NCBI GenBank assembly: GCA_038203025.1
Contig: JBBREK010000002.1
Span: forward strand, 172 to 64,171
DNA from: Planctomycetota bacterium
GTDB taxonomy: Bacteria > Planctomycetota > UBA11346
Length of the DNA stretch: 64,000 bases
Direction: 5' to 3'
The notes below the pieces were generated by a model. The model searched no databases, had not been told where the DNA came from, and saw nothing but the letters and a program-made list of their open reading frames with translations. Positions 1 to 64,000 of this stretch are shown here, piece by piece. The position numbers and the translations under genes were made by a program. Numbering within the stretch: the first letter of the stretch is position 1; every line of letters begins with the position of its first letter.

Positions 1-732
1 CGGTTCGCCGCGGCCGGCGTCGTAGGCCACGGTCAGCGTGTGTGGGTCGAGCATCGCGGACTGGAAGCGACCATAGGGGCAGACGATGGTGCAGGTCTGT
101 TCGCGAAACCAGCCGAAGTTGAACAGGATGACGCCAAACAGCACCGACCAGAACACCGTGGCGTAGGGATACGCCGTCCAATCAAGCAGCAGGTAGTGAC
201 GGAAGGCCTCGGCGCCGATGAAGATGGCGGTGCCGGCGTTGGCCAGGCCGCCGGCGATCAGGGCGAACACCGCCCACATCAGGCCGGCCCGCCACCACAC
301 CGTCTTCAGCGGATTGCCCGGGCCCCCGAGCAGGGCGTGCTCGACCGGCCGGAACAGCATCTCAAGGAAGACGTTGTGCGGGCAGAACCAACCGCAGAAG
401 ACCCGTCCCAGCCAGGCAACGGTAAGCAGCGTACCGATGAGGCCCAGCAGCACGAGGATGACGAAGTAGCTAAGGTCCTGCGGCCAGAAGGCGACGCCGG
501 CTATCCACAGCCTGCGCGCTGCCAGATCGATCTGAAAGGCGGGGTCGCCATGGATGCGCGCGAAGGGGATGGCGCAGTAGAAGACGATCAGCGGAATGGC
601 GAGAAGATAGCGCAGCCGGCGCCAGCGCCCCCACACGATGCGTGCCTCGACCCAGCGCCGACGCCCTGCCTTGTCGACCGTGGCGAGGACGGACTTGAAG
701 TCGGGCTTCTCGGGCAGGACCGGCGTGGTCAC
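1..732 (-). CDS. ccoG: cbb3 oxidase accessory 4Fe-4S membrane protein CcoG/FixG (N-terminal part only, gene runs off window start)
   Basis: My own translation of the minus strand from GTG at 732 gives VTTPVLPEKPDFKSV...RVFCGWFCPHNVFLEM...FREQTCTIVCPYGRFQSAMLD. It has hydrophobic helices plus the CxxxCPYGRFQ motif typical of FixG. It is absent from the ORF track because no stop lies in the window. It starts 1 nt after the ccoP stop. Confidence 0.8.
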   Translation of the reverse strand, partial: MTTPVLPEKPDFKSVLATVDKAGRRRWVEARIVWGRWRRLRYLLAIPLIVFYCAIPFARIHGDPAFQIDLAARRLWIAGVAFWPQDLSYFVILVLLGLIGTLLTVAWLGRVFCGWFCPHNVFLEMLFRPVEHALLGGPGNPLKTVWWRAGLMWAVFALIAGGLANAGTAIFIGAEAFRHYLLLDWTAYPYATVFWSVLFGVILFNFGWFREQTCTIVCPYGRFQSAMLDPHTLTVAYDAGRGEP

Positions 733-733
733 G

Positions 734-1324
734 TCACCAGTCCAGCGGTCGTTCCTGCTCGTCCGACGCCGGCGGCTTCGCCGGGTTGGCCTTCAGGCCG
801 GCGCGGTTGAGCGAGACGATGAAAACAGCGAGATTGCGCACGCCCTCGGTGCCAAGCTGGGCGAAGCTGACCATACCCTTGCCGGGACGGCCGCCCTTCT
901 CCAGCACGCCAATGAGGCCGGTCATGGTCGGTTCGCAGAGCCAGTTGCGGTCGCGCAGGTTGGGGCCGACCAGGCCGAGGCCCTCGGCCCCATGGCAGGC
1001 GACGCAGTTGGTCGCGAACAGGGCCTTGCCGGTGGTGATGCGTGCCGGATCGGCGGCAAGGGCGCGCAGGCCCGTCTCGTCGAGGGAGTCGCCAGCCAGA
1101 GCCGCGCGCCGCGCCGACAGCTCGGTGAGATCGTCGCGCAGCTGCTCGGCGCCGACCTTGCCGCCGCCGCCGTGGTAATAGGGGATGTACCAGATCGACC
1201 AGATGATGGTCAGGACGAACAACCACAGCCACCAGCGCGGCAGGTTGTTGTCGTACTCCTGGATGCCGTCGAACGCGTGCCCCTCGTCCTTGAGGGTGTC
1301 CGGCTTGGGCTCGGGCTCAGACAT
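734..1324 (-). CDS. ccoP: cbb3-type cytochrome c oxidase subunit III (CcoP/FixP), monohaem form
   Basis: 196-aa ORF. N-terminal FixP_N-like HAFDGIQEYDNNLPRWWLW followed by a TM helix. A single CVACH haem-c motif. Confidence 0.85.
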   Translation of the reverse strand: MSEPEPKPDTLKDEGHAFDGIQEYDNNLPRWWLWLFVLTIIWSIWYIPYYHGGGGKVGAEQLRDDLTELSARRAALAGDSLDETGLRALAADPARITTGKALFATNCVACHGAEGLGLVGPNLRDRNWLCEPTMTGLIGVLEKGGRPGKGMVSFAQLGTEGVRNLAVFIVSLNRAGLKANPAKPPASDEQERPLDW

Positions 1325-1481
1325 GGTGATCGTCCTCCAGCGGCAGGTGCTCCATGCGCTGCAGATGGTGCTTCCGGCGGTCGCTGACCACGTACCAGAT
1401 GATCAGGCCGAACAGGGAGACGAACCCGAACATGGCGATCAGCGCCAGTGGGTTGGCGTTGGTGAACACCTCGCGAATCAT
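1317..1481 (-). CDS. ccoQ: CcoQ/FixQ-like small membrane subunit (54 aa)
   Basis: Internal ATG of the 226-aa track ORF. MIREVFTNANPLALIAMFGFVSLFGLIIWYVVSDRRKHH is one TM helix followed by a basic patch. ATGA overlap with the ccoNO stop and an 8-nt overlap with the ccoP start. Confidence 0.6.
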   Translation of the reverse strand: MIREVFTNANPLALIAMFGFVSLFGLIIWYVVSDRRKHHLQRMEHLPLEDDHHV

Positions 1482-3724
1482 GGCGTGACCCCTTTCGGCA
1501 GATCGGTGCCAAGCCGCTGCATGTAGGCGATCAGGGCGATGATCTCGCGGTCCGGATCGATGCGCGCGCGATCCTGCTCGTCGGGGTTCTGGGCGCGCAG
1601 CTCGTCGGCGACCTGGCGGGCCTGGGCCTTGGCCGGGGTGACTGGATCCTCGACCTCGGCGCGGCTGTACGGCGTGTACAGCGGCATCCCGGCAAGTACG
1701 CCGATCTTGGCTGGCAGGCTGGCGTAGTCGGTCTCCCAGCGGTACAGCCAGGGGTAGGCCGGCATGGTGCTGCCGGTCGACTGGCTCTGTGGCTTCTCCA
1801 TGTGCGCCCAGTGCCAGAAGTGGTTGTACTTGCCGCCCAGGCGCCACAGGTCCGGGCCGGTGCGCTTGCTGCCCCACAGGAACGGCCGGTCGTAGATCAT
1901 CTCGCCGGCGCGGGTGTACGAAGCTCCGCCGGCGTACTCGGCACCGCGATAGCGCTCGGTCTCGGCGCGCAGGGTGCGCACCATCTGCGTGTGGCAACCT
2001 ACGCAGCCCTCGCGGATGTAGATGTCGCGTCCGGCCAGCTCCAGCGGGGTGTAGGGCTTAATCGCGGCGATTTTCGGCGTCACCGCACCCTGGATCAGCT
2101 GCGGGATGATCTCGCACAGCCCGCCGATGGCGAGGGCGATGGTGATGCCGACGATCATCAGCGTCGGCCAGCGCTCGACCAGGGCGTGCAGGGCATTGAG
2201 CCGGGCGGGCGCAGTCGGCTGGTCGATGGCTTGGTCAATGTGCGTGCCGACCTCCAGGTCCGGGGTAAGCCGCGGCACGCTGACCGTCACCGCCTCCATC
2301 GGCGCAGGGGCGCGGCGGATGGTCATGGCGACGTTCCAGATGCACAGGAAGATGCCGCCAAGATAGAGTACGCCGGCGAAGGTGCGCAACCAGTAGAACG
2401 GGATGGTGGTGTTGACGATCTCCATCCACACCGGGTACATCAGGTGCGCCTCATCGTTGAACTGCAGGGTCATCAGGCCCTGGGCGATGCCGGCGATCCA
2501 CAGCGCGATCATGTAGAGGAAGATCGAGGCGGTTGCGGTCCAGAAGTGCAGGTTGGCCAGGCCGGTCGAATGCAGCTTGGTCTTGTACAGCTTGGGGATC
2601 AGCCAGTAGGCCAGAGCGAAGGCGACCAGGCCGTTCCAGCCCAGAGCGCCACCGTGGACATGGCCGATGGTCCACTCGCTGTTATGCGACAGCGCGTTGA
2701 CCGAGCGCAGCGAGAGCAGCGGCCCCTCGAAGGTGGCCATGCCGTAGAAGGTGACGGCGGCGACCCAGAACTTCAGCACCGGATCCTGGCGCACGCGATC
2801 CCACGCCCCGCGCAGGGTCAGCAGGCCGTTGATCATGCCGCCCCAGCTCGGCGCCAGCAGCATGATCGAGAAGGTCACGCCCAGGGTCTGCGCCCACTCC
2901 GGCGTCGCCTGGTTGAGCAGATGGTGCGGGCCCGACCAGATGTAGAGGAAGATCAGCGACCAGAAGTGAATGATCGACAGACGATAGCTGTACACCGGCC
3001 GCTCGGCGGCCTTGGGCAGGTAGTAGTACATCAGCCCGAGGAACGGCGTGGTCAGGAGGAAGGCCACGGCGTTGTGCCCGTACCACCACTGCACCAGGGC
3101 GTCCTGCACGCCGCTGAACACGCTGTAGGCGTGCAGCGGACCGGTAGGGATGGCCAGCGAGTTGACCACATGCAGCATCGCCACGCCGATCTGCGTCGCG
3201 AGCAGGAACCACAGCGCGACGTAGAGATGGCGTTCGCGTCGCACCATGATCGTGGCCACGGTGTTGACCGTCCATGCCACCCAGACCACGGCGATGGCGA
3301 CGTCGATCGGCCAGATCAACTCGGCGTACTCCTTCGACGACGTCAGACCGAGCGGCAGGGTGATGGCGGCCGAAAGGATGATCGCCTGCCAGCCCCAGAA
3401 GTGGAAGCGGGTCAGCGCGTCCGACCACATGCGCGCCTTCAGCAACCGCTGCGTGGCGTAGTAGAAGCCGGCGAAGATGGCGTTGCCGGCGAAGGCGAAG
3501 ACCACCGCGTTGGTGTGCAGCGGGCGCAGGCGGCCGTAGGTCGTCCACGGCAGATCGAAGTTCAGCGCCGGCACCGCCAGCTGCAGCGCCAGCAGCACCC
3601 CGACCAGCATGCCGATGACGCCAAAGACCAGTGAGGCCCAGATGAACCACAGGACCGGCCGGTCATCGTAGGTGACGATGTCGAGCGCGGCTTCGCGCGG
3701 GACAGGCATGGGGACATCGGTCAT
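1478..3724 (-). CDS. ccoNO: fused cbb3-type cytochrome c oxidase subunits I+II (CcoN-CcoO)
   Basis: 748-aa ORF. The N-terminal about 480 aa is haem-copper oxidase subunit I (HFWSLIFLYIWSGPHHL, GHVHGGALGW). The C-terminal part is CcoO-like (YTPLELAGRDIYIREGCVGCHTQMVR, RTGPDLWRLGGKY). Confidence 0.95.
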   Translation of the reverse strand: MTDVPMPVPREAALDIVTYDDRPVLWFIWASLVFGVIGMLVGVLLALQLAVPALNFDLPWTTYGRLRPLHTNAVVFAFAGNAIFAGFYYATQRLLKARMWSDALTRFHFWGWQAIILSAAITLPLGLTSSKEYAELIWPIDVAIAVVWVAWTVNTVATIMVRRERHLYVALWFLLATQIGVAMLHVVNSLAIPTGPLHAYSVFSGVQDALVQWWYGHNAVAFLLTTPFLGLMYYYLPKAAERPVYSYRLSIIHFWSLIFLYIWSGPHHLLNQATPEWAQTLGVTFSIMLLAPSWGGMINGLLTLRGAWDRVRQDPVLKFWVAAVTFYGMATFEGPLLSLRSVNALSHNSEWTIGHVHGGALGWNGLVAFALAYWLIPKLYKTKLHSTGLANLHFWTATASIFLYMIALWIAGIAQGLMTLQFNDEAHLMYPVWMEIVNTTIPFYWLRTFAGVLYLGGIFLCIWNVAMTIRRAPAPMEAVTVSVPRLTPDLEVGTHIDQAIDQPTAPARLNALHALVERWPTLMIVGITIALAIGGLCEIIPQLIQGAVTPKIAAIKPYTPLELAGRDIYIREGCVGCHTQMVRTLRAETERYRGAEYAGGASYTRAGEMIYDRPFLWGSKRTGPDLWRLGGKYNHFWHWAHMEKPQSQSTGSTMPAYPWLYRWETDYASLPAKIGVLAGMPLYTPYSRAEVEDPVTPAKAQARQVADELRAQNPDEQDRARIDPDREIIALIAYMQRLGTDLPKGVTP

Positions 3725-3897
3725 GTAGGATCCTGGGGACTGGTCGGTTCCGGCCGCGTGGCCGCAATATCCTCCGCCAGCATGCGCGCCGGCGGTGTGT
3801 CGAGATCATCAAGCTGCCCGCTGCGTACCAGTCCGATCAGGGCGGCTACCGCCACCACGAACAGGACCAGACCGATACCGGTAAGCAGATAGAGCAT
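3721..3897 (-). CDS. ccoS: cbb3 oxidase maturation protein CcoS/FixS-like (58 aa)
   Basis: MLYLLTGIGLVLFVVAVAALIGLVRSGQLDDLDTPPARML matches the CcoS pattern (TM helix followed by SGQxDDL). The start is taken at the internal ATG (3897); the track ORF extends to 3939. ATGA overlap with the ccoNO start. Confidence 0.7.
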   Translation of the reverse strand: MLYLLTGIGLVLFVVAVAALIGLVRSGQLDDLDTPPARMLAEDIAATRPEPTSPQDPT

Positions 3898-4046
3898 GAA
3901 ACGGCGGACGTGCCTTATACCCCTGCGATTCCTTGGCAAATGGATATAGAGATAGGATTAACAAGAAATCGTGCGGAATACCAGTTTCGCGTCCCAGCAA
4001 CGTCCGCCAAGAGTCTGCAGTGTCAGTGATTACACCAGGACCGTGC

Positions 4047-4844
4047 CTAAGCTTCGCGCCGGGCCGTGCGCCAGGCGCCCGGGGTCATGCCGGTGCGGCG
4101 GCGGAACCAGCGGCCAAACCATGCCGGGTCGGCGCAGCCGCAGCGGCGGGCAACCTCCTGGATCGGCTGGTAGCCGTGGGTCAGCAGATGCTGCGCGGCG
4201 GTCAGGCGATGCCGTTCCTTCAGGGCGCGGAACGACAGGCCGGTGAGTTCCCGCAGCGCATGCCGGGCGCGCTCGGCGGACAGTCCAAGATGGGTCGCCA
4301 GCGCGGCCACGTCCGGGTCCTCGGCAAGATGGCCGGCGAGGTAGGCGTCGATGCGCGTCAGCCGCTTGTCGCCGCCGACATCGCGCCCCTCGGCCAGGCG
4401 TACCGCCAGTTGGACCAACCAGCCGGCGAGCAGCTGGCCGGCTGCCTCCAGCCGCGCGGATCCGGCCGCTGGTCCGAGATGGATCAGCGCTTCCAGCCGG
4501 CCGGCCACCCGCACCGGCACGATCAGCTCGCGGATGCCGGCATGGCAGACCCGCCAAGCCGGGGCTCCACCGGTGGCGAACGCCGCCGGCAGGTCGCACA
4601 GATCATGAGCCCGGCAGGCATCGTTGCCGCCCGCCCGCTTGGCCCGACGGCAGGCGGCAGCGCGGTGATAGTGCCAGCGCGCCGGCACCACCGCCGCCCC
4701 GTGCGCGTCGCGCAAGGCCTGGCCGAAAACGTGGCAGGTCAGACGGACGCGCCAGACGGCCTCGACCCCGGCGAAGACGGTGTCGACCTCGGCGCGCAGG
4801 ACGGCGGCATCGGCCATGCCGGGAATGATGCCTGATACCGACAA
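4047..4844 (-). CDS. AraC-family transcriptional regulator with PocR-like Cys-rich sensory region
   Basis: C-terminal HTH_AraC (HLGLSAERARHALRELTGLSFRALKERHRLTAAQHLL...FGRWFRRRTGMTPGAWR). N-terminal CHAGIRELIVPVRVAGRLEALIHLG resembles PocR. Confidence 0.8.
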   Translation of the reverse strand: MSVSGIIPGMADAAVLRAEVDTVFAGVEAVWRVRLTCHVFGQALRDAHGAAVVPARWHYHRAAACRRAKRAGGNDACRAHDLCDLPAAFATGGAPAWRVCHAGIRELIVPVRVAGRLEALIHLGPAAGSARLEAAGQLLAGWLVQLAVRLAEGRDVGGDKRLTRIDAYLAGHLAEDPDVAALATHLGLSAERARHALRELTGLSFRALKERHRLTAAQHLLTHGYQPIQEVARRCGCADPAWFGRWFRRRTGMTPGAWRTARREA

Positions 4845-4927
4845 GACGCAACGGCGACCGCCAAGTCCTAGCGCACGACCGCCCGCCCGTCTTGCCGAAG
4901 CCGGGGTCTGGCTGCTATGCTGCCGTC

Positions 4928-6124
4928 ATGAGCCCCCGCCCGTCCCGCATCCTGCTGCGCTCCTCGTGGCAGATCGTCAACCTCGGCGACATCGCCCACA
5001 CCCCTGGCGTCCTCGCCCTGATCGAGCGGCACCTGCCCGGCACCGAGGTCGTGCTGTGGGCCTCTGACGACCTCTCCGAGGCGGTAGCGGCGATGGAGCA
5101 CCGCCGCTTCCCCGGCCTGCGCATCGTCAAAGGGCGCATCGGTGATGACGGCACGCCTGGCAATGCGGATCTGGCCGAGGCCCTGGCCTGGTGCGACCTG
5201 CTGCTGCATGGCTCGGGCCCGTCGCTGGTCGCGAGCCGCGACGTCGCCGCCTTCGAACGTCACATCGGCAAACCGTTCGGCGTCTTCGGCATCACCTATG
5301 CCGGCGGCGATGCCGATCTGCGCTCGCTGCTCGGCCGGGCACGCTTCCTCTACTTCCGCGATTCGGTGTCGCTGGCGCTGGCGCACAGCGAGGGCATCAG
5401 CGCCCCGGTGATGGCCTTCGGCCCGGACGGCGCGTTCGCCTGCGACCTGCGCGACGACGATCGCGCCACGGCCTTCCTGCGCGCCAGCGACCTGGAGGAC
5501 GGCCGCTTTCTCTGCTGCATTCCACGGCTGCGCTTCACCCCCTACTGGCTGATCCACGGCCGGCCGCGCGACGAGCAGCGCCAGGCCCGCAACCAGGCCA
5601 TGGCCGAACACGATCATGCCCCGCTGCGCGCCGCGATCTGCGCCGTGGTGCGCGAGACCGGCCTGAAGGTCCTGCTCTGTCCCGAGGACCGCAGTCAGAT
5701 GGCGGTTGGACGCGAGTGGGTGCTTGATCACCTGCCCGAGGACGTGCGCGCCCAGGTGGTGTGGCGTCCGGACTTCTGGCTGACCGACGAGGCGCTGAGC
5801 GTCCAGGTCCGTTCCGCCGGACTGTTCGGCCACGAGATGCATTCGCCGATCATGTGCATCGGCAACGGCATCCCCGCCATCGTCGGCCGCTTCGCCGAGC
5901 AGACCAGCAAGGGTCTGATGTGGCGCGACATCGGCCTTGGCGACTGGCTGTTCGACCTCGACGACGAGACCCAGATGGAGCGCTTCGTGCCGACCGTGCT
6001 GGCGATGGCGCGCGACCCGCAGGGCGCGCGGGCGACCGCGGCGGCGGCGCGCGAGCGGGTGGCCGGACTGCAGGCCGGCATGTGCGCCGAGCTGGCGCGG
6101 ACGCTGGACGCTACGCGGCGCTGA
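4928..6124 (+). CDS. polysaccharide pyruvyl transferase family protein
   Basis: MSPRPSRILLRSSWQIVNLGDIAHTPGVLALIERHLPG is the N-terminal signature I associate with PS_pyruv_trans proteins. The start is taken at the second ATG of the track ORF (4892). Confidence 0.6.
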   Translation: MSPRPSRILLRSSWQIVNLGDIAHTPGVLALIERHLPGTEVVLWASDDLSEAVAAMEHRRFPGLRIVKGRIGDDGTPGNADLAEALAWCDLLLHGSGPSLVASRDVAAFERHIGKPFGVFGITYAGGDADLRSLLGRARFLYFRDSVSLALAHSEGISAPVMAFGPDGAFACDLRDDDRATAFLRASDLEDGRFLCCIPRLRFTPYWLIHGRPRDEQRQARNQAMAEHDHAPLRAAICAVVRETGLKVLLCPEDRSQMAVGREWVLDHLPEDVRAQVVWRPDFWLTDEALSVQVRSAGLFGHEMHSPIMCIGNGIPAIVGRFAEQTSKGLMWRDIGLGDWLFDLDDETQMERFVPTVLAMARDPQGARATAAAARERVAGLQAGMCAELARTLDATRR

Positions 6125-6152
6125 AGCCCTTCCGCGCAACGGGCAGAAACGC

Positions 6153-8510
6153 CTAGTAGCAGCGCACCTCGACGATCGACGCTGCCGCATCGCCATTGGT
6201 CGCCAGCACGACAATGCGCAGACGCTTGCCCTGCACCGCAGCGGGCAGGTCGTGGCAGCGGCGCCAGGCGGTGTTGCCGGTGACGCGCAGGACCTCGACG
6301 CCGTCGGCCTCGATGGCGTAGTCGCGGGCGACCTGCGGCTCGACGTAGAACGGCTCCTCGCGATGCACCTCGCCGAGCAGTTGGCCGGGGAAGGTCAGCT
6401 CGACGCGCGTCAGCCGCTGCGGCGCGTCCCAGGCCAGCTCCAGCCACTGCGGAAGGCCGGCGCCGGAGTCGGAACGCCACAGGTTGGTGGCCGCACCCGG
6501 ACGGGTGACGCCGCTGAGCACCTGTTCGGGACCGACCGCGTCCTGGGCCGGCTCGACGCGATAGGCGAGCGCACCGTGGAGGCCACGCCAACGGGTCGGC
6601 GAGAGGTGGCGGAAGGCGACGTGTCCGGGCAGGACGGCGGCGGCGTGCTGCCAGGCCAGGCCGGGCGCGGCGCCGGTTTCGAGGCGCAACCAGCCGGGTG
6701 CGACGCCGTCGAGGGCGACGTCCCAGGTGAGCCAGCGGCGCGTGCCTGGGGGGACGGTGAGGAGACAACTCGGCGCGGGCTGAAGCCCGCGGTCCTGACC
6801 GCCCTTGCGGTAGTCCCAGACGCCGTCGACGCGCACCAGGTAAAGCGGCAAGGCCACCGGCGCGTCCGTCGGGTTGTCCAGACACAGCGCCAGGCTGTCG
6901 ATCCGGCCCGAGCACCACACCAGCTGCGCCAGCCCCTTGGCGAGATCGGCGGTGCCGCGCGGCATGCCGCGCAGGCGCGTGCACGGCCCGTGGTCGTCCG
7001 GGCCCAGTCCATGCAACCGCGCGCTCGACGAGGCGCTGACCCTGGCGCGTCGCGCGACATCCTGCTCATCGCGGTTGGCTATCCCAGGGATGAAAGCACC
7101 GTCGCGCAGCAGACGCTGCTGCACGGCGCAAATCGCCGGTCCGCCGGAGGCGGCATCGGCGGCGAGTTGCGGCAGGCCCAGTTTGCGGCGCAGGGCCTCG
7201 GCGGCAGCCGTGCCGACCGCCTGGCCCATCATCGCCGTCGTGCCCATGACCCGCACCGTGCCCAGGGCGGCGCGCGTCGTGCTGATGCAGCGGCCGGCGA
7301 GGAAGAGGTTGTCGACATCGCGGGCGATCAGGCTGCGCAGCGGGATGCCGTACGGCCCGACGTAGCTCTTGGCCGCATACTCGCTGTCCGGGGTGTAGCC
7401 TTCGGCCGAGGCCGGTTCCGAGGTCGGCGCCAGCAGCCCGCCCGGCGTGTGCAGATCGACGAACCAGCCGCCGTGGCAGATCGCATCGGGGAAGGCCTCG
7501 CGGGCCTGCAGCTGCGTCTCGGTCAGCCAGTGATGGCCGACGACACGGCGGCTCTCGCGCTTACCCGGCACCTGGCCGATGAAGTCGAGGGCGTAGTTGC
7601 GGCAGCGGTCCATGGTCTTCGGATCGCGGTTCTTCATCCAGTCCCATACGCCCAGGGCATGGCGGGTCAGCTCGTGCCGGATGGTCTCGTTGTCGTGGAT
7701 GGTGTGCCAGGGCACGCCGATCTCGATCCACCAGAATCCGCCACGCATGTCGTACAGCCCACGCCCCTGCTTGTAGAAGAAGTCGGGGTCCTCGTGACGC
7801 ACCGCCCACGGTGGCGGGGCGAACGGCGCCGGCCGGCCGATGTCCTTGGCTCGGATGTGGATCGAGTTGCCCATCGTCTCGGTCGAGGCCGTGACCGGCG
7901 CGTGCTGCTCGCCGTGCTCGGCCTGCGCTTCGCTGCCCATGCGCCAGGCACAGCCGGCGCGGTCAGCGACGATGGCGTCGCCGGTGCAGTCGGCGAACAG
8001 CGGCGCGCTCAAGCGCAGCTCGACCTCGGCCGAGAGGGTGCGGGCGATCAGCGCGCTGATCCGCCGGCTGGGCGCGCAGGCCTCGCGCTCGTAATAGCCC
8101 TTGCGCGTATGCGGCTGCACCTCGACCTGCTCGGCGCCGTCCAGTTCGATGCGCAGCACCGGCGTATTCAGGTGCAGGGTCAGGTTGGCTTCGCGCACGC
8201 AGGCGTCGTACAGCACCTGGTCGAAGACGCTGTTGGTCCAGCCGTTCTCGTTGATCTCCTCGTGGTTGCGCGAGCGCTCGTCGGCGAGCAGCTCGGCGAT
8301 GATGCCGGTCTCGCGGCCGTAGGCGTGGTGGCAACCGGCGCCATGCACGGTGACGCGCATCTCGCTGGAGGCGACGCCGCCCAGCACCGGCCGCTCGTGG
8401 ACCAGGCAGGTCTTCAGTCCCTGGCGGGCGGCGCTGATCGCCGCGCAGACGCCGGCCAGGCCGCCGCCGGCGACGATGAGGTCGAAGGATTGCTCGATGC
8501 GCTTGGTCAT
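6153..8510 (-). CDS. FAD-dependent oxidoreductase with C-terminal discoidin (F5/8 type C)-like domain
   Basis: Starts at an internal ATG of the 1036-aa track ORF. MTKRIEQSFDLIVAGGGLAGVCAAISAARQGLKTCLVHERPVLGG is a GxGxxG dinucleotide fold. The tail NLWRSDSGAGLPQWLELAWDAPQRLTRVELTF is discoidin-like. ATGA overlap with the upstream iclR stop. Confidence 0.8.
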   Translation of the reverse strand: MTKRIEQSFDLIVAGGGLAGVCAAISAARQGLKTCLVHERPVLGGVASSEMRVTVHGAGCHHAYGRETGIIAELLADERSRNHEEINENGWTNSVFDQVLYDACVREANLTLHLNTPVLRIELDGAEQVEVQPHTRKGYYEREACAPSRRISALIARTLSAEVELRLSAPLFADCTGDAIVADRAGCAWRMGSEAQAEHGEQHAPVTASTETMGNSIHIRAKDIGRPAPFAPPPWAVRHEDPDFFYKQGRGLYDMRGGFWWIEIGVPWHTIHDNETIRHELTRHALGVWDWMKNRDPKTMDRCRNYALDFIGQVPGKRESRRVVGHHWLTETQLQAREAFPDAICHGGWFVDLHTPGGLLAPTSEPASAEGYTPDSEYAAKSYVGPYGIPLRSLIARDVDNLFLAGRCISTTRAALGTVRVMGTTAMMGQAVGTAAAEALRRKLGLPQLAADAASGGPAICAVQQRLLRDGAFIPGIANRDEQDVARRARVSASSSARLHGLGPDDHGPCTRLRGMPRGTADLAKGLAQLVWCSGRIDSLALCLDNPTDAPVALPLYLVRVDGVWDYRKGGQDRGLQPAPSCLLTVPPGTRRWLTWDVALDGVAPGWLRLETGAAPGLAWQHAAAVLPGHVAFRHLSPTRWRGLHGALAYRVEPAQDAVGPEQVLSGVTRPGAATNLWRSDSGAGLPQWLELAWDAPQRLTRVELTFPGQLLGEVHREEPFYVEPQVARDYAIEADGVEVLRVTGNTAWRRCHDLPAAVQGKRLRIVVLATNGDAAASIVEVRCY
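6773..6797 (+). repeat. GC hairpin repeat copy (GCGGGC-TGAA-GCCCGC plus GGTCC), embedded in the FAD oxidoreductase CDS
   Basis: gcgcgggctgaagcccgcggtcctg read directly. The same word occurs at 37003, 42041, 56450 (rc) and 62715 (rc). Confidence 0.7.
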
Positions 8511-9235
8511 GCTGGCTCCGTGAGGGCTGCTGCGACGGCGATGGCGCCGGCGGTGAGGTGGGGCAGGGGATCGACGGCGGCCTCGCCGACCAGACCGAGG
8601 GCCAGAGGCGGATGCCCGGCGACCGCGACGGCGATGGCCGCGGCGCCGTAGCCCGGCCGGCCCCAGCCGTCGATGCGCAGTACGCCATCGACCAGGCGCT
8701 TGCGTGACTCGGCCAGGCAGGCGGCGGGCGTCTCCGGCGTGCCGGCGGTCGGCCGTTCCCAGCCGTAGCGCTTGGCCGCAAGTTCCAGGCAGCCACGCGC
8801 CGCCTTGACCGGCTGATCCAGCAACAGGCGCAGCCCGACCACCGACAGGTGCAGCGGCCAGCCGCCGGCCACCGCCGACACCGCTTCGCCGCCTGGTGAG
8901 CAGCGATGCAGATACAGCACCTGATCGCGATGCAACGCGGCCAGCGAGGTCTGCAGTCCGCTGCTGCGCGCCAGCGCGGTGATCGCGACGCGGGTCCGCT
9001 CTACGGCCGGCAGCCGGCCAGCCGCCGCGCCGGCCAGCGCCAGCACACCGAGGTCGGGCGCGAACGAATGGTAGGATGGCTTCCTGACATAGCCGTACCG
9101 AGCCAGCACCGCCAGGGTGCGCGAGACGTTGGAGACATGCAGGCCGACGCGCTCGGCGATGGCGGTAGCGGTCAGCGGCGCCTCGGCCTCGGCGAGGATG
9201 CGCAGGATGTTGAGCCCGGTGGTCAGCACACCCAA
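8507..9235 (-). CDS. IclR-family transcriptional regulator
   Basis: C-terminal 242 aa of the 581-aa track ORF. LGVLTTGLNILRILAEAEAPLTATAIAERVGLHVSNVSRTLAVLARYGYV is a winged HTH, followed by an IclR effector-like domain. No in-frame ATG, so the start is assumed at TTG 9235 (or GTG 9229). Confidence 0.75.
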   Translation of the reverse strand: MGVLTTGLNILRILAEAEAPLTATAIAERVGLHVSNVSRTLAVLARYGYVRKPSYHSFAPDLGVLALAGAAAGRLPAVERTRVAITALARSSGLQTSLAALHRDQVLYLHRCSPGGEAVSAVAGGWPLHLSVVGLRLLLDQPVKAARGCLELAAKRYGWERPTAGTPETPAACLAESRKRLVDGVLRIDGWGRPGYGAAAIAVAVAGHPPLALGLVGEAAVDPLPHLTAGAIAVAAALTEPA

Positions 9236-9238
9236 AGC

Positions 9239-9259
9239 ATATTGCGAATATCGCAATAT
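9239..9259. promoter_or_regulatory. perfect AT-rich palindrome ATATTGCGA-ATA-TCGCAATAT (candidate IclR operator)
   Basis: 9-bp arms and a 3-bp centre, read directly. It lies 4 nt upstream of the proposed iclR start, in the 97-bp divergent intergenic region. Confidence 0.5.
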
Positions 9260-9332
9260 ACAAGCAGGCCGCGCAACACCTGCGCGGAACACGGGTTGTG
9301 CAAATGGGCCAGGATGGGTATCCTGCCGCCCG

Positions 9333-10337
9333 ATGCCCGACGAACAGGCTCCGTCACCAGCAGCGAAATCCGGCCTCGAGGACCTCGAGCGCCGCCTCGC
9401 CTCGTTCGAGCAGTCGACCAAGCGCCTCGGCCGTTCGGTCAACGACCTGGCCGAGCCCGGCCACACCTCCCCGACCCGCCCCGCCACCCGCCGCCTGAGC
9501 GACGGCGGTGGCAGCGACCACCGCAGCGAGGACATCAGCGGCCTGCGCCCGGCGATGGCCGCGCAGGGGCCGCAGACTGGGGCGCTGACGGCGCGGGCAC
9601 GGGGCGGAGCTGGCCCGACACCGGGCTTCACCTCGGCCTTCGGCAAGCCGGCAATCCCAGAAGCGCCGACGCCAACTCCCGCCCAGCACACGGAACAGAT
9701 TTTTCGCGCGGAAATCCGGGCTGCCCAGGTCCGGCCACAGCGCTGGCGCTGGATCGCCATCGGCGGTGGATCAGCAGCGCTGCTCGCCCTGCTGCTGCTG
9801 CCGCGACTCTTCCCGGTCCTGCGCGAAGGGGCGGTTTGGGCGGAGGAATCCAGCGCCACCGCCAACGCCAGCGGCCTCGTCGCCGCCATCCCCATCCGCG
9901 TTGGCGACCACGTCGTCGCGGGCCAAGAAATCCTACGCATCGCCAACGCTCCCCAATTGGCCCCGCACGATGGCACCGTTGTCCGACTGTTCGTGTCAGT
10001 CGGACAGCGCATCGCTGCTGGCGAAGCGTTGGCTTCGCTAGCTAAGCCACCCGTGCGTGTGGTGGCATCACTACCCACCTCCCTGACTCCGCTGATCGGC
10101 GACCGGGTGCGCGTCCGGCTGCTGGGTGAGGACCGCTGGATCGATGCGGCCGTCGAGGCAGTGCTCGAGGCCGGTTCCGCAGGGGCCGGCAATGCGACAC
10201 AGAGGCGGGTCGTGCTGCTTCCCGCCCCATCACCGCAACCGCTGCTACTCAATCAGGGGGCCCAATCCATGCTCCTGGGTCCGCCCAACACCGGCCGGCA
10301 GTTCCTTGCCGCCATTCGGCTCGCCCTGCCATGGTGA
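9333..10337 (+). CDS. membrane protein with HlyD-type biotin-lipoyl-like barrel (first gene of EPS locus)
   Basis: Internal ATG (MPDEQAPS...). One TM (WRWIAIGGGSAALLALLLLPRLF), then GLVAAIPIRVGDHVVAGQEILRI and GTVVRLFVSVGQRIAAGEALASL lipoyl-like halves. The stop overlaps the next gene. Confidence 0.5.
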   Translation: MPDEQAPSPAAKSGLEDLERRLASFEQSTKRLGRSVNDLAEPGHTSPTRPATRRLSDGGGSDHRSEDISGLRPAMAAQGPQTGALTARARGGAGPTPGFTSAFGKPAIPEAPTPTPAQHTEQIFRAEIRAAQVRPQRWRWIAIGGGSAALLALLLLPRLFPVLREGAVWAEESSATANASGLVAAIPIRVGDHVVAGQEILRIANAPQLAPHDGTVVRLFVSVGQRIAAGEALASLAKPPVRVVASLPTSLTPLIGDRVRVRLLGEDRWIDAAVEAVLEAGSAGAGNATQRRVVLLPAPSPQPLLLNQGAQSMLLGPPNTGRQFLAAIRLALPW

Positions 10338-11137
10338 TGCGCCTGCTCGTGCTGGCGTTGTGCTGCACCGCCCTGATGGCGGCCGAGGCTTACCAGCTCT
10401 TTCCGGGCGACCTCATCCGCATCGAGGTCTATGGTAATCCAGACCTCACCACTGAAGCGCGGGTCCCAGCGGGTGGCGAGCTCACCTTCCCGCTGATCGG
10501 CGCGGTGCCTGGCGTCGCAGGCCGCAGCGCCGAAGCCCTGTCCAGCGAACTCACCGCCAAGCTGGCTGATGGCTACATCCGCAACCCGTCGGTCACCGTG
10601 CAGGTGCGCGAATACGGCCCGCGCACAGCATGGGTGGTCGGCGCCGTCAAGGCTCCGGGGCCGGTGAAGCTTGATCCGTTGCGGCCCAGCAGTGCCCAAC
10701 AGGCAATCGGCGCCGCTGGCGGCTACGACGAGGACGCCGACCGGAGTGCAACCCAGGTAGTGCGTGACGATCCGGCCAAGCCTGGACAGAAGGCGGCCCT
10801 GCCGCTACCGCACGACCAGATCGGGCAGCAGGACGTCGAGTTGCGCCACGGCGACGTCATCGTGGTTCCACGGGCCGACCGGATCTTCGTCCTCGGCCAA
10901 GTGCAGTATCCGCGTGCCGTGCCCATCCCCTCGCGAGAGACCCTGACGGTGAGCAAAGCCATCTCCCTCGCCGGCGGGTTCGGCCGCTACGCCAAGGACA
11001 GCAGGGTCCAGCTTGTACGCCGGGATGTGCAGCCATTGGTCGTTGACGTCAGGGCTGTGCTCGATGGTGAGGCCGGAGCTGTCGATCCCGAGCTGAAAGC
11101 CGGAGACACCGTCTTCGTGCCGGAGAGCCGCTTCTGA
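10331..11137 (+). CDS. polysaccharide export protein (Wza/Poly_export + SLBB type)
   Basis: Signal peptide MVMRLLVLALCCTALMAAEA, then YQLFPGDLIRIEVYGNPDLTTEARVPAGGELTFPLIGAVPGVAGRSAEALSSELTAKLADGYIRNPSVTVQV. Confidence 0.85.
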   Translation: MVMRLLVLALCCTALMAAEAYQLFPGDLIRIEVYGNPDLTTEARVPAGGELTFPLIGAVPGVAGRSAEALSSELTAKLADGYIRNPSVTVQVREYGPRTAWVVGAVKAPGPVKLDPLRPSSAQQAIGAAGGYDEDADRSATQVVRDDPAKPGQKAALPLPHDQIGQQDVELRHGDVIVVPRADRIFVLGQVQYPRAVPIPSRETLTVSKAISLAGGFGRYAKDSRVQLVRRDVQPLVVDVRAVLDGEAGAVDPELKAGDTVFVPESRF

Positions 11138-11160
11138 GCCGCGTAGCGCTCCTCACTGCC

Positions 11161-12429
11161 TTGCTCGCCGTCGTGGCGCTGCTGCCAGCAGAGGAGGCCG
11201 AGTCACCCCAGGACCGGCCGGCACCGGTTCTGCGCGGCTTCGTCCCCTACACCGAGGTCGAGAACGACGACACGGCTGTCGCAGTCGACGGCTTCAAGTT
11301 ACTGCCGTTGGGTCGCCTAGAAGCCGGAGACCGGGCCTGGGGATTCCATCCCAAGGCCCTGGTAGGCATCGCCCTGGACGGCAATCCGCTGATGTCGCCG
11401 GACCAGGCAGACAGCGACCTCCAGACCCGGGTTGGAATTGGCTTCGAACTGCGCGGCATCGGTCGCGATGGCTGGAGCGGTGGGATCGACGCGATGCTGC
11501 GCCACCAGCAATACGCTGAGACGAGCGGTCGCAATTTCACCGGCGGCGACGCCAGGGTCCAGGTCGTCCGCACCGGCCAGACCGGCCGCTTGGCCGCTAC
11601 CGGCTCCTGGGAGCGCTCCGCAGAGCCGGTCATCGATCTGCCCCAGCAGCTGGAGCGCGAGCGCTTTGCCGCTAAGGCCGCCCTGTCGAACGAGACCCGC
11701 CGCAGTCGCGTGCTGCTGGAGGCGGGCTGGGATAGCCTCGACTATCTCGAGGATGCTCCTGGATTCGATCGCAATGCCCGCGACTACCAGCGCTGGTCGG
11801 CGAAGGGCTCCTGGTGCCTGATCGGGGCCTTCGACAGCCTGCTCGGGGTCGAACTGGCCGGTGAAACCGTCGTCCGGCCACCTGCCTCGACCGCCAACCC
11901 CTATGATAGCATCTCGCTGGGTGGACGGTGGCGTCACGCCCTGGGCCGCCGGCTTGTCAGCGACCTGCGCCTCGGCGGCAGCCTGCAGGCCTATGCCGAC
12001 GACACGCTCGGCGTGAGCGCCAACGACGACCACCTCTTGTTGTCGCCGACCTTCGACGCCCGCTTGATCTGGGCCGTCGATGAACGCTCGACTGCAGTGC
12101 TGGGCATCTCGCACAAGCTTGCCGAGGGCGTCACCGCCTCTGCTAACGCCTCCGAGATGACGGCGTTGGAAGCCAGCCTGCGGCTGCGACTGCTCGACCG
12201 CCTCGACGCCGTCGGCACGCTGTGGCATGCGCACCGGATCGACTCCGCTCCGACCGGCCCCTCCGGCACCGAGCAGCTCGATGACTCGTATGTTCGCGGC
12301 GGCCTAGACTATCGTCTGAGCAACGGCCTCGGCGTACGCCTATGGGCCTCGTGGCAGGGCCACGAGGCCGCGATCAGTTCTGATTACCGCCGATTGGTGG
12401 TCGGGCTAGAGCTGGTGGCAGCGTTGTAG
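11161..12429 (+). CDS. putative outer-membrane beta-barrel protein of the EPS locus
   Basis: 422-aa ORF with alternating beta-strand-like pattern and a C-terminal GLDYRLSNGLGVRLWASWQG...LVVGLELVAAL. The start is uncertain; an in-frame CTG at 11134 would add a better signal peptide. Confidence 0.4.
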   Translation: MLAVVALLPAEEAESPQDRPAPVLRGFVPYTEVENDDTAVAVDGFKLLPLGRLEAGDRAWGFHPKALVGIALDGNPLMSPDQADSDLQTRVGIGFELRGIGRDGWSGGIDAMLRHQQYAETSGRNFTGGDARVQVVRTGQTGRLAATGSWERSAEPVIDLPQQLERERFAAKAALSNETRRSRVLLEAGWDSLDYLEDAPGFDRNARDYQRWSAKGSWCLIGAFDSLLGVELAGETVVRPPASTANPYDSISLGGRWRHALGRRLVSDLRLGGSLQAYADDTLGVSANDDHLLLSPTFDARLIWAVDERSTAVLGISHKLAEGVTASANASEMTALEASLRLRLLDRLDAVGTLWHAHRIDSAPTGPSGTEQLDDSYVRGGLDYRLSNGLGVRLWASWQGHEAAISSDYRRLVVGLELVAAL

Positions 12430-12916
12430 TCCGACGGCCTGCGACCGGCAGGCGGCGCAGCAGCAGGAGCAGAGGAATGGCGATGGCGACCCCCACGAGA
12501 TCGCCGACCTGGTCGCCCCACTCGAAGGTGCGCGCCGCCGAGCCAAGCTGGGCCAATTCATCCGCGATGGCGATCGGGACGAACAGAGCAGCCGGGAGCC
12601 AGGGCAACATCCGCGGCGTGAACAGCCGTGTGCCCAGGCCGAGCCACAGCATGACCAGCAGGCTGGTGATGATATGGAGGTGGAAGTCCGACCGCAGCAG
12701 TAGCGGGGGATTGGCGCCGACGCCATACCACGCCTGGAGGCCCAGGATCAGACCGTGGATACGAGCCGCGTCCAGCCAGGCCAGCCCGGCCAAGAGGCCG
12801 AGGGCACAGCCCCAGCCGATCCATAGCGCAAGCAGGAGGCCGACCGGAACCATACCCCATGGTCGCAGCGGGAGCGGCCTCCTCAAGCTGGCGATCGGCG
12901 GTTCTCGCTCCATCAT
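12374..12916 (-). CDS. VanZ-like family membrane protein
   Basis: Four hydrophobic helices and IADELAQLGSAARTFEWGDQVGDLVGV (VanZ-like D/E..Q...R....D motif). The start is taken at the internal MMEREPP. 56-nt convergent overlap with the preceding gene. Confidence 0.55.
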   Translation of the reverse strand: MMEREPPIASLRRPLPLRPWGMVPVGLLLALWIGWGCALGLLAGLAWLDAARIHGLILGLQAWYGVGANPPLLLRSDFHLHIITSLLVMLWLGLGTRLFTPRMLPWLPAALFVPIAIADELAQLGSAARTFEWGDQVGDLVGVAIAIPLLLLLRRLPVAGRRTTTLPPALARPPIGGNQN

Positions 12917-12928
12917 CGCTCCTGTCGT

Positions 12929-14947
12929 ATGATCCCTCCGACCGAGACCCCGCTCCAACTCGCCGATCTGTGGGCCATGCTCGTGCGACGGCGGCACGTG
13001 GCCGGCCTGGTGGCGATGGCCGTGGCCCTGGGCGTGCTTGTGCTGCCGACAGTCGCCAGTCCGACGTTGTACCGGGCTGAAGCGACGCTGACACTGCTGC
13101 GTGGACTCAAGCCGGTCAGCTTCGGCAACGACACCGCACCCACGCTGGTGCCGGAGCAGATGGTCAATACCCAGCGTGAACTACTGGCCTCCAAGGATGT
13201 GCTTGAGGCAGCACTGGTGATGGGCGGCCTGACCGCGAATCCAACCTACGCCGGGGCCGCCGACCCGCTGTCCCTCCTGCAACGCCGCCTGCGCACCAAC
13301 GTGGTACGGAACTCGTGGGTCATCGCCGTCACCTTCGATGATGAGGACCCGGTGCGCGCCGAGACCGGCCTTCAGTCGGTACTCGACGCCTACCTCGCCC
13401 ACCAGGCCACCCGGGCCCGGGCGAGCAGCGCAGAAGACCTCTCCTTCGTCAAAACACAGCTGGCCGGTGCGGCGGCGAAGCTGCTCACGGCGCGCAATGC
13501 CGAGCGCGTCTTCCGTGCAAAGCACAGCATCGCCAGCACGGATCCCGACCACAACCATATCACCGCACGCATCCAGACCCTGGCCGAGCGCCAAGCGATC
13601 ATCGACGATAGGCTGGCCGCCAGTGCCGCCCTGTTCCGCCAGGTCCGCGCTGCCGACGCCATTGAGGACCGCCAGCAGCGCATGTCGGCCTACCTGCGCA
13701 TCGACACCATCTCCACCGCCACCGTCGTCGGCACGCTACAAAAGGACCTCTTCGCCCTGCAAGGGTTGGAGGCGGAACTGTCAGCCAAGTATCTCGACAA
13801 ACACCCCCGGCTTATCGAGGTGCGCAGCCACATCGCCGCCAAGCGAGCGCAACTCGAAGAAACGATCACCGGCGCCCGCGCCTCCATCGAAGCCGATGTC
13901 GCGCTGCTCACAGAGCAGCGTGCCGAGTTGGCCCACGCCCAGGAGGACCTGCGCTCCGATCTCAACAGCTACCGCGAGTACCTTGTAGACCTGCAGCGCC
14001 TCAGCTTGGAATCCCAGGCGTTACAGAAGGTGCACGACGAACTGCAGACACGCCAAGCGCAGCTGACTTCCATCGCTAGCTACGACGAGCGAAAGATGAG
14101 CATCGATGGCCGGCCGCGCAGCGCGGTAATGCCGAAGCAACTCGGCAGCGGCCCCCTCGCCGCACTCGCCCTTCTCGCGGCGATCGCCGCTGGAGTGTCC
14201 GCCGCCGCGGTGGCCGACAGCGTCGACCGCACGGTGCGCGATGGGCGCCAGCTGCGCACAACCACCGGCCTGCCCCTGTTTGCCAGCCTCCCGGCCATCC
14301 CCGGCGTGACCAGCCTGCGCCAGTCCGGCCCCGCCGAACCGCCGCGCCTCGCCGAAGCGATGCGCGGCCTGTGGACGGCCCTGCGCTATGCCGCCCCCGG
14401 CGACGGTTGCCGCATCATCCTGGTGGCCTCGCCAGATGCCGGGGACGGTCGCACCACCCTTGCCGCCCGGCTGGCCGCCGGTGCGGCGCTGGCCGGTGCC
14501 CGCATCCTGCTGGTCGATGCCGATCTGCGCCGACCCAGCCAGGCCACGCAGTTTGGCGAGGCGCGCCCCGTCGGCCTGGTCGATCTGCTGTCCGGCGTGC
14601 CCGAACTGTCGCCTTCGCCGACCTTCATCCCCAACCTTGACCTAATGCCGGCTGGCCAGACGCCGCCAAACCCCGGAGAACTGCTCAACAGTCATTGGCT
14701 CGGGGAGTGGCTGGCGCACTGCCGGGACCACTACGATGCGGTGGTCCTAGACGCCCCAGCTCTCGCCGACTGTGCCGATGCGCTGGTGCTTGCGGGGCAC
14801 AGCGATCTCACCTTGCTGCTCGCGCGCTGCGGCCATTCGCGTATCGATCACCTGTCCGACGCAGTCCAGCTCCTCGCGCCTGTGCACGCCCAGTTACGGG
14901 CGGTGCTGCTCGACGGTCAGGCACAGGCGGGCCACGTCAACGGCTGA
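12929..14947 (+). CDS. polysaccharide chain-length determinant (Wzz/GumC-like) fused to BY-kinase-like P-loop domain
   Basis: N-terminal Wzz TM plus a long coiled coil. C-terminal RIILVASPDAGDGRTTLAARLA...ILLVDADLRRPS...LDLMPAGQTPPNPGELL...YDAVVLDAPAL. Confidence 0.85.
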   Translation: MIPPTETPLQLADLWAMLVRRRHVAGLVAMAVALGVLVLPTVASPTLYRAEATLTLLRGLKPVSFGNDTAPTLVPEQMVNTQRELLASKDVLEAALVMGGLTANPTYAGAADPLSLLQRRLRTNVVRNSWVIAVTFDDEDPVRAETGLQSVLDAYLAHQATRARASSAEDLSFVKTQLAGAAAKLLTARNAERVFRAKHSIASTDPDHNHITARIQTLAERQAIIDDRLAASAALFRQVRAADAIEDRQQRMSAYLRIDTISTATVVGTLQKDLFALQGLEAELSAKYLDKHPRLIEVRSHIAAKRAQLEETITGARASIEADVALLTEQRAELAHAQEDLRSDLNSYREYLVDLQRLSLESQALQKVHDELQTRQAQLTSIASYDERKMSIDGRPRSAVMPKQLGSGPLAALALLAAIAAGVSAAAVADSVDRTVRDGRQLRTTTGLPLFASLPAIPGVTSLRQSGPAEPPRLAEAMRGLWTALRYAAPGDGCRIILVASPDAGDGRTTLAARLAAGAALAGARILLVDADLRRPSQATQFGEARPVGLVDLLSGVPELSPSPTFIPNLDLMPAGQTPPNPGELLNSHWLGEWLAHCRDHYDAVVLDAPALADCADALVLAGHSDLTLLLARCGHSRIDHLSDAVQLLAPVHAQLRAVLLDGQAQAGHVNG

Positions 14948-16221
14948 TGGCGACGACCCGCTTCCCTGTCGGTCGCCTCGGGGCGTTGGTCGGCAGCCAA
15001 GGCGTCTCGGCCGGCCTCGGCCTGGTCAACATCAGCCTTGCTGCCCACGCCCTGCCGGCCGCGGCGTTCGGCATGCTTGTCACCGGCCTCGGTCTGGCCC
15101 AGGGCCTGCGGCTTGCCTGCACAATGCAGTCCTGGCAGGCGCTGATCCGCCACGGCGACGGGGGCGCGCTCCGCCTAGCCGCCTCGCTGGCCTGGCTTGA
15201 GCATGCGCTCGGCGCCGCAGCCGGCGGCATCCTGCTCGTCATCTTGCACTGCGGCGGCGGCGACGCTCTCGGCCTTGGCCACGCCGGGGTCGAGGCCCTG
15301 TCCTGGTTGGCCCTTGGCATGGCCTGCAATGCCGCCGATCCCTGGCTCGGCGTCCTTCATGCTCGAGGCCGACAGGGTCTGGCCGCGGCAGTGCAGGCTG
15401 GTGGCGCAGTCCTGCGCTGCGGTGGCGTGATCCTCGCCGTGGTTGGCGGCGCGGGAATCGGCGGTTTCGTCACCGCCCACATCTGCGCCGATATTGCCGC
15501 CACCGTCGCTGCCATCCTCGCTGCCGCTCATGTCCTCGGCGCTGACCCGCACCGTCTGCTGCACGCCTGGGTCAGTCCCCTTTCCCCGAAGCGGTTGGCA
15601 AAACGCTTCCCGGGACTGGGCAGGCTGCTCGCCACCGGCTCGATGACCGCCGTCCTCGGCGCTCTCGCCTCGCAGTTCGACGTTCCGCTGGTGGCGCTGG
15701 TCCTCGGGCCTGAAGAAGCCGGCCGCTACCGACTGGTCCGCGCCCTGGCGGCGCTCGCCCTGGTCGTCTCCGTCCCGGTACGCCAGATGTGCCAAGCGCA
15801 CTGGACTGGTTCCACCGCGACTCACCTGCGGTCGATGCTGCTGCGCTCCTGGCTGGTCGCCCTTCCCGCCGGCGTCCTTGGTCTCGCCGTCATCGCGCCA
15901 TGGCTGGACCGTCTGATGCCGCTGCTGTTCGGCAATCACGCGCTTGGCCTGGGCGGAGCGGCAACCGTCATGCTGGGAGCGGCCGGACTCGCCGTGCTCG
16001 CCGCGCCGGCCCAGGCCGTTCTGGTCATCCTCCGCCGCGAGTCGTGGATTGCCCTTGGACAGGCCATTCTCGTGATGGTCCACCTCGGTCTCTTGCCTAT
16101 CCTGGCCGCCGCCGGCGGTCTGGGCTTTGCCGTGTGGTCCCTTGGTTTCGCCAGCGTGGCAATGGTCCTGACGATCGGGTTGGCGGCCTGGCTGATAAAC
16201 GGAGGCCACGGTGGGAACTAG
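14947..16221 (+). CDS. oligosaccharide flippase (Wzx / Polysacc_synt family)
   Basis: Internal ATG overlapping the previous stop (ATGA-type). 424 aa, multi-TM, MATTRFPVGRLGALVGSQGVSAGLGLVNISLAAHALPAAAFG. Confidence 0.65.
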   Translation: MATTRFPVGRLGALVGSQGVSAGLGLVNISLAAHALPAAAFGMLVTGLGLAQGLRLACTMQSWQALIRHGDGGALRLAASLAWLEHALGAAAGGILLVILHCGGGDALGLGHAGVEALSWLALGMACNAADPWLGVLHARGRQGLAAAVQAGGAVLRCGGVILAVVGGAGIGGFVTAHICADIAATVAAILAAAHVLGADPHRLLHAWVSPLSPKRLAKRFPGLGRLLATGSMTAVLGALASQFDVPLVALVLGPEEAGRYRLVRALAALALVVSVPVRQMCQAHWTGSTATHLRSMLLRSWLVALPAGVLGLAVIAPWLDRLMPLLFGNHALGLGGAATVMLGAAGLAVLAAPAQAVLVILRRESWIALGQAILVMVHLGLLPILAAAGGLGFAVWSLGFASVAMVLTIGLAAWLINGGHGGN

Positions 16222-17308
16222 GATCGCGGTCGCCGGAGAAATCTGGTCGACCAATCTGGGGGACCCCCTGATCCACCACTGCCTCGCGGATCTGCTCCGC
16301 CAGGCTGGGGCAGAGGCGGTGGTGCCGATCGACCTCGAGGACCGCCACGGTTTTCCCGCCGAGGGTTTCGCCCCTGGCGGACAACGGCGATTGCCGCCCA
16401 CCGTCCGGACCGCTGCCTGGTGGCTGCTGCGACGGGGCGGGCGCTGCGCCTCCTGGCGGCATCAGCTGGAGGGCTGCGATGCCCTGCTCCTCGGCGGTGG
16501 CCAGCTGATCGATGACATGGACATGCTCTTTCCGCCTCGCCTAGCCGCGTTAGCCGACGCCGCATACCACCTGGGAATACCGGTGGCAATCGCTGGCTGC
16601 GGGGTCGGTCAACGGTGGACGGCACTGGGACGGCGCCTGCTCGACCGCCGGCTGAGCCGGGTGCTGCGTTCGGTCCTGGTGCGTGACGAAGTCTCGGCCT
16701 CCCGCCTCGCGCAGACCTTCCCGCAATGGCCAACCGCCGCCACTGCACCAGATCCTGCGGTGTGGGCCGGCCGACTTCTCGGACCGGCGGCTGGGTCGCC
16801 CAGGGGGGCGACCATTGGTCTTGGCATCGCCCGACTCGACGGCCTGGATGACGAGGGAAGCCTGGCGTGGTGGCGGCAGCTGGTCGAGCACCTCGCCGGT
16901 GCAGGTCGGCGGTGCGGTGCGTTCACCAACGGAGCCCCCGAGGACGAGGCCCTGCTGCGCCGGCTGGACGGACTGGTCGAGACTGCCCCGCGGCCGCGAT
17001 CACCGGCTGCGCTGGTCGCCACCATAGCAGGCTACTGCTGTTTGGCCTCGCCCCGGCTGCATGCGGCGATCACCGCCTTCTCACTCGGCATCCCGGCGCT
17101 GTCGCTCTCCCCGCTCGGCAAGGTTCGCGGGTTCTGGGACATGGTCGGGGTACCGGGCCGCGCGCCGGGCGTGCCGTCCCCCCTCGAGTCGGCAGGAGCC
17201 CTCGTCGGGCTTGCCGATGGTCCAGGCGATCCGCCCGGGTCGCTCGACCGCGCCAGGTCAATGGTCGCCGAATCTGTCGGCCGGCTGCTCGCCACGACCG
17301 TCGCCTGA
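16211..17308 (+). CDS. polysaccharide pyruvyl transferase family protein (CsaB-like)
   Basis: MGTRIAVAGEIWSTNLGDPLIHHCLADLL and LLLGGGQLIDD motifs. Confidence 0.7.
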   Translation: MGTRIAVAGEIWSTNLGDPLIHHCLADLLRQAGAEAVVPIDLEDRHGFPAEGFAPGGQRRLPPTVRTAAWWLLRRGGRCASWRHQLEGCDALLLGGGQLIDDMDMLFPPRLAALADAAYHLGIPVAIAGCGVGQRWTALGRRLLDRRLSRVLRSVLVRDEVSASRLAQTFPQWPTAATAPDPAVWAGRLLGPAAGSPRGATIGLGIARLDGLDDEGSLAWWRQLVEHLAGAGRRCGAFTNGAPEDEALLRRLDGLVETAPRPRSPAALVATIAGYCCLASPRLHAAITAFSLGIPALSLSPLGKVRGFWDMVGVPGRAPGVPSPLESAGALVGLADGPGDPPGSLDRARSMVAESVGRLLATTVA

Positions 17309-18078
17309 GGCCGCCGTCGGCGGCAGAGACGGCTGCGCACGACGAAGCCCAAGACCGGCAGGACGAGCCCGAACGGCTCGATCAGATAGCGGTGCCACAT
17401 CCGGCGCGGATTGGCGGCGAAGCGGTGCAGCCACTCCAGACCCAGCCTTCCCAACCAACGAGGTGGGGTCGGCTCGGCCCCGATCAGATACTTGGCTGCC
17501 GCCCCGCAGGGCAGCAGGACCGCCTGCGGAAAGCGATGACGGTGCCGCTGCAGCCAGCGCTCCTGCCGCGGCATGCCCATGCCTGCCAGCACCAGTTGTG
17601 GTCGGTGCGCCGCCACCGCCACGGCAACTGTGGAGTCCTCCCCGCTGCCCTCTGCGAAGAAGCCGGGCGCACAAGCAAAAGGAATGCCCGGCCAGCGGAC
17701 CGCGAAAAACGTAAGGAGCGATGCCACGCTGGCCGACTCGCCGCCAACGTGATAGACCCGCCAGCCGTTGCGGTCAGCTTCATCAAGGAGCGGTTCCAGC
17801 CAGTCAAGGTAGGTGGTCCGGTATGCACGTCGGGCCGGGTGGCCGGCAAGACGGGCGACCAGCAACGCCATCATGCCGTCGGCATGGATGATCTCGGCCT
17901 CGCCAAACCAGCCGGATGGGAACGCCCCCTGCCGATGCAGCGCCAAGCTGTGCAAATTGTGGTTGGCCACCACCGCACCGCGACCGGCGCGAACCCGTCC
18001 GCCGATGGCCGCGACCAGCTCGGCCGGAGTGAGGCCGTCGATCCAGGTATCGAGGACGGGGAAGCGCGGCGGCTTCAT
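17032..18078 (-). CDS. WecB/TagA/CpsF-family glycosyltransferase (GT26) with long C-terminal extension
   Basis: VVANHNLHSLAL...HADGMMALLVARL...VYHVGGES...RPQLVLAGMGMPRQERWL...LLPCGAAAKYLIG...PPRWLGRLGLEWLHRFAANPRRMWHRY. The ORF continues about 90 aa past the usual family end. Confidence 0.8.
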   Translation of the reverse strand: MKPPRFPVLDTWIDGLTPAELVAAIGGRVRAGRGAVVANHNLHSLALHRQGAFPSGWFGEAEIIHADGMMALLVARLAGHPARRAYRTTYLDWLEPLLDEADRNGWRVYHVGGESASVASLLTFFAVRWPGIPFACAPGFFAEGSGEDSTVAVAVAAHRPQLVLAGMGMPRQERWLQRHRHRFPQAVLLPCGAAAKYLIGAEPTPPRWLGRLGLEWLHRFAANPRRMWHRYLIEPFGLVLPVLGFVVRSRLCRRRRPQATVVASSRPTDSATIDLARSSDPGGSPGPSASPTRAPADSRGDGTPGARPGTPTMSQNPRTLPSGESDSAGMPSEKAVIAACSRGEAKQQ

Positions 18079-19202
18079 GCCACCCCCAGCAGGTGGTGCC
18101 AGGATGCGACCATCGCGCCGACACCAAACTCCTGCGCCCGCGTGATGGCGGCGGCGCGAAGGCGCGCTGCAAGCACAGCGTCGTCAAGCACGCGGCGCAT
18201 CGCCTTCGCCAGGGCAGCCTGGTCGCCAGTCGGGATGAGGAGGCCGGCGCAGGCCGGGTCAGCGCCAAGAGCATCGCGGTTGCCGGGGATATCACTGGCG
18301 ACCACCGGGCAGCCAGCCTGCATCGCCTCCAGCAGAGCCAGGCTCAGACCCTCGAATCGCGATGGCATGGCGAACAGGTCGGCGGCGGCAAGCAGATCGG
18401 CAACCTCCTCGGCCGGCAACGCCCCGAGCAGATGCAGCCGCCTCGTTGCCCCGCCGACTTCAGCCTGACGGCGCAATCCTTCGGCCAACGGACCATCGCC
18501 GGCGATGGCTGCGTGCAGGTGCGGGATCGCGATCAGGGCCTGGATCAGATCGCCGTGCCCCTTCTCGGGTGATAGTCGCCCCACCGCAACAGCGAGGCGG
18601 TCTTCGGGCAGCAGGCCCAGTCTACGGCGCATGGCGACGCCGTCGCCCGGCCGCCGTTCCTCGATCCCGTTCGGGATGACCACCGGCCGCAACCAGGGCG
18701 GGCAGGCCCGAGCCACGCTGGGGGCAATGGCAACCCTTGCTGTGGCGGCAGGATGGAGGCTTGCACACAACTCCGCGCAACGCGCCACCATTGGCAGGCT
18801 GCCGAGAGGGGAATGCAGCACGGCGAGGCGCTGGCCCACCCCTGCTGCACGTGCCGCCGGCGGAACGAGCAGGTTGGCCCAATGAGTATGGGCAACGACG
18901 GCATGCGGCCGGCACCGCGACAGTTCGCTGCGCATGCGGGCGAGCAGGCCGGACAGGCCACGTAGGGACGGACGCCTGGACAATAGGGTGCGCACTCCCG
19001 GTTCGCCGGGAAACGCGGCTTGCTTGCGGTAGAGGAACCAGGTTTCGGCCGGAATGCCCGCCGCGCGGTGCGCCCGACACAAGCGGACAGCGAGACGCTG
19101 CGCACCGCCGGACTCCTCCTGAGTCACCACGTGGACGATCAAGCCGACCCCGTCTGGACGGGCCGAAGCAAGTGGAAGAACGAGGCGAGAAAGGCCGTCC
19201 AC
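18075..19202 (-). CDS. glycosyltransferase family 4
   Basis: GRLSPEKGHGDLIQAL...LHLLGALPAEEVADLLAAADLFAMPSRFEGLSLALLEAMQAGCPVVASDIPGNRDAL. Confidence 0.85.
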   Translation of the reverse strand: MDGLSRLVLPLASARPDGVGLIVHVVTQEESGGAQRLAVRLCRAHRAAGIPAETWFLYRKQAAFPGEPGVRTLLSRRPSLRGLSGLLARMRSELSRCRPHAVVAHTHWANLLVPPAARAAGVGQRLAVLHSPLGSLPMVARCAELCASLHPAATARVAIAPSVARACPPWLRPVVIPNGIEERRPGDGVAMRRRLGLLPEDRLAVAVGRLSPEKGHGDLIQALIAIPHLHAAIAGDGPLAEGLRRQAEVGGATRRLHLLGALPAEEVADLLAAADLFAMPSRFEGLSLALLEAMQAGCPVVASDIPGNRDALGADPACAGLLIPTGDQAALAKAMRRVLDDAVLAARLRAAAITRAQEFGVGAMVASWHHLLGVA

Positions 19203-20449
19203 AGCAATCCGTTGGGCTCCAGCAGGGTGGTGTCAGACAAGCCCTGCAGCGTCAGCAACCCGACGATGCCCAGCGACCAGATGGCCTGCCCGACGGCCAA
19301 GGCACGCCAGCGGCTCCACAACAGCAGGATGCTGGACACCACCAGCGCCAGCACCATGGCCACGCCGAGCAGGCCGAGTTCAAGCATGGTGTCGATCCAA
19401 CTGCTATGGCCGTTGGCCGCCTCCCAGCCAGTGGCATTCCACACCTCCAGGCTCGGGCCGAGGCCGGACCAGAAACCACGGAAGCCGTACCCGGCAATCG
19501 GCCGGTCGGCGATGTACGGGGCCAGGGCATTCCACAGGGTATAGCGACCCGTCGCCGTCATATCGCGCCCGAGTAGGGTTATCTGCTCGGGCCGGTCTGC
19601 CGAGTAGAAGACCTCCATCACCGCGATCGCCGCCGCAACCAGGACCGCCACGCCGACAATGGTGACCACCTGGGCCGCGACCCGACGGTGCCGGGCCAGC
19701 GCCAACCAGGCGGCGGTCAGCGAGACACAGGTGGCAAGGAACCAGGCGGTGCGCGATCCGCTCATGATGATGCCGGTCACCGTGATCAGCCCGAGGACGA
19801 CCGACCAGCGCCAGCGTGATGGCCAGGCGGTGCCGGCGTTGGCGAAGGCAGCCAGCAGTCCGACCACCATAGCCGTGCCAGCGACATTCTTCTGGATGAA
19901 CAGGCCTCGCCAGTCGCCGTCGTGATCGCCACCGTGGTGTACCGCCCATTCGGGGAAGAGCAGGCTGGCCACCAGCGAGCTGCCGCAGGCGATCCCGGCT
20001 GCAATACCGAGCAGGCGGGAGAGGCGTGGCCAGTCGCAGCACCACCCCAGGTGCATGGCGAGAACGCTGGTGCCGACAAGACCAACCAGGCGGCGCAGGG
20101 TGATGGCCGGCGATTCCGACCACAGCAGTGAAGCGGCGGCGAGAACGACCACGCCGATGGGTAGCAACATCTCCATTGGCAGCCGCAGCGGGCGGACACG
20201 CCGCAGCAGGACAAGGCCGGACACGACATAGCAGCAGCCGATGACCCACTGGAACAGCGGAGTCCCCCCCTGCAGGGTCAGGGCACGGGCTCCAGCAGTG
20301 ACGCCTGTCTCGACGTCGAAGCCGATCGAACCGCTGCTCTGGCTGTACGCCAGCGGGATGAGCCAGCTGAAGACCAGCAACAGGACGCCTATCAGATAGC
20401 CGTCTTCGATGCGCCAGCTCAGGCTCCTGTTTGGCTGCGATTCATGCAC
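19139..20449 (-). CDS. O-antigen ligase / Wzy-type polymerase family membrane protein
   Basis: 436 aa, about 10 or more TM helices, a Wzy_C-like loop and GHSSWIDTMLELGLLGVAMVLALVV. Confidence 0.75.
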   Translation of the reverse strand: MHESQPNRSLSWRIEDGYLIGVLLLVFSWLIPLAYSQSSGSIGFDVETGVTAGARALTLQGGTPLFQWVIGCCYVVSGLVLLRRVRPLRLPMEMLLPIGVVVLAAASLLWSESPAITLRRLVGLVGTSVLAMHLGWCCDWPRLSRLLGIAAGIACGSSLVASLLFPEWAVHHGGDHDGDWRGLFIQKNVAGTAMVVGLLAAFANAGTAWPSRWRWSVVLGLITVTGIIMSGSRTAWFLATCVSLTAAWLALARHRRVAAQVVTIVGVAVLVAAAIAVMEVFYSADRPEQITLLGRDMTATGRYTLWNALAPYIADRPIAGYGFRGFWSGLGPSLEVWNATGWEAANGHSSWIDTMLELGLLGVAMVLALVVSSILLLWSRWRALAVGQAIWSLGIVGLLTLQGLSDTTLLEPNGLLWTAFLASFFHLLRPVQTGSA

Positions 20450-21555
20450 GTGGCGAGTCCCAGGGCATCAAGATACAGCCTGGCCACCGTGCGCAGGTGG
20501 AAATCCTGCGCACGGGCACGCAAGGCGGCTCGATCGAACGGCCGAGCCAGGGCGGTGACGATGCCGCGCGCGAGTCTATCCGGCTCGCCGCAGGGCACCA
20601 GGACCCCATGCCGTCCACCAGCGAGGATCTCTGCCGGGCCAAAGGGGCAGTCGGTCGCCACCACCGGGGTACCGCAGGCTAGGGCCTCAACCAGCACGTT
20701 GCCAAAACCCTCGTAGCGTGAGGTGTGCACCAGCACGGCGGCTCGGGCCATGGCCGGCAGGGGATCAGCCAGCATGCCGGTAAAGGCGATGCGACCGGAC
20801 AGCTCGGCTTCGCGGACCTGCCGCTCCAGCGCTGCTCTTTCTGGCCCGTCCCCGATGATGACTAGGCGCAACCTGGCGAGTTCCGGCCTGGTCATGGCCG
20901 CGATCAACGTGGCGTGATCCTTCTCTGGCGATAGGCGCCCGACAGCGACCAGCGGCGGATCTCCCTCCCCGAACCACGGATGCGGAGCGGCCGCTGCGGC
21001 CCGGCCGGGGAAGCCATCGTCAACGACCGGGTTGTGTATGGCGACGCAGCGTGCCCGGCTGCCGGACAGGCGCCGGCGCCACTCGTCCGCCATTCCTTGC
21101 GACACCCCAATCAGGATGTCCGCGTCCCGATAGGCGTAGGGCGCAAGCAGCAGTGAGGCACGATGCCCTACCGACACCGCCCGTCGACTGTGCGCTGCAA
21201 AATGCGCATGCTCGGTCACCACGAGCCGACCGCACCAGGACGGCGCCAGACGCCTGGCTATGACCGCCGCGACATTGGCGTGCTCAAGGAAGGAGATGAG
21301 CGCCGCTGGTCTTCTGCGGGCCATATAGCGAGCGAGATGCGGTATAGCCGTGGCGGTCCGACCGCCGAGGGTAACGACCCGGACGTCCGGAGGCAGTCGT
21401 GCCAGCATGGCGCCATCGGCAACAACCAGCACGACCTCGACTTCTGCCCCATGCGCGCAGAGACCAGCAGCCAGGTTGACCAGGACGGCCTCGGCTCCGC
21501 CGGTGCGGAGGTGCGAGGCGAACAGCGCGATGCGCGGACCCGGTCTGTCCCCCAA
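20419..21555 (-). CDS. glycosyltransferase family 4
   Basis: GRLSPEKDHATLIAAM...LVIIGDGPERAALE...VLVHTSRYEGFGNVLVEALACGTPVVATDCPFGPAEIL. Confidence 0.85.
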   Translation of the reverse strand: MGDRPGPRIALFASHLRTGGAEAVLVNLAAGLCAHGAEVEVVLVVADGAMLARLPPDVRVVTLGGRTATAIPHLARYMARRRPAALISFLEHANVAAVIARRLAPSWCGRLVVTEHAHFAAHSRRAVSVGHRASLLLAPYAYRDADILIGVSQGMADEWRRRLSGSRARCVAIHNPVVDDGFPGRAAAAAPHPWFGEGDPPLVAVGRLSPEKDHATLIAAMTRPELARLRLVIIGDGPERAALERQVREAELSGRIAFTGMLADPLPAMARAAVLVHTSRYEGFGNVLVEALACGTPVVATDCPFGPAEILAGGRHGVLVPCGEPDRLARGIVTALARPFDRAALRARAQDFHLRTVARLYLDALGLATCMNRSQTGA

Positions 21556-21560
21556 CCGGT

Positions 21561-24500
21561 TCAGCCTGGCCCCGCAAGCGTGACACGCACCAGGCGCAAC
21601 GCGTCGGTGCGCAACGGCGTGCCGCTACCAGGCAGCGAGCGCACCTCGATCGGCCAGACATTGGTCGGAGCAAGGCGGATCAGACCGAGTTCGACCCAGC
21701 CAGAGACCGCCGGGGCCTTTTGCTGCAACTGACCGAGGCCGTCGGTGCCATCTGCGTCGCTGAGGCTGAATACGGCGGTGCCGCCGTTGGTCGGATTCAC
21801 CACGCGATAGGCCATCACCATGTAATCGCCCTCAGCCGGCGGGGCGTACCAACGCGCTGCCGCAGTCGCCACATCGCTCGAATAGCGGGTGGGGCCGCCC
21901 GTTGCTCCGAGCGTGCCACTGCTGGTCCACCACGCACCAGCCTCCTCGCGGTAGCTGATCGATGACGTCGGAATGGTGATATCCTCGGTAGGCAAGGCCT
22001 CAAATCGCACCGCGTCGGCCCGCACCGGTCCATCATTTGAAACGCCCTGGAGGGTGACTCGTCCCTGGCCGGCCAGGATCGGAACGGTTCCGAGCTCGAC
22101 CCACCGGCTGACGCCCGCGGTCTGGTTCAGCAGAGTCGTCGTGGTGCCGAGAGCGTGATCAAGGCCGACCCGCACCTGGTTGGCGCTGTTGAGGTCGCAG
22201 ACGCAGTAGACCGAGACCTTGTAAAGTCCTGGCGCCAGGACCGGCTCCCATACCGCCGAGGCACCGGGGTCGGTGCTGTAGCGGCTGGTGCCTCCGTTCG
22301 GGCTGGGAAGGATGCTGTCCCACCACGCACCGGAGGTTTCACGATAGCCCTGCTGGCCTCGGTCGAGTGTCACCGTCGTCTCGGGAGCGGCCGTCGGAGT
22401 GAGCCGCACTGCATCGGCGCGGAGGATGCCGGCTACCCCTGGCTTGCTGATGTCGATCATCGCCGCCCCCGGTCCCATCCAAACCTTGCCGAGGCTGACC
22501 CATCCGGCGCTGCCGGAGCGGAGGTCAAGATGCTGCGTCCAGGCACCGTGCAGACCGGTCATGCGGACCGCGGCCAGGTCTGACGAATTGGGGTCATAGA
22601 CGGCCCACACGCCAACTTCGAACCAGCCGGTGAGGTCGAGGTCGAAGGTATACGCGGCGCGCGCTGACGCATCGGCGCTCCAGCGGGCGGTGCTGCCGCT
22701 CCAGCCCTGGTGGACCGTGCTGTCCCACCAGGCTCCCGTCTCGGCATATCCGGCTTCGCCATTGTCGATCAACCAGACCGGATCGTTGTCGGCCTCTACC
22801 ACCAGTTCCGCTGGGTGGTCCACGACAACGACCCCGGGCGATGGTACAACTGCGACCTGCAGTGATTCCTGCGGTTCGCGGATGTCGTCATCGACTACCG
22901 CTATCACCACAGAGCCTTCCGTCGACCCGGCTGCAATTGTCACGCTGTTCGGGATCTGGTCCAGATCACGGCCGGCACGCAGGCTCCCGCCAGTGCTGAG
23001 CTGGAGGACCAAGTCTGTGTTATCAGGCCTGTTGCGCCGAGCCGTCAGCACCAATGTGCCCCCTTCTTGCGCCGTCCCTCCAACCAAGGACACCTCGGCT
23101 GGATCGGCAACCGGATTCACCGTCACCGCAACGCTCGCCGTCGCGCTGCCTCCGTTGCCGTCGCTGACCGTCAGGCCGAAGCTGTCGACACCAGCAAAAT
23201 CCGCGTTCGGCTGGTACGTTACCGCACCGGTGCCCGCGTCGACCGTCGCCGTGCCGTTGGCCGGCTGGCTGGCCAGCGACCAGGTTAGGGCGCCGCTATC
23301 TACATCGCTCGCCACCGCCTGGCCGGCGATGACGGTGTCCTCATCGCCGGTCAGGCTCAAATCCTGCGCCACCGGGGCGTCGTTGACCGGGGTCACGTCG
23401 ACCGTGGCGGTGACCACGTTCGAGGTGCCGCTGGCGGCGGTGACGGTGACCGAGACGGTGCGCTGGGCGACGTCCGGGGCCTGGCTGGTGTTGTCGTAGG
23501 CGACGCTGCGCAGCACCGCCTGGTAGGCGGCCGGCGTCGCAACGCCCGACAGGGTCAGGGTGCCGCTGGCGTCGTCCCAGGCCGCGCTGAGGCCGGCCTG
23601 CAGGGTGGCACCGAGGCGGTCCTGGCCGGCCCGGTGGTTGCCGCTGATCTGCGCCACGGCGCCGGTCAGCTGCGCGACGCCGAAGCCGTCGACGGCGAGG
23701 GCCGGCAGCACCGGCACCGGCGCTGCATCCTCGACGTAGGCGACGCTGCCCGAGCCGGAGAGGCTGGGGACGATCGGGCTGAGGGCGAGGTCGTCGTAGT
23801 AGACCGGGCCGGTGCCGTTGGCGTAGAGGTCGACGGCAGCGAGGTTGCGCACGCCGGTGCCGGTGGTTCCCTTGGTCCAGCTCTTCTCGTAGAGCTGCAC
23901 GCCGTCGTAGAAGAAGCGCTGGCGGTCGGCGGCAAAGTCGATGTCGACGCGCAGCGCAACCCAGCGGCCCTTGATCAGTGCGGTCTCGGCGTTGTCGAAG
24001 TCGGAATGGACGCGGTTGTTGCCGCCATTGAAGTAGACCTGCGTCGACCAGTTGCGGGCCGCGTCGTTGTCCTTGTAGGTGTTCAGCAGGATGAAGTAGG
24101 TCTTACCGGTGAAGCCAGCCGGCACGTACTGCCAGGCGCTGTAGCTCCAGCCGCCGGCGTCAATGCCCTTGTACTCGTGCACCAGATCAGTGGCGCCAGC
24201 GATGGCCACGCTGTTGGCGCCGCTGCGCGCCTGCGCCGCGCTGACCGTGGCGGTAGCGGCGGCGTTTGCGTCCCAGCCGTGCCAGCGGGTCTGGCCCTGC
24301 AGTTCGAGCTGATGCAGGTCGCTGCCGGCAGGCAGGCCGTCGAATCCTTCGCTCCACGGTGGGGTGCTGCGCGTAACCACGGCGACGGTGCGGGCGGCGG
24401 CGTTGGACTCGCTGCCGTCGCTGACGGTGAAGGCGATGGCGCGGGCGGCGGTGCCGGGGAAGGCCTGCGTGCTGCGCCAGGTCACCGCGCGCAGCGCGGC

Positions 24501-27020
24501 CTGGTACTGCGCCAGGGTGGCGCTGCCGCTGAGGGTCAGGGTGCCGGTGCCGGCATCCCATGTCCCACTGATGCCGTTCTGGTTGGTGAAGGCCAGGACA
24601 TCGCCGGCCTGAAGATTGCCGGCGATGCGCACGCTGGCGCTGCTGAGGTTGACGCTGTCGACGTCGCTGACGGTCAGCGCACCGGTGACCTTGAGGGCAG
24701 GATCGCCGTCGCGGAACCAGGCCAGGCCGGTCTCGATGCCGGCCAGGACCGGGGCGTCGTTGACCGGCGCCACTGCCACCGTCACCGTCACCGGCACGCT
24801 GACCGTGCCGTCGTTGACCAGCAGGACGAAGCTGTCGCTGCCGTTGAAGTCGGGGTTCGGGGTGTAGACGACCGCGCCGCTGAGCAGATCGACCACGCCG
24901 AGGGAGCCGTTCGCCGGGTCGGAGCCGAGCGACCAGTGCAGCGTGTCGCCGTCGACGTCGCTGGCCGACGGGGTGACGGTGACCGCCACGTCCTCGTCGG
25001 TGGCCGCGGCGCCCGAGGCCACTGGCGCGTCGTTGACCGGCGCCACCGCCACGGTCACCGGCAGCTCGACGGTGGTGAAGCCGTCGTAGACCGCCAGGGT
25101 GAAGGCGTCGCTGCCGTTGCTGTCCGAGTCCGGCGTGTAGACGACCGCACCGGTAGCGGCGTCGACCCTCACCGAGCCCTTGGCCGGCTGGGTGACCACG
25201 CTCCAGGTCAGGGCGTCGCCATCCGGATCGGTCGCGGTGGCGGTGCCGGAGATGACGCTGTCCTCGTCGCCGGCGAGGGCGAGCTCATCGACGGTCGGCG
25301 GCCGGCTGGGCAGCAGGCGCCACGACGGCACCACCTCGCGCGGCTGGCTGGCGCTGCTCCACAGCAGGGTGGCGCCGGCGGCGCCGGAGATGTCGCTCTT
25401 CTCCACGCGGATGGCGTGGGCGTGGCCGGCGGTCAGGGCGACGGCGGCGCTCAGCGTGCGATGGCCGCGTGCCCGCCAGTCGTTGATCACCTGCACGCCG
25501 TCGACCCACACGCGCACGCCATCGTCGGCAGCGACGCTGATGGTGTAGGTCTCGGTGAAGCGCGGGATGATGGCGCCTTCCCAGCGCGCCGACCAGCCAT
25601 CGGCGGAGAGGCCGGAGGCGGGGGCGGCGATGCCCCAGCGCCAGTCGAGGCGCGGATCGATGCGCACTACGGCCGGTGTGCCGGTGAGCGTCGTGTTGGC
25701 GAACAGGCTGGCGGCGAGACCGCGACCGGTGCCGTCGGGGACGCTCTGCACCACCGGACGCAGGGCGCCGGTGGGAATGTCACGCCGCGACATGCTGGCC
25801 GACTGCCACTGCAGACGCACCGAGGCATTGCCGCTCAGCTCGACGTACTCGACTATTAGCGGCAGGGCCTGGCCGGCGACCAGATCGATCGTCGCGGTGC
25901 TGGAGCCGGTGCCATGGAAGCGGTCGATGATCAGCTGGCCGCCGAGATAGACGCGGGCTCCGTCGTCAGCGCTGAGACGGAAGGTGGTGGCTTCGCTCCA
26001 CGCCGGGATCACCTCGCCTTCCCAGCGGGCGGCGAAGAAGTCGCTGGGCAGGCCACTGGCCGGTGGCGCGGTCTGCCAGTTGAAGTTCAGGCCGGTGTCG
26101 GTGCGCGAGAGCAGCGGCGCGGCACCCGGATTGGTCCCGCCAATGTAGCTGGCGAGCAGCCCGCCGTTGGGTCCGCCACCAAGCACGGTGACGCTGCGGC
26201 TGGCGACCGGTCCCAGCTTGCCGTCGGTGCCGCGCACCGCGGCGCGCACGTTGGCGCTGGCGGTAAGGGTGAGCAGGCCGCCGGCGACCGCCGGGCTGGA
26301 GGCGGTGGGCGCGCTGCCGTCGAGGGTGTAGATGATGACGCCGCCATCGAGCGGCGTGGCCAGGCCAAGCTGCACACTGCCGGTGCCGCTGGACGGGCCG
26401 GTGATCACCGGCGGGAATTCGTTGAGCTTGTCAGCCGAGCGCAGCTGGGCCTGCGGGATGATTTCGGCCGGGCCGCCGTCGCGCGACCACGACAGCTTCG
26501 CCGAAGCCTTGCCAAAGTTCTCGTAGTACTCGACGCGGATGCTGACCGCCGTGTTCTTGTTCAGCTTGATCGGCGCCGAGCTGACGTCGCGCGCCGACTG
26601 GTTGACCCAGCGGTCGATGACCAGGTTGCCGTCGATGTAGAGGCGCACGCCGTCGTCGGTGCGGGCGATGAAGACGTAGTCGCCCTTGTCGGGCGGTTCG
26701 ACCGTGCCGGTCCAGGTGGCGCCGAAGCGGTTGGCGGGGATGCCGGTGGCCGGCGCGCCGCTCTTCCAGTCGGCGTTGATGGACGGGGTGACGATCTCGA
26801 CGATCGGGGCCGGGACATCGAGCGGATAGAACTCGACGCTGAGTCCGGGCACGCCTTCGGTCCCGGCCTGACCGGCGAACGGCCGCACCGCGGGACGCAG
26901 GCCGCTGGAGAGGTTGCCGACCTCACGGCCCAGGCGGGCCAACTGATGATCGGTGGCGTCGACCCCGGACGGCAGTCCGGTCGCGCACCACAGCAGGGTA
27001 GGAGCAATGGATGTCAGCAT
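21561..27020 (-). CDS. giant secreted surface protein (1819 aa): 3x PA14, Fn3-associated-like, cadherin-like Ig repeats, LamG-like, Calx-beta, 4x golvesin-C-terminal-like domains
   Basis: PA14 signatures occur 3 times (for example FGATWTGTVEPPDKGDYVFIARTDDGVRLYIDGNLVIDRW...VEYYENFGKASAKLSW). There are DEDSVISGTATATDPDGDALTWSV-type repeats. Calx-beta is seen in LSTGGSLRAGRDLDQIPNSVTIAAGSTEGSVVIAVVDDDIREPQESL. The C-terminus has four repeats of GY.ETG.WW.S...G....RYS......A.W...L..G.Y.V......W..LG.......ADAVR. Confidence 0.9.
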   Translation of the reverse strand: MLTSIAPTLLWCATGLPSGVDATDHQLARLGREVGNLSSGLRPAVRPFAGQAGTEGVPGLSVEFYPLDVPAPIVEIVTPSINADWKSGAPATGIPANRFGATWTGTVEPPDKGDYVFIARTDDGVRLYIDGNLVIDRWVNQSARDVSSAPIKLNKNTAVSIRVEYYENFGKASAKLSWSRDGGPAEIIPQAQLRSADKLNEFPPVITGPSSGTGSVQLGLATPLDGGVIIYTLDGSAPTASSPAVAGGLLTLTASANVRAAVRGTDGKLGPVASRSVTVLGGGPNGGLLASYIGGTNPGAAPLLSRTDTGLNFNWQTAPPASGLPSDFFAARWEGEVIPAWSEATTFRLSADDGARVYLGGQLIIDRFHGTGSSTATIDLVAGQALPLIVEYVELSGNASVRLQWQSASMSRRDIPTGALRPVVQSVPDGTGRGLAASLFANTTLTGTPAVVRIDPRLDWRWGIAAPASGLSADGWSARWEGAIIPRFTETYTISVAADDGVRVWVDGVQVINDWRARGHRTLSAAVALTAGHAHAIRVEKSDISGAAGATLLWSSASQPREVVPSWRLLPSRPPTVDELALAGDEDSVISGTATATDPDGDALTWSVVTQPAKGSVRVDAATGAVVYTPDSDSNGSDAFTLAVYDGFTTVELPVTVAVAPVNDAPVASGAAATDEDVAVTVTPSASDVDGDTLHWSLGSDPANGSLGVVDLLSGAVVYTPNPDFNGSDSFVLLVNDGTVSVPVTVTVAVAPVNDAPVLAGIETGLAWFRDGDPALKVTGALTVSDVDSVNLSSASVRIAGNLQAGDVLAFTNQNGISGTWDAGTGTLTLSGSATLAQYQAALRAVTWRSTQAFPGTAARAIAFTVSDGSESNAAARTVAVVTRSTPPWSEGFDGLPAGSDLHQLELQGQTRWHGWDANAAATATVSAAQARSGANSVAIAGATDLVHEYKGIDAGGWSYSAWQYVPAGFTGKTYFILLNTYKDNDAARNWSTQVYFNGGNNRVHSDFDNAETALIKGRWVALRVDIDFAADRQRFFYDGVQLYEKSWTKGTTGTGVRNLAAVDLYANGTGPVYYDDLALSPIVPSLSGSGSVAYVEDAAPVPVLPALAVDGFGVAQLTGAVAQISGNHRAGQDRLGATLQAGLSAAWDDASGTLTLSGVATPAAYQAVLRSVAYDNTSQAPDVAQRTVSVTVTAASGTSNVVTATVDVTPVNDAPVAQDLSLTGDEDTVIAGQAVASDVDSGALTWSLASQPANGTATVDAGTGAVTYQPNADFAGVDSFGLTVSDGNGGSATASVAVTVNPVADPAEVSLVGGTAQEGGTLVLTARRNRPDNTDLVLQLSTGGSLRAGRDLDQIPNSVTIAAGSTEGSVVIAVVDDDIREPQESLQVAVVPSPGVVVVDHPAELVVEADNDPVWLIDNGEAGYAETGAWWDSTVHQGWSGSTARWSADASARAAYTFDLDLTGWFEVGVWAVYDPNSSDLAAVRMTGLHGAWTQHLDLRSGSAGWVSLGKVWMGPGAAMIDISKPGVAGILRADAVRLTPTAAPETTVTLDRGQQGYRETSGAWWDSILPSPNGGTSRYSTDPGASAVWEPVLAPGLYKVSVYCVCDLNSANQVRVGLDHALGTTTTLLNQTAGVSRWVELGTVPILAGQGRVTLQGVSNDGPVRADAVRFEALPTEDITIPTSSISYREEAGAWWTSSGTLGATGGPTRYSSDVATAAARWYAPPAEGDYMVMAYRVVNPTNGGTAVFSLSDADGTDGLGQLQQKAPAVSGWVELGLIRLAPTNVWPIEVRSLPGSGTPLRTDALRLVRVTLAGPG

Positions 27021-27182
27021 GGCGTTCTCGCCCGTATGCTAGACCCCGAAGGTGGCGAGATAAAGCATTAAACGCCAGGAAATATGCAGTGTTTGCCGCG
27101 CGCGACGGGGCAGATCGGCCCGCTTCGGGATGGGCCTCTGACCATCGCAGCTCGACGGACAGGAGACCCAGCGACTCATTCA

Positions 27183-27446
27183 CCTTAGAAAACGCAGATG
27201 CACAGGAGGACCAGAGATACCAGAGGCACGACGCACAGGAGGACCGGAGAGAGCAGGAGGACCGGAGAGAGCAGGAGAGAGCAGGAGAGAGCAGGAGGGA
27301 GCAGGAGGGAGCAGGAGGGAGCAGGAGAGAGCAGAGGCAGCGTTTATGGCTCGCGGGCAAATCCTCCAATGGGTGATACGTCCGTCGTTGCTTAAACCCT
27401 TTCCCACTCTGGTCACTCTGGTGCTCTGTGTGAATCCCATCGTCGG
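27183..27446 (+). ncRNA. conserved structured intergenic element, copy 1 (candidate cis-regulatory RNA or shared regulatory DNA; family unknown)
   Basis: Shares ordered identical blocks with 42421-42580 (rc): TAGAAAACGCAGA, ACAGGAGGACCAGAG, TATGGCTCGCGG, CCCACTCTGGTCACTCTGGTGCTC, GAATCCCATCG. The 21-nt arms 27205-27225 and 27407-27427 are complementary (18/21). Confidence 0.5.
27233..27340 (+). repeat. purine-rich tandem repeat array (decamer GCAGGAG[A/G]GA about 7 times, preceded by 18-20-nt GCA(CA)GGAGGACCGGAGAGA units)
   Basis: Read directly: gcaggagaga gcaggagaga gcaggaggga gcaggaggga gcaggaggga gcaggagaga. This is absent from copy 2 of the element. Confidence 0.9.
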
Positions 27447-27668
27447 TTTTCGGTTCACCCCATTCTGCTCTTTCGCATCTCTGCGTCTCCTGTCCTGCAC
27501 CTGCGTTTCCGCTTGGCAGCCAGTGATTGTGCGGGGCTTGGATGTACCCATTCGGCGTTCCCGAACCACACCGCTGGGACAGGACGGTTCGGACCCCACA
27601 TCCCACACGGCACAGCGCACGCCAACCCCCCTCGACTGGCGTCGTGTCTCGGCGCCCTTAGTATACCA

Positions 27669-29036
27669 TTGATCGTGTCGACGCCGTCCCTGCCTCCCTC
27701 CTGGCGCTTATCTGTCTGGGCGATCGATCTCGCTGCAGCGGCTGGAGCCGTCCCGTTGGCAGCGCGCCTGGTCGACGGGGCCTGGCTGGGCGGATCTGCC
27801 CAGCTCGCTGCGCCCCTCGCCGCCGTCCTCGCCGCCTTGCTACTGCTGCTCGCAGGGGCGCCGCTGCCGGGCACCGGTCGGCCCTGGTCGGCCACAGCGC
27901 ACGGCGCGCTTGTAGTCGGCACCGCTGCCGGGCTCGCCGCTGTCGCTGCCGCCTTGCTTGGCCCGCTGTCGTGGCCGGCCGTCGCCGTTGCCGCAGGGGC
28001 CGTACTGCCGCCGACCATCGCCATCCGACTCGCCCTATGGATGGCCCTGCGCAGCCGGCCACTGCGCCGCATCGTGCTGATCGGACCACTCGACTGCCGC
28101 CTGCGCCTGCGCGAACATCTGCTGCGCCATCCCGAACTGCACTGCGCGGTGGTCGCCGAGGTCGGACCGGGCACCGCGGTGATGAGCGACTGCCCGAGTC
28201 ATCCGCTCGCCGAGTTAGAAGAGGCGGTAGCCGAGGCCGATCCCGATGAGGTGCTGCTGTCCACCGGCTTCGACGACCGGCTGCTGCTGATGGATGTGCT
28301 GGCACGGCTGCTGACCCGGCCGCTGGTGGTGCGCTATGTGCCCGACCCCGAGGCGGTCCCGCTGTTCTGTCCGCGACCGGCCGACATCGCCGGCCTGCCC
28401 GCCATCGACCTGTCCAACGGGCCGCTGAGCGCCGGCGCCGAGGTCGCCAAGTGGGTCGAGGACAAGGTGGTCGCGATCATCGCCCTCTTCTTCCTCGCTG
28501 GGCCCATGCTGCTGATCGCCGTGCTGATCAAGCTGACCAGCCCCGGGCCGGTACTCTTCGTGCAGGAGCGCCAGGGCCGCTGGGGCCGCAGCATCCGGGT
28601 ATTCAAGTTCCGCACCATGCGCCGCGACGTGTGCTCCCAGGACATCACCACTGGCCGCTTCCGCCAAGTCGAGCAGGGCGATCCGCGCATCACCCCGCTG
28701 GGGCGATTCCTGCGCAATACCTCCCTCGACGAGACGCCGCAGTTCCTCAACGTCCTGCTCGGTGACATGTCGGTGGTCGGACCGCGGCCGCATCCCATCG
28801 CCCTCAACCGCCGCTTCGCCAACGAGATTGGCGAGCTGATGCGGCGCCACTACGTCAAGCCGGGCATCACCGGTCTGGCCCAGATCAACGGCGCCCGCGG
28901 CGAGACGCGCACGGTAGAGGACATGCGCCGGCGCATCAACCTCGACCTGGAGTACCTGCGCACCTGGTCGCTATGGCTCGACCTGGCCATCATCCTGCGC
29001 ACCTTCGTCGGCGGCTGGATCAATCGCCAGCCGTGA
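27669..29036 (+). CDS. polyprenyl-phosphate glycosyl-1-phosphate transferase (WcaJ/EpsB-type priming enzyme)
   Basis: PGPVLFVQERQGRWGRSIRVFKFRTM...DPRITPLGRFLRNTSLDETPQFLNVLLGDMSVVGPRPH...KPGITGLAQINGARGE. The track ORF starts at TTG 27513, but its first about 50 aa overlap the repeat element and look non-protein. TTG 27669 or GTG 27675 are preferred, and the start remains uncertain. Confidence 0.85.
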   Translation: MIVSTPSLPPSWRLSVWAIDLAAAAGAVPLAARLVDGAWLGGSAQLAAPLAAVLAALLLLLAGAPLPGTGRPWSATAHGALVVGTAAGLAAVAAALLGPLSWPAVAVAAGAVLPPTIAIRLALWMALRSRPLRRIVLIGPLDCRLRLREHLLRHPELHCAVVAEVGPGTAVMSDCPSHPLAELEEAVAEADPDEVLLSTGFDDRLLLMDVLARLLTRPLVVRYVPDPEAVPLFCPRPADIAGLPAIDLSNGPLSAGAEVAKWVEDKVVAIIALFFLAGPMLLIAVLIKLTSPGPVLFVQERQGRWGRSIRVFKFRTMRRDVCSQDITTGRFRQVEQGDPRITPLGRFLRNTSLDETPQFLNVLLGDMSVVGPRPHPIALNRRFANEIGELMRRHYVKPGITGLAQINGARGETRTVEDMRRRINLDLEYLRTWSLWLDLAIILRTFVGGWINRQP

Positions 29037-29050
29037 CGTGAGTGGGCGGC

Positions 29051-30004
29051 TCAGCCGAGCAGGCGACGGAAGTAGTCGACCGTACGACCCAGCCCCTCCT
29101 CGAGTTCAACGCAGGGCTGCCATGACAGCGTCTCCTTGGCGCGCGTGATGTCCGGCTGGCGTTGCTTTGGGTCGTCCTGCGGCAGCGGACGGCGCACCAG
29201 ACGCGAACGGCTACCGGTCAGGCGCAGGGTCATCTCGGCCAGCTCCAGCATGGTGAATTCGTTGGGGTTCCCCAGGTTGATCGGGCCGGTGATGCCATCG
29301 GGCGCGTCCATCATGCGCAGCAGCCCATCCACCAGGTCGTCGACGTAGCAGAAGCTGCGCGTCTGAGTGCCGTCGCCGTAGATGGTCAGATCCTCTCCGC
29401 GCAACGCCTGCACGATGAAGTTCGACACAACCCGACCGTCGTGCGGGTGCATGCGCGGACCGTAGGTGTTGAAGATGCGGACGACGCGGATGTCGACGTG
29501 GTGCTGGCGGTGGTAGTCGAAGAACAGGGTCTCAGCGCAGCGCTTCCCCTCGTCATAGCAGGCGCGCGGCCCGATCGGGTTGACGTTGCCCCAGTAGTCC
29601 TCTGTCTGCGGGTGCTGGGTCGGGTCACCGTAGACCTCGGAGGTCGAAGCCTGGAGGATGCGAGCCTTGGTCCGTTTGGCCAAACCGAGCATGTTGATGG
29701 CACCGTGCACGCTGGTCTTCACCGTCTGCGCCGGGTTGAACTGGTAGTGTACCGGGCTGGCCGGACAGGCGAGATTGTAGATCCGGTCGACTTCGACTCG
29801 CAGCGGCTGGGTCACGTCATGGCGCAGGAACTCGAAATGCGGACCGCCGAGCAGGCCGGCAATGTTGTCGCGGCTGCCGGTGAAGAAATTGTCGACGCAC
29901 AAAACGTCCGCACCATCGGCGATCAGACGTTCGCATACGTGCGAGCCAATGAAGCCGGCGCCGCCGGTGACGAGGATACGGGGGCTCAAGGCGTAGGCAG
30001 TCAT
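29051..30004 (-). CDS. uxs: UDP-glucuronate decarboxylase (UDP-xylose synthase), SDR family
   Basis: [40 protein letters not shown]...[10 protein letters not shown]...YDEGKRCAE...[10 protein letters not shown]. Confidence 0.93.
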
Positions 30005-30129
30005 GGGTGGAGGCTACTCAGATCGCCGCCTGTCGCCATCGCGCCTGTGGCATGTACCCCTCACCCTGCCACCTCACTCGACGTGCCCCTCGACGTCCTG
30101 GTCAACGATCGTTTTCAGGACACCTGGCG

Positions 30130-33100
30130 CTAATGCGCCGCCAACAGCCGCCACACCCGCAGCGCCTCGCTGACGCTCCACGCCTGCGCGTCGCAGCCGC
30201 GCTGGGTGTGCGGGGCATCGCCGTCGAGGATCTCGGGGATGTGGCCATGGCAGCCGACGTCGAGCAGTTCGTCGACCGAGCCAAGCCAGGCGCGCGCCGT
30301 CGCCACCGCCGCCGGGGCGTGGTCCCAGGCCACCGCCACCGCCTCGCAGAAGGTCGGCAGCTGCCACGGCCAAGCGGTGCCGTTGTGGTAGGCCGGCTTG
30401 CGCCGCGTGTCCTCGTCGCCCTGGTAGTGGCCCTGGTAGGGACGCAGCGGATCGGCAAGCATGCGGCCGGCGGCTGAGCGGATCTCCAGCGGCGGCTCGA
30501 CCGGCAGCGGGGCGAGGGTGCGCATGGCGCCGGGCACCAGCAGGAAGCGCTCGCCGGCGGCGCAGGCACGACGCGCCTGGACGCCGGTGGTCAGGCCCAG
30601 GGCGATGGCGAGGTACTGGTTGGGACGCAGGCTGCGGTCGGGCACCGCCTGCTCGGCGGCCTCGCCGTGCGGCGCCAGCAGGCAGTCGGCCAGCCAGCCT
30701 TCCGGTTCCAGCCAGAAGCGCGCGAACGAGGCGGTGGCGCGATCGGCCCAGTCCTTCCACGCGCCGCGCGGCGCTGGCGCCTTGGCGCGCTCCAACTGGC
30801 GCAACAGGCGGATCCACAGGGCCTGGATGTCGACCGGATAGCCGGTGCGCGGGGTGCACGCCGGGAAGTTGGTGTCCATCCAGGTGAAGTGCGGCGGGCT
30901 CCACGCCAGGCCGCTGGCGTGGTCGACGCGGATGCCGTTGGGCGTGCCGTCGATCCAGCCGGTGGCGATGTCGGCAAGAGCCTGCAGCAGGCTGCGGCCC
31001 GGCGTCACCTCGAGAGCGTGGCCAGGCTTGCGGTTGCGCGCCACCCACTCCTCGGCGGCGAGGGCGTACCACAGCGGTGCGTCGCTGGTGTCGCGGTTGC
31101 TGGCGTCGTCGCCGTTGAGTAGGTTGGGCAGGGTACCGTGCTCGACGAAGCGGCCGAAGGCGCAGAGCAGGCCGCGCACCTCGGCGTCCAGCCCGCCGGC
31201 AAGCATGCCGCGCGCAGCGATGAAGGTGTCGCGACCCCAGTCGAGGAACCAGGGATAGCCGGCGATCACCGTGGTGCCGGTGCCGCGCTGCACGACGAAG
31301 GCCTGCAGGGCGGTGGCCAGGGCGCGGCCAAGATCGTCCTGGCCGGGCAGATGGGCGCGCGCCAGGGTGTCGGCGACGCGGGCGCGACGGGCCTCGATGA
31401 AGCCGGCGACCTCGGCCGCCGGCGGATCGGCGGGATCGGCATGCAGCAGCAGCGTGGCGGCCTGGCCGGAAGCGAGCGGCAGTTCAAACCAGCCCGGACT
31501 CCAGGCGTCGCCGGCCCCGGCCATGCCGCGATCGGCCTCGACCGGATGCGGGATGCCTTCGCACCATTCCGCGGCCTGATGGAAGGTGCCGCCGTTGGCA
31601 CGCGCGACCAGCCGGCGATCGGCGCCGAAGGTGCAGGTGAAGCCGTCCACGGCGGGCGCGGTGGCACCGGCGAGGTGGGCCTCGGCCTCGGGGCTGCGCC
31701 GGGTCTCGACGTGGAACGAGCGGTCCTCGACGTCGACGCGCACAGTGACGCTGACCCGCGCTTCAGGCGGCAGCGACCGGCCCCAACGCGGGGCGGTGGC
31801 CGGGCGCTCAAGGCGCACGACCACGGCGTTGCGCCCGTGCAGCAGATCGATGACCAGACGCAGTTCGACGGTGCGTCCGTCGCCAGCGTTGGCGACAAAA
31901 CTCCACTCGGCCGGCGGGCCGGCGGCGAAGGTCGCGAGATTGACGGCGTCGAGCGGGGTGATGAAACCGTCGGCGTCGACCCAGGCGCGCAGGCGCTTGG
32001 CCAGGACGTGGCGGTCGCTGGGCGCGTCTGGGTGCAGGTTGGCACCGAGCAGGCAGTCGTACTTGCTGGCGATGCGCCCGAGGTCGGCGTGCACCCGGGC
32101 CATGGCGCCGCGGCCGTTGGTCAGCAGGGCGAGGCCATCCTGCGGCCGCCGCACCGCCGGGTCGGGCGGCAGGGCGAGGAACAGCAGCCGCATGCCCACC
32201 TGCGTGCCGCTGGTGGCGAAGCGCTCGAAGGTCAACTCGGCGCAGCCGGCTTCGGGCTGGGGCGCGATCACCGCGACGTGACCGCTCTCGACCGGCACCG
32301 AACGCACACGCAGCGCCGTGCGCCCACCTGCTCGGGTAAGCGCGGCGGCGAACGGCGTGCCGTCGCGCAGCAGCAGCCAGTTTCCGGGCGGGACCATGGC
32401 GACGCGGTTGAGGTCGCGCGCGGTCAGCACCGTGACGCGCGGCTGGTCGGCGACGGCGGCGGCGGCATCGAGGGCGGCGGCGAGGTCGACGCGCGCCGCC
32501 TCGCAGTCGAGGCGGCTGGCGGCAGCGAGGAAACGCACCGGGTCGGCGCTGAAGCGGCTGGCCAGGCCGGTCCACGGCGCCGGACCGCAGTCCTCGTCGG
32601 GGATGGCGGCATGCAGGGCCTGGATGGCGGTGGCGGCCTGGGCGCGGGCGGCGCGGTAGGCATCGCCGGCCAGACCGAGCGGTTCGGCCTGGGCCGCCAG
32701 GCAGTACGACTCACCGGGGCCGAGGCCAACCGTGAACTCACCGCCACCCTGCGGGATGATCGCCGGCGCATGCTGGCCGAGCAGATCGATCGATGGCGAG
32801 CCCATCTCGCGCATCACCGCTTGGCTCAACGCGATCGACTGCTTGGTCGTCGTGTCGAGGTTGACCAGCACCAGCACGCTTTCGCGCGGCCCGGCCTCGG
32901 CGGAGGAGTCGCGGCGCAGCGCCAGCAGCGGCGAACCGTCGGGCGACAGGCGCGTGACCACAGCATCGGCATGGAAGCAGGGGTGATCGGCGACCAGGTG
33001 GTCAAGGCGGGACAACTCGTCGACCAGGTTGTCGGCGGCACCCCAGTTGAGGGCGCGGGCCTGGTGCACCTCCATGCGTTCAGCCGCCAGCCACTCGACC

Positions 33101-34446
33101 CCGGCAGTGAAGCCGAAGGCGCCGCCCGGCGCGGTCAGGGCACACAGCCGGTTGCGCAGCAGCGACCAGGTGCGGCCGCGCGCCGCGAGGCGGTCGTTGT
33201 CGTGCGTCTCGCTGTAGTTGACCAGCAGGCCGACGCGGCCGTTCTGGCACAGGGCATGGTCGAGGTAGCTGGAGACCTGGCCGCCGTCGTAGTTCTGGAA
33301 CAGCTCGGAGTAGGCCCACTGCAGGCCGCCCTCGGTGAGCAGCGCCTCGGTTGCCGACCACGCCCCGCCAAGACCCTCCAGCAGAAAGACGCAGTCCGGG
33401 AACTCCTGCCGCACACGGGCGGTGATGTAGCGCCAGGCCGGCATCGGCACCATGTAGCCGGCGTCGCAGCGGAAGCCGTCGACGCCGCGCCGACACCAGG
33501 TGAGAAAGGCCTCGGCCAACTCTTCCCACAGCGGCACGTCCTCGTGCGCCAGTTCGACCAGGTCCTCCCACACCGTGCCCCAGGCGCCGGGACTGCGGAA
33601 CGAGCCGTCGGGGTTGCGCTGGAACCATTCGGGATGCAGCTCGTGCAGACGGGCGCCCCAGCCAGTGTGGTTGATGGCGATGTCGAGGAAGACATGGGCG
33701 CCGGCAAGATGGGTGGCGTAGGTCAGTTCGCGGAACTGGTCGACGCCGGTGGTGCGTTTGTCGTGCTCGACCAGCGCCAGATCGATGCCGATCAGGCTCT
33801 GGGCGGCATAGGGGCTGCCAAAACGGCCCATGCGCGCGTAGGTTGTCGGAGTCGGCGTCACCGGCAGGAGATGGAGGATGCGGCAGCCCAGCCGGCCGGT
33901 GATGTGCGGCAGCTCGCGGATCAGGTCGCGCAACTTGCCCGACGGCGGGATCACCGTCCAGCCGTGCTTGTCCATCGCCGCGATATGGTCTTCAAGCAGC
34001 GGATCGCGCGTCGTCGTCCGCGTCTTGTTCGGCCCGAACATGCGCGGGAAGGCGCAGTAGATGACGTTGCCACTGCGCGCCCGGTCGGGGTTGATGCTGA
34101 TGCCAATGTCATCGCCGTCCGGCCAATGCTGGCGGTCCTGGGCGTCGATGGCGTAGGCCTTGGCGCGGAACCAGCCGACCTCAGCGAGCGGCAGTTCGAG
34201 TTCCCAGCCGCCCTCGACCTGGCGCATCGGCACATCGCGCCAGCTGCCCCCGGCGAAGGTCCGACTGCCGGCCCGGGTGGCGACGATCTCGTCGCGCAGC
34301 ACCACCGCCCGGCCGAGATTGGTGCGCAGCCGCGCGCTCCAGCCGCACTGCGGTCCGCCAGAGCAGCGCAGGGCGAAACGCACTCGGTCGCCGACGAAGC
34401 GGAGCAAGCGGCCACCAGGCAAGGGATCCATCGACAGTTCGGTCAT
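30130..34446 (-). CDS. 1438-aa fusion of a GH13 alpha-amylase-family domain and an amylo-alpha-1,6-glucosidase (GDE_C) domain
   Basis: N-terminal half: FLDIAINHTGW, VDGFRCDAGYMVP, VFLLEGLGG, NYSETHDNDRLA (GH13 regions I-IV). C-terminal part: VIAGYPWFLDWGRDTFIAARG, YHNGTAWPWQLPTF, GHIPEILDGDAPHTQRGCDAQAWSVSE. Confidence 0.88.
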   Translation of the reverse strand: MTELSMDPLPGGRLLRFVGDRVRFALRCSGGPQCGWSARLRTNLGRAVVLRDEIVATRAGSRTFAGGSWRDVPMRQVEGGWELELPLAEVGWFRAKAYAIDAQDRQHWPDGDDIGISINPDRARSGNVIYCAFPRMFGPNKTRTTTRDPLLEDHIAAMDKHGWTVIPPSGKLRDLIRELPHITGRLGCRILHLLPVTPTPTTYARMGRFGSPYAAQSLIGIDLALVEHDKRTTGVDQFRELTYATHLAGAHVFLDIAINHTGWGARLHELHPEWFQRNPDGSFRSPGAWGTVWEDLVELAHEDVPLWEELAEAFLTWCRRGVDGFRCDAGYMVPMPAWRYITARVRQEFPDCVFLLEGLGGAWSATEALLTEGGLQWAYSELFQNYDGGQVSSYLDHALCQNGRVGLLVNYSETHDNDRLAARGRTWSLLRNRLCALTAPGGAFGFTAGVEWLAAERMEVHQARALNWGAADNLVDELSRLDHLVADHPCFHADAVVTRLSPDGSPLLALRRDSSAEAGPRESVLVLVNLDTTTKQSIALSQAVMREMGSPSIDLLGQHAPAIIPQGGGEFTVGLGPGESYCLAAQAEPLGLAGDAYRAARAQAATAIQALHAAIPDEDCGPAPWTGLASRFSADPVRFLAAASRLDCEAARVDLAAALDAAAAVADQPRVTVLTARDLNRVAMVPPGNWLLLRDGTPFAAALTRAGGRTALRVRSVPVESGHVAVIAPQPEAGCAELTFERFATSGTQVGMRLLFLALPPDPAVRRPQDGLALLTNGRGAMARVHADLGRIASKYDCLLGANLHPDAPSDRHVLAKRLRAWVDADGFITPLDAVNLATFAAGPPAEWSFVANAGDGRTVELRLVIDLLHGRNAVVVRLERPATAPRWGRSLPPEARVSVTVRVDVEDRSFHVETRRSPEAEAHLAGATAPAVDGFTCTFGADRRLVARANGGTFHQAAEWCEGIPHPVEADRGMAGAGDAWSPGWFELPLASGQAATLLLHADPADPPAAEVAGFIEARRARVADTLARAHLPGQDDLGRALATALQAFVVQRGTGTTVIAGYPWFLDWGRDTFIAARGMLAGGLDAEVRGLLCAFGRFVEHGTLPNLLNGDDASNRDTSDAPLWYALAAEEWVARNRKPGHALEVTPGRSLLQALADIATGWIDGTPNGIRVDHASGLAWSPPHFTWMDTNFPACTPRTGYPVDIQALWIRLLRQLERAKAPAPRGAWKDWADRATASFARFWLEPEGWLADCLLAPHGEAAEQAVPDRSLRPNQYLAIALGLTTGVQARRACAAGERFLLVPGAMRTLAPLPVEPPLEIRSAAGRMLADPLRPYQGHYQGDEDTRRKPAYHNGTAWPWQLPTFCEAVAVAWDHAPAAVATARAWLGSVDELLDVGCHGHIPEILDGDAPHTQRGCDAQAWSVSEALRVWRLLAAH

Positions 34447-34513
34447 GCAGCTGTGGAGGCTGGCCGCTGCCGCCGGGAGGCCAGTGGAAATCGGTGCCGG
34501 GTGGGGGCTTGCG

Positions 34514-34607
34514 CCCGCTACGGCCGGCCAGGGCCGGCGCTACGGCGCGCCAAGCGCGCGAGCGAACACCGCGTCGTAGCGCCCGCGGAGCGAGCCGTAG
34601 CGCGAAG
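34514..34607. repeat. nested GC-rich inverted repeats (GCGCTACGGC / GCCGTAGCGC family)
   Basis: ggcgctacggcgcg (34536-34549) pairs with cgcgtcgtagcgcc (34570-34583), 13/14. An outer pair is cgctacggc (34515-34523) with gccgtagcg (34594-34602). It lies between the AraC stop and the GDE-fusion start. Confidence 0.5.
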
Positions 34608-34638
34608 CCGCCGCGCGAGTGAAACGAGCCGCAACGCG

Positions 34639-35460
34639 CTAGGTCCGATAGCGCTCGCGGAAGGCGCGCGGTGACAGGCCGGCGTGGCGACGGAACCAGC
34701 GTGAGAAGTGATAGATATCAGCGAAGCCGCAGTCCGCGGCGACGGCGCCGACTGCGTCGCCGCCCTGGGTCAGCAGATGCCGGGCCCGGTCGAGCTTACG
34801 GCGCTGCCAATATTGGCGCGGAAACAACCCGGTCCGTCGGCGGAAGGCCTTGCGGAAGGTCTCGAAGACCAGCTGCTCGCGGGCAAGGAAGTCCTCGAGC
34901 GGACAGGTCTCGGCGGCGGCCTGCTGGTCGGCGCAGCGGATGAACAGCGCCACTGCGTCGTCACGTTCCCCGGTCTTCACGCCACTGCCGAGGGCATCAA
35001 CCAGCAGATCGATGGCCAGGCTGGTGACGCGCAGGTCGGCGGCCGGCCCACGTAGCGCCAGGTCGAGCAGGTCGAGCCAGCGCTCTGCCAGACCCGGCGG
35101 GTCGGCGGCGCGGAACAGGCAGCGCTCGGTGCCGGCCAGATCGGCGACCAGGCGGTCGGCGAGCGGTCCGTCGAACAGCAACCAGCTCTCGGTGAGATAC
35201 GAACCCGGCGCCGGGTCGAAGCGGTGCCAGGTGCCGGCGCGCAGCAGCAGCAGGGTGCCGGCGTCGATCAGCGCCGATTCACGCTCACTGCGGAAGCTGC
35301 CGCTGCCGGCGTGGAACAGGAACAGCCCATGCTGGCCCAGGCGACGACCGTCCGGCGTCTGCTGCTGCTGCTGCCGACGCTCCTTGCGCGCGATGTGGCC
35401 GACGGTGAAGACGCGGAAGCCGGGCAGCGACGCCACCGCCGAAGGGAAGGCGGCGGGCAT
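34639..35460 (-). CDS. AraC-family transcriptional regulator (cupin-like N-terminal domain)
   Basis: C-terminal HTH: LTQGGDAVGAVAADCGFADIYHFSRWFRRHAGLSPRAFRERY. Confidence 0.85.
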   Translation of the reverse strand: MPAAFPSAVASLPGFRVFTVGHIARKERRQQQQQTPDGRRLGQHGLFLFHAGSGSFRSERESALIDAGTLLLLRAGTWHRFDPAPGSYLTESWLLFDGPLADRLVADLAGTERCLFRAADPPGLAERWLDLLDLALRGPAADLRVTSLAIDLLVDALGSGVKTGERDDAVALFIRCADQQAAAETCPLEDFLAREQLVFETFRKAFRRRTGLFPRQYWQRRKLDRARHLLTQGGDAVGAVAADCGFADIYHFSRWFRRHAGLSPRAFRERYRT

Positions 35461-35471
35461 GGAGCGGGCGG

Positions 35472-35876
35472 CTAGCGCGCGGCCAGCGCCGGCACGTAGG
35501 CCAGATCGCTGCCGGCGATGTGCTCGCGGATCCAGCCGCCCATCAGCGCCAGGACATCCTGCGCGGTGTCGAAATCGTCGCCGTGCTGGGCGGTGAGTTC
35601 TGCGAGGCGGGCGGCAAGAGCGGCGTGCACGGCGCGGTGCGCTTCCAGGTCGGCGTAACCGGCCTGCCGCATCGCCTGCTCCTCATCGTGGAAGTGCCGC
35701 TGGGTGTAGCTGACCGCAAAGGCGAGGGCCTGGGCGACGGTGCGTTCGCCGCGGCCCGCCGCCACCGCCTTGCGCAGCGTCTCCAGAGCTTGGAACCATT
35801 CGACGTGCTGCCGGTCGATTGCCTGGATGCCAGTCCTGAGGTCGCTGGTGAAGCGGAATTCCTGCTGCGCCTGCAT
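35472..35876 (-). CDS. bacteriohemerythrin
   Basis: MQAQQEFRFTSDLRTGIQAIDRQHVEWF...YTQRHFHDEEQAM...LEAHRAVHAAL...WIREHIAGSDLAY carries the H/HxxxE/HxxxH/HxxxxD iron ligand pattern. Internal ATG used. Confidence 0.85.
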   Translation of the reverse strand: MQAQQEFRFTSDLRTGIQAIDRQHVEWFQALETLRKAVAAGRGERTVAQALAFAVSYTQRHFHDEEQAMRQAGYADLEAHRAVHAALAARLAELTAQHGDDFDTAQDVLALMGGWIREHIAGSDLAYVPALAAR

Positions 35877-35905
35877 AGTGCCTCCGAAGCCGCAGCATCG
35901 CGATT

Positions 35906-35934
35906 CCCCAGGCGTGGCAATGAGGCGCCTGGGG
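35906..35934. promoter_or_regulatory. hairpin/inverted repeat CCCCAGGCG-N11-CGCCTGGGG in the divergent hemerythrin / nucleoside hydrolase intergenic region
   Basis: Read directly, with 9-bp perfect arms. A second small inverted repeat, GAATCC-GGATAT-GGATTC, lies at 36024-36041. Confidence 0.35.
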
Positions 35935-36086
35935 CCGCGCACCGCTGGCATGTCCGGGGCAATGATCCGACGCGCGCTGAATCCCGCGGTCCTGTCGATC
36001 GTCGTTTTGTGCTATTCACAGTCGAATCCGGATATGGATTCCCTGCCTATTCCGCCTACCGTCCTGGCGAAACCTGCGAGGACCTC

Positions 36087-37013
36087 ATGATCGACCGCAT
36101 CCCCGTCCTGCTCGACACCGATCCCGGTTCGGACATCGACGACGCCATCTGCCTGGCCTACCTCCTGGCCCAGCCGCGCTGCGAGCTGCTTGGCGTGACC
36201 ACGGTCAGCGGTCGCGATCCGCGCCAGCGCGCCAGCATCGTCGACGCCATCTGTCGCGTCGCCGGGCGGACCGAGGTTCCGATCCACGCCGGCGTCTCGC
36301 TGCGCTATGACGAAGGCACGGTGGTGCAGCCGGAGGTGCCGCACTACGCCGCCCTGAACCGCTACCCGCATCGCCCGGCCGAGGAGTTCCCCTCCGCCAC
36401 CGCAGTCGAGTTCCTGCGCCAAACCATCAACCAGCGACCCGGCGAGATCACCCTGCTGGCGATCGGCCCGATGGGCAACCTCGGCGCCCTGCTGGCGATC
36501 GATCCCGAAGTGCCGCGCAAGCTCAAGGCCCTGGTGCTGATGTGCGGCGTGTTCACCAACCAACGGCCGGGGGTCGGGCCGCGCGAGTGGAACGCCTTCC
36601 AGGACTCCTGCGCCTGCCGCGCCGTCTACCGGGCGCCGGTGGCGGTGCACCGCTCGGTCGGCCTGGATGTCACCACCCAGGTGCAGCTGGAGTCGGGTGA
36701 CGCCATCCGGCGCTTCCGCGCCGCCGGCGGTCCGCTCGACGTGGTCGCCGATTGCTGCGAGGTGTGGCGCCAGCACGCCAGCCATGTCACCTTCCACGAT
36801 CCGCTGGCGGCGGTGTCGATCTTCCAGCCAGACGTCTGCGGCTGGCAGCGCGGCCGGGTGACGGTCGAACCCGGTCAGGGCCGGGCCGGTGGTACGACCT
36901 GGTGGGACCGCGATGAGGCGGGACCGCACGAGGTGGCGATGACGGTTGATGCCGCACGGTTCTATGCGGAGTACTTCGGGATGGTGACGCGGGGCAAGCC
37001 CACCGCGGGCTGA
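36087..37013 (+). CDS. inosine/uridine-preferring nucleoside hydrolase family protein
   Basis: MIDRIPVLLDTDPGSDIDDAICLAYLL (DxDxxxDD motif). Internal ATG of the track ORF. The stop TGA lies in the loop of the hairpin repeat. Confidence 0.88.
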   Translation: MIDRIPVLLDTDPGSDIDDAICLAYLLAQPRCELLGVTTVSGRDPRQRASIVDAICRVAGRTEVPIHAGVSLRYDEGTVVQPEVPHYAALNRYPHRPAEEFPSATAVEFLRQTINQRPGEITLLAIGPMGNLGALLAIDPEVPRKLKALVLMCGVFTNQRPGVGPREWNAFQDSCACRAVYRAPVAVHRSVGLDVTTQVQLESGDAIRRFRAAGGPLDVVADCCEVWRQHASHVTFHDPLAAVSIFQPDVCGWQRGRVTVEPGQGRAGGTTWWDRDEAGPHEVAMTVDAARFYAEYFGMVTRGKPTAG

Positions 37014-37050
37014 AGCCCGCGGTCCGTGGACAAGCCCGCGGTCCGTGGAC
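37003..37050 (+). repeat. GC hairpin repeat copy followed by a perfect 19-bp tandem duplication (AAGCCCGCGGTCCGTGGAC, 2 copies)
   Basis: ccgcgggctgaagcccgcggtccgtggac aagcccgcggtccgtggac read directly. Confidence 0.85.
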
Positions 37051-37127
37051 AGGCAGACCAAAATAGCCAAATCCGACCGGGCCGGCCATTGCGGCCTGGG
37101 TGGGGTCGAGTCTATCATCGCGCGCAT

Positions 37128-38966
37128 ATGCCCGTGAATTCGGCCGGCGTGGACGGGAACGTCCCCGACGCCATGCGCGAGACCCATCACTATGGCCTGG
37201 GTGAGATCGGCCGGCGGCTGTGGCCGCTGCTGCGGCCGCACCGCTGGCGACTGCTGACCGCCGCCGCCCTGGTGGCCTGCGTCGGCTTGGCGGTGGCGCT
37301 GCAGCCGCTGCTGGGCAAGTACATCATCGATGTCGCCATCCCGGCGCGCAGCGTCCACCTCGCGCTGGTGGCAGCCGGCGTGTTCCTGGCCGTGATGTTC
37401 ACCCGCATGGCCCTGTGGTTCGCCGCCATGCTGCTGGTCTATCGCGCCCAGCAGGCGATCGTTTTCGCGCTGCGCGCCGCCGGCTTCATGCATCTGCAGC
37501 GCCTGTGCCTGAGCTTCCACGGCCGCTACCCCTCGGGCTTCCTCTACGAGCGCGTCTTCGGCAATTCGATCAACACCCTGGGCACCTGCATGCAGGCGGT
37601 GTTCGCCAACCTGGTGACCAGCGCTGTCGGCTTGCTCTTCAGCCTCGGCTTCTGCCTGTGGCTGAGCCCGGCCCTGACCGTGGTGATCCTGCTCGGCGGC
37701 ATCGGCTTCGTCGTCGCGGCCAAGACCCTGTCGGGGCGCATCTATGCCAAGACCCGGGCCGCCAACGAGGCGGCGATGGACATCGTCAGCGCCATCATGG
37801 ACAAGCTGCGCGGCCACAAGACGGTGCAGTGCTTCGCGCTGGAGGATCGCGTCGAGGCGCAGTTCGCGCAGCAGCTGCAGCCGGCCATGCGCACCTGGCT
37901 GGCGAGCGTGCTGGAGAACATGAAGCTCAGCTTCATCACCGAGGCCCTTGGCTACATCATCACCGCCGCCGTACTGGTGATCGGTGCCACGCTGGTGATG
38001 CGCGACGCCGCCGCCCTGCCTCTCGGCACCCTGGTCGCCTTCCTTGGCTACCAGGCGACGCTCATCGGCATGCTCTCGGCGATCACCAACATGTACGGCC
38101 AGCTGATGGGCGCGCGCAGTGCCTTCGACCAGCTCTACACCGTGCTCGACACGCACAGCACGCTGATCGAGCAGCCGGACGCGGTAATGCCCGAACTGCC
38201 GGCCCCGCGGCTCAGTCTGCGCGGAGTCGGCTTCGCCTACGACCGCACGCCGGTGCTGCAGGGCCTCGACCTGGAGATCGCTCCGGGCCGCACCACCGCC
38301 CTGGTCGGGCGCAGCGGTAGCGGCAAGTCGACCATCGCCAACCTGCTGCTGCGGCTGTACGATCCCACCGCTGGCGCGATCGAGCTGGACGGCCACGACC
38401 TCCGCGAGCTGCCGCTGCGCGCCTACCGCTCGTTGTTCGGCGTCGTGCTGCAGGATCCCTACTTCTTCGACACCACCATCGAGGCCAACCTGCGCCTGGT
38501 CCGTCCGGACATCAGCGAGGCCGAACTGGTCGCGGTGCTGCGCAGCGCCGGGGCGTGGGAGTTCATCAAACGCCTGTCTGACGGCTTGCAGCACCGGGTC
38601 GGCGAGGGCGGCGGCCAGCTCTCGGGCGGCCAGCGCCAACGCCTGGCGCTGGCGCGCTGCCTGCTGACGCGCAGCCGCATCGTCATCCTCGACGAGGCGA
38701 CCTCGGCTCTCGATCCCGAGAGCGAACGCACCGTCCAGCAGGGCGTCGAGGCGCTGTGCCGCGAGCGCACCGTCGTGGTCATCGCCCATCGCCTATCGAC
38801 CATCCGCAACGCCGACTGCATCGCCGTGCTCGACCAGGGTCGGGTCGCCGAGCAGGGCAGCTTCGACGAACTGCTTGCGCGCGGCGGCCTGTTCGCCCAG
38901 CTGCACGCCATCGCCACCTCGACCGGCGAGCACGACCGCAAGCTCGCCGACGCCGGTTTCGCCTGA
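37128..38966 (+). CDS. ABC transporter, fused permease/ATPase (MsbA-like exporter)
   Basis: Six-TM ABC_membrane region, then GRSGSGKST (Walker A), LSGGQRQRLALARCLL (signature) and IVILDEATSALD (Walker B). Start at an internal ATG (or 37173). Confidence 0.9.
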   Translation: MPVNSAGVDGNVPDAMRETHHYGLGEIGRRLWPLLRPHRWRLLTAAALVACVGLAVALQPLLGKYIIDVAIPARSVHLALVAAGVFLAVMFTRMALWFAAMLLVYRAQQAIVFALRAAGFMHLQRLCLSFHGRYPSGFLYERVFGNSINTLGTCMQAVFANLVTSAVGLLFSLGFCLWLSPALTVVILLGGIGFVVAAKTLSGRIYAKTRAANEAAMDIVSAIMDKLRGHKTVQCFALEDRVEAQFAQQLQPAMRTWLASVLENMKLSFITEALGYIITAAVLVIGATLVMRDAAALPLGTLVAFLGYQATLIGMLSAITNMYGQLMGARSAFDQLYTVLDTHSTLIEQPDAVMPELPAPRLSLRGVGFAYDRTPVLQGLDLEIAPGRTTALVGRSGSGKSTIANLLLRLYDPTAGAIELDGHDLRELPLRAYRSLFGVVLQDPYFFDTTIEANLRLVRPDISEAELVAVLRSAGAWEFIKRLSDGLQHRVGEGGGQLSGGQRQRLALARCLLTRSRIVILDEATSALDPESERTVQQGVEALCRERTVVVIAHRLSTIRNADCIAVLDQGRVAEQGSFDELLARGGLFAQLHAIATSTGEHDRKLADAGFA

Positions 38967-38982
38967 CCTTCCGGAGCCATCC

Positions 38983-41900
38983 ATGCCCAAGTCCATCCGC
39001 CTCCACGTCTCCGCTGCCGCCACGGGAAAGGCCGACGGCAGCGCCGCCAAGCCTTTCGCCACGCTGGAGGCCGCACGCGATGCGCTGCGCAAACTGCGCC
39101 GCCGCGGTCCGGCGACGACGGCCGAGGTGCTGGTAGCGCCTGGCGTCTATCGCCTCGCCGCACCGCTCGCCTTCACCCCCGAGGACGGCGGCACGGCCAA
39201 GCATCCGGTGACCTGGCGCGGCGACGGCGGCCGCCCGCTGCTGAGCGGCGCGCGCGCCATCAGCGGCTGGAGCGACGGCACGATCAACGGCCGGCCGTGC
39301 TGGCAGGCCGTGCTGCCCGAGGTCGCGACCGGCAGCTGGTGGTTCACCCAGTTGTTCGTCAATGGCCGGCGCCGCCTGCGCGCCCGCCTGCCCAAGCGCG
39401 GCTTCCACCACTTCGCCGGCGTGCCCGCCGAGGAGGCCAAGGGCGATTCCGGCAAGATGTTCCACGGCGCCATGAGCGCCCTGTTCAATCCCGGCGAGGT
39501 GCGCCAATTCCGCAATCTCGCCGACATCGACGTGGTCGTACCCGACCACTGGTACGAGAACCACCTGCGCATCGCCTCGGTCGACGAGGAGGCCGGCGTC
39601 ATCCACTTCGCCACCAAGGGCTACAGCCGCTTCTCGCGCGACGAGACCGGCCGCCACACCCGCTTCCGCCTCGACCACGTCGCCGAGGGCTGCACCGATC
39701 CGGGCGACTGGTACCTCGACCGCCCGACCGGCACGCTGTCCTACCTTCCCATGCCTGGCGAGGCCAGGACCGCCACCTTGGTCGAGGCGCCGGTCCTGCA
39801 GCGCCTGCTCGACGTACAGGGCGATGCCCTCGATCCGCAGCGCCGGGTCTGCCATCTGCGCTTCGAATTCCTCGACCTGCGCCACGCCGACTGGGAACTG
39901 CCACGCAACAATCCGGGGTCGATCCAGTCCGCCTTCCAGGTGCCGGCGGCGGTGCGCCTGGTCGGCGCCGAGGATTGTGCCCTGTACGGCTGCCGGGTTA
40001 GCCAGGTGTCGGGCTGGGGCATCGAGGTGCTGCGCGGCTGCCGACGCAACCGCGTCGTTGCCTGCGCCGTGCACGACCTCGGCGGCGGTGGCGTCAAGGT
40101 CGGCCACGAGGGCGGCCTCACCCGCCGCTGGGCCGACGGCAATCACGGCGCCTTCGCCGGTCTCGATCCCGTCTCGCTTGGCTGGGGTCCGTGTCGCGAG
40201 GACGCGGGCGGTCAGGTCGCCGGTCGCGACCGCGCCGAGTCGTCCGAGACCACGATCAGCGACTGCAGCATCCACGACGGCGGTCTGATCTTCCACAGCG
40301 CCATCGGCGTGTGGGTCGGCGACGCCAGCCGCAATCACATCCTGCACAACCACATCTGGAATTTCAGCTACAGCGGCATCTCGGTCGGCTGGACCTGGGG
40401 CTTCGCCCCGGCCTACACCTACGGCAACCGCATCGAGGGCAACCGCATCCACAGCATCGGTCACGGCGTGCTCTCGGATATGGGCGCGATCTACACCCTC
40501 GGTCGACAGGCCGGCGGTACGATCAGCCGCAACTACATCAGCGACGTGCACAGCTACGGCTACGGCGGCTGGGGCATCTACCCCGACGAGGGCACCAGCT
40601 GGATGACGATCGAGGACAACGTCGTCTGCGGCACCAAGTGCGGCGGCTTCCATCAGCACTACGGCCGCGACAATCTGGTGCGCCACAACCTCTTCCTCGA
40701 CGCGATCGAGAACCAGGTGCAGGTCTCGCGCCGCGAAGTGGTGCGTTCGGTGGTGTTCATCGGCAACGTCGTGCAGGGCGCCGGCAGCGGCAGCCTGTGG
40801 CAGGGCGAGGGCTGGCGCAGCGCGCGCATCGATGGCAACGTCTACGCCGGCGACCCCGACCGACCGATGCTGTTCGGCGGCAAGTCCTGGCAGGCCTGGC
40901 GCACCAACGGACGCGACAGCAGTGGACAGCTGGCCGACGCCATGCCGCTCGACGCGGCCGGCGCCAGCCCGGCGGTGGCCAACCCTGCCGCGCTGGTGGC
41001 TGCCGGTATCAAGCCGAAGCAGGTCGCCGCGGTGGTCGCCGCCGCCGGCCCGCGCCTGCGTGACGTGCTGCCGGCCGGCATCGATGCCATCCCGACGGAC
41101 GCCGAGGCCCCACGCCCGATCGTCGAACCCTGCCTGTGGCCGTGGGCGGCCGAATGGCCGACCGCCACCGGCGGCGAGCACCCGTGGTCGAAGCTGCCCA
41201 GCACGGCGCCAGTGCAGGCCGGGGTGGCCCAGCCGGTGTCGCTGACGGTCGAGAACCGCGGCGATGCCCCGGCCCGCGGGCGCTACAGCCTGCGCGTCGT
41301 CCCGTCTGGGGCGGCCCGCCTGAGTGGCCTGACGACGCTGGTCGTGACGTTGAAGGCCGGCGGCCGGACCCAGCTCGACACCACCGTGACGGCGACGGGC
41401 AAGGCTCGGGCGTTCAGCCTCGAGGCGGTGGCGAGCGGCCCCGGCCTGGTCGACACCTGCCTGCACTTCAGCGTGCCGGTGCCGGCCGGTCCGCCGCTGG
41501 TCCTGCCGCGCCTGCCCAGCGTGCCGGCGACCAGCCAGTTGCTTGAGACGCTGCAGGCGCTTCCCGCCCGGCCGGTGATCGGCAACGGCGGGCCGATCAA
41601 GGCCAGCCTGCGCCTGGCGGTCGCTGACCGGCAGCTGCTGCTGCTCGTCGATGCCGTGGACGCGGCCCCATCGCGCAGCGGCAACCTGTGGGACGGGTCC
41701 AGCGTCGAGCTGTTCATCGTCGCCGCACCCAAGTCCCCGCACCGGCAGGTGGCACTGGCGCCGGCAGTGGGCGGCGAGCCGGCCGTCGCCCAGATGGTCG
41801 GCGGCAACGGACTGGATCCCGCTGCGATCACGATCGCCAGCGCGCGGACCGCGACTGGCTGGATCCTTGCCGCGGCCCTGCCGCTGGAGCTGCTTGGTGT

Positions 41901-42051
41901 AGGCGAGACGTTCGCCATCAATCTCGTGGTCACCGGCATCCCCGCCGAAGGCCAGGGCCTGGGCAAGTCCTTCCTGGTCGGCGAACTGCCGCCGCATCTC
42001 GACAGCAGCGGTTATCAGGGTGTGGTGCTGGCCGGGACCGACGCGGGCTGA
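38983..42051 (+). CDS. right-handed parallel beta-helix repeat protein with C-terminal CBM9/DOMON-like domain
   Basis: MPKSIRLHVSAAATGKADGSAAKPFATLEAARDAL, NHIWNFSYSGISVGWTWG and SDVHSYGYGGWGIYPDEGTSWMTIEDNVV are beta-helix signatures. The C-terminal part has NLWDGSSVELFIVAAP. The stop TGA lies in the loop of the hairpin repeat. Confidence 0.75.
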   Translation: MPKSIRLHVSAAATGKADGSAAKPFATLEAARDALRKLRRRGPATTAEVLVAPGVYRLAAPLAFTPEDGGTAKHPVTWRGDGGRPLLSGARAISGWSDGTINGRPCWQAVLPEVATGSWWFTQLFVNGRRRLRARLPKRGFHHFAGVPAEEAKGDSGKMFHGAMSALFNPGEVRQFRNLADIDVVVPDHWYENHLRIASVDEEAGVIHFATKGYSRFSRDETGRHTRFRLDHVAEGCTDPGDWYLDRPTGTLSYLPMPGEARTATLVEAPVLQRLLDVQGDALDPQRRVCHLRFEFLDLRHADWELPRNNPGSIQSAFQVPAAVRLVGAEDCALYGCRVSQVSGWGIEVLRGCRRNRVVACAVHDLGGGGVKVGHEGGLTRRWADGNHGAFAGLDPVSLGWGPCREDAGGQVAGRDRAESSETTISDCSIHDGGLIFHSAIGVWVGDASRNHILHNHIWNFSYSGISVGWTWGFAPAYTYGNRIEGNRIHSIGHGVLSDMGAIYTLGRQAGGTISRNYISDVHSYGYGGWGIYPDEGTSWMTIEDNVVCGTKCGGFHQHYGRDNLVRHNLFLDAIENQVQVSRREVVRSVVFIGNVVQGAGSGSLWQGEGWRSARIDGNVYAGDPDRPMLFGGKSWQAWRTNGRDSSGQLADAMPLDAAGASPAVANPAALVAAGIKPKQVAAVVAAAGPRLRDVLPAGIDAIPTDAEAPRPIVEPCLWPWAAEWPTATGGEHPWSKLPSTAPVQAGVAQPVSLTVENRGDAPARGRYSLRVVPSGAARLSGLTTLVVTLKAGGRTQLDTTVTATGKARAFSLEAVASGPGLVDTCLHFSVPVPAGPPLVLPRLPSVPATSQLLETLQALPARPVIGNGGPIKASLRLAVADRQLLLLVDAVDAAPSRSGNLWDGSSVELFIVAAPKSPHRQVALAPAVGGEPAVAQMVGGNGLDPAAITIASARTATGWILAAALPLELLGVGETFAINLVVTGIPAEGQGLGKSFLVGELPPHLDSSGYQGVVLAGTDAG

Positions 42052-42067
42052 AGCCCGCGGTCCTGGG
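42041..42067 (+). repeat. GC hairpin repeat copy (ACGCGGGC-TGAA-GCCCGCGGTCCTGGG)
   Basis: Read directly. It lies between two convergent genes and is a possible bidirectional terminator. Confidence 0.8.
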
Positions 42068-42069
42068 CG

Positions 42070-42405
42070 TCAGACCAGGCGGGCAACCGCGGCCTTCAGC
42101 GCCTCGCTGCCCTTGGCTTGGATGAAGCCGACGACCAGGCGGGCGATCGGCCCGCCCTGGCCGAGATCGATGCCCAGCTGCGACAGTACCGAGGCGATGG
42201 CGCCCTTGTCACCGAGCATCGCCGCCAGGCCCGACGGCTTTGGTGCGCCAGCGATCATCGCCGGCAGACCAGGGACGAGTGCACCGAGTTCGGCGAAAAT
42301 CTCGGGCGAGAGGCGGCCCTGGGCGATCCGGCCGATGGCGCCGAGGGCACCCTGGGCCTGTTGCGGGGTGAGACCGATGGTCGAGGTGAGCTGGTCGATG
42401 AGCAT
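42070..42405 (-). CDS. DUF2780-family protein
   Basis: MLIDQLTSTIGLTPQQAQGALGAIGRIAQGRLSPEIFAELGALVPGLPAMIAGAP...LGIDLGQGGPIARLVVGFIQAKGSEALKAAVARLV matches the remembered DUF2780 pattern. Confidence 0.7.
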   Translation of the reverse strand: MLIDQLTSTIGLTPQQAQGALGAIGRIAQGRLSPEIFAELGALVPGLPAMIAGAPKPSGLAAMLGDKGAIASVLSQLGIDLGQGGPIARLVVGFIQAKGSEALKAAVARLV

Positions 42406-42420
42406 GGATTGATCCTAAAC

Positions 42421-42580
42421 TCGGCGATGGGATTCCCACGGAGCACCAGAGTGACCAGAGTGGGAGCGTGTAGAAGCAACGACGACAGTCTCACCCTGTG
42501 GAGAATCTAACCGCGAGCCATACCTCCCTGCCTCTACCTCTGGTCCCTCTGGTCCTCCTGTTCCTCTGCGTTTTCTAGGT
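42421..42580 (-). ncRNA. conserved structured intergenic element, copy 2 (sense-upstream of the DUF2780 gene)
   Basis: The reverse complement aligns block by block with 27183-27446. Arms 42538-42558 and 42440-42460 pair 19/21. The element ends 15 nt before the DUF2780 ATG. Confidence 0.5.
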
Positions 42581-42604
42581 TGATCGCGGTGCGCTGGTGC
42601 CCGC

Positions 42605-45169
42605 TCAGCGCGTCAGCATCTCGCTGCCGAGCTTGTCGACCAGGCCCTTGCGCTGGTTGTGCTCGAGGGCGGTGCGGATCTGCTCCCACTCGACCGCCTC
42701 GCCGGCGTCGAGGCGCTGGCGGGCGGCGGCGATGAGCATGTCGTCTTCGCTGACCTGGGCGAGCTGGTCGAGGGCACTGCGCGCGTCGATCAGGCGGCCC
42801 TCGGCCTGCAGCAGCTGCACGGCGTGGCGGTAGCAGCGCGCCGCCATGCGATCGTCACCCAGCCCGGCGGTGACCTCGGCGAGCTGCAGGGCGATGTCGG
42901 GGTCGCGCGGGTGGGCGGCGAACTGCCGCGACAGCAGTTCGACGGCGTGCTCGACCTCGCCGGCTTCCAGCAGGTGGTCGAGCAGTTCGCGGGCGGCGGT
43001 GCGCTCGCCGGCGGCGTCGCCGGCCCGGCGCAGCAACTCGACCAGCTCGGCGCGGGCCTTGAAGCGCTGGTCCTCGGGGACGACCTGCACACGGCGCCGG
43101 GCCAGCTCGACCGCCGAACCGAAGTCGGCGCGGCGGATGGCCAGGCGCAGGGCATCCTGCACCGCCGCCGGCTCATCCTCGTCGGCCATGCCGTGCAGCA
43201 GCTCGGCCAGGCGCAGGCGGGCGACCAGATCGTCGGGACGCAGGGCGGCCAGACGCAGCAGCAGGTCCTTGGCCTGCGCTGCGTCACCGGCGCCGCTGGC
43301 CAGGTCGGCGGCGCGGCGCAACTCGATCTGGGCGACGACGCGGTTGCCCTGGCGCAGCGCCGTCTCGGCGGCGCGCGAGCGCAGGGCGGCCGAGCCGGGC
43401 ACGCGCGCCAGCGCCTCGTCGACCACCAGCTTGGCGGCATCGAGCCGGCCGGCCTCGGTGGCCAGATCGATGGCGCGGCACCAGGCGTCGACCGAGGCGT
43501 CGACCCGGCCGAGGCGGTCGTGCGCCTCGCCGAGCCGGCGCAATAGGTCGATGTCCTCGCCTCCGAGCACGACGATGCGCTCGAGCGTGTCGACCAGCCC
43601 ATGATCGTCACCTGCGGTCTCCTGGCGGTCGGCGATCAGGCGCAGCTGGCGGGTGGCGCCGTCGCGATCGCGGCGCTTGGCGTAGGTCTTGGCCAGCCAG
43701 TCGTGGGCGGTGCCATCGCTGGGCGCCAGCCGGGCGAGCAGCTCCCAGGCCGCGAGCTGGACCTCTTCGGGGGCGTTGCCCGACTTGGGCAGGGCGGCCC
43801 GCAGCACGGTGGAGGCGTCGTCGGTGCGGCCGGCAGCGGCGAGCAACTCGGCGCAGGCGCGCGAGGGTTCGAGGCGGCCGGGCTTCAGCTGCACCAGGGC
43901 GAGCCAGGCCTGGATCGCCTCATCCTTGCGGTCCAATTCGGTGGCCAGGCGGGCGGCCTGCTCATACTGGATGACCGCCTGGGCGACGTCGCCGGCGGCG
44001 GCGGCCAGCCGGCCCATCATCACGCCAGTGACCACCTTGTCGGCGCCGAGCTGCTGCGCCTCGCCAAGCGCCTCCATGGCGCGGGTGCGGTCTCCGCGGT
44101 TCTCGTACAGGCGGACCAGGGCGAGCAGCGCCTCGAGCGTGGCGCGGTCATCGCCGACGGTGAGGTTCAGCGACACCAGCTGGGTCAGCGGCGACTCGGG
44201 GTCAGCGCCCAGGCGCAGGGCGAACTTCAGCGCCTGGATCATCAGCTGCGGCGTCTGCAGGAAGGGCACCGCGGCCAGGCAGTGGGTGGCGGCCGAGCCG
44301 GAGTTGCCGGCCTGCTCGGCGAGGTTGGCGAGCACCTCGCGGATGCGCGCCCCGTCGTGGCCAAGGGCGACGGCGCGCTCAAGGATGCCGTAGGCATCGG
44401 CATTGCGGCCCTGCTCGCGCGCCTGCTCGCCGAGGGCGGCAAGTTCCGCAGCGGTGACCACACGCAGCAGGCCGGCGCGGCGCAGTTCGACCAGGGCGCG
44501 GAGAGCACGGTGCGGCGGCAGCAGCGGATGTGCCAGTAGGTCGCGGCTGGTGGCGGCGCCGCCGCAGCGCTCGAGCAGCAGCTGCTGGTCATCGTCGCTG
44601 GGCGTGGCCGAGGACTGTTCCCGACGCAGCACATCCCAGGCATCGGGGATGAGCTCGCCAAGCTGGGCCCGCTCATCCTGCCGGCGCAGCGCCTCAAGCA
44701 GCAGGGCCGGCGCCGAGAGCACGAAGCCGCACTGGCGCTGGAAGTCGGCCCAGGGGTCGGCCGGCACGTTGGCCATGATGTCGAAGGCGGGTCCGGGCCA
44801 CGACAGCACCGCCGCCATGTCCTCGTCGGAGCACAGGGCCAGCGCCTCGGACAGGGCGTCCGGCTGCAGCTCGCCGCGGGCACGCAGGTGGTTGGCCAGG
44901 GTCGCCGCATCCGGCTCACCGCCGAGGGCGCGCATCGCCTCGCCGACCACCGCCGGGGTGACGGCGCGTGACCAGCACAGCGCCCGGGCGATCTGGCCGC
45001 GCGGCGTGCCGCCCATCGCCACCAGCTGCCCGAACTCCAGGTGCAGGCGGCGTTCGTCGTCGCCGTAGCGGACCTGCAGCACACAGGTGCGCCGGGCCCC
45101 GGCGAGCGACTGGATGACCGAGGGCAGGTCGACCAGCGACGAGACGTTGACCGTGGGGCGGGGCGGCAC
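42605..45169 (-). CDS. DUF4388 (PATAN-like) domain plus TPR-repeat protein
   Basis: N-terminal VNVSSLVDLPSVIQSLAGARRTCVLQVRYGDDERRLHLEFGQLVAMGG is DUF4388-like. It is followed by about 700 aa of TPR-like helical repeats. Confidence 0.7.
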   Translation of the reverse strand: MPPRPTVNVSSLVDLPSVIQSLAGARRTCVLQVRYGDDERRLHLEFGQLVAMGGTPRGQIARALCWSRAVTPAVVGEAMRALGGEPDAATLANHLRARGELQPDALSEALALCSDEDMAAVLSWPGPAFDIMANVPADPWADFQRQCGFVLSAPALLLEALRRQDERAQLGELIPDAWDVLRREQSSATPSDDDQQLLLERCGGAATSRDLLAHPLLPPHRALRALVELRRAGLLRVVTAAELAALGEQAREQGRNADAYGILERAVALGHDGARIREVLANLAEQAGNSGSAATHCLAAVPFLQTPQLMIQALKFALRLGADPESPLTQLVSLNLTVGDDRATLEALLALVRLYENRGDRTRAMEALGEAQQLGADKVVTGVMMGRLAAAAGDVAQAVIQYEQAARLATELDRKDEAIQAWLALVQLKPGRLEPSRACAELLAAAGRTDDASTVLRAALPKSGNAPEEVQLAAWELLARLAPSDGTAHDWLAKTYAKRRDRDGATRQLRLIADRQETAGDDHGLVDTLERIVVLGGEDIDLLRRLGEAHDRLGRVDASVDAWCRAIDLATEAGRLDAAKLVVDEALARVPGSAALRSRAAETALRQGNRVVAQIELRRAADLASGAGDAAQAKDLLLRLAALRPDDLVARLRLAELLHGMADEDEPAAVQDALRLAIRRADFGSAVELARRRVQVVPEDQRFKARAELVELLRRAGDAAGERTAARELLDHLLEAGEVEHAVELLSRQFAAHPRDPDIALQLAEVTAGLGDDRMAARCYRHAVQLLQAEGRLIDARSALDQLAQVSEDDMLIAAARQRLDAGEAVEWEQIRTALEHNQRKGLVDKLGSEMLTR

Positions 45170-45274
45170 GTTTCTGTTGTAGCATCACTTTGCAGCCGTC
45201 CACAGGGGTGCCGGCCGCCGGCCGCGCGGGTGGCGGTCACGCGCCCGCCGGCTAACCTGCCGCGCGGAGCCACC

Positions 45275-47467
45275 ATGCCCCTGTCTGCCGACACCGTCGA
45301 GGCCCTGCGCGAGGCCCGCCTGGGCGATCCCTTCAGTGTCCTCGGACTGCACCCCGAGGGCGGGACGCTGCACGCCCGCGCCTGGCTGCGCGGGGTCGGC
45401 GCCGACAGCACGGTGAGCGTGGTGCGGCGCGACAACGGTAAGCGCTATGCTCTCAGCCTGCGCCACGCCGACGGGCTGTTCGAAGGCGCCATCCCCGGCG
45501 CCACCGAGCGCTTCGCCTACGACCTGGCGATCACCGGCAAGGATGGCGCCGAGCGCTTGCTGCCGGACACCTACGCCTTCTGGCCGCAGCTGGCCGACTA
45601 CGATCTCGGCCTGTTCCAGGCCGGGCACCACTGCAACCTCGGCGAGGTACTGGGGGCACATGCCGTCACCGTCGACGGCATCGCCGGAGTGCGCTTCGCG
45701 GTGTGGGCCCCGACCGCCGAGCGCGTCTCGGTGGTGGGCGACTGGAACGGCTTCGACGGCCGCTGGCACGTCATGCGTCCGCGTGTGCCCTACGGCGTGT
45801 GGGAGATCTTCATCCCCGGGATCAAGCCCGGGATGCTCTACAAGTACGAGATCCGCGCCGCCGGTGGCGTCCTGCGCACCAAGGCCGACCCCTATGCGCT
45901 GCAGGCCGAGCGTCCGCCGGCCACCGCCTCGATCGTCGCCATGCCCGACCGCTTCGCCTGGAGCGACGGCACCTGGATGCAGACCCGACTGGGCCGCGAC
46001 CCGGTCGACGGGCCGATGTCGATCTTCGAGGTGTGCATTGGCTCGTGGAAGCGAGGCCAGGAGCCCGAGGCGTGGCCGAACTGGCGCGTGCTGGCACAGC
46101 AGCTCATCCCCTACGTTACCGGCCTCGGCTACACCCATCTCGAACTGCTGCCGATCGCCCACCACCCCTACGAGGGCAGCTGGGGCTACCAGGTCACCGG
46201 CCAGTACGCGCCCAACGCGCGCCATGGCTCGCCCGACGACCTGCGCTTCTTCATCGACCGATGCCACGCCGCCGGCCTCGGCGTCATCGTCGATTTCGTC
46301 CCCGGGCACTTCCCCAAGGACGACTTCGCTCTGGCCCGCTTCGACGGCGGCTGCTGCTACGAGTACGAGGATCCGCGCGAGGGCGAGCACAAGAGCTGGG
46401 GCACCTGCGTCTTCAACTTCCGCCGCCCGGAGGTGCGCAACTTCCTGGTCGCAGCGGCGCTGCACTGGTGCCGCAGCTACCACATCGACGGCCTGCGCGT
46501 CGACGCGGTCGCCTCGATGCTCTACCGCAACTACGACCGCGAGCCTGGGGAGTGGGTACCCAACGACGACGGCGGCAATAGCAACGACGAGGCCAAGAGT
46601 CTGCTCCAGGAGCTGACCGCGTCCGTGCGCCGCGAATTCGCCGGCGTCGTGCTGTGCGCCGAGGAGTCGACCGCCTGGGCCGGCGTCACCGCGCCGACCG
46701 ACATGCAGGGCCTCGGCTTCCACCTCAAGTGGAACATGGGCTGGATGCACGACAGCCTCGGCTATCTCGCCCAGGATCCGGTGATGCGCAGCGGCTGCCA
46801 TAACCGCGCCACCTTCCATCAGTGGTACGCCTACGACGAACGCTGGATCCTGCCGCTGTCGCACGACGAGGTGGTTCACGGCAAGCGTAGCCTGATCGAC
46901 AAGATGCCAGGCGACTGGTGGCAGCGCCGCGCCCAGCTGCGCCTGCTGCTCGGCTACCAGGTGGCGGTGCCCGGCCGGCCGTTGCTGTTCATGGGCGGCG
47001 AATTCGGCCAGGGCCGCGAGTGGGACTGGCAGCGCAACCTCGACTGGCACGAGGCCGCCGAGCCCGACCGCGCCGGCATCTTCGCCTTCCTGCGCGAGGT
47101 CCTGCATCTCTACAAGGGCAAGCCGGCCCTGCATGCGCACGACGACCGCCGTGACGGCTTCCAGTGGGTCGACTGCGAGAACTGGCAGGAGTCGACCCTG
47201 GCCTTCCTGCGCAAGTGCCCTGGCCAGCGCGACATCCTGGTGGCGATCAACTTCACCCCGAGGCCGCGCACCGACTACCCGCTGGGGGTGTGGAATGCCG
47301 GACCATGGAAGCGCCTGGTGAGCAGCGACGAGACCCGCTTCGGGGGCAGCGGTCTGGTCGACGCCGCCGAGATGACCGCCTACCCTGAACCGCGCAGCGC
47401 CTTCCCCTGCACCCTGCGCCTGACCCTGCCTCCGCTCGGCATCGCCTTCTGGGAGGCACCGGGGTGA
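45275..47467 (+). CDS. glgB: 1,4-alpha-glucan branching enzyme
   Basis: MPLSADTVEALREARLGDPFSVLGLHP...GVRFAVWAPTAERVSVVGDWNGFDGRWHVMR...GVIVDFVPGHFPKD...IDGLRVDAVASMLY...EESTAW...PLSHDEVVHGK. Confidence 0.95.
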   Translation: MPLSADTVEALREARLGDPFSVLGLHPEGGTLHARAWLRGVGADSTVSVVRRDNGKRYALSLRHADGLFEGAIPGATERFAYDLAITGKDGAERLLPDTYAFWPQLADYDLGLFQAGHHCNLGEVLGAHAVTVDGIAGVRFAVWAPTAERVSVVGDWNGFDGRWHVMRPRVPYGVWEIFIPGIKPGMLYKYEIRAAGGVLRTKADPYALQAERPPATASIVAMPDRFAWSDGTWMQTRLGRDPVDGPMSIFEVCIGSWKRGQEPEAWPNWRVLAQQLIPYVTGLGYTHLELLPIAHHPYEGSWGYQVTGQYAPNARHGSPDDLRFFIDRCHAAGLGVIVDFVPGHFPKDDFALARFDGGCCYEYEDPREGEHKSWGTCVFNFRRPEVRNFLVAAALHWCRSYHIDGLRVDAVASMLYRNYDREPGEWVPNDDGGNSNDEAKSLLQELTASVRREFAGVVLCAEESTAWAGVTAPTDMQGLGFHLKWNMGWMHDSLGYLAQDPVMRSGCHNRATFHQWYAYDERWILPLSHDEVVHGKRSLIDKMPGDWWQRRAQLRLLLGYQVAVPGRPLLFMGGEFGQGREWDWQRNLDWHEAAEPDRAGIFAFLREVLHLYKGKPALHAHDDRRDGFQWVDCENWQESTLAFLRKCPGQRDILVAINFTPRPRTDYPLGVWNAGPWKRLVSSDETRFGGSGLVDAAEMTAYPEPRSAFPCTLRLTLPPLGIAFWEAPG

Positions 47468-47475
47468 CCATGCGG

Positions 47476-47489
47476 CTGCCACGTGGCAG
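47476..47489. repeat. perfect 14-bp palindrome CTGCCACGTGGCAG
   Basis: Read directly, 9 nt after the glgB stop. Confidence 0.8.
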
Positions 47490-47502
47490 GTGCTATGTCA
47501 CC

Positions 47503-47664
<162 letters not shown>

Positions 47665-47676
47665 AGTCTCACCTGC

Positions 47677-49341
47677 CTGTTACTGCTGCTGGCCGTCGCC
47701 GCTCCCGCCGCCGAGTCCGCCCGCGTCATCCGCGGCCCCTGGTGGTGGCACGCTGCCGACGGTGCGCCGCATGTCGGCGTCGCCGTCGCCGGCCCCGCGG
47801 AGATCCCGTCGCAAGCCACCCTGGACGGCCGCAGCATCCCCCTGACTGGCGAGCTCAGGCCGCTTCCCGCCGCCAACGATGGGGCAGATGGCGTCGTCGT
47901 CCTGCATCTGCCCGTGGGCTGCGCCGGCGCACTGCGCCTCGAGCTCGCCGGGGCGGTGATGACGATGCGCCTGCGTCCGCCGCCGGCCGCCAATGCGCCG
48001 GCCCGCCTCGCCCTGGCGGGCGGCCGGGCGTGGCCGGATCGCGTCATGCTCGACGCCCTTGGCCGGGCCATGGGTGGCCCTGCACAACTGGTCCTGGCGC
48101 TGGGCGCCGGCGTGCCGGCCCGCCTCGGTACCGGCGGCTGGGAATCCGACATACCGATTGCGGTGGTCGCACCTGCCGATCCCGCCCTGGCCGCCTGCAG
48201 CGGCGGCGACGATGCCGCCTGGCGGCACGGCTTGCGCCTCGGCCTGCTCGGCCTGCCCGCCTCGCCCGACCGTGCCCGCGCCGATCTGGCCCTGGCCCGC
48301 GATCTCAGCCCGTGGCTGGTCTATCTCGACGCCCCGGCCGGCTGGGATCCCGCGATCAGCGAACGCCGGCCGTCCGATCCGAGCGGGCTCGGCGTGCTGC
48401 TCGCCGCCTGCCAGCGGCTGAAAGTGCCGCTGGCGCTGGGTGCCGGCGCGTCCGGATTCGTCTCCGAACCGCTGGCCATGCAAGCCGGCGGCAGCGTCGG
48501 CATCGCCGCGGGTGGCGTGCGCTACGTACTGCCCACACCGGCGGCCGACCAGGGACTGGGCCGGCTGCCGTCCGAGATCGCCCTGCCCCTCGAACAGCCG
48601 ATGCTCGCCGGCCTGGCCGCCACCATCGACGAACTGCGTCTGCTGATCGTCCATCCCGGCGAGGCCGAGCCGGTGCATCTCGATTGGCGGCGGAGCGAGG
48701 ACGGCGAGGCGGCGAAGGCGTCAGCGTTGCGTCAACTGGTGACCGCGGCCGAGAGCCTGGACACGCCCGAGATGCGTCAGGCGATCGCCACGTGGACCTG
48801 GTTGACGCGCCAAGACCTGTCCGCCGCCATGCCCGACGCCGAGCAGATCGCCCGCCTGCGCGACGAGGGCGGCTCCCAGGGCCGGACCCTGGCCCGACGC
48901 CTGGCGCTGATCGCCCTCGATGACCCCCAGGTCGCGGCGGTGCCCGGCGATGCCGATCCGCTCGTCGCCCGCGACCATCTGCTGTGGAAGCTGGCCACGG
49001 TGCGCGGGGGCGACGCCATCAGCTGGCGCGACCAGGCGGCCGCCACCACCGACCCGGTGGTGCTGCGCGCTTTGCTCGCCGACCTGGCGCGGGACGAGGA
49101 GCGCACCGTGCTGCCGGCCCTGGTCGCGCGAGTCGCCCTGCAGGCGGCAGGCACCCTGCCGCTGGACCCCGACCCGATCGACGAACACAACCTGTGCGCC
49201 GCGGTGTTCGACGACGTGCATCTCAGCCCGACCCCGCTGCGGCCGTGGGCGCTGATCCTGCGCGACCAGGTCGATCCGCTGGCGCGCGGGCCGATCGAGC
49301 GGTTCCTTGAACGGCACGGCGAGATGCGCCCGGTGCCGTAG
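47677..49341 (+). CDS. hypothetical secreted protein (start uncertain)
   Basis: 625-aa track ORF from 47464. The only signal-peptide-like segment (FSLTCLLLLLAVAAPAAESA) begins right after the hairpin element, with no ATG/GTG/TTG nearby, so CTG 47677 is used as a placeholder. No family recognised. Confidence 0.4.
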   Translation: MLLLLAVAAPAAESARVIRGPWWWHAADGAPHVGVAVAGPAEIPSQATLDGRSIPLTGELRPLPAANDGADGVVVLHLPVGCAGALRLELAGAVMTMRLRPPPAANAPARLALAGGRAWPDRVMLDALGRAMGGPAQLVLALGAGVPARLGTGGWESDIPIAVVAPADPALAACSGGDDAAWRHGLRLGLLGLPASPDRARADLALARDLSPWLVYLDAPAGWDPAISERRPSDPSGLGVLLAACQRLKVPLALGAGASGFVSEPLAMQAGGSVGIAAGGVRYVLPTPAADQGLGRLPSEIALPLEQPMLAGLAATIDELRLLIVHPGEAEPVHLDWRRSEDGEAAKASALRQLVTAAESLDTPEMRQAIATWTWLTRQDLSAAMPDAEQIARLRDEGGSQGRTLARRLALIALDDPQVAAVPGDADPLVARDHLLWKLATVRGGDAISWRDQAAATTDPVVLRALLADLARDEERTVLPALVARVALQAAGTLPLDPDPIDEHNLCAAVFDDVHLSPTPLRPWALILRDQVDPLARGPIERFLERHGEMRPVP

Positions 49342-49345
49342 GCGT

Positions 49346-51238
49346 TCAGGCCAGCGGCAGCGTCAGCACCGCCTCGACCCCGCCATCGCCCGCCTCGTCC
49401 AGGCGCAGGTCGCCGCCCTGGGCGCGGGCCAGGCGGCGGCACAAGGCCAGGCCGAGGCCGACGCCCGGAGCGCTACCGGCGGCGGCCTCGGCGCTGCGGG
49501 CGAAGGGCCGGAACAGCCGCGCCCGCACATCGGCGGCGAGGCCCGGACCGCGGTCACGCAGGCGCAGCTCGACCACGCCGCGGCCGAGCAGGGCGTCTAA
49601 CCGCACCAGGCCGGTGCCGCTAGCGTACTTGGCGGCGTTGTCGGCGAGGTTGAGCAGGATGCGCTCGACAGCGGACGGATCGCAGCGCACCGCCCAGGGC
49701 GAGGCCTCGGCCACGACCAGCTCCAGGCCGGCGGCGGCGAGGCGCGCCGACAGGCGCGGGACCAGCGGCACCAGCAACTCGGCCAGGGCCACGGCGCGGG
49801 GCTCCGGCGGACGGCGGCGCTCCAGTCGGGCGTAGTCGAGCACGTTGTCGATCAGGTGCGCCAGTCGGCCGGCTTCGGCGCGCAGCACCTGCACGCGCTG
49901 GCCGCGCAGGACGGGGTCACCGGCGACGCGAGCGTCGGCCAGCAGGTCGGCGTGCAGGCGCAAGGCGGTGAGTGGCGTGCGCAACTCGTGGGTCACGGCG
50001 CTGACAAAGACGGCGCGGCGCTCGGCCAGGCGCTGCGCAGCGATCAGCAGGCCCGCGGCGCCAGCGATGCCGGCGAGCAGCGCGCCCCAGGCCAGCCCCA
50101 GCGTCCAGCGCGCCGCCGAGGTCAGCGGTACCTCGGACAATAGCCCGGGATCAAGGCGGATGGGCAGGGCGGCGAGGCAGCGCTCCGGCGGATCGCCAGA
50201 CGCGCGCGGCAGCAGGCGGGCCTGTGGCAGCAGGTCGGCGAGGCTGGTGACGAGGTGCCCACGCAACTCGTCCCAGCGCAGTACCGTCGCCTGCAGCTCC
50301 TCGCGGCCATCGATGCGGGCCCGGCGCGCCAGCAGCAGCCAGTCCGTCCCCGCCCAGCGCGCCTCGACCAGTCCGACGGCACTGGCATGCACGATGGACG
50401 GTGGCGTCGTGGGCACCGACGCAGCAGCAGCAACAGCAACAGCAGCCGGGACGGGGGCGACCGGCGGCGCTACCTTGGCTGCCCGCTCGGGCAATGGCGA
50501 CGCCTGGCTTTTCCCCGCCTGCTTGCGGAAGCTCAGGCTGCTGCCGTTGTCGCTTTGGGCCATGCGCTGGGCCTCGGCGACGTTGCTGGCGCGACTACGG
50601 TATTCGTCCTCGCCGGAGGATGTCGGCAGCGCCTGCCGCTTCGGCTCGACGACCGACTCGTCCCGATCCCTGGGCCGATCCGCCGCGGCCTGGACAGTGG
50701 GCGGCGGCGCAGTCTCAAGCACAGGCATGGTAATCGAATCTGCCGAGCTGGGTGGGGCGGGCAGGCCAGCGAGCAGCCGGGCGGGGTCGCTACCGAGCAC
50801 ACTGCGCAGGCCGGCAAAACGCCGCTCGGCCTCGGCCAGGTCGGCGGCCTCGACCAGGCCGGCAAGGGCGAGGCCGCGTTCGCGACCGACCGGCAGCTGC
50901 GGCGAAGTCAGTTCGCCGTCGCACAGGCGCAGATGCAGGTGCAGGGGCGGCGCGGGCAGCCCAAGCAGCGGCGACGGCAGGAGGACCCGGCCGGTACGCG
51001 TCAGGCGCTCGCCGAAGGCCTCGCTGGTCGACCAGAACGAGCGGTAGGATTCCGGCGCCCGGCTGGCCTCGCCGACCACCAGGGCGGTGGCACGGGCGTC
51101 GAGGCGCCACAGCGCCAGGCGCAGGACCTCGCCCTCGGCGCGCTCGTGCTCGCCGCGCAGTACGGCGCGAGTCAGCAGCAGCCCGGCGGCGAGCAGCGGC
51201 ACGGCCACCATGAGGAGGACAAGCAGGCGCCAGCGCAT
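49346..51238 (-). CDS. sensor histidine kinase
   Basis: Internal ATG (MRWRLLVLLMVAVPLLAAGLLL). HisKA H-box VSAVTHELRTPLTAL. HATPase_c region (DNAAKY, GPGL, GVGLGLALCRRLA). Confidence 0.85.
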   Translation of the reverse strand: MRWRLLVLLMVAVPLLAAGLLLTRAVLRGEHERAEGEVLRLALWRLDARATALVVGEASRAPESYRSFWSTSEAFGERLTRTGRVLLPSPLLGLPAPPLHLHLRLCDGELTSPQLPVGRERGLALAGLVEAADLAEAERRFAGLRSVLGSDPARLLAGLPAPPSSADSITMPVLETAPPPTVQAAADRPRDRDESVVEPKRQALPTSSGEDEYRSRASNVAEAQRMAQSDNGSSLSFRKQAGKSQASPLPERAAKVAPPVAPVPAAVAVAAAASVPTTPPSIVHASAVGLVEARWAGTDWLLLARRARIDGREELQATVLRWDELRGHLVTSLADLLPQARLLPRASGDPPERCLAALPIRLDPGLLSEVPLTSAARWTLGLAWGALLAGIAGAAGLLIAAQRLAERRAVFVSAVTHELRTPLTALRLHADLLADARVAGDPVLRGQRVQVLRAEAGRLAHLIDNVLDYARLERRRPPEPRAVALAELLVPLVPRLSARLAAAGLELVVAEASPWAVRCDPSAVERILLNLADNAAKYASGTGLVRLDALLGRGVVELRLRDRGPGLAADVRARLFRPFARSAEAAAGSAPGVGLGLALCRRLARAQGGDLRLDEAGDGGVEAVLTLPLA

Positions 51239-51239
51239 G

Positions 51240-51935
51240 TCAGTCGGCACCCAGGCGGTAGCCGATGCCGCGCACCGTGACGATGAGTCGCGCCCCCAGC
51301 GCGGCGCCGCCGAGCTTGTCGCGTAATCGCGCCACCAGCATGTCGACGGCGCGGCTGCCAAGATCGACCCCGCCTCCCTTCCACAACAGGCTGTGCAATT
51401 CCTCGCGCGGCACCACGCGCTCGCGGCGTTCGGCGAGCAGGCGTAGCAGCCCGGCCTCCTGCTCGGTCAGCTCGACGATCGCGCCATCGGCCAGCCGGGC
51501 GGAACGCCGGCCGAGGTCGAGCTCCAGCCCGGGCAGGCGCAGCAACGCCGGCGTCGGCGCCGCCTTGGCCCCGGCCCGGCGCAGCACCGCCTCGACCCGC
51601 GCCAACAGCTCGTCGCCGCCGAAGGGTTTGACCACATAGTCGTCGGCCCCGCCCTTCAGCCCGCGCACGCGGTCCTGCTCGGCACCGCGGGCGGTGAGGA
51701 TGATCACCGGCAGGGCCGGCCGCTGCTGGCGCAGCGCGGCAAGGATGTCGAGGCCGTCGCCGCCCGGCATGACCAGGTCAAGCAGCACCAGATCGACATC
51801 CATGCCCAACGCAGCCCGCCGCCCGGTCGGGAAGTCGGCGGCCTGGCTGACGCGAAATCCGGCCAGCTCAAGGATCGCCACCACCCCGCTGCGGATGGCG
51901 TGATCGTCTTCGACAATGAGCAGGTGGCCGCGCAC
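51240..51935 (-). CDS. OmpR/PhoB-family response regulator
   Basis: GTG start. LLIVEDDHAIRSGV...DLVLLDLVMPGGDG...DDYVVKPF is the receiver. LTEQEAGLLRLLAERRERVVPREEL...RAVDMLVARLRDKL...VRGIGYRL is the winged helix. Confidence 0.9.
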   Translation of the reverse strand: MRGHLLIVEDDHAIRSGVVAILELAGFRVSQAADFPTGRRAALGMDVDLVLLDLVMPGGDGLDILAALRQQRPALPVIILTARGAEQDRVRGLKGGADDYVVKPFGGDELLARVEAVLRRAGAKAAPTPALLRLPGLELDLGRRSARLADGAIVELTEQEAGLLRLLAERRERVVPREELHSLLWKGGGVDLGSRAVDMLVARLRDKLGGAALGARLIVTVRGIGYRLGAD

Positions 51936-51993
51936 GGGATTCAGGGTGTCTTGCCGAAGCCCGGGGTTAAGCGAGATCCAGGCGCTGGACCGG

Positions 51994-53109
51994 TCACTTG
52001 AAACCTTTCTTTCCGGCTTGTTCGGCGATCGTCGTGCGCATCGCCTGGCCGAGCGTCTGCGTGCCGGACGCATCGGCGAGCTTCTTCTCTTCCGCGGCGA
52101 CGAAGACGGCGCGCTCGGCCGCCAGTTTGGCGATCTCGGCCTGGACCGCCTTGCGTTCGGCGCCCTTCTTGGCGACCGCCTCCTGCAGTTGTGCTGCGTC
52201 GAGTCCGCGCAGTTCTGCCGGCAGATCACTCTTGTCCACGGTGGACAGTTCGACCTTCTTGTCCTCCAGCGCGTCCACCAGATCCCAGCTGGAGTTGCGG
52301 TAAGCCGCTCCTGCTTTCGAGGCGATGCGTGCGGAGGCCGCTGCCGGGGCCGAGGCCTGGGCGTTGGCATCCTGGGCAGACTGCCGGGCCCGCATCTCCT
52401 CGCGCTGGTTGCCAAAGGCGAGGTAGGTGGCGTTGAGGCGGGTGTTCAGCTCGGTCAGCTGCGCGTCCTGCGCGGCAGCGATCTGCGGCGTGACCTTGTC
52501 CTGGTCGATGCAGGCGTAGCTGCCGTCGGCTAGACGGGCGCCCTCATCCCACTTGCCGGCGATCCCGGCCTGCGCTGACCCACAATGGATGGTGTTGACC
52601 TGGATGCCCTTGTGGATCGCTTCGGAACAGGCGCTGCGGTAGTCGACCCCGCCCTGGGTGAACGGCTCGTTGCCGGCGATGAAGATCAGCTTGAGGTCCT
52701 CGCGCCGGTCGCTCCAGGCCAGCTGGGTAACCGCGTTGTGGATGACCATTCCGCAGCATTCCGTGCCACCCCCGCCGTTGATCGCGAAGAGCCGCTGCGA
52801 GACCGCGTCGAGGTCGTCGCTGAGCGGAAGCAGCGGTTGGGCCAGGGCCGGGGTGTCGCCGTAGTGGTACAGCGCGACCTGCAGCTGTGGCCGTACGCCA
52901 TCGCGGCTGGTCGCGACCAGCTGGTTGACCACGTCCCAGAGGTGGGCGCGGGCCTGATTGATCAGGCCGTCCATGCTCCCCGAATCATCGAGCAGGATGG
53001 CGATCTGGATGAGCGGGCGTTCGGCCGGCGCGGCGATCCGCGATGCGGTCTCGGCGGTGACGGCCCCGCCGAGCGAGGAGAGGAGGAGGAGGGTGGGGAT
53101 GAGACGCAT
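51994..53109 (-). CDS. secreted von Willebrand factor type A (VWA) domain protein with C-terminal coiled-coil region
   Basis: Internal ATG. Signal peptide MRLIPTLLLLSSLGGAVTAE. MIDAS-like ILLDDSGSMDG. Confidence 0.8.
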   Translation of the reverse strand: MRLIPTLLLLSSLGGAVTAETASRIAAPAERPLIQIAILLDDSGSMDGLINQARAHLWDVVNQLVATSRDGVRPQLQVALYHYGDTPALAQPLLPLSDDLDAVSQRLFAINGGGGTECCGMVIHNAVTQLAWSDRREDLKLIFIAGNEPFTQGGVDYRSACSEAIHKGIQVNTIHCGSAQAGIAGKWDEGARLADGSYACIDQDKVTPQIAAAQDAQLTELNTRLNATYLAFGNQREEMRARQSAQDANAQASAPAAASARIASKAGAAYRNSSWDLVDALEDKKVELSTVDKSDLPAELRGLDAAQLQEAVAKKGAERKAVQAEIAKLAAERAVFVAAEEKKLADASGTQTLGQAMRTTIAEQAGKKGFK

Positions 53110-53137
53110 GATGGACTCCGGGGCTTGGATGGGGGAT

Positions 53138-55351
53138 TCAGCGTGCCGCTTCGATGAGCACGATCTCGCCGCGGTCGCGCAGCTGGATCTCGCCGTCGTT
53201 GGCGAGTAGGGATTGGCGACCTGCGCCGGCGAGGCGCTCGGCCAGAGCGAGATGCTCGGCGCTGGCGAAGGCGATGCGCCGGGCCGGAGCGCCGTCGGCG
53301 CCGACCTCGACCCAGCGCCCATTGCGGCGCCAGAGGCTGCTGTTGGCAACCTGCTGCACGCCCGTGAAGGCCTGCGTCCGACCGTCAGCGTCGAGGATGC
53401 GGTTGTCGGCGGCGGCCCGCTCCGTCTCGCGTAGACGCCCGTTGTTGATCGACGAGGCCTGGGCCTGGGCGCCGGCGCGCGGCGACAGCCCCTTGCTCTG
53501 CAGCTCGTCGACAGCGCGCTGCCTCGTCGGCGCCGCGGCGGCGTCCCAGCGCTCGCGCTCGGCGCGGGTCAGCGGCATCGGGCCGGCCGGCGGCAGCGGC
53601 GCGCCTTCGGTGGCAAGGAAGGCGGTGTATTCAGTGAGGACGCCGTACTGCGTGCTCAGCCGCACGATGTCGGCGGTGAGTTCGGATAGCCGGGCCGGAT
53701 CGGAGCGGCCATCGGCGCCAAGGTCGCGGGCCTGCTCGACCAGCTCGGCGATGCGCCGCTGGGCCCACAGCCGCGCCACCCACGAGGCGAAGGGGTCGGC
53801 GGCGGCGGGGTCGAGCACGGCGCTGCGCTGCCAGCGTGCACCGTCGGCGAGGGTGCCGGCAAGCTCGATGCGGATGGGCGCGCGACCGGCATAGCGGCCG
53901 GTGACCAGGATCTGCTCGCCGGCGAAGGCGTCGCGCAGGCGGCGCGGCTGCCGATCGAGGATCCGGCCGGCCTCGGCGACCAGCTCGGGCGCGGCCAGCA
54001 CCGGACGGCCGAGCGATGTGACCAGCTCGGCGACGGCCAGCTCGATGTCCGCCCCCGGCGGCAGATGGCGGGCGCGACCGCGGCCGGCCGCAGCGAGGTG
54101 GTCGAGCAGTGGCGCGTTGGCGTCGTGCCCGACCCCGACGCAGAACAACCGGCGGCCGGCGGGGTTATCGCCAGCGCGCTGGCGGATGGCCAGCTCGCTG
54201 GTGATGCCAAGGGTCGGCAGTCCATCGCTGATCAGCAGGACCAGCGGCAGCGTCCCCGGCTTCGCCGGCTGGGCCAGGGCGGCGGCCAAACCGTCGTACA
54301 GGTTGGTGCCGCCACTGGGCCGGGCCGCCGCCAGCCAGCGGCGCAAGGCCTGTTGGCCGGCCTCGTCCATGGCCAGCGGCGTGCGGGCAAAGGGATCGAC
54401 GCCCTCGTTGAACAGCAGGACGTTCGCTGTCTCTCCGGCCCCCAGCGAGGCCAGCACCTGGGCCACCGCGGCGCGCGACTGCGTCCACTTGTCGCCGGCC
54501 ATGCTGCCGCTGCGGTCGATGAGTACGGTGACCTCGCGCGGGATCGGCGCGGCGGAGCCGACCGGCGGCGCTTCGGCAAGCACGGCGAAGACCCCGCCGT
54601 CGCCTTCGGGGAAGGCGACCACCGACAGCGGCGCGGCGCCGCGCAGACACCACGACAGGCGGATCGCGCCCGGATCGGCGGCGCCGTCAAGGCGCAACTC
54701 GACCGCACGGCCGTCGCGCGAGGTCTCGGCGAAGCGTTGCATCGGCGCGAACACCGCGCCGATGGGCACCGACGCCGCCAGCCGCGCACGAATGGTCCAC
54801 GGCGCCGCTCCGGCCAGGGCCTCGGCGCGCGGCAGCACCCACTCCAGCCGGCCGTCGCGCAACTCCAGCACCTGCTCGAAGCTCAGGCGCACCGCCTGGG
54901 TCCGGCCCGGCTCGACTGGGAACACCGACGAGCGCAGCAGCTGCGCGCCGGCAAATTCCAGCAGGGCTGGATCGCGCATGCGGCTGACGATGACCTGGTA
55001 GGTGGAGCGAGCCTCCCCGGCCGGCAGCAGGCGCGCCTCCAGCTCGCCGCCCGGGCCGGAGAAGCCGAACGAGCGCACCGCCGCCCCGGCTGGCAGCGGC
55101 AGCAGCAAGACGGCTTCGGCGCTGACCGAGCCGCGATTGCGCACCTGCACCGTCATCACCGTGCGCACCAGCTGGTCCTTGGCGTCGATCTCGACCGCTA
55201 CGCTCTCGACACTGATCGCCGCATCCGTCGGCGTGCGCATCACCGGCACCAGCGGGTGGACGTGGGCGTGGGCCGCCCACCACGCGGATTCGCCAGCGGT
55301 CAAGCCGCAGACCAGGAGAAGCAGCAGGACGAGGCGGTGGTTGGGGCTCAT
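53138..55351 (-). CDS. secreted VIT (vault inter-alpha-trypsin) + VWA domain protein
   Basis: Signal peptide. VIT-like ISVESVAVEIDAKDQLVRTVMTVQVRN...EARSTYQVIVSRMRDPALLEF...VFPVEPG. VWA MIDAS VLIDRSGSMAG. Confidence 0.85.
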   Translation of the reverse strand: MSPNHRLVLLLLLVCGLTAGESAWWAAHAHVHPLVPVMRTPTDAAISVESVAVEIDAKDQLVRTVMTVQVRNRGSVSAEAVLLLPLPAGAAVRSFGFSGPGGELEARLLPAGEARSTYQVIVSRMRDPALLEFAGAQLLRSSVFPVEPGRTQAVRLSFEQVLELRDGRLEWVLPRAEALAGAAPWTIRARLAASVPIGAVFAPMQRFAETSRDGRAVELRLDGAADPGAIRLSWCLRGAAPLSVVAFPEGDGGVFAVLAEAPPVGSAAPIPREVTVLIDRSGSMAGDKWTQSRAAVAQVLASLGAGETANVLLFNEGVDPFARTPLAMDEAGQQALRRWLAAARPSGGTNLYDGLAAALAQPAKPGTLPLVLLISDGLPTLGITSELAIRQRAGDNPAGRRLFCVGVGHDANAPLLDHLAAAGRGRARHLPPGADIELAVAELVTSLGRPVLAAPELVAEAGRILDRQPRRLRDAFAGEQILVTGRYAGRAPIRIELAGTLADGARWQRSAVLDPAAADPFASWVARLWAQRRIAELVEQARDLGADGRSDPARLSELTADIVRLSTQYGVLTEYTAFLATEGAPLPPAGPMPLTRAERERWDAAAAPTRQRAVDELQSKGLSPRAGAQAQASSINNGRLRETERAAADNRILDADGRTQAFTGVQQVANSSLWRRNGRWVEVGADGAPARRIAFASAEHLALAERLAGAGRQSLLANDGEIQLRDRGEIVLIEAAR

Positions 55352-55354
55352 GCC

Positions 55355-55401
55355 CCGGTCGTATCCGGTCGTAACGGGCCGGCATGTAACCGGCTCGTAA
55401 C
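55355..55401. repeat. four direct repeats CCGG(N2-3)GTA[A/T] in the 63-bp gap upstream of the VIT-VWA gene
   Basis: ccggtcgta (55355), ccggtcgta (55365), ccggcatgta (55379) and ccggctcgta (55390), read directly. A regulatory role is only a guess. Confidence 0.3.
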
Positions 55402-55414
55402 TGGCGGGAGATCC

Positions 55415-56002
55415 CTACTTGGCCGCCGCGACGCGCAGCCAGGCGGCGACCAGATCGTCGCAGGCCTTGGGCAGGTCGGGGAAGCAGGGGACCATGCGCT
55501 GGAGGCCGATCATCTCGATGACCTTCAGCACGCCGGCGCTTGGCCGGATCAGGCGCAGGCGCGAGCGCTGGGCGTTGCTCGCCAGCGCCGCCAGGCCCAT
55601 CGAGCTGATGTAGCTGAGGTAGACGCAGTCGGCGAGGATGCCGTAGAGGTTGCGCTGGTCGATGCCGCTCAGGGCGTCGGAGAGCTGCTGCGCCCCCTGC
55701 TGTTCCAGCCGACTGGGGAAGTCGAGGTGCGAGATGTGGAAGGAGTTGCTGAGGACGTAGGCGTAGAAGCCAGACACCTGGTTGCCGATGGCACCGACGC
55801 GGACCCGCTCGCTGGCCACCTTGGCCCCCTGCCCGGGATGGCGCATGCGCGCCAGGGCCTCGACCAGCACCTGGGCGGTGGCGATGGCGCCGGTCGGCGA
55901 GGTCGCCACCGCGTCCACCTGCACGGTAAACAGCGAGGCGGTTGGATCGCCAACCAGGGTATAGGGGACAGTGACGGGTATCTTATGAAGCGGCATGACC
56001 AC
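55415..56002 (-). CDS. STAS-domain protein (anti-sigma-antagonist fold) with unknown N-terminal region
   Basis: The C-terminal about 100 aa, FHISHLDFPSRLEQQGAQQLSDAL...ILADCVYLSYISSMGLAALASNAQRSRLRLIRPSAGVLKVIEMIGL, follows the STAS pattern. Confidence 0.55.
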   Translation of the reverse strand: MVMPLHKIPVTVPYTLVGDPTASLFTVQVDAVATSPTGAIATAQVLVEALARMRHPGQGAKVASERVRVGAIGNQVSGFYAYVLSNSFHISHLDFPSRLEQQGAQQLSDALSGIDQRNLYGILADCVYLSYISSMGLAALASNAQRSRLRLIRPSAGVLKVIEMIGLQRMVPCFPDLPKACDDLVAAWLRVAAAK

Positions 56003-56053
56003 CTAGGATTAGGGCCCCGTCGCGCAGCGATGGGGCGGCCGCCGAGTGGCGAT

Positions 56054-56085
56054 GGCGGCATAGAATCGGCGCAGCCGATGCCGCC
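56054..56085 (-). terminator. two-part GC hairpin downstream of tRNA-Gly (possible terminator, no U-tract)
   Basis: ggcggcat-agaa-tcggc-gca-gccga-tgccgcc read directly. Confidence 0.3.
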
Positions 56086-56174
56086 ACGATTCCGGAGCCG
56101 TGCGACGGAAGCGAGCCACGACCAAGGCCGGGGGTAGGCCCACAGGGCCGTAGGGGCCAAGCCCCTGAACAAAA

Positions 56175-56248
56175 TGGAGCGGGTGATGGGAATCGAACCC
56201 ACGTCACCGGCTTGGGAAGCCGGCGCTCTACCATTGAGCTACACCCGC
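56175..56248 (-). tRNA. tRNA-Gly: tRNA-Gly (anticodon CCC)
   Basis: Hand-folded cloverleaf. Acceptor GCGGGUG/CACCCGC. D-arm GCUC-AAUGGUA-GAGC. Anticodon stem CCGGC/GCCGG with loop UUCCCAA. T-arm GUGGG-UUCGAUU-CCCAU. Encoded CCA. 74 nt. Confidence 0.95.
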
Positions 56249-56296
56249 GCGCATATCGGGAGTGTGGCGGTGCATACCCGCCCCTGCAAGGGGAGA

Positions 56297-56374
56297 TGGT
56301 CGGAGCGACAGGATTCGAACCTGCGACCTTTGCGTCCCGAACGCAACGCTCTAGCCAAGCTGAGCTACGCTCCG
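56297..56374 (-). tRNA. tRNA-Pro: tRNA-Pro (anticodon CGG)
   Basis: Hand-folded. Acceptor CGGAGCG/CGCUCCG. Anticodon stem UUGCG/CGCAA with loop UUCGGGA. T-arm GCAGG-UUCGAAU-CCUGU. Encoded CCA. 78 nt. Confidence 0.9.
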
Positions 56375-56449
56375 ATGTGTCTGTCAAGCCGCCTACGGCG
56401 GGGCAAGGGGTTTATCGGGGCAACCGGTCCGGTCAACGACCGCGTTGAG

Positions 56450-56478
56450 CCCAAGGACCGCGGGCTTCAGCCCACGAG
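56450..56478 (-). repeat. GC hairpin repeat copy (slightly degenerate) just downstream of the ftsB-like gene
   Basis: The plus strand reads cccaaggaccgcgggcttcagcccacgag. It lies 4 nt after the TAG stop of the 56482-56760 gene. Confidence 0.7.
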
Positions 56479-56481
56479 TGG

Positions 56482-56760
56482 CTAGCGCCGCGGCGGCGGG
56501 GCGAGCTCGCCGGAGGCGGTGTACTGCAGCCGCTCGCGGGCGAGGAATTCGACGACGTAGGGGTCGTCGCGCTTGAGGCCATCACGCAGCGCCTTGCCGC
56601 GTTCAATTTCAGACTGCAGACGCTGGGTCTCCAGGCGCTCGGCGTCGGCGGCCTCGCGCACCTTGTCCAGCTCGGCACGGCGCTCGACGTAGGACGAGAC
56701 CAGCCAGCCAAGCAGGGCGACGGCGAAGGCAGCGTGGAGCAGCCGGATGGCGACGCTCAA
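56482..56760 (-). CDS. ftsB: septum formation initiator family protein (FtsB/DivIC-like)
   Basis: 92 aa. N-terminal TM (AIRLLHAAFAVALLGWLVSSY), a coiled coil, and DPYVVEFLARERLQY matching the family C-terminal motif. Confidence 0.7.
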   Translation of the reverse strand: MSVAIRLLHAAFAVALLGWLVSSYVERRAELDKVREAADAERLETQRLQSEIERGKALRDGLKRDDPYVVEFLARERLQYTASGELAPPPRR

Positions 56761-58259
56761 GCCTTGGCCTCCGCGACGTCAGCGGCCGGCACGTCGCCGG
56801 CGATGCCACCGACAATGCGGCGGTGACGCTGGACCAGCGCGGTGTAACCGGCGGCGGCGGCCTTGCGTGGCTGCAGCGGGCCGTGCCGGCGGACCATCGC
56901 CTGGATGGCGGCGTCGAGGGTCTTATGCACGCCAACTGCCGGTGCGGCGAGGATGGCGACGCCGGCAGCGGCGGCCTCGGCCACCGGTGCGACATCAACG
57001 GCCCGATCCAGGACGTCGGCGAGCACCTGCGGCCACAGGTTGCCGGAGGCGCCAGGGCCGGCGGCGATGACCCGTTCGATCGGCGTGCCAGCGGCCGCTG
57101 CCGCGGCGAGCACTTCGCGGGCAGCGAGCGAACCGCCTTCGTAGGCAGCGCGCACCAAATGGCCGCGGCCGATGCCGGGACGCAGGCCGAGGAAGCCGCC
57201 CAGTCCGCGACCGGCCGGAATGTACAGGCAGCCGTCGGCGCCAGGGGCGATCTCCGAGGCGAGCTCGGCGAGAATCTCTTGTGGATCGCGCTGGTTGCGC
57301 CGCGCCTGCGCGGTTTCGCTGGCGAGCACCGTCTCCATCAGCCAGTCGAGTCCTTCGGCGCCGGCGATGCCCACCGCCTCGTGCGCGGCCCGGCCGGGCG
57401 CGACGTGGCAGGAGACGCGCAGGCGACCGCTGACGTCGCGGCCGGCCTCGTTGGTGGAAATCAGCACCGAGCCGACCGAGCCGAGCTCGACCACGGCAGT
57501 GCCGACCGCCATGGCACCGGCGGCGACCGCCACCGCGGCGGCGTGCCCAGCCCCGCCGATCACCGGCGTGCCGGGGGCGAGGCCACATTCCTTGGCCGCT
57601 GCGTCGGTGATGCGGCCGGTCATCGCCGTGGCGGCCACCACCGGCGGCAACCAGGCGAGGTCGACGCCCAGGACCTGGGCGACCTGCTTGCTCCAGGCCC
57701 GCGTCTTGGGGTTGAACAGCAGGGTCGCGGTCGCGTCGCAGGCGTCGGTGGCGGCCACACCGGTCAGCCGGTAGCGCAGGAAATCCTTGGCCGGAAGGAT
57801 CCAGCCGAGGTCGTGCCACACGCGCTTCTCGTTGGCCTTCAGCCACAGCAGCTTGGCGGCGGTGACCGCACTGCTGGCACCGCCGCCGCTGATGTTGGCG
57901 AGGTTGCGCGGACCGATCACACGCGCCAGTTCGGCTGCGTCGTCCTCGGCACGCGCGTCAGGCCCGAGCACGGTGGCGCACAGCGATTTGCCGTCCTTGT
58001 CGCAGGCGGCGAAGCCAAAGCTGTCGCCGCTGACGCCCACCGCACGGATGCGGTCGGGATCAAGGCCGCCCTTGCGCAGCAGCTCTTTGATGCCGGTGCG
58101 GGCGGCCCGCCACCAGTCCTGTGGATCGATCGGCTCGCCAGTGCCCTGGCCGAAGGCGCGACGGGAGGTGGCCGCCACCGCGCCGTTGCCATCAAGTACG
58201 ACGAGTCCGAGACCGGTGCGACCGACGTCGATGCCCAGTAGATAAGCGGGGGTGGCCAT
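56757..58259 (-). CDS. FGGY-family carbohydrate kinase (xylulokinase-like)
   Basis: YLLGIDVGRTGLGLVVLDGNG (N-terminal ATPase motif). Later GGGASSAV and GAGHAAAVAVAAG. Internal ATG used. Confidence 0.8.
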   Translation of the reverse strand: MATPAYLLGIDVGRTGLGLVVLDGNGAVAATSRRAFGQGTGEPIDPQDWWRAARTGIKELLRKGGLDPDRIRAVGVSGDSFGFAACDKDGKSLCATVLGPDARAEDDAAELARVIGPRNLANISGGGASSAVTAAKLLWLKANEKRVWHDLGWILPAKDFLRYRLTGVAATDACDATATLLFNPKTRAWSKQVAQVLGVDLAWLPPVVAATAMTGRITDAAAKECGLAPGTPVIGGAGHAAAVAVAAGAMAVGTAVVELGSVGSVLISTNEAGRDVSGRLRVSCHVAPGRAAHEAVGIAGAEGLDWLMETVLASETAQARRNQRDPQEILAELASEIAPGADGCLYIPAGRGLGGFLGLRPGIGRGHLVRAAYEGGSLAAREVLAAAAAAGTPIERVIAAGPGASGNLWPQVLADVLDRAVDVAPVAEAAAAGVAILAAPAVGVHKTLDAAIQAMVRRHGPLQPRKAAAAGYTALVQRHRRIVGGIAGDVPAADVAEAKA

Positions 58260-58358
58260 TGTGATCCGGCAGGCTAGGCCCATTTTCCGTATCGGTCAAG
58301 GAAGATCGGAGCCGAGACCGACCTTCCCCGCTACCGCAACCTGCCGACGCTACGTGGC

Positions 58359-59141
58359 ATGCGTCCGCTGCTCCTGCTATTCGCCGCCATCCTCGCTGCT
58401 GGCAGCCTGCCCGCCGACGAGGTGACGCTGGCCGACGGCACGGTCATCGACGGCGAGGTGCTGGTCGAGAACGCCCAGGAGGTGCGCGTGCGCTTGGTCC
58501 AGGGCGGGATGGTCGCCGAGCGCAGCTGGCCGCGCAGCCAGGTGACCCGTATCGTGCACGGCCAGACCCCGCGCCAGCGCACCGTCACCGCCCTGCGCGC
58601 CGAGGCCACCGCCCTTCCCGCTAAGGCCCCGACAGCAGCAACGGCAGCGGCCTGGACCGCCCTGGCGCTGCGTGCCAAGCCGGCCGATCCGGCGTTGGCG
58701 CGGCAGTGGGCAGCGCGCGCTGTGGCCTGCGACCGCAACCAGGCCGAGGCACAGCTGCTGCTCGGCCGCGAGCTGATCGGCGGCGTGTGGCTGCGCCCGC
58801 ACGAGGTGGCGACCGCGCGCGGCGAGGTGTGGCACGACGGTAGATGGATCACGTGGAGCGATCGCGAGCGTCTGCGCCAGGAGGAGCTCGAGCGCCAGGA
58901 GCGTCAGCGCGCTGCCTTCGCCGCCGCCACCGAACGCACCGAACAGCGGGCCCGCGCCGCGCAGCGCATCGACTACGGCAGCTGGCAGTGGCCGCAGCGC
59001 TGGAGCCAGCCAGCCCGCGTGCTGTGGTGGGGTGGACCGGTGCAGCCGTGGCCTAATCGGCCCTGCTATGGCAGCGGCTCGAATGTCGCCATCACCGGCG
59101 GCTGGGGGTCGGTCGACTGGAATATTAACCTTACCTGGTGA
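58359..59141 (+). CDS. hypothetical secreted protein
   Basis: Signal peptide [21 protein letters not shown]. No family recognised. Confidence 0.5.
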
Positions 59142-59177
59142 TTGGGCGGGTAGGGGGTGAGATATTCCTGGCTACGG

Positions 59178-59194
59178 GCCGGCGGGACGCCGGC
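59178..59194. terminator. GC hairpin GCCGGCG-GGA-CGCCGGC between convergent genes (possible terminator)
   Basis: Read directly. Flanked by the direct repeat ACGGGCCGGCGG (59174 and 59214). Confidence 0.3.
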
Positions 59195-59225
59195 GATCCC
59201 GGGCTTCATTGCCACGGGCCGGCGG

Positions 59226-61037
59226 CTAGCGGGCGCCGAGAGGTAGGGTGGCCGCGGGGCTGACGATGACCCGGGCGAAGGCCGGGAACTCGTCGCAGGC
59301 GATCTGGGCGTTGGCGCTGGTGAAGGGCGCGCCGCGGTCGACGTGCGGGAAGCCGAAGCCGAAGCGACGCAGCGGCCGCCGGCTGGCGTCGTACAGCACC
59401 ACGCTGATGTTGGGGTTGGCGGCGGCAGCGGGACGCTGCACCACCAGGCGGGCGGCGACGCCGCCGCCATCGGCCGGGTCGAGGCGCAGGCTGACCATGT
59501 AGTCGCCAATCAGGGCGATCGGCGTACCGGCCTTGACCGGCAGCAGCGGCTGCTGCGCCGCCTCATCGCCAAGCACGCTGCCAAGGTTGGCATCGGCGAC
59601 GCGGGCGAGGTAGCCCTGGATCACCGTATTGCTGGCGGTGAGGTCTTCGCTCAGACGACGTTCGCGCGCGGCCAGCGCAGCACGCTCGGTACGCAGGGCC
59701 TCGACCTCCTGGCGCACCGTGGCCAACTCGGCGGTGAGCTGGTCGGCGCGGCGCTCTTGCGCGACCCGTTCGCCGACCACGGCGTCAAGGCGGGTATTCT
59801 CGCTGCGCAGGTGGCGCACGCCGTCGGCGAGGATGCCACCGACCCGTTCCTGACGCCGCAGCTGTTCGGCCTGCTCGCGGCCGAGGCGCTGGGCGTCAGC
59901 CAGACGTAGGGCCATGAGCGCGGCGCGGTCATCGGCGTCGCGCAGGCGGGCGACATCGGCCTCGGCCGTGGACAGGCGGCGGCGCGCGTCCTCGGCCTCG
60001 GCCCGGCGCATGCTCGCCTCGTCGCTGGCCCGGGCGACAGCGGTGCGGCCGGCGGTCTGTGCCTCCTCGGCGGCAGCCAGGGCGGCCTGCAGCCGGCGCA
60101 CCTCGGCGAGATTCGCCTCGGCTTGGCGCGTGCTCGCGGCCAACTCGGCGGCTAGACGTACGGTATCCTGCGGCACGGCAGCGGCGGCGCGCAGACCCCA
60201 GGCACCGACCGCGGTGCCAGCGATGGCCAGGACGGCGGCGACCGCGGCGACCGCCAGCCACGGGCCACGCCGCGTGCGCGACGGCACCGGCGGGCCGTTG
60301 GGTCCGGGCGGCGCCACCAGGTCGCTGGCCGCGACGGCAGCCGGACGCAGCGCGGAGGGGTGGGCGGCGGCGCGCTCCCACACCCGGCTTTCATCGGCGC
60401 TCGGATCATCCTCGGCGGGCTCGGGGCCGGCGACCGCGGCGGCCAGGTCTTCGGGCAGGCCGGTAGCGCCGGACAGCCGCGAGCGGCGGCTCCAGCGCAG
60501 CGAGCGCAGGTCAGCGCCGGTGAAGTCGGCACCGGTGGCGCTGGCACCCTTGAGCACGGTGCCGTCGAGCACGGCGCCCTCGAAGCGCACGTCCGCTAGG
60601 TCGGCACCACCGAGGTTGCTGCCGGCGAGGTCGGCCCCGCGCAGGTCGGCACCGCTGAGATCGGCGCGCTTGAGACTGGCCCGGCGCAGCCGCGAGCCCG
60701 CGAGGTTGGCGCCAGACAGCCGCGCCCCGTCGAGCACGGCGTCGCGCAGGTCGGCGCGCGACAGATTGGCGTGGGCCAGGTTGATGCCCGGCGCCTGCAC
60801 GCCGACGAGGTGTGCCTCGGCGAGGTCGCCGCGCGCCACCCGTGCCGCCTGCGCCACCAGGCGAGCGACGTAGGCGTCGCCCTTGTCGACCAGCGGGTTG
60901 TGCCACACGCAGGTCGACGACTCGGGTGCGGGCAGGTGCGGGCAGGGGCCGTGGAGGCCGCCAAACAGGTGATTGCAGCCGGCCACGGCCGGGGCCGCCG
61001 GCCGGGTCTCCTCGTGATCTGGGTCGGCGTCCGTCAT
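59226..61037 (-). CDS. pentapeptide-repeat / TM / coiled-coil membrane protein
   Basis: Cys/His-rich N-terminus (CNHLFGGLHGPCPH...CVWH). About 20 pentapeptide repeats (ANLSRADLRDAVLDGARLSGANLAGSRLRRASLKRADLSGADLRGADL...). One TM (WLAVAAVAAVLAIAGTAVGAW). A long Ala/Arg/Glu coiled coil. Internal ATG used. Confidence 0.8.
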   Translation of the reverse strand: MTDADPDHEETRPAAPAVAGCNHLFGGLHGPCPHLPAPESSTCVWHNPLVDKGDAYVARLVAQAARVARGDLAEAHLVGVQAPGINLAHANLSRADLRDAVLDGARLSGANLAGSRLRRASLKRADLSGADLRGADLAGSNLGGADLADVRFEGAVLDGTVLKGASATGADFTGADLRSLRWSRRSRLSGATGLPEDLAAAVAGPEPAEDDPSADESRVWERAAAHPSALRPAAVAASDLVAPPGPNGPPVPSRTRRGPWLAVAAVAAVLAIAGTAVGAWGLRAAAAVPQDTVRLAAELAASTRQAEANLAEVRRLQAALAAAEEAQTAGRTAVARASDEASMRRAEAEDARRRLSTAEADVARLRDADDRAALMALRLADAQRLGREQAEQLRRQERVGGILADGVRHLRSENTRLDAVVGERVAQERRADQLTAELATVRQEVEALRTERAALAARERRLSEDLTASNTVIQGYLARVADANLGSVLGDEAAQQPLLPVKAGTPIALIGDYMVSLRLDPADGGGVAARLVVQRPAAAANPNISVVLYDASRRPLRRFGFGFPHVDRGAPFTSANAQIACDEFPAFARVIVSPAATLPLGAR

Positions 61038-61044
61038 GGCGACC

Positions 61045-62307
61045 TCAGTGGTGTCCAGCCGGGGCGTGCTCGGCCGGAGCGGCCTCATGCGCCGGCACGA
61101 CGGCCGGGGCAGGATGGGCGGGCGGGGCCAACTCGGCGGGCGGACCGGGCTCGGGCGTCACCGCCTCGGCGGCTGGCGGCGGTGGCGCTGCCGCAGCGGG
61201 TGCCGTCTCGCTCAGGCGGAAGGCGCGACGGCGCAGGGCGTGGATCTTCTGCGCGTCGGGGTGCAACTCGTAGTAGGCCGAGGCGTGCTCGGTGGCCTTG
61301 CGCGCGTCGGGCCGATGGTCGGTGTAGATCAGCGCCTGGAGGTAGTGGCACTCGCGGTCGACGACGCTGTTGGCATCGAAGGCCCTGCCGTCGATCTCGC
61401 GTTTGAGGTGGCGGATCGCCTGGTCGTAGTCGCCGATCTGGAAGAAGTACTGCCCAAGCAGGCCGTTGGCCTCGGGGAAGTCCGGGCGGGCGGCGAGGAT
61501 GGCGAGCAGGCCGTCGCGGGCCGCCAAGCGACGTGACGGCACCTGGCGCAGATCCCAGCGCACCTGCTGCCAGCGCGCCTGATCGAGGGCCGGACCGCTG
61601 GCCACCGCCACCGCTTTTTTCAGCGCGGCCTCGGCCTCGGCCACCTTGCCGCTGCGCTCGTAGGCCAGGCCGAGGTTGACCAGCACCTCGCTGCGCCGCG
61701 GGTCGGCGGCGAGCGCGGCGTCGAGATGGGCGATGGCCTTGGCCAGGGCGTCGGGCTCCTCGGCAAGCGGTCCGAGAAACAGCGTGCCGAGATTGTAGTG
61801 CGCTCCGGCATGTGCAGCGGCGATCTGCAGGCAGCCCTCGTAGGCACGGCGCGCCTCCGACCAGTGCCCGAGTCGCTCGCGCGTGGCGCCGAGGTTGAAC
61901 CAGTAGTCGGCGGCATCACCGGGGCTGGTCGAGCCGGCGAGGTTGGCGGCGTCCTGGAAGCGGCGCTCGGCCTGTTCGTAGTCGCCGGCGAGATAGGCGA
62001 GGTAACCGAGGTTGCACACCACCTCGTGGTGATCCGGTCTGGTGCGCAGGGCCTCCTCGTACCAGCGCCGGGCCTCTTCGGGCTTGCTGATCGACTGGAA
62101 GGCCAGGGCGAGATTGAATTGGGCGTAGAAGTAGGCCGGCTCGAGGCTCAGCGCCTTGCGGTACTGCTCGATGGCGCTCTCGTATTTGCGCTCGGAGAGC
62201 AGGACGTTGCCCTGCAGGGTGTGGAAGGCCGGAGTATCCTCCTCCAGCACCACGGTCTCGGCCGCCGCAAGAGCGCAGACGAGCAGGCTGGCAAGTAGGA
62301 TGCGCAC
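61045..62307 (-). CDS. secreted TPR-repeat protein
   Basis: Signal peptide MRILLASLLVCALAAAE. Multiple TPR units (YESAIEQYRKALSLEPAYFYAQFNLALAF...). Confidence 0.8.
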   Translation of the reverse strand: MRILLASLLVCALAAAETVVLEEDTPAFHTLQGNVLLSERKYESAIEQYRKALSLEPAYFYAQFNLALAFQSISKPEEARRWYEEALRTRPDHHEVVCNLGYLAYLAGDYEQAERRFQDAANLAGSTSPGDAADYWFNLGATRERLGHWSEARRAYEGCLQIAAAHAGAHYNLGTLFLGPLAEEPDALAKAIAHLDAALAADPRRSEVLVNLGLAYERSGKVAEAEAALKKAVAVASGPALDQARWQQVRWDLRQVPSRRLAARDGLLAILAARPDFPEANGLLGQYFFQIGDYDQAIRHLKREIDGRAFDANSVVDRECHYLQALIYTDHRPDARKATEHASAYYELHPDAQKIHALRRRAFRLSETAPAAAAPPPPAAEAVTPEPGPPAELAPPAHPAPAVVPAHEAAPAEHAPAGHH

Positions 62308-62319
62308 GGCTCCCCCGGA

Positions 62320-62598
62320 TCAGCGGCCGTGGCCGAGCAGCAGGTCGGCAAGTTCCCCGGGGTCGGCGCGATAGCTGCCGTCGGCGATACGCTCCTTGAG
62401 CTCGTCGATGCGCTGCACGTCGGCCGGATTCATGTTTTTGAGAACGTCGACCAAGCGCGCCACGGCAGCGCTGTCCGACCCGGAGAAGGTCGCATCCGGC
62501 TTGCCGGCGTCGCTCGCCGGGCCGCTCTGGCCCCGGGCCGCGTCGATCTGGCGACGGCGGGCAGCGGGGTCGGGGGGGAATGCGCCGTGGATCTCCAT
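62320..62598 (-). CDS. FlgM-like anti-sigma-28 factor family protein
   Basis: The C-terminal VQRIDELKERIADGSYRADPGELADLLL resembles the FlgM C-terminus. The start is uncertain (ATG 62598 or TTG 62658). Confidence 0.5.
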   Translation of the reverse strand: MEIHGAFPPDPAARRRQIDAARGQSGPASDAGKPDATFSGSDSAAVARLVDVLKNMNPADVQRIDELKERIADGSYRADPGELADLLLGHGR

Positions 62599-62714
62599 GA
62601 TCACAGTATCGGGAGCCCTGCTGGTGGCTTGAGGAGGGATTGCCGAGACTTCGGACAAAGCCGGAGCAGCCCACGCAAGGCATTTGCCAGCAACGGCTTG
62701 TGCGGAAACCCGGG

Positions 62715-62742
62715 CCCAGGACCGCGGGCTTCAGCCCGCGTC
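62715..62742 (-). repeat. GC hairpin repeat copy downstream of the ferredoxin gene
   Basis: The plus strand reads cccaggaccgcgggcttcagcccgcgtc. Its reverse complement matches 42042-42067 over 26 nt. Confidence 0.8.
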
Positions 62743-62749
62743 GACCCCC

Positions 62750-63004
62750 CTACCCCTTCTCGAACTTGATCACCTCGACCGGGCACCCCTCGGCCGCCTC
62801 GATGATCTGGTCCTCCAGGGACGACCCCTGATCGGACTTCAGTGGCAGCTTGCCCTCCAGATTGGTGTCATCAGCGCCATCCTCACGCACCTCGCCACGG
62901 ATGTGGCAGGTGTCCTCGGTGACGTGGAAGACTTCGGGACAGGCGGTCTCGCAGGCGTTGCAGACGATGCAGCCGTCCTCGATCCAGACCTTGATGATGG
63001 CCAT
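62750..63004 (-). CDS. small ferredoxin (single 4Fe-4S-type cluster)
   Basis: MAIIKVWIEDGCIVCNACETACPEVFHVTEDTCHIRG...EAAEGCPVEVIKFEKG. Internal ATG of the 403-aa track ORF. Confidence 0.8.
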   Translation of the reverse strand: MAIIKVWIEDGCIVCNACETACPEVFHVTEDTCHIRGEVREDGADDTNLEGKLPLKSDQGSSLEDQIIEAAEGCPVEVIKFEKG

Positions 63005-63166
63005 GATGCTCTCCGTCGGGTGGGGGTGTATCCTGGAGGACGGCACCGCCAAGCCGGGATTCGTGCATGGAGGCCATGCGCGGAAGGTTGCGAGACCGGC
63101 GACACCTGGCATCTGACGCGGTCTTTGCGCGCTGGCCAGCGGGCGCTGGTCGTTAGCCTGCCGCGC

Positions 63167-64000
63167 ATGGCCATACGTAACCTCAAGAAGCCCATGCAGT
63201 ACCGTCCCTTCGGCCGTGGTGGGCCGGAGATCTCGGTGATCACCCTCGGCGGCATGCGCTACAAGCACGGCTGGGAGCAGCCGCGCGACCAGGTGCCCGC
63301 CGACATGCGCGAGCAGTGCGCACAGATGATCCGCCTGGCTCTCGACGCCGGGGTCAACCACATCGAGACCGCCTACGGCTACGGCAAGTCGGAGCACTGC
63401 TACGGCCTGGCCCTCAACGACGACCTCAAGGTGCCGCGCGACAGCTACTGGCTGATGACCAAGGGGGCGGCCAACACCGCCGACGACATGAAGCGCATGG
63501 TCGACGAGCAGCTCGCCGGCCTGAAGACCGATCACATCGACTTCTACGGCTGGCACGGCATCAACACCCAGGACCTGCGCCGTACCGCCACTGCCAAGGA
63601 TGGCCCGGTCGAGGCGCTGCACCGGCTCAAGGAGCAGGGCGTCATCGGCAAGGTCGGCTTCAGCACGCACGGCCCGCTCGACGTGGTCATGGACAGCGTC
63701 GCGACGGGAATGTTCGACTTCGTCAACCTGCACTACTACTACTTCTATCAGCGCCTGCGTGGCGTGGTCGACTACGCCGGCGCCAAGGGCCTGGGCGTGT
63801 TCATCATCTCGCCCAACGACAAGGGCGGCCAGCTGTTCAACGCCCCACCGCTGCTCAAGCAGCTGTGCGCGCCGCTGACCCCGATCCAGTTCAACGCCCG
63901 CTGGTGCCTGAAGCACCCCGAGATCAGTACCCTCAGCTTTGGCCTGACCGAACCGGCCCACGTCGAGGAGATGCTCGGCACCTTCCCGACCAGCGTGCCG
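63167..64000 (+). CDS. aldo/keto reductase family oxidoreductase (N-terminal 278 codons, runs off window end)
   Basis: My own translation gives MAIRNLKKPMQYRPFGRGGPEISVITLGGMRY...ALDAGVNHIETAYGYGKSE...LKTDHIDFYGWHGIN...VIGKVGFSTHG, with no stop before 64000. Confidence 0.8.
   Translation, partial: MAIRNLKKPMQYRPFGRGGPEISVITLGGMRYKHGWEQPRDQVPADMREQCAQMIRLALDAGVNHIETAYGYGKSEHCYGLALNDDLKVPRDSYWLMTKGAANTADDMKRMVDEQLAGLKTDHIDFYGWHGINTQDLRRTATAKDGPVEALHRLKEQGVIGKVGFSTHGPLDVVMDSVATGMFDFVNLHYYYFYQRLRGVVDYAGAKGLGVFIISPNDKGGQLFNAPPLLKQLCAPLTPIQFNARWCLKHPEISTLSFGLTEPAHVEEMLGTFPTSVP

Follow-up and report, generated by a model that had tools for sequence, protein, structure and literature searches.

The closest described systems are the bacterial MITEs, non-autonomous elements that derive from insertion sequences (IS), such as the Correia elements of Neisseria, MITEAba12, Nezha, and Chunjie. 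The elements that we describe here resemble them in being small (166-270 bp) and non-coding, in having inverted repeats at both termini, and in the constant length of the target-site duplication. They also have many intergenic copies, the potential to form hairpins, a patchy distribution, and ends that resemble those of full-length IS, here in related genomes. They are unlike other bacterial MITEs in that their subterminal arms are made of 7-10-nt tandem units whose number varies by copy, and in that the autonomous partner was not found in the same assembly.

ISEcp1, which we take to be a member of the IS1380 family, offers a second comparison. Its IRL is CCTAGATTCTACGT and it makes 5-bp direct repeats (PMC6061673). 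The IS1380 family comprises prokaryotic relatives of piggyBac and has been used as an outgroup (PMC10813416). As in this family, the ends of the elements start with CCTAGA and finish with TAGG and the duplication is 5 bp; the same planctomycete family also contains IS1380-like transposases bounded by CCTA(A/G)A ends, with ATCAT as the duplication. Unlike an IS1380 insertion sequence, the element has no transposase and its target is consistently NTNAN.

Pneumococcal BOX elements and the heptameric intergenic SSR classes, the latter reportedly described by Rehm et al. 2015, are likewise modular, with a variable number of tandem modules. The TAACTGA repeats of Beggiatoaceae are said to be one intergenic SSR class. 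In particular lineages, arrays with units of 7-10 nt are common, with no known function. Unlike the modules of BOX elements and SSRs, the variable modules here are found in both of the complementary arms of an element that is transposon-like and has target-site duplications; we know of no target-site duplications of BOX elements or SSR classes.

The array that we analyzed is also like the CsrB/RsmZ sponges and the CsrA-bound leaders (pgaA, glgC), in that one strand carries numerous (C)AGGA motifs at short intervals in the vicinity of EPS genes. It is unlike CsrB/RsmZ in lacking conservation, a family match, and, as far as the predicted folds show, a defined presentation of GGA in hairpin loops. 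The host CsrA is, moreover, partnered by FliW, and the motifs come from a recent internal duplication within a mobile element.

The window is the whole 64,000-nt stretch of DNA that was analyzed (C2:172-64171), and it comes from a MAG of 402 contigs that is 85.7% complete. The array lies in a 270-bp element with imperfect terminal inverted repeats and a perfect 5-bp duplication. This element (copy 1) is located in a divergent intergenic region, given as 650 bp in the initial annotation and measured here as 651 bp, between a PA14/cadherin gene and a Bac_transf transferase gene. The features of the locus are:

21561-27020, minus strand: PA14 / cadherin-like / Big_9 surface protein gene, 1819 aa, the divergent neighbor (Pfam)
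27179-27183, no strand: left target-site duplication TTCAC, identical to 27454-27458
27184-27453, plus strand: family-A MITE copy 1, 270 bp
27200-27232, plus strand: canonical 5′ arm GCACAGGAGGACCAGAGATACCAGAGGCACGAC, which aligns with the arm of all other copies and is the source of the duplicated units
27233-27270, plus strand: two long units GCA(CA)GGAGGACCGGAGAGA, duplicates of the arm start
27271-27330, plus strand: six decamers GCAGGAG(A/G)GA
27331-27402, plus strand: canonical sequence resumes (GCAGAGGCAGCGTTTATGGCTCGCGGGCAAATCCTCC...), followed by the element core, from alignment with other copies
27403-27426, plus strand: 3′ arm CCCACTCTGGTCACTCTGGTGCTC, the complement of GAGGACCAGAGATACCAGAGG, unexpanded in copy 1
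27454-27458, no strand: right target-site duplication TTCAC, identical to 27179-27183
27477-27508, minus strand: inverted relic of the 5′ end of a second family-A element, AAACGCAGGTGCAGGACAGGAGACGCAGAGAT, 32 nt (local alignment)
about 27672-29036, plus strand: Bac_transf priming sugar transferase gene, downstream (Pfam; start taken from conservation with the congener G006)

Copy 1 consists, in order, of the terminus CTTAGAAAACGCAGATG, the purine-rich 5′ arm, the core, the 3′ arm, and the terminus CATCGTCGGTTTTCGG. Within the imperfect terminal inverted repeats CCTAGAAAACGC.GAT.. pairs with ..ATCGCCGATTTTAGG; the two long arms also complement each other. Family-A copies (166-270 bp) have no coding capacity, and the sole ORFs in them are frames that run through the repeat by chance. 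One such small ORF, which spans the array at 27198-27395, was dismissed since a period of 10 nt cannot hold a reading frame.

There are 17 GGA trinucleotides within 27205-27326, and extending the count to 27340 still gives 17. The shorter interval also contains 11 AGGA, 5 AGGAGG, and 9 CAGGA motifs. The composition of 27205-27340 is 66 G, 47 A, 22 C, and 1 T (83% purine). Across the whole window the GGA background is 1.8 per 136 nt on average (sd 1.5), and the runner-up site has 10. Tandem Repeats Finder identifies a repeat with a period of 10 at 27246-27334 (9.1 copies, 90% matches), and its score of 136 is the top score of the window. The program also reports a period of 18 with 2.3 copies, which represents the two long units at 27233-27270. 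The GGA-dense tract and its decamers, both described in the initial annotation, are confirmed by these counts. The array is made up of one 20-nt unit, one 18-nt unit, and six 10-nt units of the form GCAGGAGRGA:

27233-27252, plus strand: 20-nt unit GCACAGGAGGACCGGAGAGA
27253-27270, plus strand: 18-nt unit GCAGGAGGACCGGAGAGA
27271-27330, plus strand: decamers GCAGGAGAGA x2, GCAGGAGGGA x3, and GCAGGAGAGA x1

The repeat units derive from the element's own arm sequence. The first 18 nt of the canonical arm (27200-27232) reappear at 27233-27250 with one change, each decamer is the 18-mer minus GGACCGGA, and the A/G variants of the decamer occur in blocks (AGA twice, GGA three times, and AGA once). 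We consider it likely, with a probability of roughly 80%, that the tract is a copy-specific minisatellite produced by replication slippage or unequal duplication in the purine-rich arm of a MITE inserted between the PA14-adhesin operon and the priming glycosyltransferase gene. A first step may have duplicated the 18-20-nt arm start; a second step, in which GGACCGGA was lost, would have created the 10-mer, and a third would have amplified the 10-mer in blocks. The GGA density is then probably a passive outcome of the duplicated arm sequence CAGGAGGACC and not a selected protein-binding array, and effects on neighboring genes, through promoter spacing or 5′-UTR content, are probably incidental.

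The genome contains at least nine family-A copies with 75-100% identity. Canonical copies are 166-185 bp long and have the form CCTAGAAAACGCAGATGAACAGGAGGACCAGAGATACCAGAGGTAGAGGCAGGGATTTATGGCTCGCG...CCCACTCTGGTCACTCTGGTGCTC.GTGTGAATCCCATCGCCGATTTTAGG. The second copy in the window is of this unexpanded type:

42414-42579, minus strand: family-A MITE copy 2, 166 bp, unexpanded, with the duplication ATCAA at 42580-42584 and 42409-42413

Copy 1 had been described as about 100 nt longer than copy 2, and the difference is 104 nt (270 vs 166 bp). A canonical copy of 168 nt is predicted to fold into one long hairpin (-73 kcal/mol, z = -4.8 vs shuffles). The expanded copy 1 is predicted to fold no better than its shuffles (z = +0.4 and -0.2), with no regular loop presentation and with much of the array weakly paired. 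The fold-energy excess is gone in copy 1 because the 5′ arm alone is expanded. We considered a structured RNA and rejected it: the consensus hairpin from 14 aligned copies has only one compensatory pair and several broken ones. Inverted transposon arms account for this hairpin better than selection for an RNA fold does. The tract had also been called prone to form H-DNA. This was rejected, as its longest uninterrupted purine run is 9 nt and a C interrupts every unit.

The relic at 27477-27508 lies 19 nt past copy 1. Its alignment score is 29-32, compared with a mean of 15.4 for shuffles (sd 2.4, maximum 25). It shows long-range pairing with the start of copy 1, and it explains the CT-rich partner that pairs with the copy 1 start in the predicted fold.

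Family-A copies vary in a zone between CAGGAGG and TTTATGGCTCGCG. ACCAGAGAY, repeated three to four times, is one type of expansion in this zone of other copies. The expansions of individual copies are:

C61 copy: CCAGAGACA x3
C269 copy: ACCAGAGAT x4, and CACTCTGGT x3 in the other arm
C100 copy: GGCAGA x4
C191 copy: CAGGAGGAC x2
C347 copy: CACTCTGGT x4
a copy in the related genome G014: GACCAGAGA x3
a copy in the related genome G048: CACTCTGGT x8

The runs of CACTCTGGT (x3-8) sit in the opposite arm from the other family-A expansions. The 10-mer array of the window is the largest tandem expansion in the arms of these MITEs. The occurrence of different expansions in the same zone of other copies supports the reading of this zone as slippage-prone. 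The initial annotation had offered a slippage-prone tract as one of its two possibilities, and that proposal gains indirect support from the different tandem expansions in paralogous copies and from the variable heptamer arms of the sister families described below.

The pattern GCAGGAGRGA x2.7 has no second occurrence in this genome. Among 401 Planctomycetota genomes, the 10-mer array pattern is found in one other, G390, which belongs to a different family. In G390 the purine arm of an unrelated multicopy hairpin repeat, present at six or more loci (L102, L106), consists of (GAGCAGGRGA) x3-4. The G390 array may be convergent, or this type of arm may be distantly related to that of the window.

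Of the congeners that have the locus, G006 is the closest; its PA14 gene is 80% identical (DNA) and its transferase 82% identical (protein). Its intergenic region is 277 bp vs 651 bp here and lacks the element; the divergence of the intergenic sequence precludes a base-level alignment. In G001, G003, and G006, the region upstream of the DUF2780 orthologue lacks copy 2. The absence of the element at the orthologous sites indicates that both insertions are recent. An exact-protein look-up of the neighboring epimerase and a metagenome scan for the left junction identified no further assembly that contains the locus.

Among related genomes the element has a patchy distribution and occurs in multiple copies. 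There are 18 family-A matches in G014. Full family-A copies elsewhere are found in one species-representative genome only ("MAG: Planctomycetota bacterium isolate Co_metawrap_1822"), and canonical copies with CTCAC/CTCAC duplications are present on three metagenome contigs, one of them from a microbial mat. Contig matches in Rokubacteria and Opitutaceae MAGs lie inside coding sequence and were rejected as chance matches.

Family A is part of a superfamily of at least 60 MITEs with the terminus CCTAGAAA(A/T)CGCAG and 5-bp NTNAN duplications. A terminus search of the same genome recovered families B and C, which share the terminus CCTAGAAATCGCAG with family A. Family B has about 35-40 copies with arms (GTTCGCG)n and (CGCGAAC)n, and family C has about 11 copies with arms (GTTCGTC)n and (GACGAAC)n. 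The number of heptamers per arm in these two families is roughly 1-12 and differs by copy. According to an approximate counting script, only 7 of the 23 copies counted in family B, and 2 of 10 in family C, have the same number of units in both arms. Example loci from the approximately 60 superfamily members in this genome are C22:21326, C34:19101, and C101:11937. The window itself has a diverged family-B-like member at 47497-47667, with (GGTTCGC) x4.6 and an inverted partner.

Perfect 5-bp flanking repeats are present at 27 elements across the three families in this genome, and all of them are NTNAN. Six of the nine family-A copies have such repeats, and the sequence differs between copies: the duplications include TTCAC (copy 1), ATCAA (copy 2), CTAAC, CTCAC (twice), and CTCAT. 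The metagenome copies L070 and L072 likewise have perfect 5-bp NTNAN repeats, and the congener G001 contains a nested insertion, an element within an element (L032). The exact terminus CCTAGAAAACGCAG occurs in 21 copies in G045, in 8 in G061, and in 0-2 elsewhere in the taxonomic family; a control search with the reversed pattern gave 0-1 matches. The internal sequences behind this terminus are very diverse. At one locus in G005 (L013, C262:2300-2800), a 152-bp arm-core-arm element is present with its flank as a tandem triplication. This is tandem amplification at the level of the element as well as at the level of the unit.

The termini and duplication length of the superfamily resemble those of IS1380-like insertion sequences. 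When the 48 genomes of the taxonomic family were searched with an IS1380 model, 10 had transposases. No IS1380 transposase and no full-length insertion sequence with matching ends was found in the 85.7% complete assembly of the host, and the long loci behind solitary termini in G041, G050, G002, and G005 contain no transposase. Complete insertion sequences are present in two of the related genomes:

L095:1253-2962 (G058): complete 1.7-kb IS1380-like insertion sequence with the duplication ATCAT/ATCAT
L096:99-1805 (G049): complete 1.7-kb IS1380-like insertion sequence

The ends of the G058 insertion sequence are CCTAAACACCGCGTTAG and CCTAGACGCCGCGTTAG, and those of the G049 insertion sequence are CCTAAAGGCCGCGATAG and CCTAAATGCCGCGTTAG. 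Together they read CCTA(A/G)A..CCGCG(T/A)TAG, and their first 6-13 nt are common to the MITE ends. The G049 end CCTAAATGCCGCGTTAG is identical to the family-B 3′ end CCTAAATGCCGCAGT over 12 nt. The two DDE transposases (523-525 aa) align over their full length with NF033539. Their scores of 162-166 bits fall slightly short of its curated IS1380 cut-off (180), and they also match PF13701 and PF01609. From the ends and the duplication length we infer that the elements behave as MITEs of an IS1380-like group and may be mobilized by transposases of this kind. A limited literature search found no description of this planctomycete MITE superfamily with tandem-repeat arms, and it appears to be undescribed.

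Some alternatives to a minisatellite within a MITE arm would give the array a selected function. It could be a contingency locus of the phase or rheostat type, in which gain or loss of 10-bp units alters promoter spacing or phasing and generates reversible but heritable expression variants. The tract does lie in the divergent control region between surface-structure genes, its unit is about one helical turn, and the repeat zones of the element family change in unit number over evolutionary time. We nevertheless regard selection for switching as unlikely, since units of 10 bp keep the helical phase and would switch expression poorly. In classical contingency loci the tract is 1-7 bp and is located between the -35 and -10 boxes or inside ORFs, and similar arm expansions are found in copies downstream of genes or between convergent genes, where the promoter logic fails.

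Regulation by CsrA was the other possibility raised in the initial annotation, which named csrA and fliW as the genes to look for. RNA from the plus strand of the array, as a leader or as a separate transcript, would bind CsrA and either repress the EPS gene or titrate the protein. The genome encodes both csrA and fliW, and they are adjacent:

C6:18507-18662 (L001:1408-1659): csrA, extended 83-aa form (PF02599, 74.9 bits)

The csrA gene is directly downstream of fliW (PF02623), in the order fliW, csrA, HDOD-domain gene (L001, C6:~17000-20200). Its presence speaks for binding, yet its position next to fliW is the arrangement of a protein antagonist. Where the two genes are paired, as established in Bacillus subtilis and Campylobacter, CsrA is antagonized by protein and acts mainly in flagellin control. 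To our knowledge there are no sponge RNAs in FliW-paired CsrA systems.

The motifs themselves would suit CsrA binding. The 17 GGA and 9 CAGGA (10-18-nt spacing) lie in sense orientation relative to the EPS priming transferase gene, some 340-470 nt ahead of it, much of the array is predicted to pair only weakly, and the CAGGA words resemble the CsrB repeat, CAGGA(U/C/A)G. Against this, a canonical copy has no more than 3-4 GGA, each of them hidden within the hairpin stem, and equally long arrays in sister elements, such as those of GTTCGCG and GTTCGTC, are not GGA-rich. The array is limited to a single MITE copy, and the element is missing at the orthologous locus in G006. Rfam 15, searched with the whole window, has no match to the array at the gathering threshold or at E up to 10, CsrB/Rsm families included; two tRNAs and a miRNA match due to chance were all that the window scan and a second, permissive scan (26900-27900) returned. 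A promoter and terminator scan of 26950-27750 found no site. The proposal of a CsrA target is thus left unsupported by the pairing of csrA with fliW, the lack of an Rfam match, the uniqueness of the array, and the absence of the element from G006, and we consider it very unlikely.

A broader version of the same idea is that the planctomycete IS1380-like MITEs, once inserted upstream of a gene, are carriers of evolvable protein- or ribosome-binding arrays (CAGGA/AGGAGG) that recruit CsrA or act as Shine-Dalgarno decoys for ribosomes, and to this we give slightly less credence again. If it were true, tandem arms would grow binding sites and bring surface-polysaccharide synthesis under new post-transcriptional control, and mobile DNA would be a route to de novo members of the Csr regulon.

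That the length or order of the array is an artefact of short-read assembly is extremely improbable: the MAG is fragmented into 402 contigs and longer (GGAAGGC)n arrays do end contigs, but this tract of about 100 bp is short enough for single reads or k-mers to span, has ordered blocks of A/G variants and unique flanks, and is located on a 65-kb contig.

The feature is of an ordinary kind, most probably a copy-specific minisatellite in an IS1380-like MITE. What resembles a regulatory RNA is best explained as a repeat expansion in mobile DNA, and annotation as a CsrA site or as a riboswitch-like leader is unwarranted. The findings should be of interest for studies of mobile elements and of planctomycete genomes, given a large MITE superfamily linked to IS1380-like (piggyBac-related) transposases. 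These elements put long hairpins at operon junctions, which matters for annotation, binning, and studies of intergenic regulation in the phylum.

Genome-wide, the array of the window is not the densest in GGA. Arrays of (GGAAGGC)n at four contig ends have 13-20 GGA per 136 nt. They consist of 13-20 or more units and are located at C255:1-140 (minus strand), C340:3030-3145, C293:4440-4557, and the contig end of C153. As these arrays end contigs, the elements appear to break MAG assemblies. On C255 the (GGAAGGC)n array is followed by an inverted partner (CTTCCGCCTTCC...), and this locus resembles a further hairpin element whose purine arm has over-expanded.

The core of the NTNAN duplication is TGA, TAA, or TCA, the last being TGA on the opposite strand. 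TCAT, which on the opposite strand reads ATGA, is present in 12 of the 27 duplications (CTCAT, ATCAT, TTCAT, and GTCAT). Elements often coincide precisely with a stop codon, or with the ATGA at which the stop and start of two operon genes overlap, and at such a site the duplication restores both stop and start.

The ATG of the DUF2780 gene (42405) is 8 nt beyond the end of copy 2, and the terminal TTTAGGA of the MITE contains the only Shine-Dalgarno-like AGGA of this gene. The DUF2780 gene in G001 has a 17-nt spacer that is free of the element. Directly upstream of the start of the DUF2780 orthologue in G006 (L067, C11) there is a further example of the heptamer arrays found at gene starts across this lineage, (GGCCGCT) x7.
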